From Candidatus Woesearchaeota archaeon (lineage in GTDB: Archaea > Nanobdellota > Nanobdellia > Nanobdellales > CAZNIQ01), in contig CAZNIQ010000002.1 of assembly GCA_964573185.1 (NCBI GenBank), positions 1 to 12,830 on the forward strand: a stretch of DNA of 12,830 bases, given 5' to 3'. Below, piece by piece: positions 1 through 12,830 of this stretch. The first letter of the stretch is position 1, and each line of letters starts with the position of its first letter. Below the pieces are notes generated by a model. That model searched no databases, was not told where the DNA came from, and saw nothing but the letters and a program-made list of their open reading frames with translations. Made by a program: the position numbers and the translations under genes.

Positions 1-408
1 ATCGTATGGTTTATCAGAAGCCCATTGATACCCACATTTTTTACATCTTTTAATTGAAGTATAATAAGGAATGAAACGATTATTTTCTAATAGGACACCA
101 TAATATCCAATTTCATCTGTAGTCAAATCTACTACATGCCCTTTAGTTGCAACAATTATAAGATATTTATCTCCAAGAGTTACCTCATAAACATCTAAAG
201 GACCGATTTTTCTATGAGTTGGTTTTCCAAAAAATGAAGCAATAGTTCTTGCTTTATTTGGGGATTCAACAATAAATAGAACAGTTTTAACAAGATCTTT
301 TACTTTTTCAGCTATTTTTCCCTCAAGAATCTCTTTTACTTTTTTTCTATCTTCTTCAATCTCTTTTTTTATTTCTTCAAGATTTATTTGATCAAAAGGA
401 ATAAACAT
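1..408 (-). CDS. rgy: Reverse gyrase, stand-alone topoisomerase-IA (Toprim) subunit; N-terminal 136 aa, continues past window start
   Basis: This ORF is absent from the ORF track because it is cut by the window edge. Hand translation from the ATG (complement of 406-408) gives [95 protein letters not shown]...[29 protein letters not shown] is the reverse-gyrase/TopA-type Toprim signature. A CxxC Zn-finger insert follows, as in reverse gyrases. The frame is open to position 1. Confidence 0.8.
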
Positions 409-414
409 AAAAAA

Positions 415-690
415 TTAGAAGACGTTTCTTGTAACTTCTGTTACCTCCGCGGACTGCACACCCCCAACTTTTTGTATCTCTTCTATTAACTTCTCTTCAT
501 TAAATTCTTGCTCTGGGTACATAAAAACTATGATTAACTTCTTTAAACCGAAAACAAACGGTTCTATTTTGTAATTTATAACTTTTCCACCTTGTTTTTC
601 AATTATCTTCACTACTTCTTCAGCAACTTTCTCCATATTAGTTTCTGGAGCTTCCGGTAAAACTTCTATTCTTATGAATACCTCACCCAT
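415..690 (-). CDS. ef1b: Translation elongation factor aEF-1 beta
   Basis: The 91-aa protein has the size and sequence pattern of archaeal EF-1beta (MGEV...IEVLPE...VEEV...IEPFVFGLKKL...VQSAEV). It sits immediately downstream of the Zn-ribbon gene that typically accompanies EF-1beta in archaea. Confidence 0.85.
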   Translation of the reverse strand: MGEVFIRIEVLPEAPETNMEKVAEEVVKIIEKQGGKVINYKIEPFVFGLKKLIIVFMYPEQEFNEEKLIEEIQKVGGVQSAEVTEVTRNVF

Positions 691-691
691 T

Positions 692-850
692 TTATGGTAA
701 TTCTAAGCCACACTTGGGACATTTGTATTTTACACCCATCTTTCTACATTTTGCACACCTTGCTATTTCTGTCCCGCAGTTCGGACACTTTAATATTACT
801 GAACCTACTTGATTTGTTATTGGGGTTCTACACGATACGCAGAAATACAT
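692..850 (-). CDS. Small Zn-ribbon protein (COG2888-like, translation-associated), 52 aa
   Basis: Hand translation gives MYFCVSCRTPITNQVGSVILKCPNCGTEIARCAKCRKMGVKYKCPKCGLELP*. It carries four CxxC pairs, enough for two zinc ribbons. It is below the ORF-track size cutoff. Only 1 nt separates it from the EF-1beta start, which is the conserved archaeal pairing. A TTAAAAA box lies at about -29 to -23 of the ATG. Confidence 0.7.
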   Translation of the reverse strand: MYFCVSCRTPITNQVGSVILKCPNCGTEIARCAKCRKMGVKYKCPKCGLELP

Positions 851-900
851 TTTACTTTCTTTAAGGAACTCTTTTTTAATTTTTCTTAAAAATAAAAGGG

Positions 901-1749
901 ATGGAAATAAAGTTAGAATATATCATTCTAGTAATAATCTTAGGATTTCTATTATTTCCATTTCTAAAAATGAATCAACAATACTCATGTAATAATGTAA
1001 AAGAGGTTTTTCTAAGTTTTTTAGAAAGAGCATTCAATAATTACACTGAGTTAAGCTATAAGATTGACTGTAAAGGGTCTTACGCTTTAGTAAACTTTAG
1101 TTTATATTTACCACAAAGATCTCTAGAAGTTTATGGGAACGTGTACATTATGAAAGATAAAATTTTCTATTCGTATTATGATGTGAACGAAAACAGAGTT
1201 ATAAGGTTAATAAAATTTGAGGAAAAATATAGAATCCCAAAAAGAAAAATAAATGAAATAATTTTAGGAGTTATGTCCTTCTGTCCGTTTGGAAATGAAG
1301 CTGAAAATAGGTTATTGCCCTTAATATCTAAATACTTGAATAAAACGAAATTCCAAATAGTATATATCATTTCAAAGACTTGTAATAATAAAACATTAGA
1401 ATGTTATAGATCTTTGCACGGACCGGAGGAGCTGTTGGAGGATATAAGGGAATATTGTGTATACCAATTATATGGATTTGAGAAATGGAAGAATTTTGTA
1501 TTAAAGATTAATAAAGAATGTACATTAGAAAATCTAAAAGACTGTTGGAAAAGAGTTGCAAAAGAAGCAAATTTAGATGTAAATGCTATAGAAAAATGTA
1601 TTAAAGAAAAAGGTGTTGAAATTGCAGAAAAGATGTACAATTTAACTGAAAAATACAAAATTTATGCTTCACCGACTTTAATAGTTAATGGTGTAAGGAT
1701 TGAAGGCTTAAGGGACTATACTAAAATACTTGAAGACCTATGGAAATAA
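901..1749 (+). CDS. Membrane-anchored DsbA/GILT-like thioredoxin-fold protein with a monothiol CPFG active-site position
   Basis: An N-terminal TM helix (YIILVIILGFLLFPFL) anchors the protein. The motif ILGVMSFCPFGNEAE sits where DsbA-type proteins carry CxxC after beta-1. SLHGPEELLEDIREYC resembles the GILT/DsbA-like xHGxxExxxxxxxxC segment. The C-terminal YASPTLIVNGVRIEG matches the cis-Pro/beta-strand motif of DsbA-family proteins. Confidence 0.55.
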   Translation: MEIKLEYIILVIILGFLLFPFLKMNQQYSCNNVKEVFLSFLERAFNNYTELSYKIDCKGSYALVNFSLYLPQRSLEVYGNVYIMKDKIFYSYYDVNENRVIRLIKFEEKYRIPKRKINEIILGVMSFCPFGNEAENRLLPLISKYLNKTKFQIVYIISKTCNNKTLECYRSLHGPEELLEDIREYCVYQLYGFEKWKNFVLKINKECTLENLKDCWKRVAKEANLDVNAIEKCIKEKGVEIAEKMYNLTEKYKIYASPTLIVNGVRIEGLRDYTKILEDLWK

Positions 1750-1876
1750 GGTAAGGACATTTTAAAGTTCTAAGATTACCTAATAAAAGAGTTGGTTATT
1801 AAACTTAGAGGAAAGACGAGTTTGTAATTGCAAGATAAATGTGAAGGGTTTAAAATTTAACTTATATATCAAACAA

Positions 1877-2038
1877 ATGGTATACGTCTGTAAAATTTGT
1901 GGATATAAGCATAAGGAAAGGGCAAACGTAAGAGCACATGTAAAAAGGGAACATATTAAGAAAGATCTTGAATTAAAAAGGAAATATAAATCAGGTGAAT
2001 TAAGAATACAAGATTTAATAGAGTACAAGAAAGAGTGA
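1877..2038 (+). CDS. Small C2H2 zinc-finger protein (53 aa from ATG 1877; ORF track extends to a GTG at 1841)
   Basis: CKICGYKHKERANVRAHVKREH has the classic Cx2Cx12Hx4H spacing. TTTAAAA lies at -28 to -22 of ATG 1877, which favours a leaderless start there. The stop overlaps the next gene's start in a GTGA arrangement. Confidence 0.55.
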   Translation: MVYVCKICGYKHKERANVRAHVKREHIKKDLELKRKYKSGELRIQDLIEYKKE

Positions 2039-2685
2039 CATGCTTTATTTTTGATCTAGATGGGACACTTGTAGATACTATACCGTTACATATCGAATCC
2101 GGATTGTACGCTTTAAGGAAATATGGATTGAATTTTGTTGATCCTAAAGATGTTCGTGATGAGATTGGAAAGTCTTTCCATGATATAGTTTTAGATATTT
2201 GTAGGAAATATAACATACCTATTTCTGAAGAATTAATTAAGGATATTTGGCAAATAAAACACCTATATTTTTTAAAGAATATTCATAAAGTTAAACTCTT
2301 GCCGGGCGTCCTAGAGTTACTAGAATTCTTAAGAAATAACCATAGTAAAATAGCTTTGGCATCTTCTTCTCCGAAAGATTCTGTAAAAGCAATTTTAGAT
2401 CATTTTAACCTATGGGGATATTTTGATGTTGTTTTGACTGCGGATGATGTATCAAAAGCAAAACCAGATCCTGAAATCTTTCTAAGAGCAAAAGAAAAAC
2501 TAGGATGTAATGATTGTATTGTAATTGAAGATTCTTTATACGGTGTCATAGCGGGTAAAAAAGCTGGTTGTAAAGTTTATGCAGTACTAACTGGTGTAGG
2601 TAAAAGAAAAGATTTGGAAAAATATGCTGATAAAGTTTTTAGAGATCTTACTGAGTTGCTTTCTTGGGTCTCAAAACAACTATAG
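2035..2685 (+). CDS. HAD-superfamily hydrolase, subfamily IA (beta-phosphoglucomutase/phosphatase-like)
   Basis: All four HAD motifs are present: [48 protein letters not shown]. The GTG start at 2035 overlaps the upstream TGA stop. Confidence 0.8.
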
Positions 2686-2890
2686 GTATTACTCCTTGTT
2701 CAAATTCCATTTTTGCAATCTCTATAGGATCATACCTTATTTTCTCTAAAGTTTCTTTATCTATTTTAATTAAAATTGGGGCACCCATTGCTATTTGTAA
2801 AGCTCTAGCACCGATAATTCTAGCTTTCTCAAACTTAGTTAAGTACTTATAATAATCGTTAGGAAATAGCATTTCCTTTTCTTTAGTCAT
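2648..2890 (-). CDS. rpoK: DNA-directed RNA polymerase subunit K (Rpo6)
   Basis: [25 protein letters not shown] is the signature of RpoK/Rpb6, and the 80-aa size fits. Confidence 0.9.
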
Positions 2891-2894
2891 AGTT

Positions 2895-3719
2895 TTAAAT
2901 ATTTATTCCAGCCTTTTTAGCTTCAACTCTCAAAATCTTCCTTATTTGCTCCGCTCTTTCTAAAGCAACATCAAATATATAATCTAGTTCCTCTAAAGTG
3001 AATGTTCCTCTTCCATATTTCTGTATAGCCCTAATCATCTTGTCTTCTGTAGAAGTTACAGTAATCATAGCATCTGAAGCTATTTCTTCTTCCTTTTTAG
3101 GATCTAAAATTATTTTTTCACCTACTTTTGCAAAAGTAACAGCTATAGGTAAATTCCTTATTGGTAATCTTTGGTCCGTATGTTCTTTATAATCTATTTT
3201 GTCTTTCTCGGGATCATATTTCGGAAATCTAGCATCTAGTAAAGCTGCTATGGCTGCCAAAGCGGAGGCATCATATACATTCCCATCATCATTCATTACA
3301 TAAATATCTAAGAAAATAACCCAAACTTTTTCCCCTTCCTTTATTACTAATTTATTTAGATCTATTGTCCTGCCTTCCCTTAACCCCCTATCAACTACTC
3401 TAGCTAATTCTATTGCTTCAGGTCCCGGAGGTCCGGGTTCGTAAGTTGGATAAGCTCCGGGTAACAATTCTGCTGAAACAACAAGAATACCTTCATCAGG
3501 AGTATCTGGAAAGGGTTCTCCGATTTCCATCTTAACTCCCGCCGCTACCACAGTTTTTCCCCATTGTACCATTGCGGAGCCTTCGGCGTTTTTTGAAACA
3601 CCAAAAGTAATAGTAATAGGTTTTCTATATTCCATAATTGCTCTACCATCAATTCTTTTTCCTTCTTTTATCAAATTTAGAATGTATTTTTTCGTATGAT
3701 CTAATAAACCCAAATCCAT
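2895..3719 (-). CDS. rrp42: Exosome complex component Rrp42 (RNase PH-like, inactive subunit)
   Basis: The protein is 274 aa. [67 protein letters not shown] matches the Rrp42 pattern, including the [11 protein letters not shown] segment, rather than the shorter Rrp41. Confidence 0.85.
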
Positions 3720-5032
3720 TATAGTTTTTCAACCAATTCTTTTATAAAGTTATAAAGCTTTGAAGAAATGATTCCTTTCCTGAATAATTCTTCGAATTTT
3801 TCAGATTCAACTACCATCTTCATTCCCTCTCTTTCTATTACATCTATTTCTAAATCAAAATACCTAATTCTCGTTCCAAAGATCTCTATTGGAGTATTAA
3901 TATTTATGTACTTAAATTTAAGATTTCCATCCTTTGAATAATAATAAACTTCATAATAAAATTCCCCTTCCTTGTATTTACATACAGCATAATCCCCGGG
4001 TTCTATAGGCAGGTTTAATTGATCGTAAGTTCCTCCAGGTTTGATAGGTCTTATAGTTTCCAAAACAAATTTGTTTTCAACTATCTTAATATCTTTCACA
4101 GCTTCTATTTTTTGATGAGATTTGTTCCAAGGCTTTAAATGCATTCTTATAACAGTTCCCCTTTCTTTTATCTTTTCAGCGTTTACTTCTAGAATTGTTT
4201 CCTCTACAAGTTCTCTAAGATTTGGATCTTTTTCTAAAATCTTTTCAGCTAAATCAACAATTATATTAAACGTTTTAGACGTTCTATATTCTAAATGTTT
4301 CCTTATTGTAGGTATAACTTTGTTTCTATATTCTTCTATCAATCTTTTTGAATGATATCCAAAATAAACTCTTGCTACGATTTTCTCTTCAAATTCTTTC
4401 TTTTCAAACTTTTCATATAACGCATCTATTTCTTTCTTAATATCTTCTATTTTAGCTTTTGCTGAAGAAGGTTTAAAATAAATTCCAAATCCTGGTTTTG
4501 CTTTTTCTTGAAGAACTTTCTCCAATTCTAACTGTCTTTCTTGAGGAATCTTGTTTGAAATGTTATGAAAACCACCTTTAATTATTATTACATATTTTCC
4601 CTCTAATCTTATCCTTGTTGTGAATCTTAAAGGTTCCTCTTCAACTATCTGAACAAACATCTCTTCCCCTTCTACCTCATTTATTGGTAATACTCCAACA
4701 CCATAATCCGTTTCAATTAAAGCCTCATTTTCTTTTTTCTCTATTAATTTTCCCTTTGTGATTACTCCTTTAATACTCACTAAAAAAATGCTATCCCAGA
4801 AATCTTCTTTAAAATCTGCTAACAAACGTAAAACTTTCCTTTTTTCACCTTTTACAATTATCCCTAATCTGTCAGGTGTATCATTAATTATTATATCTGG
4901 TTCCTCTTTGGATTTAATACCAAATCTCCGTTGCTGTTTTCTAGAAAGCTGTGTAACTTTATATCCCTTCTCTAAAAGATATTTTATTAAGCCCGTAGAG
5001 TAAATTCCTCTTACTTTAACCTTAATATCCAT
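3719..5032 (-). CDS. fau-1: FAU-1-like RNA-binding protein / probable ribonuclease (RNase E/G-like N-terminus plus DUF402 C-terminus)
   Basis: The N-terminus MDIKVKVRGIYSTGLIKYLLEKGYKV resembles the FAU-1 family start (VRGIY[AS]T.L). The C-terminal YININTPIEIFGTRIRYFDLEIDV resembles the DUF402 core. The stop overlaps the Rrp42 ATG in a TAATG arrangement. Confidence 0.6.
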   Translation of the reverse strand: MDIKVKVRGIYSTGLIKYLLEKGYKVTQLSRKQQRRFGIKSKEEPDIIINDTPDRLGIIVKGEKRKVLRLLADFKEDFWDSIFLVSIKGVITKGKLIEKKENEALIETDYGVGVLPINEVEGEEMFVQIVEEEPLRFTTRIRLEGKYVIIIKGGFHNISNKIPQERQLELEKVLQEKAKPGFGIYFKPSSAKAKIEDIKKEIDALYEKFEKKEFEEKIVARVYFGYHSKRLIEEYRNKVIPTIRKHLEYRTSKTFNIIVDLAEKILEKDPNLRELVEETILEVNAEKIKERGTVIRMHLKPWNKSHQKIEAVKDIKIVENKFVLETIRPIKPGGTYDQLNLPIEPGDYAVCKYKEGEFYYEVYYYSKDGNLKFKYININTPIEIFGTRIRYFDLEIDVIEREGMKMVVESEKFEELFRKGIISSKLYNFIKELVEKL

Positions 5033-5043
5033 AACATAAAAAA

Positions 5044-5277
5044 TTATTCGAGAGGTTTGATGACAGCAACCATGTCACCTCTTAGAAACACCCATTGTAA
5101 CTTTTCTGTAGAACCGTCGGATTTTACCTCTTCAGCATCAATCAATACAAGATTTGGATGCACATCCCAAGCAGCTAAAACCCCCCTATATACCTTGCCA
5201 TTTTTTAATTCTACTTGTATTTTCTTTCCTTTTGATTGGTTAATTACATCTAAGGGCCTGTTGATCTCCATCTTCAA
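5044..5277 (-). CDS. Sm-like (LSm/SmAP) protein
   Basis: The 77-aa protein has Sm1 (KKIQVELKNGKVYRGVLAAWDVHPNLVL) and Sm2 (VFLRGDMVAVI) motifs. Confidence 0.85.
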   Translation of the reverse strand: MKMEINRPLDVINQSKGKKIQVELKNGKVYRGVLAAWDVHPNLVLIDAEEVKSDGSTEKLQWVFLRGDMVAVIKPLE

Positions 5278-5302
5278 TTGAAACAGTATATAATTATAAA
5301 CC

Positions 5303-5698
5303 TTATTTTGCTTGTATCAATATACCGTTTACTGTACCATCCTGTCCCGGTCTTGAGGTTATTTTTACTAATCCTATATCTGTTTCTACAATAGCTCCTT
5401 TAGTTATTAATTGCATTCTTACAGCTTCTCTGTGTGCAGGGTTCTCTACAACTCTTATTATTTTTGCTTTAACGGATTTTCCTTGTTCTGGAATATAAAC
5501 ATTAACAAAATCTGTTCTTTTTACTCTTACTTTGTGATTACCACCCATTACTCTAATTATTTTTACTTCAAATTTATCAGAGACCTTAGTATTCGTAGGT
5601 TCCCTTCCTAATTCGTATTTCCTTTTCTTTCTCCACCATGATTTCTTTCCACCAGTAGCTTTTCTTTTATGCAAATCCCCCTGATAAGGATAAGCCAT
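5303..5698 (-). CDS. rps8e: 30S ribosomal protein S8e
   Basis: The N-terminus has the S8e-type HKRKATGGKK motif and the C-terminus has VKITSRPGQDG..NGILI. The size is 131 aa. TTTAAAAA lies about -28 to -21 of the ATG. Confidence 0.9.
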   Translation of the reverse strand: MAYPYQGDLHKRKATGGKKSWWRKKRKYELGREPTNTKVSDKFEVKIIRVMGGNHKVRVKRTDFVNVYIPEQGKSVKAKIIRVVENPAHREAVRMQLITKGAIVETDIGLVKITSRPGQDGTVNGILIQAK

Positions 5699-5721
5699 AA
5701 GACTTTACGGAAATATTATTT

Positions 5722-6066
5722 TTAAAGGATTTTCTCTTTCAAACTTTTTATCTCGTCTATCAATTTCTTCAAAATATCAATCATTCTAAGATACTCTTCT
5801 TTTAATACCTTTATTTCTTTTAAAGTAGAATATACTACTTCTTCTTTATTTAATAAAAAATCTTCTAGCTCTCTACCATTTAAAATCAAAATTTCATCAA
5901 ATAAATTCTCTCTATAGGCTTTTTCAATTGTTTTTACAAAATTTACAAAATCAAAATCATTTTCTAAATCTATCTCTTTCCTAAAATAAATTATCAGTTT
6001 ATTTTTCTTTTTTTCAATTTTTTTAACAACATTTTCAGTATGTTCAGGAGGAATTATAATTGCCAT
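5722..6066 (-). CDS. Hypothetical protein, 114 aa, predicted coiled-coil C-terminus
   Basis: This is a long ORF with a K/E/L-rich heptad-like C-terminal tail (LKEIKVLKEEYLRMIDILKKLIDEIKSLKEKIL). TTATAAA lies at -29 to -23 of the ATG. I recognise no family. Confidence 0.5.
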   Translation of the reverse strand: MAIIIPPEHTENVVKKIEKKKNKLIIYFRKEIDLENDFDFVNFVKTIEKAYRENLFDEILILNGRELEDFLLNKEEVVYSTLKEIKVLKEEYLRMIDILKKLIDEIKSLKEKIL

Positions 6067-6096
6067 TATTATGGAAGTTCTTATTTTCGTTTATAA

Positions 6097-6160
6097 GTTT
6101 TTGTCAGCAGCTACTCCGGTCATCATTCTTCAGGGGGTGCTCACCTACATCATCCAAAGC
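6097..6160 (-). ncRNA. C/D box sRNA (2'-O-methylation guide)
   Basis: The minus strand reads gcuuugg-AUGAUGU(C, 6153-6147)-AGGUGAGCACCCC(13 nt)-CUGA(D', 6133-6130)-aga-AUGAUGA(C', 6126-6120)-CCGGAGUAGCUG(12 nt)-CUGA(D, 6107-6104)-caaaaac. The box order, 12-13 nt spacers and 3-nt D'-C' linker are canonical for archaeal C/D sRNAs. The island is locally GC-rich (31/60 hand-counted at 6101-6160) in an AT-rich genome. Confidence 0.8.
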
Positions 6161-6170
6161 TTTTATATAT
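6161..6170 (+). promoter_or_regulatory. TATA-like box (TTTTATATAT) for the plus-strand peptidase gene
   Basis: The box is centred about 25 nt upstream of ATG 6189, consistent with a leaderless archaeal transcript. Confidence 0.35.
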
Positions 6171-6177
6171 TTTCCAA

Positions 6178-6185
6178 TTTTAAAT
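6178..6185 (-). promoter_or_regulatory. TATA-like box (minus strand ATTTAAAA) for the C/D box sRNA
   Basis: The box is centred about 23-25 nt upstream of the predicted sRNA 5' end (about 6156-6160). The same TTTAAA motif recurs upstream of other minus-strand units in the window. Confidence 0.35.
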
Positions 6186-6188
6186 CTA

Positions 6189-6917
6189 ATGCTCGAAATA
6201 CCGTTCTTATTAATAATGTCTATTGAGGATTTTCTTAAAAAGGATGTTCATGATTTTCTTATTTATTCATTCTTATTTTATTCTTTTCTAAAATTTTTAT
6301 CGAATTTTTCCTTAAATTTCTCTCTTTTACTTGCATTATTCTTCATTATTTTCTTTTTAATAGGATATTTTAAAAGATTATGGGCTATAGGTGATTTATA
6401 TATTTTTATCTCAATTTCACTATTATTGTATACTTTCCAAGATCCCTTAATTTACTTATATTTTATAATTTCTCTTTCTATATCTCTTATTATCTTTTCT
6501 CTCTTTTATTTCTTAATCTTCATTAGAAAAATAAAAATAAATAAAAAAGATCTTCTATATTTTTTGTTCTCAATACCTTTGTTTTTTATAAACATTAAGT
6601 TAGCTGCTCTGCTTCTTTTGGCAATTCTAGCTTTCATTCTTTATAAAGAAAATCAGATGATTTTTGAAAGAAAACCAGAAGAATTAGTAGAAGGAGACTG
6701 GGTTGCAGAGGATATTATAGTTAATGGAAAAATTGTTATAAGTAAAAATAATCCGGGTTTAACAAAAAAGGATATTGAGTTTTTGAAAAAATTGTATAAA
6801 CAAGGTAAAATAAAGAAAATAAAGGTTATAGAAGGTATACCAATGGTTCCAGCTATATTTATTGCATATCTTCTAACGATCCTTCTTAAAAATAAAGTTC
6901 TTTATTTAATCCTATGA
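6189..6917 (+). CDS. A24-family prepilin/preflagellin peptidase-like polytopic membrane protein
   Basis: It is a multi-TM protein. The N-terminal LLIMSIEDFLKKDVHDF resembles the first catalytic-Asp motif of archaeal FlaK/PibD (..YYDlk.reipd). LWAIGDLYIF resembles the GxGD second Asp motif. The soluble C-terminal insert plus final TM (EGIPMVPAIFIAYLL) resembles archaeal A24 C-terminal domains. I place the start at ATG 6189, not the track's TTG at 6060. Confidence 0.6.
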   Translation: MLEIPFLLIMSIEDFLKKDVHDFLIYSFLFYSFLKFLSNFSLNFSLLLALFFIIFFLIGYFKRLWAIGDLYIFISISLLLYTFQDPLIYLYFIISLSISLIIFSLFYFLIFIRKIKINKKDLLYFLFSIPLFFINIKLAALLLLAILAFILYKENQMIFERKPEELVEGDWVAEDIIVNGKIVISKNNPGLTKKDIEFLKKLYKQGKIKKIKVIEGIPMVPAIFIAYLLTILLKNKVLYLIL

Positions 6918-7945
6918 AGGTACTTGAATTAGATAAGGATTATGCAAAAATAAAAATTACAGATTTCGAGGATTTATGGATACTTTATACTATCCTAGAT
7001 AAAAATACTTGCGTTGCTGGGCAGACTTATAGAGTTATAAAAGGTGAGGGGAAAAAAGAAAAAGTAAAAGTTTGGTTAAAAATAAAAGTAGAGGAAGCTA
7101 AGTTTGATGAATTGACTAAAAGCTTAAAAATAAGGGGAAAAATAATAGAAGGGCCAGAGGATATTCCCAAGGGCTATCATACTTTTGATATAAATGTTGG
7201 AAGTATTATTGAGATTTATAAGGAGTTTGATAAAGAAGAGATAAATGAACTATTAAAATCTGAGAAAGAAAAAGATAAAATTTTATTAATATCATTTGAT
7301 AATTATGAATGCGCGATAGCATTGATATCTAACTTTGATTATCAGCTATTAGATTATTTTGAATCTGAAATTTCTAAAGAAAATTATGAAAATGAGAAAT
7401 TACAATATTATTCAAAAATATATCAAAAAATAAAAGAGTATAGCGAAAAATACAATGTTAAATTGATAATTTTAGCTTCACCTATATTTTGGAAAAATGA
7501 TTTGCTAGAATACATAAAAAAGAAAGATCCAGAATTGATAAAGAAAATAAGGTTAATGGATATCTCCTATGGGGGAGAACATGGGATTAGAGAAGCTTTA
7601 AGGAGAAAAGAATTCTTGAGAATAATAGAAGAATTTGAGGTTTCAAAAATAAATGATATTTTTCAAGAATTTTTATATAGATTGTCCAAAGGAGAAAGAA
7701 TCGCGTATGGATATGAAAATGTTAAAATAGCTATAGATTCAAATGCTGTAGAAAAAATATTAATAACTGAAGATTTTATATATAAAGCTTGGAGAGAAGA
7801 TTTTATTAATGAATTAAAAAATTATATAAAAAAGGCAAGAAGGCAAAAAGCAGAAGTTTTTTTCGTAAGAAAGGGTTTCGAAAATTATGATATGATACAA
7901 AAATTGGGAGGGATAATAGCTTTATTAAGGTTCGACATATTTTAG
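6914..7945 (+). CDS. pelA: Pelota (Dom34 homolog), ribosome rescue / no-go decay factor
   Basis: The protein is 343 aa. The N-terminus has FEDLWILYTIL and a following TYRV segment, and the C-terminal eRF1-like domain ends GGIIALLRF. The ATGA start overlaps the stop of the upstream gene. Confidence 0.85.
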   Translation: MKVLELDKDYAKIKITDFEDLWILYTILDKNTCVAGQTYRVIKGEGKKEKVKVWLKIKVEEAKFDELTKSLKIRGKIIEGPEDIPKGYHTFDINVGSIIEIYKEFDKEEINELLKSEKEKDKILLISFDNYECAIALISNFDYQLLDYFESEISKENYENEKLQYYSKIYQKIKEYSEKYNVKLIILASPIFWKNDLLEYIKKKDPELIKKIRLMDISYGGEHGIREALRRKEFLRIIEEFEVSKINDIFQEFLYRLSKGERIAYGYENVKIAIDSNAVEKILITEDFIYKAWREDFINELKNYIKKARRQKAEVFFVRKGFENYDMIQKLGGIIALLRFDIF

Positions 7946-7948
7946 TAT

Positions 7949-8815
7949 ATGCGAATCTGGGCTTTCTTCATAATACTAGCATTTGTTTTCTTAGCAATGG
8001 TTTTAGTGATACCGTTAAAATATAAAGAACAGTTAATAGGAGAGAAGCTGATACAAACTAATAATACGACTACAAAAGAACTAGTTTTTTACAAATACTC
8101 TACTGAAAATATTCTTTTAACAAAGGAATATTACAAAGTTACTTTATTAGAAAACTATACTGTTAAATTTAAGAAAGTTCTAACTGAAAGAAAAATAATA
8201 GAATTATATGCCGATATTTTTGATTCTTCTAAAAGATGCTTTGAAACGAATTGCGAATATAAAGTTCTGGAGGGTACTGTTGTTAAGGAGGATAACAAAA
8301 TCTGTGTTCCAATTCCAAAAAATCCTTTCCAAAGAAATTATGCTAAAGTTGAAATTCTATGCTATTCTTACGAAAAACCTGCTTTAAAATTTTATTTAGA
8401 TCTTGGAGGCTACATAACATTGAATATACAATCAGACATCAACTCTTGTTATTTAAAAATTGGAAATCAAATGTATTATTTATCTCCTTGTTCTAAAGAG
8501 CTTAATACATTTTTAGAAAAAGCCGAGATAGAGTTAATACCTGAAAGTGAAGGTACTATAAAAGAACTATCGATCAAAACAAAATTAATAGGAGGCAAAT
8601 ATTACAGATTTTTTAGTGTAGATGAGGGAAAATATAGAATTATTATAGCAGTTCAGACAGGGAAAATAAAAGTTCTGTTAGATAATGTGTTTTTAGGAGA
8701 AACAGATGGTGTTCTTTCAAAGGAAGTAATGCTAAGTTCAGGTACTCACGTTATAGAGATCATTCCTGAAAGTGAAATGGTATTTATAAGGAAAATCGTC
8801 ATTGAAAAAATATGA
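7949..8815 (+). CDS. Hypothetical N-terminally membrane-anchored, Cys-containing extracellular protein (288 aa)
   Basis: The protein starts MRIWAFFIILAFVFLAMVLVIPL, a single N-terminal hydrophobic helix. The body is beta-rich, with 7 Cys and N-x-T sequons. The gap to Pelota is 3 nt and the stop overlaps the next ATG. I recognise no family. Confidence 0.6.
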   Translation: MRIWAFFIILAFVFLAMVLVIPLKYKEQLIGEKLIQTNNTTTKELVFYKYSTENILLTKEYYKVTLLENYTVKFKKVLTERKIIELYADIFDSSKRCFETNCEYKVLEGTVVKEDNKICVPIPKNPFQRNYAKVEILCYSYEKPALKFYLDLGGYITLNIQSDINSCYLKIGNQMYYLSPCSKELNTFLEKAEIELIPESEGTIKELSIKTKLIGGKYYRFFSVDEGKYRIIIAVQTGKIKVLLDNVFLGETDGVLSKEVMLSSGTHVIEIIPESEMVFIRKIVIEKI

Positions 8816-10086
8816 GAGGCTTAATAGGGATAATTTTTACTTTAATATTACTAGTAGCTCTTGTGGCTGGTGCTTTTATAATATTACCAAAAATTGCTAG
8901 TTGGGTCAGCGGTACTACCGAAAAACATTTGATATATAATCCCAGAACAGCCGAAAGGATTGGAAAAATTCTTTCAACGTTTCAAAAAGCCTTTGAACCT
9001 GCTATAAAAGCTTGGGAGTGTTTAAATGATCCCGAGAAATGTTATGAATCTCCTTTTGAGAACGTAAGATCCGTAGAATATGAAGAGGTAATTAAAAGAA
9101 ATTACGGTATTCATTTGGAGTATCTAAAAACGCAACCTGTTGTAATGTATTGTAATAATAAAACTGTAATTTACAACGGAACTTTGCATGACCCTGGATG
9201 CTCCGCAACACCTCTAATTCTCCAAATCCCATTAAAAATAAGTGTTCCTGAGACTACTGAAATAAAAATAAAAATTACAGGTAATACTTATTGTCCCATA
9301 TTTAAAGTATATCAAAACGATATTAAATGTTCTGAAGAAAAATTAACTGTTCATAGTTTTTGGAGTGGTGTTATAACGTGTACCATTCCTTTTAACAAGG
9401 ATTTCTGGAAAAGCTGTAAGAGCCATTGCTATTGGGATACCGAAGAGTGTCCTGAAAACGAGAAATGTGATTGTGACTTAAAATATGCTGAATTAAAATT
9501 ATATTATGAAGAACCTGAAATAAAGGTAAGAGTTTATTACAATGCTAGCACGAAAGCAGATTATTGGTTAATCATTACAAAAGAACCGATTTTACCAGAA
9601 GATTTCTTTAAGTATTATCAATTACCAATGTCAAAATACGCTGTATCAAGATATACTGGGCTGAACGGTCTAGTCCCAGCAATATCCACATTAACGGATT
9701 TACCAGTATTTCCACAAGGATATCCTTTCTACGTGTTCATAGTTCTAAGGAAGAATGATAAAATTGATAAAATAGGGAACTTGGTTATAACTTTCGAGAA
9801 TGTTAAATGTGAAGCTATAGAAGATATATCGTTACCTAAAGATTTGGGAGTAAAATACGCTAAAATAAAAGTTTCAGACGGATGTCAAATAAAAATTTCA
9901 GGAGATTTTACAAAAATTGTAAACATTTTAAACGATAAAGAAGAATTTGTATTTGGTATAAAATTAAATCCCAAAGTAGAGAATGCGGATTATAAAGAAA
10001 TACATATAATTACTATAGTAGATTACGTAGCTTATAAAGAGCAGAAGGTGACAGGAAAAGTAAACGTTATATTTACGAAAACATAA
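8812..10086 (+). CDS. Hypothetical Cys-rich exported protein with a class III (type IV pilin-like) signal peptide (424 aa)
   Basis: The N-terminus MRG/LIGIIFTLILLVALVAGAFIIL fits the archaeal prepilin pattern [KR]-G-[hydrophobic] followed by a helix of about 20 aa. The protein has about 16 Cys, including the cluster CKSHCYWDTEECPENEKCDC. I recognise no family. Confidence 0.6.
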   Translation: MRGLIGIIFTLILLVALVAGAFIILPKIASWVSGTTEKHLIYNPRTAERIGKILSTFQKAFEPAIKAWECLNDPEKCYESPFENVRSVEYEEVIKRNYGIHLEYLKTQPVVMYCNNKTVIYNGTLHDPGCSATPLILQIPLKISVPETTEIKIKITGNTYCPIFKVYQNDIKCSEEKLTVHSFWSGVITCTIPFNKDFWKSCKSHCYWDTEECPENEKCDCDLKYAELKLYYEEPEIKVRVYYNASTKADYWLIITKEPILPEDFFKYYQLPMSKYAVSRYTGLNGLVPAISTLTDLPVFPQGYPFYVFIVLRKNDKIDKIGNLVITFENVKCEAIEDISLPKDLGVKYAKIKVSDGCQIKISGDFTKIVNILNDKEEFVFGIKLNPKVENADYKEIHIITIVDYVAYKEQKVTGKVNVIFTKT

Positions 10087-10096
10087 ATAAAGAACT

Positions 10097-11002
10097 ATGA
10101 GAAAATATCTTCCTTTGTTGCTAACAGCAATATTATTTACCTTGGGATGCCCTCAAATGCAAAAAGCAAGCGCTCAAAATGTTCAACCACAAGCACAATG
10201 TAGCTTGGCACCAGGGCAAGGAGTAATAGTTCAACCTTTAGGAGGAGTTCCAACGGAGTTCTATAGTGGAAATGTATATCCTTTAGTATTTTCTATCATT
10301 AACGATGGAGGTGCAGATGCTGTAATAAAAAAAGTCTGTATAAGCGGTATTTCACCCGATTATATTTCTGAAATAAGAATAGGTTCTACTTCTGGTTCGG
10401 GTCCTTGTATAGAAACTAACATTCCTTTATCTGGTAAAAAAGTTATAGCAGGAAATATAATACCTGGCAATCAAACAGAACTAGAATTAACCTTAGACTT
10501 CAAAGATTTAACATCCGATTATACTGCTACAGGTGTTGTAGATGTTGTATATCAATATTCTACTGATGCTTTTATAGAGTTCTGTGCTGCAAGTCCTATA
10601 AGCAAGCAACCCGCATGTACTCCTGGAGAAGTAAGATCTATATGCGTTTCAGGAGGTCCCATTCAAATACAGGATGTAAAAGTTAACTGCTTACCTAGCG
10701 GAAAAGTTTATGTAACAATCAAGCTTATAGCAAATAATATATACACTGAAGGAACCGTTCCGAAAATACAATATGAAGTTTCGACAGAAGGTTTTGGGGA
10801 TGTTACTCCAGAATGTACTCCTCGTAATGAAATCACTGTTGGAAGCGATGGAACTGCTACTATAATGTGTACAATAGACTTATCAAAATATCAGGATTCT
10901 TACAAAAAAGGTTTCATTGGAAAATTAAAGTTGCACTTTATATATGATGCAGAAAGCACATATACGTTTCCTGTGAAGGTAATCTATGTCCCGCAATCTT
11001 AA
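10097..11002 (+). CDS. Hypothetical exported protein with a lipobox-like signal (LFTLGC); tandem beta-sandwich-like; paralog of the next gene (301 aa)
   Basis: The signal is MRKYLPLLLTAILFTLGC. VFSIINDGGADAVIKKVCISG resembles the first strands of CARDB-type/Ig-like adhesion domains. The protein has 10 Cys and is G/S/T/P/Q/V-rich. Its DNA is visibly more GC-rich than the neighbouring genes. Confidence 0.65.
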   Translation: MRKYLPLLLTAILFTLGCPQMQKASAQNVQPQAQCSLAPGQGVIVQPLGGVPTEFYSGNVYPLVFSIINDGGADAVIKKVCISGISPDYISEIRIGSTSGSGPCIETNIPLSGKKVIAGNIIPGNQTELELTLDFKDLTSDYTATGVVDVVYQYSTDAFIEFCAASPISKQPACTPGEVRSICVSGGPIQIQDVKVNCLPSGKVYVTIKLIANNIYTEGTVPKIQYEVSTEGFGDVTPECTPRNEITVGSDGTATIMCTIDLSKYQDSYKKGFIGKLKLHFIYDAESTYTFPVKVIYVPQS

Positions 11003-11843
11003 ATTCTTAATTTTTCTATTTATCTCTTTGACTTTAACGTTAGGATGTGTTATTTCTACTGAAAGTAAAAAAGAAAAATCATTGAGCATACACCAAATTG
11101 GATTAAAAATAGATGTTTTAAACTACAAACCTGTAATAGTTATCCCTACAAATGAAATGGGGATTAATTTAAAGTTAAAAGTGAGAAGTGAAGGGGTAGA
11201 ACCTTCTAAAGTTATAATCTGTATAGCAGGAACTCCTTATGGTTTTACTGGAAAGAGATGTGTTGAAAAAATAATATTACCGAAATATGACTATTTCTTT
11301 ACGATACCGCAAGATGGACAAATAATTTTAAGAAGACCTGTTAGTAAAACTGAAGCAGATATAAGGTTAAAAGCCTGTTATAACTTTACAACTCTTGTTA
11401 ATTTTGAATTGTGCATAGGAAAAGATTGTACTTCTTATGTAAAGTATAATTATAATAAAACGAAAGTATTTCCAATAGATGTAACAAGTATTTCTCTAGG
11501 AGCGATCTCTGAAGAAGGAAATTATGATATATATTATATTACTGTATCTTTAAAGAAAAATGTTAAGGGTTTCTTGATAAAGGATTTAGAGAAATGTGCT
11601 AGGGAGATGTATTATCCAAAAGAAGGAAAAGTTCGTATAGAAGTTCTAACAAGAACTAAAAAGATTATTACGCATTGTGAGGACGTATCCCTATTAACTG
11701 AAGGAGAAACAAGCTGCATAATTAAAGTTCCCAAAGAATATGAAGACGTTCACTTTTGGATACCAATGCAAATAAAACTAAGTTACAATCTTTTAGAAAT
11801 CTTAAAAGTTCCTGTAACGATTGTACCTTTAAAATCAGAGTAA
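10986..11843 (+). CDS. Hypothetical exported protein with a lipobox-like signal (LTLTLGC); diverged paralog of the previous gene (285 aa)
   Basis: The signal is MSRNLKFLIFLFISLTLTLGC. Several motifs line up in order with the upstream protein: KVIICIAG vs KKVCISG, ACYNFTTLVNFELC vs YQYSTDAFIEFC, FPIDVTSISL vs GPIQIQDVKV, and VPVTIVP vs FPVKVIY. It overlaps the upstream gene by 17 nt. Confidence 0.65.
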   Translation: MSRNLKFLIFLFISLTLTLGCVISTESKKEKSLSIHQIGLKIDVLNYKPVIVIPTNEMGINLKLKVRSEGVEPSKVIICIAGTPYGFTGKRCVEKIILPKYDYFFTIPQDGQIILRRPVSKTEADIRLKACYNFTTLVNFELCIGKDCTSYVKYNYNKTKVFPIDVTSISLGAISEEGNYDIYYITVSLKKNVKGFLIKDLEKCAREMYYPKEGKVRIEVLTRTKKIITHCEDVSLLTEGETSCIIKVPKEYEDVHFWIPMQIKLSYNLLEILKVPVTIVPLKSE

Positions 11844-11941
11844 TCCAGGGTCTTCACTGATCATGGGGGAGCGGCTCATCATTGTAGCCCCGCCGGAGGA
11901 TCGGTGGTCATAGGTCCCACCGACCACGGCAGCGGGGCTAG
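11831..11941 (-). ncRNA. Composite guide sRNA: H/ACA-type hairpin directly followed by a C/D box unit
   Basis: On the minus strand the lower stem is AGCCCCGC (11939-11932) with GCGGGGCU (11893-11886). The pocket strands are UGCCGUGG (11931-11924) and UCCUCCG (11900-11894). The upper stem is UCGGUGG (11923-11917) with CCACCGA (11907-11901), closed by the loop GACCUAUGA. ACA follows at 11885-11883. Directly after it come C box AUGAUGA (11882-11876), spacer GCCGCUCCCCC (11 nt), D' AUGA (11864-11861), linker UCA, C' GUGAAGA (11857-11851), spacer CCCUGGAUUACU (12 nt), D box CUGA (11838-11835) and UUUU (11834-11831). G+C is 53/80 by hand count at 11861-11940. Confidence 0.7.
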
Positions 11942-11960
11942 AAATTATTTTTCTTCTAGA

Positions 11961-11970
11961 TTTAAATTTT
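11961..11970 (-). promoter_or_regulatory. TATA-like box (minus strand AAAATTTAAA) upstream of the composite sRNA
   Basis: TTTAAA falls at about -26 to -21 relative to the first nucleotide of the lower stem (11940). It overlaps the stop codon of the upstream minus-strand ORF. Confidence 0.3.
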
Positions 11971-12429
11971 ATGCTCTAACCAATATAATTTATTAGAATG
12001 TGCCAATAACGCTTTTGCTTTTTCTTTAGAATGCACTTCTATCTCACATTTATCGAAAAAGGATTTTAGAGCTTCCTTATCTTCTTCTTTAAATTCAAAG
12101 TTCGTTACAAAATAAAAAACATCATTTTCTGTGATGACTTTAATATATCTTTGTGGTTCGAACTCTAAAATAGAAAATAATTGCAGATCATAATCTGTTT
12201 TAATTAAAGCGTGTATAACTTTCCTATCTTCTGTTAAAGTATGATAAACGAATCCCACATAATAAGGGAGCTTTGAAAATTTGTTTCCAAAAATCAGTTT
12301 GTAATAATACATTTCATAATCATATAGGGATATAGTATTTTTATTTCTCTCAGAAATTATTATTGCAAAAACTTTATTTGGAAAATCCGGGTGCTGCTTT
12401 ATTCTTCTGATTTCTTCTGCTCCTTCCAT
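11962..12429 (-). CDS. Hypothetical protein (155 aa)
   Basis: This is a long ORF on the same strand as S6e, directly downstream of it. I recognise no motifs. The annotated ATG overlaps the S6e 3' end by 31 nt, so the true start is uncertain. Confidence 0.5.
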   Translation of the reverse strand: MEGAEEIRRIKQHPDFPNKVFAIIISERNKNTISLYDYEMYYYKLIFGNKFSKLPYYVGFVYHTLTEDRKVIHALIKTDYDLQLFSILEFEPQRYIKVITENDVFYFVTNFEFKEEDKEALKSFFDKCEIEVHSKEKAKALLAHSNKLYWLEHKI

Positions 12430-12800
12430 TTTTTGTAATACTCTTCAAAGGGAGTAGGTCCATATTCTACAACTTTTGTGTTAATTTGTACTATCTCTTC
12501 TGAAATAGTATTTCCCCTAACTAATTTTTTAACTCTCGTTCTTTTATCCTCCCACCACCAAATATATTTTTTTCCAGTTCCTTCTATTCCCTTAACCATT
12601 GGAAATCCTGCAAAATCCGAACCCCCTGTAATTTCTAATTTATATCCGGGCATACCTACCCATTCTCCAGGTATGATATCCCCTATTTTCTTTCCTAGAA
12701 ATCTTTTAGCGTCATCTCCTTTTACCTCTACTTGAAAAGCTAATCCTGTTTTAGGATCAGAAATTACTACTTTGAACGCTACTTCTGTAATCTTAGGCAT
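12399..12800 (-). CDS. rps6e: 30S ribosomal protein S6e
   Basis: ISDPKTG...FLGKKIGDII.G...G.PGYKLEITGGSDFAGFPM is the S6e signature. The size is 133 aa. TTTAAAA lies at -27 to -21 of the ATG. Confidence 0.9.
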   Translation of the reverse strand: MPKITEVAFKVVISDPKTGLAFQVEVKGDDAKRFLGKKIGDIIPGEWVGMPGYKLEITGGSDFAGFPMVKGIEGTGKKYIWWWEDKRTRVKKLVRGNTISEEIVQINTKVVEYGPTPFEEYYKKWKEQKKSEE

Positions 12801-12830
12801 AAGTCTTTTATTTGATAAAATTTTAAAATA

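Follow-up and report, generated by a model that had tools for sequence, protein, structure and literature searches.

The six genes at positions 6,189 to 11,843 of the analysed DNA (the window, 12,830 nt at its full length) are best read as a composite of a class III signal peptidase (g1), Pelota (g2) and an envelope cassette (g3-g6). The cassette would be the local version of a four-part set conserved in the DPANN Nanoarchaeota/Woesearchaeota radiation; it would engage other cells, and the adjacent peptidase would mature the member that carries a class III signal. We assign this reading, taken as a whole, a probability of about 0.5.

Organization of the gene block

The features on which the analysis is based are the following.

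6161 to 6169, plus strand: candidate archaeal TATA-like box TTTTATATA, read from the sequence, about 24 nt before the ATG of g1
6189 to 6917, plus strand: g1, predicted A24 class III (prepilin/preflagellin-type) signal peptidase, 242 aa; Arc_PepC and FlaK profile match
6228 to 6230, plus strand: codon of the predicted catalytic Asp14 of g1 (SIEDFLKKDVHD; D-x5-IPD motif), invariant in alignment A4 and aligned with the first-Asp region of FlaK
6393 to 6395, plus strand: codon of the predicted catalytic Asp69 of g1 (WAIGD; GxGD motif), G68 and D69 invariant in A4 and aligned with the GGGD of FlaK
6914 to 7945, plus strand: g2, Pelota (mRNA surveillance, ribosome rescue), 343 aa, cytosolic; TIGR00111 and eRF1 domains
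7949 to 8815, plus strand: g3, 288 aa, signal-anchor helix at aa 1-27, ectodomain of about 260 aa, 6 Cys; from hydropathy and the L008 orthologue
8812 to 10086, plus strand: g4, 424 aa, N-terminal helix at aa 1-34, start MRG|LIG, 14 Cys; from hydropathy and the Cys count
10097 to 11002, plus strand: g5, 301 aa, lipobox-like FTLGC (Cys18, codon 10148-10150), two tandem Ig-like beta-sandwiches, 10 Cys; from AlphaFold and alignment A1
10986 to 11843, plus strand: g6, 285 aa, lipobox-like LTLGC (Cys21, codon 11046-11048), 9 Cys; from the g5-family HMM

An earlier note on this DNA had described six plus-strand genes joined by overlaps and very short gaps, and its coordinates and junctions were reproduced: from g1/g2 to g5/g6 the junctions measure -4 (ATGA), +3, -4 (ATGA), +10 and -17 nt. 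The single transcription unit that this spacing had suggested cannot be read from spacing alone, because the entire window is just as compact; gaps of at most 10 nt and overlaps are the rule throughout, even between unrelated and convergent genes. That the genes are not grouped by chance follows from conserved synteny, not from spacing. The TATA-like box TTTTATATA would yield a near-leaderless g1 transcript, but this we can only infer, given the AT-rich genome and the lack of obvious conservation of this motif in the relative L008.

The peptidase and Pelota

In alignment A4, in which g1 was aligned with a canonical Woesearchaeota A24 peptidase, D14 and D69 fall on the motifs of the two A24 aspartates, which in this family lie near the end of TM1 and in GxGD. 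Thus the presence of both catalytic aspartates, which the earlier note had set as the check on its assignment of this gene, is borne out. g1 matches Arc_PepC (PF06819) in Pfam with 28 bits, above the cutoff of 23.4, and Peptidase_A24 (PF01478) with 16.9 bits, below the gathering cutoff of 26.5. A profile built from g1 and two relatives matched the FlaK structure 3S0X at an E value of 1.5e-7. The protein is polytopic with at least five hydrophobic segments, and the archaeal PepC domain lies at its C-terminus. g1 is predicted to be the class III signal peptidase of the cell.

The product of g2 scores 177.4 bits against TIGR00111 (NCBIfam), marginally under the cutoff of 177.65, while the aRF1 model reaches 63 bits, far below that score. 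The three Pfam domains eRF1_1, eRF1_2 and eRF1_3 were matched at E values of 1e-12 to 1e-19, all above cutoffs. Membership of g2 in the envelope module is ruled out by this assignment (TIGR00111, eRF1 domains 1-3) to a cytosolic housekeeping protein. Pelota is a neighbour that travels with the cassette and stands outside the envelope module.

Four exported proteins outside known families

Hydropathy places one N-terminal hydrophobic segment in each of g3 to g6 and no further transmembrane segment, in agreement with the export or anchor signals that the earlier note had seen at the start of all four. Its statement that the four belong to no recognised family also stands: neither Pfam nor NCBIfam gave a family match for any of them. 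None matched a solved structure, g5 resembling only generic Ig-like folds when the PDB was searched with Foldseek. The description of g3-g6 as a predicted exported, membrane-anchored cassette outside any characterised family is thereby supported.

The four proteins had further been called rich in cysteine and in beta structure. Cysteine content is 2.1-3.3% in the exported proteins versus 0-0.6% in most of the window's cytosolic proteins, and within the window the enrichment is confined to the exported proteins. The range of 7-16 cysteines per protein was not correct, the counts being 6 (g3), 14 (g4), 10 (g5) and 9 (g6). Beta-richness holds for g5, whose AlphaFold model is all-beta (pLDDT 87, pTM 0.79), and extends to g6 by homology only. 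N-glycosylation sequons were not enriched.

Conservation of the cassette in DPANN archaea

In L008 all six genes are present in the same order. The identity to the L008 orthologues decreases from 70.5% for Pelota through 47.5% for the peptidase and 46% for g3 to 30% for g4, 30% for g5 and 23% for g6. In about 25 additional loci of DPANN archaea, from Woesearchaeota, Nanoarchaeia and metagenomes, collinear cassettes stand next to Pelota, the A24 peptidase or both; among these are L004 (Woesearchaeota), L006, L015, L025, L038, L042, L050-53, L057, L064, L065, L068, L075, L090 and L091; in L009 (Nanoarchaeia) the distance between a g5-family gene and Pelota is about 3.6 kb. The cassette of the relatives is made up of a pilin-like protein of about 400 aa with a class III signal (famA), a larger anchored protein whose C-terminal tip varies (famB) and between one and four Ig-like proteins with a lipobox (famC/famD). 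Of 27 metagenome loci anchored on the peptidase and flanked by 6 kb or more, 11 have cassette families within 9 kb, versus an estimated 2% or so expected by chance in a genome of about 0.74 Mb. Together with the six-gene order in L008 this shows that the linkage to the peptidase, whose conservation had been named beforehand as a check, is kept in relatives.

Widely distributed and apparently present in a single copy, the cassette is set in a housekeeping region, with Pelota, eIF2alpha, Nop10, PAC2 and RFC as neighbours. An alternative view is that g3-g6 are four independent exported proteins, for example bindosome-like proteins for solute binding or scavenging, brought side by side by genome compaction and without a functional tie. 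The uniformly tight spacing in the window, which includes unrelated genes, would fit this, as would the position of Pelota, plainly unrelated in function, inside the block. However, the order and composition of the cassette survive across lineages in which flanks and orientation are rearranged, no transporter genes are adjacent, and the fold of g5 is tandem Ig-like and not that of a periplasmic binding protein. We therefore regard four unconnected proteins as very improbable.

Class III signals and the question of a filament

g3 occupies the position of famA, the class III-signal protein of related cassettes, and g4 that of famB; the sizes agree as well. The famA HMM matches g3 at aa 3-68 (E 7e-5) with further weak collinear matches; in a profile comparison of the ectodomain alone, after removal of the anchor, the similarity was not significant (E 0.085). 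The N-terminus of g3 is nearly identical to that of its L008 orthologue. A word-indexed search among 5.8 billion proteins returned g4 itself as the sole match to g4. A famB HMM built without X_988 matched the L008 orthologue of g4 at aa 5-111 (E 3e-6) and g4 itself only at E 0.11; with the anchor removed, the profile comparison of g4 and famB was not significant (E 0.16). The AlphaFold model of g4 failed (pLDDT 35). Position, anchor type and weak N-terminal similarity make g3 a candidate orthologue of famA and g4 one of famB.

The earlier note had assigned a class III signal to one of the four proteins. g4 does fit the class III-like pattern [KR][GA][hydrophobic], although weakly, with a minimal leader of three residues (MRG|LIG), and its L008 orthologue fits as well (MKRA|VIF). 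Yet the famB proteins at this position in other lineages lack the motif, and the canonical signal sits on famA: in 11 of 11 famA N-termini from relatives, [KR][GA] is followed by Q, S or F before the hydrophobic helix. g3, which starts with MRIWAFF, lacks the cleavage motif.

A possible interpretation of these signals is a minimal type IV filament, in which g3 and/or g4 would be pilin-like and matured by g1, g5 and g6 would be accessory or anchoring lipoproteins, and the ATPase and platform would be encoded elsewhere. The cassette is kept beside a class III signal peptidase, all famA homologues have the canonical signal with a long hydrophobic helix behind it, g4 conforms to the pattern, as does its L008 orthologue, and DPANN genomes have been reported to contain type IV filament systems (bioRxiv 10.64898/2026.04.22.720090). 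But no gene for a pilus ATPase or platform occurs in the window, as had been noted before, or in the 17.9-kb view of the contig; there is none in L004, L006, L008, L090 and L091, and wherever Pfam calls were listed for a locus, the 8-10 kb around the cassette contain none. In addition, the subunits are large compared with typical pilins (288-425 aa), g3 has no cleavage site, and class III signals also occur on proteins that form no filament, such as the sugar-binding proteins of Sulfolobus. Hence we consider a filament improbable. Of the earlier proposal of a surface or attachment module, the conserved surface module linked to the peptidase stands; a pilus is not shown, and one gene of the block, g2, encodes Pelota.

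g5 and g6 as predicted lipoproteins

The g5 family comprises 16 representatives in 1.84 billion sequences. In its alignment (A1) four cysteines (C163, C174, C240, C258) are invariant and C18 is nearly so. The g5-family HMM matches g6 at an E value of 1.7e-11, and in hhalign both proteins align to famD, g5 with a probability of 99.3% and g6 with 96.2%. These profile matches, which cover both domains, indicate that g5 and g6 are distant paralogues and that they are homologous to famD and famC.

Both have a signal peptide that closes with a small residue at -1, followed by the lipobox cysteine at +1 (FTLG-C18 in g5, LTLG-C21 in g6). This cysteine is found in 17 of 17 famC/famD members and in the extra paralogues of L090 and L091. 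With T at -3 and L at -2, g5 and g6 depart from the canonical [LVI] and [ASTVI] at these positions; most of their homologues have a canonical lipobox (LSGC, LAGC, VAGC, IAGC and others). The signals of g5 and g6 are of the lipobox type and not pilin-like.

The public gene call for g5 starts too late and cuts off the signal peptide; the start was corrected here.

Possible function of the cassette

In the proposed mechanism, the products of g3-g6, whose signals are evident from the sequence, would be exported but stay attached to the cytoplasmic membrane on its outside, g3 and g4 by their single N-terminal helix, g5 and g6 by a predicted lipid-modified cysteine after signal cleavage. The ectodomains would be disulfide-stabilised beta structures, as the model displays for g5 only. 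The four proteins may assemble into one membrane-proximal surface complex, directed outward, which would engage the envelope of a second cell. The adjacent peptidase would mature the class III-signal member; this is probably famA in the majority of lineages, and here it may be g4.

Archaea do not have bacterial cell walls or peptidoglycan. In X_988, however, the famB core is followed by M23 and glucosaminidase domains, in L090 and L091 by M23 and in one further contig by SLT. The occurrence of peptidoglycan-hydrolase domains on famB in several lineages argues that the complex faces outward. g4 carries none of the hydrolase domains seen on famB of relatives. The famB tips could thus bear wall-degrading enzymes in relatives and a plain, fast-evolving binding surface in this thermophilic lineage. 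A role in host contact is our interpretation, which the famB fusions strengthen.

The housekeeping surroundings and the apparent single copy fit a basic role in the envelope as well as host contact. The cassette might accordingly be a housekeeping scaffold that gives support close to the membrane, for instance as S-layer anchor or pseudo-periplasmic spacer; every cell of the radiation would need it, and it would have no specific part in host contact. Its wide distribution, its apparent single copy and its place among translation and replication genes would be expected of such a scaffold; predicted S-layer-like proteins are typically of this Ig-like, membrane-tethered kind (PMC5898192), and a DPANN-specific secreted protein (the NEQ255 cluster) is encoded beside Ig-like S-layer-like proteins (PMC6393860). 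On the other hand, the M23, glucosaminidase and SLT domains fused to famB target a polymer absent from the archaeon itself, divergence is very fast in the ectodomains compared with Pelota, and the proposed S-layer proteins of cultivated nanoarchaea, at about 1000 aa, are unlike the cassette proteins. We judge a pure scaffold to be possible but doubtful; even then, the cassette would be a phylum-level envelope component not described before.

The cassette could also encode a surface machine not described before, present throughout the phylum and central to the interface through which DPANN archaea attach or feed. famA/g3 would form a pilin-like stalk, famB/g4 would carry the distal tip, the lipid-anchored Ig-like proteins would brace both on the membrane, and the class III peptidase next door would mature the complex in the absence of a classical type IV filament motor. 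The tip would then be interchangeable: a hydrolase for peptidoglycan, a Cys-rich knot or a plain surface for binding. This reading is speculative and we think it rather unlikely.

To our knowledge, no conserved host-attachment apparatus has been defined so far for DPANN archaea. [quoted passage not shown] The hydrolases for bacterial walls that it carries in some lineages point outward to other cells. It appears to be a real but uncharacterised envelope module, a candidate for cell-to-cell contact, and it is open to direct study in the cultivated Nanoarchaeum, Nanobdella and Nanopusillus.

Comparison with known systems

The two tandem beta-sandwiches of the g5 model are like CARDB and Ig-like surface domains. 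Weak CARDB matches were found in 5 of 15 g5-family members (best E 0.0026), and the best PDB matches of the model were integrin leg domains, transglutaminase C-terminal barrels and Fabs. With TM-scores of about 0.2 over the whole model, the likeness is at the level of the fold and implies neither family membership nor function. The 'putative secretion system' arCOG01314 (Makarova et al. 2015, PMC5898192) includes vWA proteins and a MoxR ATPase, neither of which occurs here. In composition, as compared by description only, the cassette matches the neighbourhood of the DPANN 'dark matter' cluster cls.004306 (NEQ255), a DPANN-specific secreted protein beside arCOG02487 Ig-like 'S-layer-like' proteins (Makarova, Wolf and Koonin 2019, PMC6393860).

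Archaeal lipobox lipoproteins carry thioether-linked archaeol attached through AliA/AliB, and the lipidation enzyme AliA and lipobox lipoproteins have been reported in DPANN (PMC12462473). g5, g6 and their homologues share with them the small residue before an invariant cysteine. They differ in that g5 and g6 have T-L-G-C instead of [LVI][ASTVI][GAS]C, and in that the mature proteins fall in no characterised lipoprotein family.

Unlike the systems of FlaK, PibD and EppA, the block has no linked assembly ATPase or platform, and the putative substrates are 290-425 aa long; unlike the known class III substrates, g3 has lost the cleavage motif at the position of famA. In its Asp motifs, polytopic layout and PepC domain, g1 nevertheless resembles these archaeal class III peptidases (MEROPS A24), and famA, with its canonical [KR][GA] signal, resembles their substrates, the archaellins, the pilins and the sugar-binding proteins of the Sulfolobus bindosome.

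The gene block and its setting

Six plus-strand genes with tight junctions (-4, +3, -4, +10 and -17 nt) lie at 6189-11843, with coordinates as the earlier note gave them:

6189-6917 (+), g1, predicted A24 class III signal peptidase
6914-7945 (+), g2, Pelota
7949-8815 (+), g3, exported Cys-rich protein, 288 aa
8812-10086 (+), g4, exported Cys-rich protein, 424 aa
10097-11002 (+), g5, exported Cys-rich protein, 301 aa
10986-11843 (+), g6, exported Cys-rich protein, 285 aa

Equally tight packing was found elsewhere in the window, between unrelated and even convergent neighbours. Since the whole window is this compact, spacing alone is uninformative, and the argument drawn from it for a single transcription unit falls away. 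A sigma-70 promoter scan stayed at background (37 found vs 32.9 expected; such a scan is irrelevant to archaea), and a scan of the window found no intrinsic terminators.

With a GC content of about 30%, the window is AT-rich; metagenome contigs that match it at 99.9% identity also encode reverse gyrase with inteins, which is why the source organism is probably a thermophile. On the same contig, upstream of the window (1-1597 of locus L001), the reverse gyrase gene is split by inteins (Toprim, Topoisom_bac, Intein_splicing, LAGLIDADG_3), an indication of a hyperthermophilic source. Between strains, 7 differences were counted across 12.8 kb, a number too small for dN/dS. A mobile-element or viral origin was rejected: integrase and phage genes are absent, and conserved housekeeping genes make up the flanks. 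Two further plus-strand genes and two minus-strand RNA candidates were observed:

901-1749 (+), 282-aa protein with N-terminal membrane anchor, thioredoxin-like domain (PF25011 VSR_TRX) and 9 Cys
1841-2038 (+), 65-aa ORF carrying a C2H2-like zinc-finger motif (CKICGYKHKERANVRAHVKREH); the HAD hydrolase gene downstream begins within it (4-nt overlap); 53 aa in the public annotation
6101-6157 (-), putative C/D box sRNA (C, D', C' and D boxes present)
11833-11940 (-), element of about 105 nt, GC-rich against a genome of 30% GC

The 6101-6157 candidate scores 34 bits against Rfam snoPyro_CD (E 5e-4), where the gathering score is 45. L008, a relative, has an identical 30-nt core upstream of its own peptidase gene, so the candidate is conserved with the locus. 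The 11833-11940 element consists of a long hairpin followed by ACA and then AUGAUGA...CUGA (fold z-score -4.2), with sub-threshold Rfam matches to archaeal H/ACA (HgcG/Pab40), snoR9 and C/D box sR9/sR5. It looks like a composite H/ACA and C/D guide RNA; its 3' part is antisense over the last 11 nt of g6, and L008 has no such element at the corresponding position.

The peptidase and the exported proteins

The assignment of the first gene to the A24 peptidases holds. The 242-aa product of g1 passes for the archaeal A24 C-terminal domain of Pfam (28 bits, cutoff 23.4) and its profile matches the FlaK structure 3S0X (E 1.5e-7); Peptidase_A24 stays below its gathering score (16.9 vs 26.5 bits). In an alignment of g1 with the L008 orthologue and a canonical A24 peptidase from Woesearchaeota, D14 and G68-D69 fell on the D-x5-IPD and GxGD motifs, i.e. 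both catalytic Asp residues are in place. By alignment, g1 is a class III peptidase whose active site is intact. The second gene, left unidentified by the earlier note, encodes the cytosolic ribosome-rescue factor Pelota (eRF1 domains 1-3; TIGR00111, 177.4 bits).

The products of g3-g6 each have a single N-terminal hydrophobic segment and no further transmembrane segment, as expected from the export or anchor signals attributed to them, and Pfam and NCBIfam searches likewise gave no family match for any of the four. The Cys counts are 6, 14, 10 and 9 and not 7-16 as first reported, but the enrichment itself is clear (2.1-3.3% vs 0-0.6% in most cytosolic window proteins). Sequon density did not separate exported from cytosolic window proteins. 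The N-termini read MRIWAFFIIL.. in g3 and MRG/LIGIIF.. in g4, and the signal peptides of g5 and g6 end FTLG-C and LTLG-C. All four products of g3-g6 are exported, rich in Cys and provided with an anchor; those of g5 and g6 are paralogous Ig-like proteins with a lipobox. As a candidate extracytoplasmic thiol-disulfide oxidoreductase, the product of 901-1749 could act on these Cys-rich exported proteins.

In the public annotation g5 begins at Met21 (281 aa), which drops the signal peptide and the lipobox Cys (window 10097-10156); since homologues align from residue 1, the correct reading is the one of 301 aa. HMMER, run exhaustively against 1.84 billion representatives, yielded 16 relatives of g5 of about 300 aa each, with the lipobox Cys in nearly all and four further Cys invariant. 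The HMM of this family detects g6 (E 1.7e-11) and hhalign links both proteins to the related famD set described below (g5 99.3%, g6 96.2%), so g5 and g6 are diverged tandem paralogues. The AlphaFold model of g5 (pLDDT 87) has two tandem beta-sandwiches, for which Foldseek found only generic Ig-like proteins in the PDB (integrin legs, transglutaminase barrels, Fabs). CARDB matched weakly in 5 of 15 family members. A solute-binding protein was rejected as a reading (wrong fold, no transporter present).

Conservation of the cassette

The closest relative of g5 lies in L008 (GCA_054017035.1), where the order peptidase-Pelota-279-423-309-291 aa is identical to that of the window. Identities are 70.5% for Pelota, 47.5% for the peptidase and 46%, 30%, 30% and 23% for g3 to g6; by these values the envelope proteins evolve much faster than housekeeping Pelota. 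Distant g5 relatives lie within a collinear cassette in L004 (a complete Woesearchaeota genome), in the MAGs L006, L090 and L091 and in one further contig. Another, in a MAG of Candidatus Nanoarchaeia (L009), is about 3.6 kb away from Pelota; L009 was the only locus, a distant one, retrieved from genome contigs with a two-sequence Pelota alignment, and Pelota alone as query retrieved none.

A peptidase-anchored metagenome scan gave 80 loci, 27 of them with at least 6 kb of flank. Cassette families lay at most 9 kb from the peptidase in 11 of these 27, against a chance expectation of about 2% (our own estimate, for a genome of about 0.74 Mb), some loci being near-duplicates so that counts are not fully independent. 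Among the shorter loci, eight had famA (see below) beside the peptidase and a ninth Pelota alone. The arrangement that recurs is famD-famC-famB-famA, transcribed divergently from Pelota and/or the peptidase; in the lineage of the window all genes run in one direction. These comparisons show a deeply conserved cassette and linkage to peptidase and Pelota, in line with the synteny check proposed earlier. The conserved synteny contradicts the view that g3-g6 are independent, unrelated secreted proteins, which we regard as very improbable.

Several neighbours recur. Pelota directly adjoins the first cassette gene, co-directionally or divergently, in L004, L006, L008, L015, L025, L038, L042, L050, L052, L090 and L091, and PAC2-Nop10-eIF2alpha follows the cassette in L004 and L008 alike. 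Most Woesearchaeota-type loci have a geranylgeranyl-reductase-like FAD protein between peptidase and famA, and several a PHP-domain protein (MJ0043_C, about 405-417 aa) after the last lipoprotein (L004 3180-4265 and 8957-10189, and the corresponding positions in L015, L038, L051, L057, L064 and L065). Neither gene is in the window.

Protein families of the related DPANN cassettes

famA; about 390-425 aa; class III signal (KRG/Q, RRG/Q, KRA/Q, KKG/Q, others; canonical in 11 of 11), followed by a long hydrophobic helix, with PP-x-[DE]-R as a further motif
famB; about 450-570 aa; single membrane anchor, core, then variable C-terminal domains
famB fusion, L006 2572-5538; core, then Peptidase_M23 and glucosaminidase
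famB fusions, L090 3368-6865 and L091 6451-8937; core, then Peptidase_M23
famB fusion, ERZ1426843 contig; core, then SLT lytic transglycosylase
famB, L051 and L075; Cys-rich C-terminal tails (16 Cys) in place of hydrolase domains
famC/famD; about 300-435 aa; lipobox; 1-4 paralogues per cassette

By position, g3 is the counterpart of famA and g4 that of famB; sequence support for this is weak. The famA HMM matches g3 (E 7e-5) chiefly in the helix and the 40 residues after it; other segments align collinearly but stay below threshold. With a famB HMM, g4 itself reaches only E 0.11, while its orthologue in L008 is matched at E 3e-6 (aa 5-111). With anchors removed, the g3-famA and g4-famB comparisons remained collinear, at non-significant E values of 0.085 and 0.16. 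The AlphaFold model of g4 (5-sequence alignment) gave no usable structure (pLDDT 35). A word-indexed protein search with g4 returned nothing but g4, and a search with the g4-famB alignment added one protein. Used as profiles against PDB sequences, the alignments of g5, famA and famB had no match below E 0.05.

The class III signal claimed for one exported protein is weak in this organism. g4 and its L008 orthologue match the pattern [KR][GA][hydrophobic] with a leader of 3-4 residues; g3, at the famA position, has no cleavage motif. The alignment of g3 to famA begins a few residues past the cleavage site, and g3 looks like a famA protein that has lost its leader. The carbohydrate-binding region of BcsB matched weakly in 3 of 11 aligned sequences (nine famA, g3 and the L008 orthologue of g3), hinting at a carbohydrate-binding jelly-roll in famA; for g3 this reading was rejected, the famA matches being too weak to transfer.

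Possible function and comparison with known systems

The locus is a real, conserved, uncharacterised envelope cassette. The leading interpretation, about as likely as not, is that the products of g3-g6 assemble as one membrane-tethered surface complex, whose class III-signal member would be matured by g1, and that this complex is directed outward and engages other cells. The hydrolase tips of famB target peptidoglycan, which to our knowledge is absent from archaea, and thus imply that the distal end of famB would reach other cells, namely bacteria. The main alternative is a housekeeping envelope scaffold, e.g. an S-layer anchor. The housekeeping neighbourhood and near-universal presence of the cassette fit such a role, which we consider a real though rather unlikely possibility; the famB hydrolase fusions and the fast divergence support an outward-facing complex that engages other cells. 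The kind of cassette, anchored Ig-like surface proteins, is ordinary; what stands out is its phylum-wide conservation, the peptidase linkage and the modular hydrolase tips.

A true type IV filament seems less likely still. The subunits are large, and neither a pilus ATPase nor a platform gene, both already given as absent from the window in the earlier note, occurs at the window locus or near the cassette in L004, L006, L008, L090 and L091. What the earlier note observed holds with small corrections; its interpretation is supported in part, as a conserved exported cassette linked to a peptidase, but not as a pilus. Archaeal type IV filament systems are defined by ATPase, platform, pilin and peptidase (2026 survey, bioRxiv 10.64898/2026.04.22.720090), and by this definition the window locus does not qualify. 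The arCOG01314 MoxR/vWA 'secretion system' (Makarova 2015, PMC5898192) was rejected as well, its defining ATPase and vWA components being absent here.

Our literature search found no functional characterisation of any cassette member, and a Nanobdella surface-protein study does not mention the cassette. In archaeal lipoproteins, AliA and AliB attach archaeol through a thioether link, and AliA occurs in DPANN (PMC12462473). The NEQ255 cluster, a DPANN-specific secreted protein in 43 of 67 genomes and named a top candidate for experimental study, is 'often encoded next to arCOG02487' (Makarova, Wolf, Koonin; PMC6393860), an Ig-like S-layer-like family (PMC6393860; PMC5898192). Judged by its description, that neighbourhood may be the same cassette as the one described here.

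Follow-up and report, generated by a model that had tools for sequence, protein, structure and literature searches.

The stretch of DNA analysed here, the window, comes from an uncultured nanoarchaeon, comprises 12,830 nucleotides and is 30% GC overall. Its longest GC-rich stretch is an island with a local GC of 0.48-0.59, bounded at 11835-11953 by a criterion of 40 nt at 55% GC or more. Read on the minus strand, the island holds, in 108 bases, a pseudouridine guide RNA followed by a methylation guide RNA with a gap of zero: a single-hairpin archaeal H/ACA guide at 11939-11883, then a complete C/D box sRNA at 11882-11835, then a U4 run. The 118-nt stretch folds with an energy of -43.8 kcal/mol (z = -3.4); none of 200 shuffles folds equally well. 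An earlier note had proposed H/ACA and C/D elements on this strand without a spacer between them. Inspection of the sequence bears out both points: every element is present, the ACA ends at 11883 and the C box starts at 11882. From their sequences, both modules look like real minus-strand guide RNAs.

The unit lies downstream of two minus-strand genes. The S6e gene (12399-12800) precedes ORF155 (11962-12429), which ends directly upstream of the hairpin. A convergent plus-strand ORF of 285 aa with a signal-peptide-like N-terminus (10986-11843) overlaps the 3' end of the sRNA unit by its last 13 nt. The stop codon of this ORF is a TAA at 11841-11843, which places the D box, the U-run and 3 nt of the D guide antisense to the last codons and the stop, as the earlier note had pointed out for the 3' guide and D box. 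ORF155 is lineage-restricted; homologue searches placed its family in only three lineages, that of the window and those of two related loci, L028 and L033. Its predicted structure has a mean pLDDT of 39 and is unusable, and neither ORF155 nor the two secreted-protein ORFs has a Pfam match.

The H/ACA hairpin reads, over 11939-11883, AGCCCCGC / UGCCGUGG / UCGGUGG / GACCUAUGA / CCACCGA / UCCUCCG / GCGGGGCU / ACA. On the minus strand, the 5' strand of the lower stem, AGCCCCGCU (11931-11939), pairs with the 3' strand, GGCGGGGCU (11886-11894), in nine base pairs topped by a U·G, within the 7-9 bp expected of archaeal H/ACA guides. The pocket above it has a 6-nt 5' guide strand, GCCGUG (11925-11930), and a 5-nt 3' guide strand, CCUCC (11895-11899), within the usual 5-8 and 5-6 nt. 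The upper ("GA") stem is formed by GUCGGUGG (11917-11924) and CCACCGAU (11900-11907), G11924 pairing with U11900 to close the pocket. This stem carries the K-loop GACCUAUGA (11908-11916), with a 5' GA and a 3' GA for tandem sheared G·A pairs, presumed to be the L7Ae site; the orientation of its G·A pairs equals that of the K-turns in the N. equitans H/ACA sRNA sequence. The ACA box (11883-11885) lies 14 nt 3' of the pocket-closing pair. A two-sided internal loop of 8 and 7 nt had been described earlier; the loop is two-sided, and its size is refined to 6/5 nt because the G11924·U11900 and U11931·G11894 pairs form. The model of Toffano-Nioche 2015 (PMC4652768) requires a GA stem of 10 layers and an ACA 14-15 nt from the closing pair. 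In the window, as in L028, eight pairs and two G·A pairs add up to 10 layers, counted from the pocket to the second G·A pair, and the window hairpin matches the productive "10/5/9" fold of that study. In L033 the GA stem has 9 layers rather than 10, counting a third G·A-type pair.

Orthologues of the hairpin were found in two other nanoarchaeal lineages, at L028, whose S6e is 91% identical, and L033 (S6e 70% identical), at both of which the gene order S6e, ORF155, H/ACA is conserved. The covariance model built here, R1, scores L028 at 89.7 bits and L033 at 39.8 bits (E = 3e-8). The alignment spans three lineages only, which makes for thin statistics; 96% of its cells are paired and double-sided changes occur in 7 of 17 pairs. 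These values were reached by 0-1 of 500 shuffles, and slid registers were only 31-60% paired. Both sides have changed in 4 of the 9 pairs of the lower stem and in 3 of the 8 pairs of the upper stem. The hairpin thus passes the covariation check that the earlier note had proposed. The pocket hardly varies: CCUCC is unchanged in all three lineages, and the 5' guide is identical in L028 and reads GCCAUG in L033, the other pocket positions being invariant. The L033 change turns a G·U into an A-U, so pairing with the predicted target U is kept. The interior of the K-loop varies, but GA...AUGA is retained in both L028 (GAUAAAUGA) and L033 (GAUCCAUGA), and the ACA is invariant at 14 nt in all three lineages.

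Searches for further H/ACA orthologues came up empty in the collections covered. A pattern scan of viral contigs gave no match, a metagenome scan returned only the window's own JGI contig and two chance matches, and model R1 picked up nothing beyond the known ones among all loci fetched. The contigs with S6e homologues (P0002, P0004, P0005, P0013, P0022, P0126 and P0127) were without synteny or ended too early, and an S6e search of genome contigs reached distant Thermoproteota only.

The pocket points to a single target. In the 16S, 23S and 5S rRNAs of H. marismortui, used as proxies, the 6/5 pocket has one zero-mismatch site, GGAGG-U-G-CAUGGC, in which GCCGUG is complementary to CAUGGC and CCUCC to the GGAGG directly 5' of the target U. 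The target U is U991 of the 16S, aligned with E. coli U1052 in helix 34, and the L033 guide pairs with the site at 11 of 11 positions, all Watson-Crick. Composition-matched shuffled guides match the proxy rRNA equally well in 10 of 3000 cases. The call depends on a haloarchaeal proxy and on helix 34 being strongly conserved; the 72-nt flanking sequence is 100% identical in 13 haloarchaeal replicons. It is thus plausible, from sequence, that the hairpin is aimed at the decoding-site region, at the equivalent of U1052 next to C1054, and the string expected in the organism's own 16S is GGAGGUGCAUGGC. The target that the earlier note derived from its larger pocket, CGGAGGA-U-N-CCACGGCA, does not hold up. 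The 8/7 pocket was dropped: it meets at least 2-3 mismatches in the proxy rRNAs, no site in those of H. marismortui and E. coli falling below that. A placement of the pocket arms on 16S ~1180-1197 (GGAGGA...CCACGGCA) was also rejected because its 9-nt gap is non-canonical and contains no U.

The C/D unit, also on the minus strand, runs in the order AUGAUGA, 11-nt guide, AUGA, UCA, GUGAAGA, 12-nt guide, CUGA, UUUU. The C box AUGAUGA (11876-11882) begins at the very next nucleotide beyond the ACA. It is followed by the D' guide GCCGCUCCCCC (11 nt, 11865-11875), the D' box AUGA, a CUGA variant also found in N. equitans sRNA4 and sRNA12 (11861-11864), a 3-nt linker UCA (11858-11860), the C' box GUGAAGA, which is common in N. 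equitans sRNAs (11851-11857), the D guide CCCUGGAUUACU (12 nt, 11839-11850), the D box CUGA (11835-11838) and the U4 run (11831-11834), a candidate archaeal terminator of the entire unit. The boxes and guides agree with what is expected of an archaeal C/D sRNA (C box RUGAUGA, D box CUGA, internal C'/D' boxes, guides of about 12 nt), the 11- and 12-nt guides and 3-nt linker follow the N. equitans pattern, and the four-box pattern arose in none of 2000 Markov-shuffled windows.

The targets of the C/D guides are less clear. A C/D guide is expected to pair with rRNA or tRNA over at least 9-10 bp, under the N+5 rule. The earlier note had looked to rRNA and tRNA for targets of all the guides; helix 34 was found for the H/ACA pocket, while the C/D guides reach 1-2 mismatches at best in the proxies. 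Among the proxies the D' guide fits best at H. marismortui 16S 868 GGGGGAGCACC (= E. coli 925-935), with 8 contiguous pairs only; for the D guide the best matches have 1-2 mismatches, e.g., H. marismortui 23S 328 CGUGAUACAGGG. The strings expected at the targets, i.e., the guide complements, are GGGGGAGCGGC and AGUAAUCCAGGG. The guides matched nothing in the window itself and had 3 mismatches to tRNA-Arg, the one tRNA scanned. A placement of the D guide on 16S helix 43 (AGUAAUC) was set aside after the pattern GGAGGTGCATGGC N{270,300} AGTAATCCAGGG gave no match in the metagenome collection. Homology to N. equitans sRNA23 was also considered. The two share the cores GCCGCU and CCUGGAU, a match equalled by 48 of 5000 shuffles and thus only marginally above chance; other sRNAs share equally long words, and the D' guide of sRNA23 fits 23S helix 71, where that of the window does not. 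Homology to sRNA23 was set aside. Among the relatives recovered no orthologue of the window's C/D sRNA was found, so the argument for its function is carried by its box architecture.

The sequence around the unit suggests how it might be transcribed. A candidate box A/TATA element, TTTAAA, lies at 11961-11966 on the minus strand, at -27 to -22 from the first hairpin nucleotide, and overlaps the ORF155 stop. A/T boxes lie at a similar distance in L028 (TTAAAA, -26 to -21) and L033 (TTTATT, -28 to -23). In promoters of N. equitans, including that of its H/ACA sRNA, TTTAAA precedes the start site by 26 nt (PMC3491384). In a genome of 70% A+T, however, such a box is weak evidence for a promoter. 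The place where a C/D promoter would sit is taken up by GC-rich sequence, the spacer being 0 nt (2 nt in L033), and no T-run separates the ACA from the C box in the window or in L033, where a U5 run appears only after the D box. Because there is neither space for a promoter nor a T-run between the modules, we infer a common transcript for both.

Composite guides are familiar from eukaryotes. In scaRNAs such as U85, one RNA has C/D and H/ACA domains and directs both modifications; the C/D domain typically encloses the H/ACA domain, the substrates are snRNAs in Cajal bodies, and the linkage of the domains is stable and conserved. For the window, Rfam gave no matches at gathering thresholds. The best sub-threshold match is RF00065 (snoR9), whose model positions 1-128 cover 11939-11821 from end to end, starting with the hairpin and ACA and running through the C and D' boxes to C' and D. 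This family presumably models the Pyrococcus guide Pab21, judging from its printed consensus. With 24.3 bits against a gathering threshold of 90, the window locus is not a sequence member; it shares the architecture and belongs to another family, and the consensus spacer after the ACA is 5 nt as against 0 nt in the window.

The H/ACA-then-C/D arrangement is rare in archaea and is already documented in Pyrococcus and Sulfolobus. The earlier note had called the architecture unusual for archaea; it does have precedents, as the same layout occurs in Pab21 (PMC2377435) and in Sso1/Sso-159, Sto1/sR4 and Sac1/sR39 (PMC2651775). Like the window locus, Pyrococcus Pab21/Pf1 consists of a single H/ACA hairpin with K-loop and ACA, then a complete C/D unit on the same strand, but the target of Pab21 is U891 of the 16S, not the helix-34 U. 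Northern blots showed both a long form, with the C/D, and a short form of Pab21 in vivo (PMC2377435). In Sulfolobales, the H/ACA motif of Sso1/Sso-159 is "directly flanked" 3' by the C/D, and a ~120-nt common transcript was seen on Northern blots together with a short H/ACA form (Muller et al. 2009, PMC2651775). There, however, the H/ACA motifs guide pseudouridine 35 in pre-tRNA-Tyr, whereas the window hairpin is predicted to act on 16S, and three species share the C/D partner and its 23S target, whereas the partner of the window hairpin changes between relatives. A further counterpart is Pab19 of Pyrococcus abyssi (Pfu19 in P. furiosus), which has the same predicted target, the U of the helix-34 UGC (P. 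abyssi U1017), and is active in vitro. U1017 was equated with E. coli U1052 on the strength of the UGC context rather than by aligning the sequences; the helix-34 U is probably also the site guided by Pab19. In contrast to the compact window hairpin with its canonical 6/5 pocket, Pab19 has an oversized pocket whose 5' guide measures 15 nt, carries an additional 5' stem-loop and is modelled with a non-canonical 3-nt spacer.

The N. equitans set described by Randau 2012 (PMC3491384) comprises 26 C/D sRNAs and one 159-nt two-hairpin H/ACA sRNA. It contains neither a composite nor any sRNA matching the window locus, which leaves the dual C/D-H/ACA sRNA of N. equitans mentioned in the earlier note without a counterpart there, and it has no guide for the U1052-equivalent site. 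The H/ACA pockets differ from that of the window and none of the 26 C/D sRNAs matches its guides (PMC3491384). The style is nevertheless shared: AUGA D' boxes, GUGAAGA C' boxes, hardly any terminal stem, K-turns in a ..CCUAUGA.. context and TTTAAA promoters at -26 (PMC3491384). N. equitans C/D sRNAs also have no promoters of their own and ride on other genes, e.g., in tRNA-C/D dicistrons (PMC3491384).

What follows the hairpin differs from one relative to the next. L033 is also a tandem, with a 2-nt spacer, but its C/D sRNA is a different one, a homologue of N. equitans sRNA13; the hairpin of L028 is without any C/D unit. Since the C/D partner is not fixed across relatives, the C/D unit appears to ride on the transcription unit of the H/ACA. 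The best explanation, to which as a whole we assign a probability of about 0.72, is a tandem unit of two independent rRNA-modification guides, the C/D riding on the H/ACA promoter, in which the pairing is opportunistic rather than obligatory and the conserved element is the H/ACA gene. From the features described we infer expression, co-transcription, processing, the protein partners and the modifications themselves. The H/ACA module would recruit L7Ae to its K-loop, while its lower stem and ACA would be bound by Cbf5-Nop10-Gar1. Pairing of the 6/5-nt pocket with 16S helix 34 (5'-GGAGG-U-G-CAUGGC-3') would lead to conversion of the U1052 equivalent to pseudouridine. The C/D module would assemble with L7Ae, Nop5 and fibrillarin and direct two 2'-O-methylations. 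As it has no room for its own promoter, it would most likely be made by read-through to the U-run, either from the H/ACA promoter or from the S6e-ORF155 mRNA. By analogy with Pyrococcus and Sulfolobus, a ~108-nt composite and the separated RNAs would both be present.

The two modules could instead form an obligate bifunctional guide, in which the intact ~108-nt RNA acts in one scaRNA-like composite RNP that coordinates neighbouring rRNA modifications during assembly. The abutting ACA and C boxes, the second tandem in L033 and the long forms that accumulate in Pyrococcus and Sulfolobus fit this reading, and L7Ae is used by H/ACA and C/D modules alike. We nevertheless consider an obligate composite unlikely: while the pocket stays constant, the partner is wholly different in L033 and missing from L028, the known precedents include short H/ACA-only forms, and the proxies hold no C/D target near helix 34. 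Slightly less likely still, only the H/ACA half is functional and the C/D is a recently inserted or decaying mobile element, without a current target, at a rearrangement breakpoint. The proxies offer it no convincing rRNA or tRNA target, no orthologue was recovered, and in all three lineages the 3' end of the H/ACA is exactly the point at which synteny is lost; mobile C/D sRNAs are known at split genes and rearranged sites (Randau 2012, PMC3491384). Its four boxes and their spacings are intact, however, and since the proxy rRNAs belong to distant organisms, the lack of a match means little. Moreover, guide cores matching N. equitans sRNA13 are kept in the C/D of L033, a sign that riders can have a function.

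That the island is merely a structural 3'-UTR or terminator of the S6e-ORF155 mRNA, its guide features being coincidental, appears very improbable. The hairpin does lie 4-22 nt past the ORF155 stop in all three lineages. A stability hairpin, however, would not preserve an invariant internal loop, a GA/GA K-loop and, at 14 nt, an ACA as its stems covary, nor would it show a perfect match to helix 34, and archaeal termination depends on T-runs, not on hairpins.

The tandem-guide reading has several consequences. It predicts a pseudouridine adjoining the decoding-site nucleotide C1054 in the nanoarchaeal ribosome, at a site probably common with Pyrococcus, and it makes Nanoarchaeota the third archaeal lineage with H/ACA-then-C/D composite sRNA genes. 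The two halves would evolve independently, the pseudouridine guide and its target being fixed and the methylation guide swapped or lost, which bears on the origin and movement of promoter-less C/D sRNA genes in reduced genomes. A more tentative extension is that the 3' end of the H/ACA gene is a reusable docking site at which mobile C/D units were captured independently in sister nanoarchaeal lineages. If so, captured C/Ds would borrow the H/ACA promoter, and perhaps L7Ae-nucleated assembly as well, and the Pyrococcus and Sulfolobus composites would reflect the same "hitch-hiking" route of C/D gene birth. Model R1 can be used to annotate the helix-34 guide in Nanoarchaeota MAGs.

The longest GC-rich island of the window (11835-11953; local GC 0.48-0.59; criterion 40 nt, ≥55% GC), in DNA of 30% GC overall, carries on its minus strand an H/ACA hairpin (11939-11883) abutting a C/D unit (11882-11835) and a U4 run (11834-11831), which confirms the structural interpretation of the earlier note. 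The hairpin reads, 5' to 3', UAGCCCCGCU GCCGUG GUCGGUGG GACCUAUGA CCACCGAU CCUCC GGCGGGGCU ACA, and the C/D unit follows directly as AUGAUGA GCCGCUCCCCC AUGA UCA GUGAAGA CCCUGGAUUACU CUGA UUUU; all elements claimed for the two modules are present at these minus-strand coordinates. The strand is fixed as minus by the G·U pairs, ACA, K-loop orientation and C/D boxes. The predicted fold of the 118-nt stretch has an energy of -43.8 kcal/mol (z = -3.4), and the four-box C/D pattern was found in 0 of 2000 Markov-shuffled windows. The D box and U-run lie antisense to the last codons of the plus-strand 285-aa ORF, since this ORF ends at 11843.

As an RNA the H/ACA hairpin is conserved, and its stems covary. 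Just 3' of the S6e-ORF155 pair, two further nanoarchaeal lineages have orthologous hairpins: L028 (NCBI MAG GCA_054017035.1; S6e 91% identical) and L033 (Logan SRR26701689; S6e 70% identical). When the window and L028 hairpins were used to build a covariance model, it recovered the L033 hairpin (39.8 bits, E = 3e-8) and had no other match in the archaeal loci retrieved, about 270 kb in all. In the structural alignment of the three lineages 96% of cells are paired and both sides have changed in 7 of the 17 pairs, bearing out the stem covariation for which the note had proposed a check; the observed values were reached by 0-1 of 500 shuffles, and slid registers were only 31-60% paired. The L033 lower stem (UCCCCUACU/AGUAGGGGG) is almost wholly rewritten relative to the window. 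The pocket strands (one substitution, L033 GCCAUG), the GA...AUGA K-loop ends and ACA are fixed.

The 8/7-nt pocket proposed earlier is too wide by one pair on either side: G11924·U11900 closes the pocket and U11931·G11894 lengthens the lower stem, leaving a 6/5 pocket. Refolded in this way, the hairpin has 10 layers in its GA stem, 5 nt in its 3' guide and 9 bp in its lower stem, and its ACA lies 14 nt from the closing pair. GA stem, 3' guide and lower stem all agree with the '10/5/9' fold, the one reported as productive for guides of Pyrococcus and Pyrobaculum (PMC4652768). Proxies for the organism's rRNA were an E. coli operon (L039) and that of H. marismortui (L038), in which Rfam located the 16S, 23S and 5S. 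The 6/5 pocket has a single zero-mismatch site in the H. marismortui rRNA, 16S U991 (GGAGG-UG-CAUGGC), whose counterpart in the alignment is helix-34 U1052 of E. coli; an equally good site was found for 10 of 3000 composition-matched shuffled guides. The 8/7 pocket gives no comparable site in the proxy rRNAs; the target derived from it was wrong. The L033 pocket variant GCCAUG is 11/11 Watson-Crick to the helix-34 site; the sole pocket substitution thus converts G·U to A-U and keeps the same target U. Pab19 guides modification of P. abyssi 16S U1017 in vitro (Muller et al. 2008), which we infer to be the same site because its published context fits the U-G-C of helix 34. A canonical predicted guide for the helix-34 U adjoining C1054 is a new, if modest, point.

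The boxes and spacings of the C/D unit are canonical for Nanoarchaeota, and N. equitans sRNAs also use an AUGA D' box and a GUGAAGA C' box. Neither guide matches any of the 26 N. equitans sRNAs published; the 6-7-nt cores in common with sRNA23 are only marginally above chance. The best complements in the proxy rRNAs carry 1-2 mismatches. For the D' guide the leading candidate is 16S 925-935 (GGGGGAGC..., helix 28) and for the D guide it is a 23S site near position 320 (..GAUACAGGG), both unverified leads.

The sequence 3' of ACA differs in all three loci. In L033 the orthologous H/ACA is followed by another C/D sRNA (955-1004, plus strand; AUGAUGU-AGGUGGCAUGACU-CUGA-UCU-GUGAUGA-GGGAGGUGAGAG-CUGA). 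It is homologous to sRNA13 of N. equitans, with guide cores AGGUGGC and GGAGGUGA; in N. equitans, sRNA13 is transcribed from a promoter of its own and no H/ACA gene adjoins it. L028 has no C/D unit 3' of the hairpin, and a convergent PfkB gene begins directly after ACA. Because everything past ACA varies, the H/ACA gene is the stable element and the C/D unit looks like a rider at a synteny breakpoint, which agrees with the mobile C/D sRNAs lacking promoters that are described in N. equitans (PMC3491384) and with dicistronic C/D arrangements in Pyrobaculum. That sister lineages have apparently swapped this C/D partner is likewise a modest new point. Three features argue for one transcription unit: the ACA-to-C-box spacer is 0 nt in the window and 2 nt in L033, a C/D promoter would fall within the 3' half of the hairpin, which is GC-rich, and the first T-run comes only 3' of box D. 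In each of the three loci an A/T box (TTTAAA, TTAAAA and TTTATT) precedes the hairpin by about 22-28 nt; this spacing agrees with the promoter rule of N. equitans but, the genome being A+T-rich, is weak evidence. Read-through of the S6e-ORF155 mRNA is an equally possible source of the transcript.

The architectural novelty claimed earlier was overstated, as the H/ACA-then-C/D layout is already published; long H/ACA plus C/D and short forms are both seen on Northern blots (PMC2651775). The dual C/D-H/ACA sRNA that the note ascribes to N. equitans is not reported in the RNA-seq study of that organism (Randau 2012, PMC3491384). An Rfam search of the island gave no match at gathering thresholds; the best sub-threshold match is RF00065 snoR9 (24.3 bits, gathering score 90), whose printed consensus of hairpin, ACA and C/D boxes aligns end to end over both modules. 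Given this score and alignment, the locus resembles RF00065 in architecture without belonging to that family by sequence. Judged from its sequence, it is a nanoarchaeal addition to a known type of composite guide-RNA gene, with predicted transcript and processing.

The window is a metagenomic contig with matching records in ENA (ERZ27262635), JGI (3300026488) and Logan (SRR7968109); its genes include those for ribosomal proteins S6e and S8e, Pelota and an RNase PH-family protein. The closest named S6e proteins, of Nanopusillus and Nanobsidianus, are about 60% identical to that of the window, and N. equitans S6e belongs to a cluster whose representative is 61% identical to it; these values identify the source organism as an uncultured nanoarchaeon, not N. 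equitans Kin4-M. ORF155 (window 11962-12429, minus strand; L028 4372-4845; L033 441-893) belongs to a family found in just these three nanoarchaeal lineages, always between the S6e and H/ACA genes; it has no Pfam match, and its AlphaFold model (mean pLDDT 39) is unusable. Two adjacent overlapping plus-strand ORFs, 10097-11002 (301 aa) and 10986-11843 (285 aa), are missing at the corresponding L028 position and have no above-threshold Pfam match. Both N-termini are signal-peptide-like and end in LGC, which suggests secreted or lipid-anchored products.

A second, free-standing C/D sRNA lies in a GC island at 6104-6153 (minus strand; GGAUGAUGU AGGUGAGCACCCC CUGA AGA AUGAUGA CCGGAGUAGCUG CUGA), between a 114-aa gene and a PepC-like gene; its D guide has 10 nt (GGAGUAGCUG) in common with N. 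equitans sRNA14. The TTG start of an ORF called at 6060 is probably mis-called, because this ORF overlaps the sRNA. In flanks beyond the window, C/D sRNAs occur at L001 1703-1750 (minus), near a tRNA-Arg(TCG) gene (L001 2393-2467), and at L028 1827-1875 (minus) and 380-428 (plus); those of L001 and L028 that lie between the NOG1 and metallophosphatase genes appear to be orthologues whose guides have partly diverged. L034, a close N. equitans relative whose S6e clusters with NEQ105 at ≥90% identity, has both sRNA23 guides unchanged at 7390-7438 (minus), and two further C/D sRNAs at 6882-6930 (plus) and 2277-2326 (minus). The sRNA23 D' guide (AAGCCGCUACU) is 11/11 Watson-Crick to AGUAGCGGCUU in the helix-71 region of H. 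marismortui 23S (L038 23S 1999-2009); as a candidate target this region is more conserved than the 23S-285 site that the original paper predicts.
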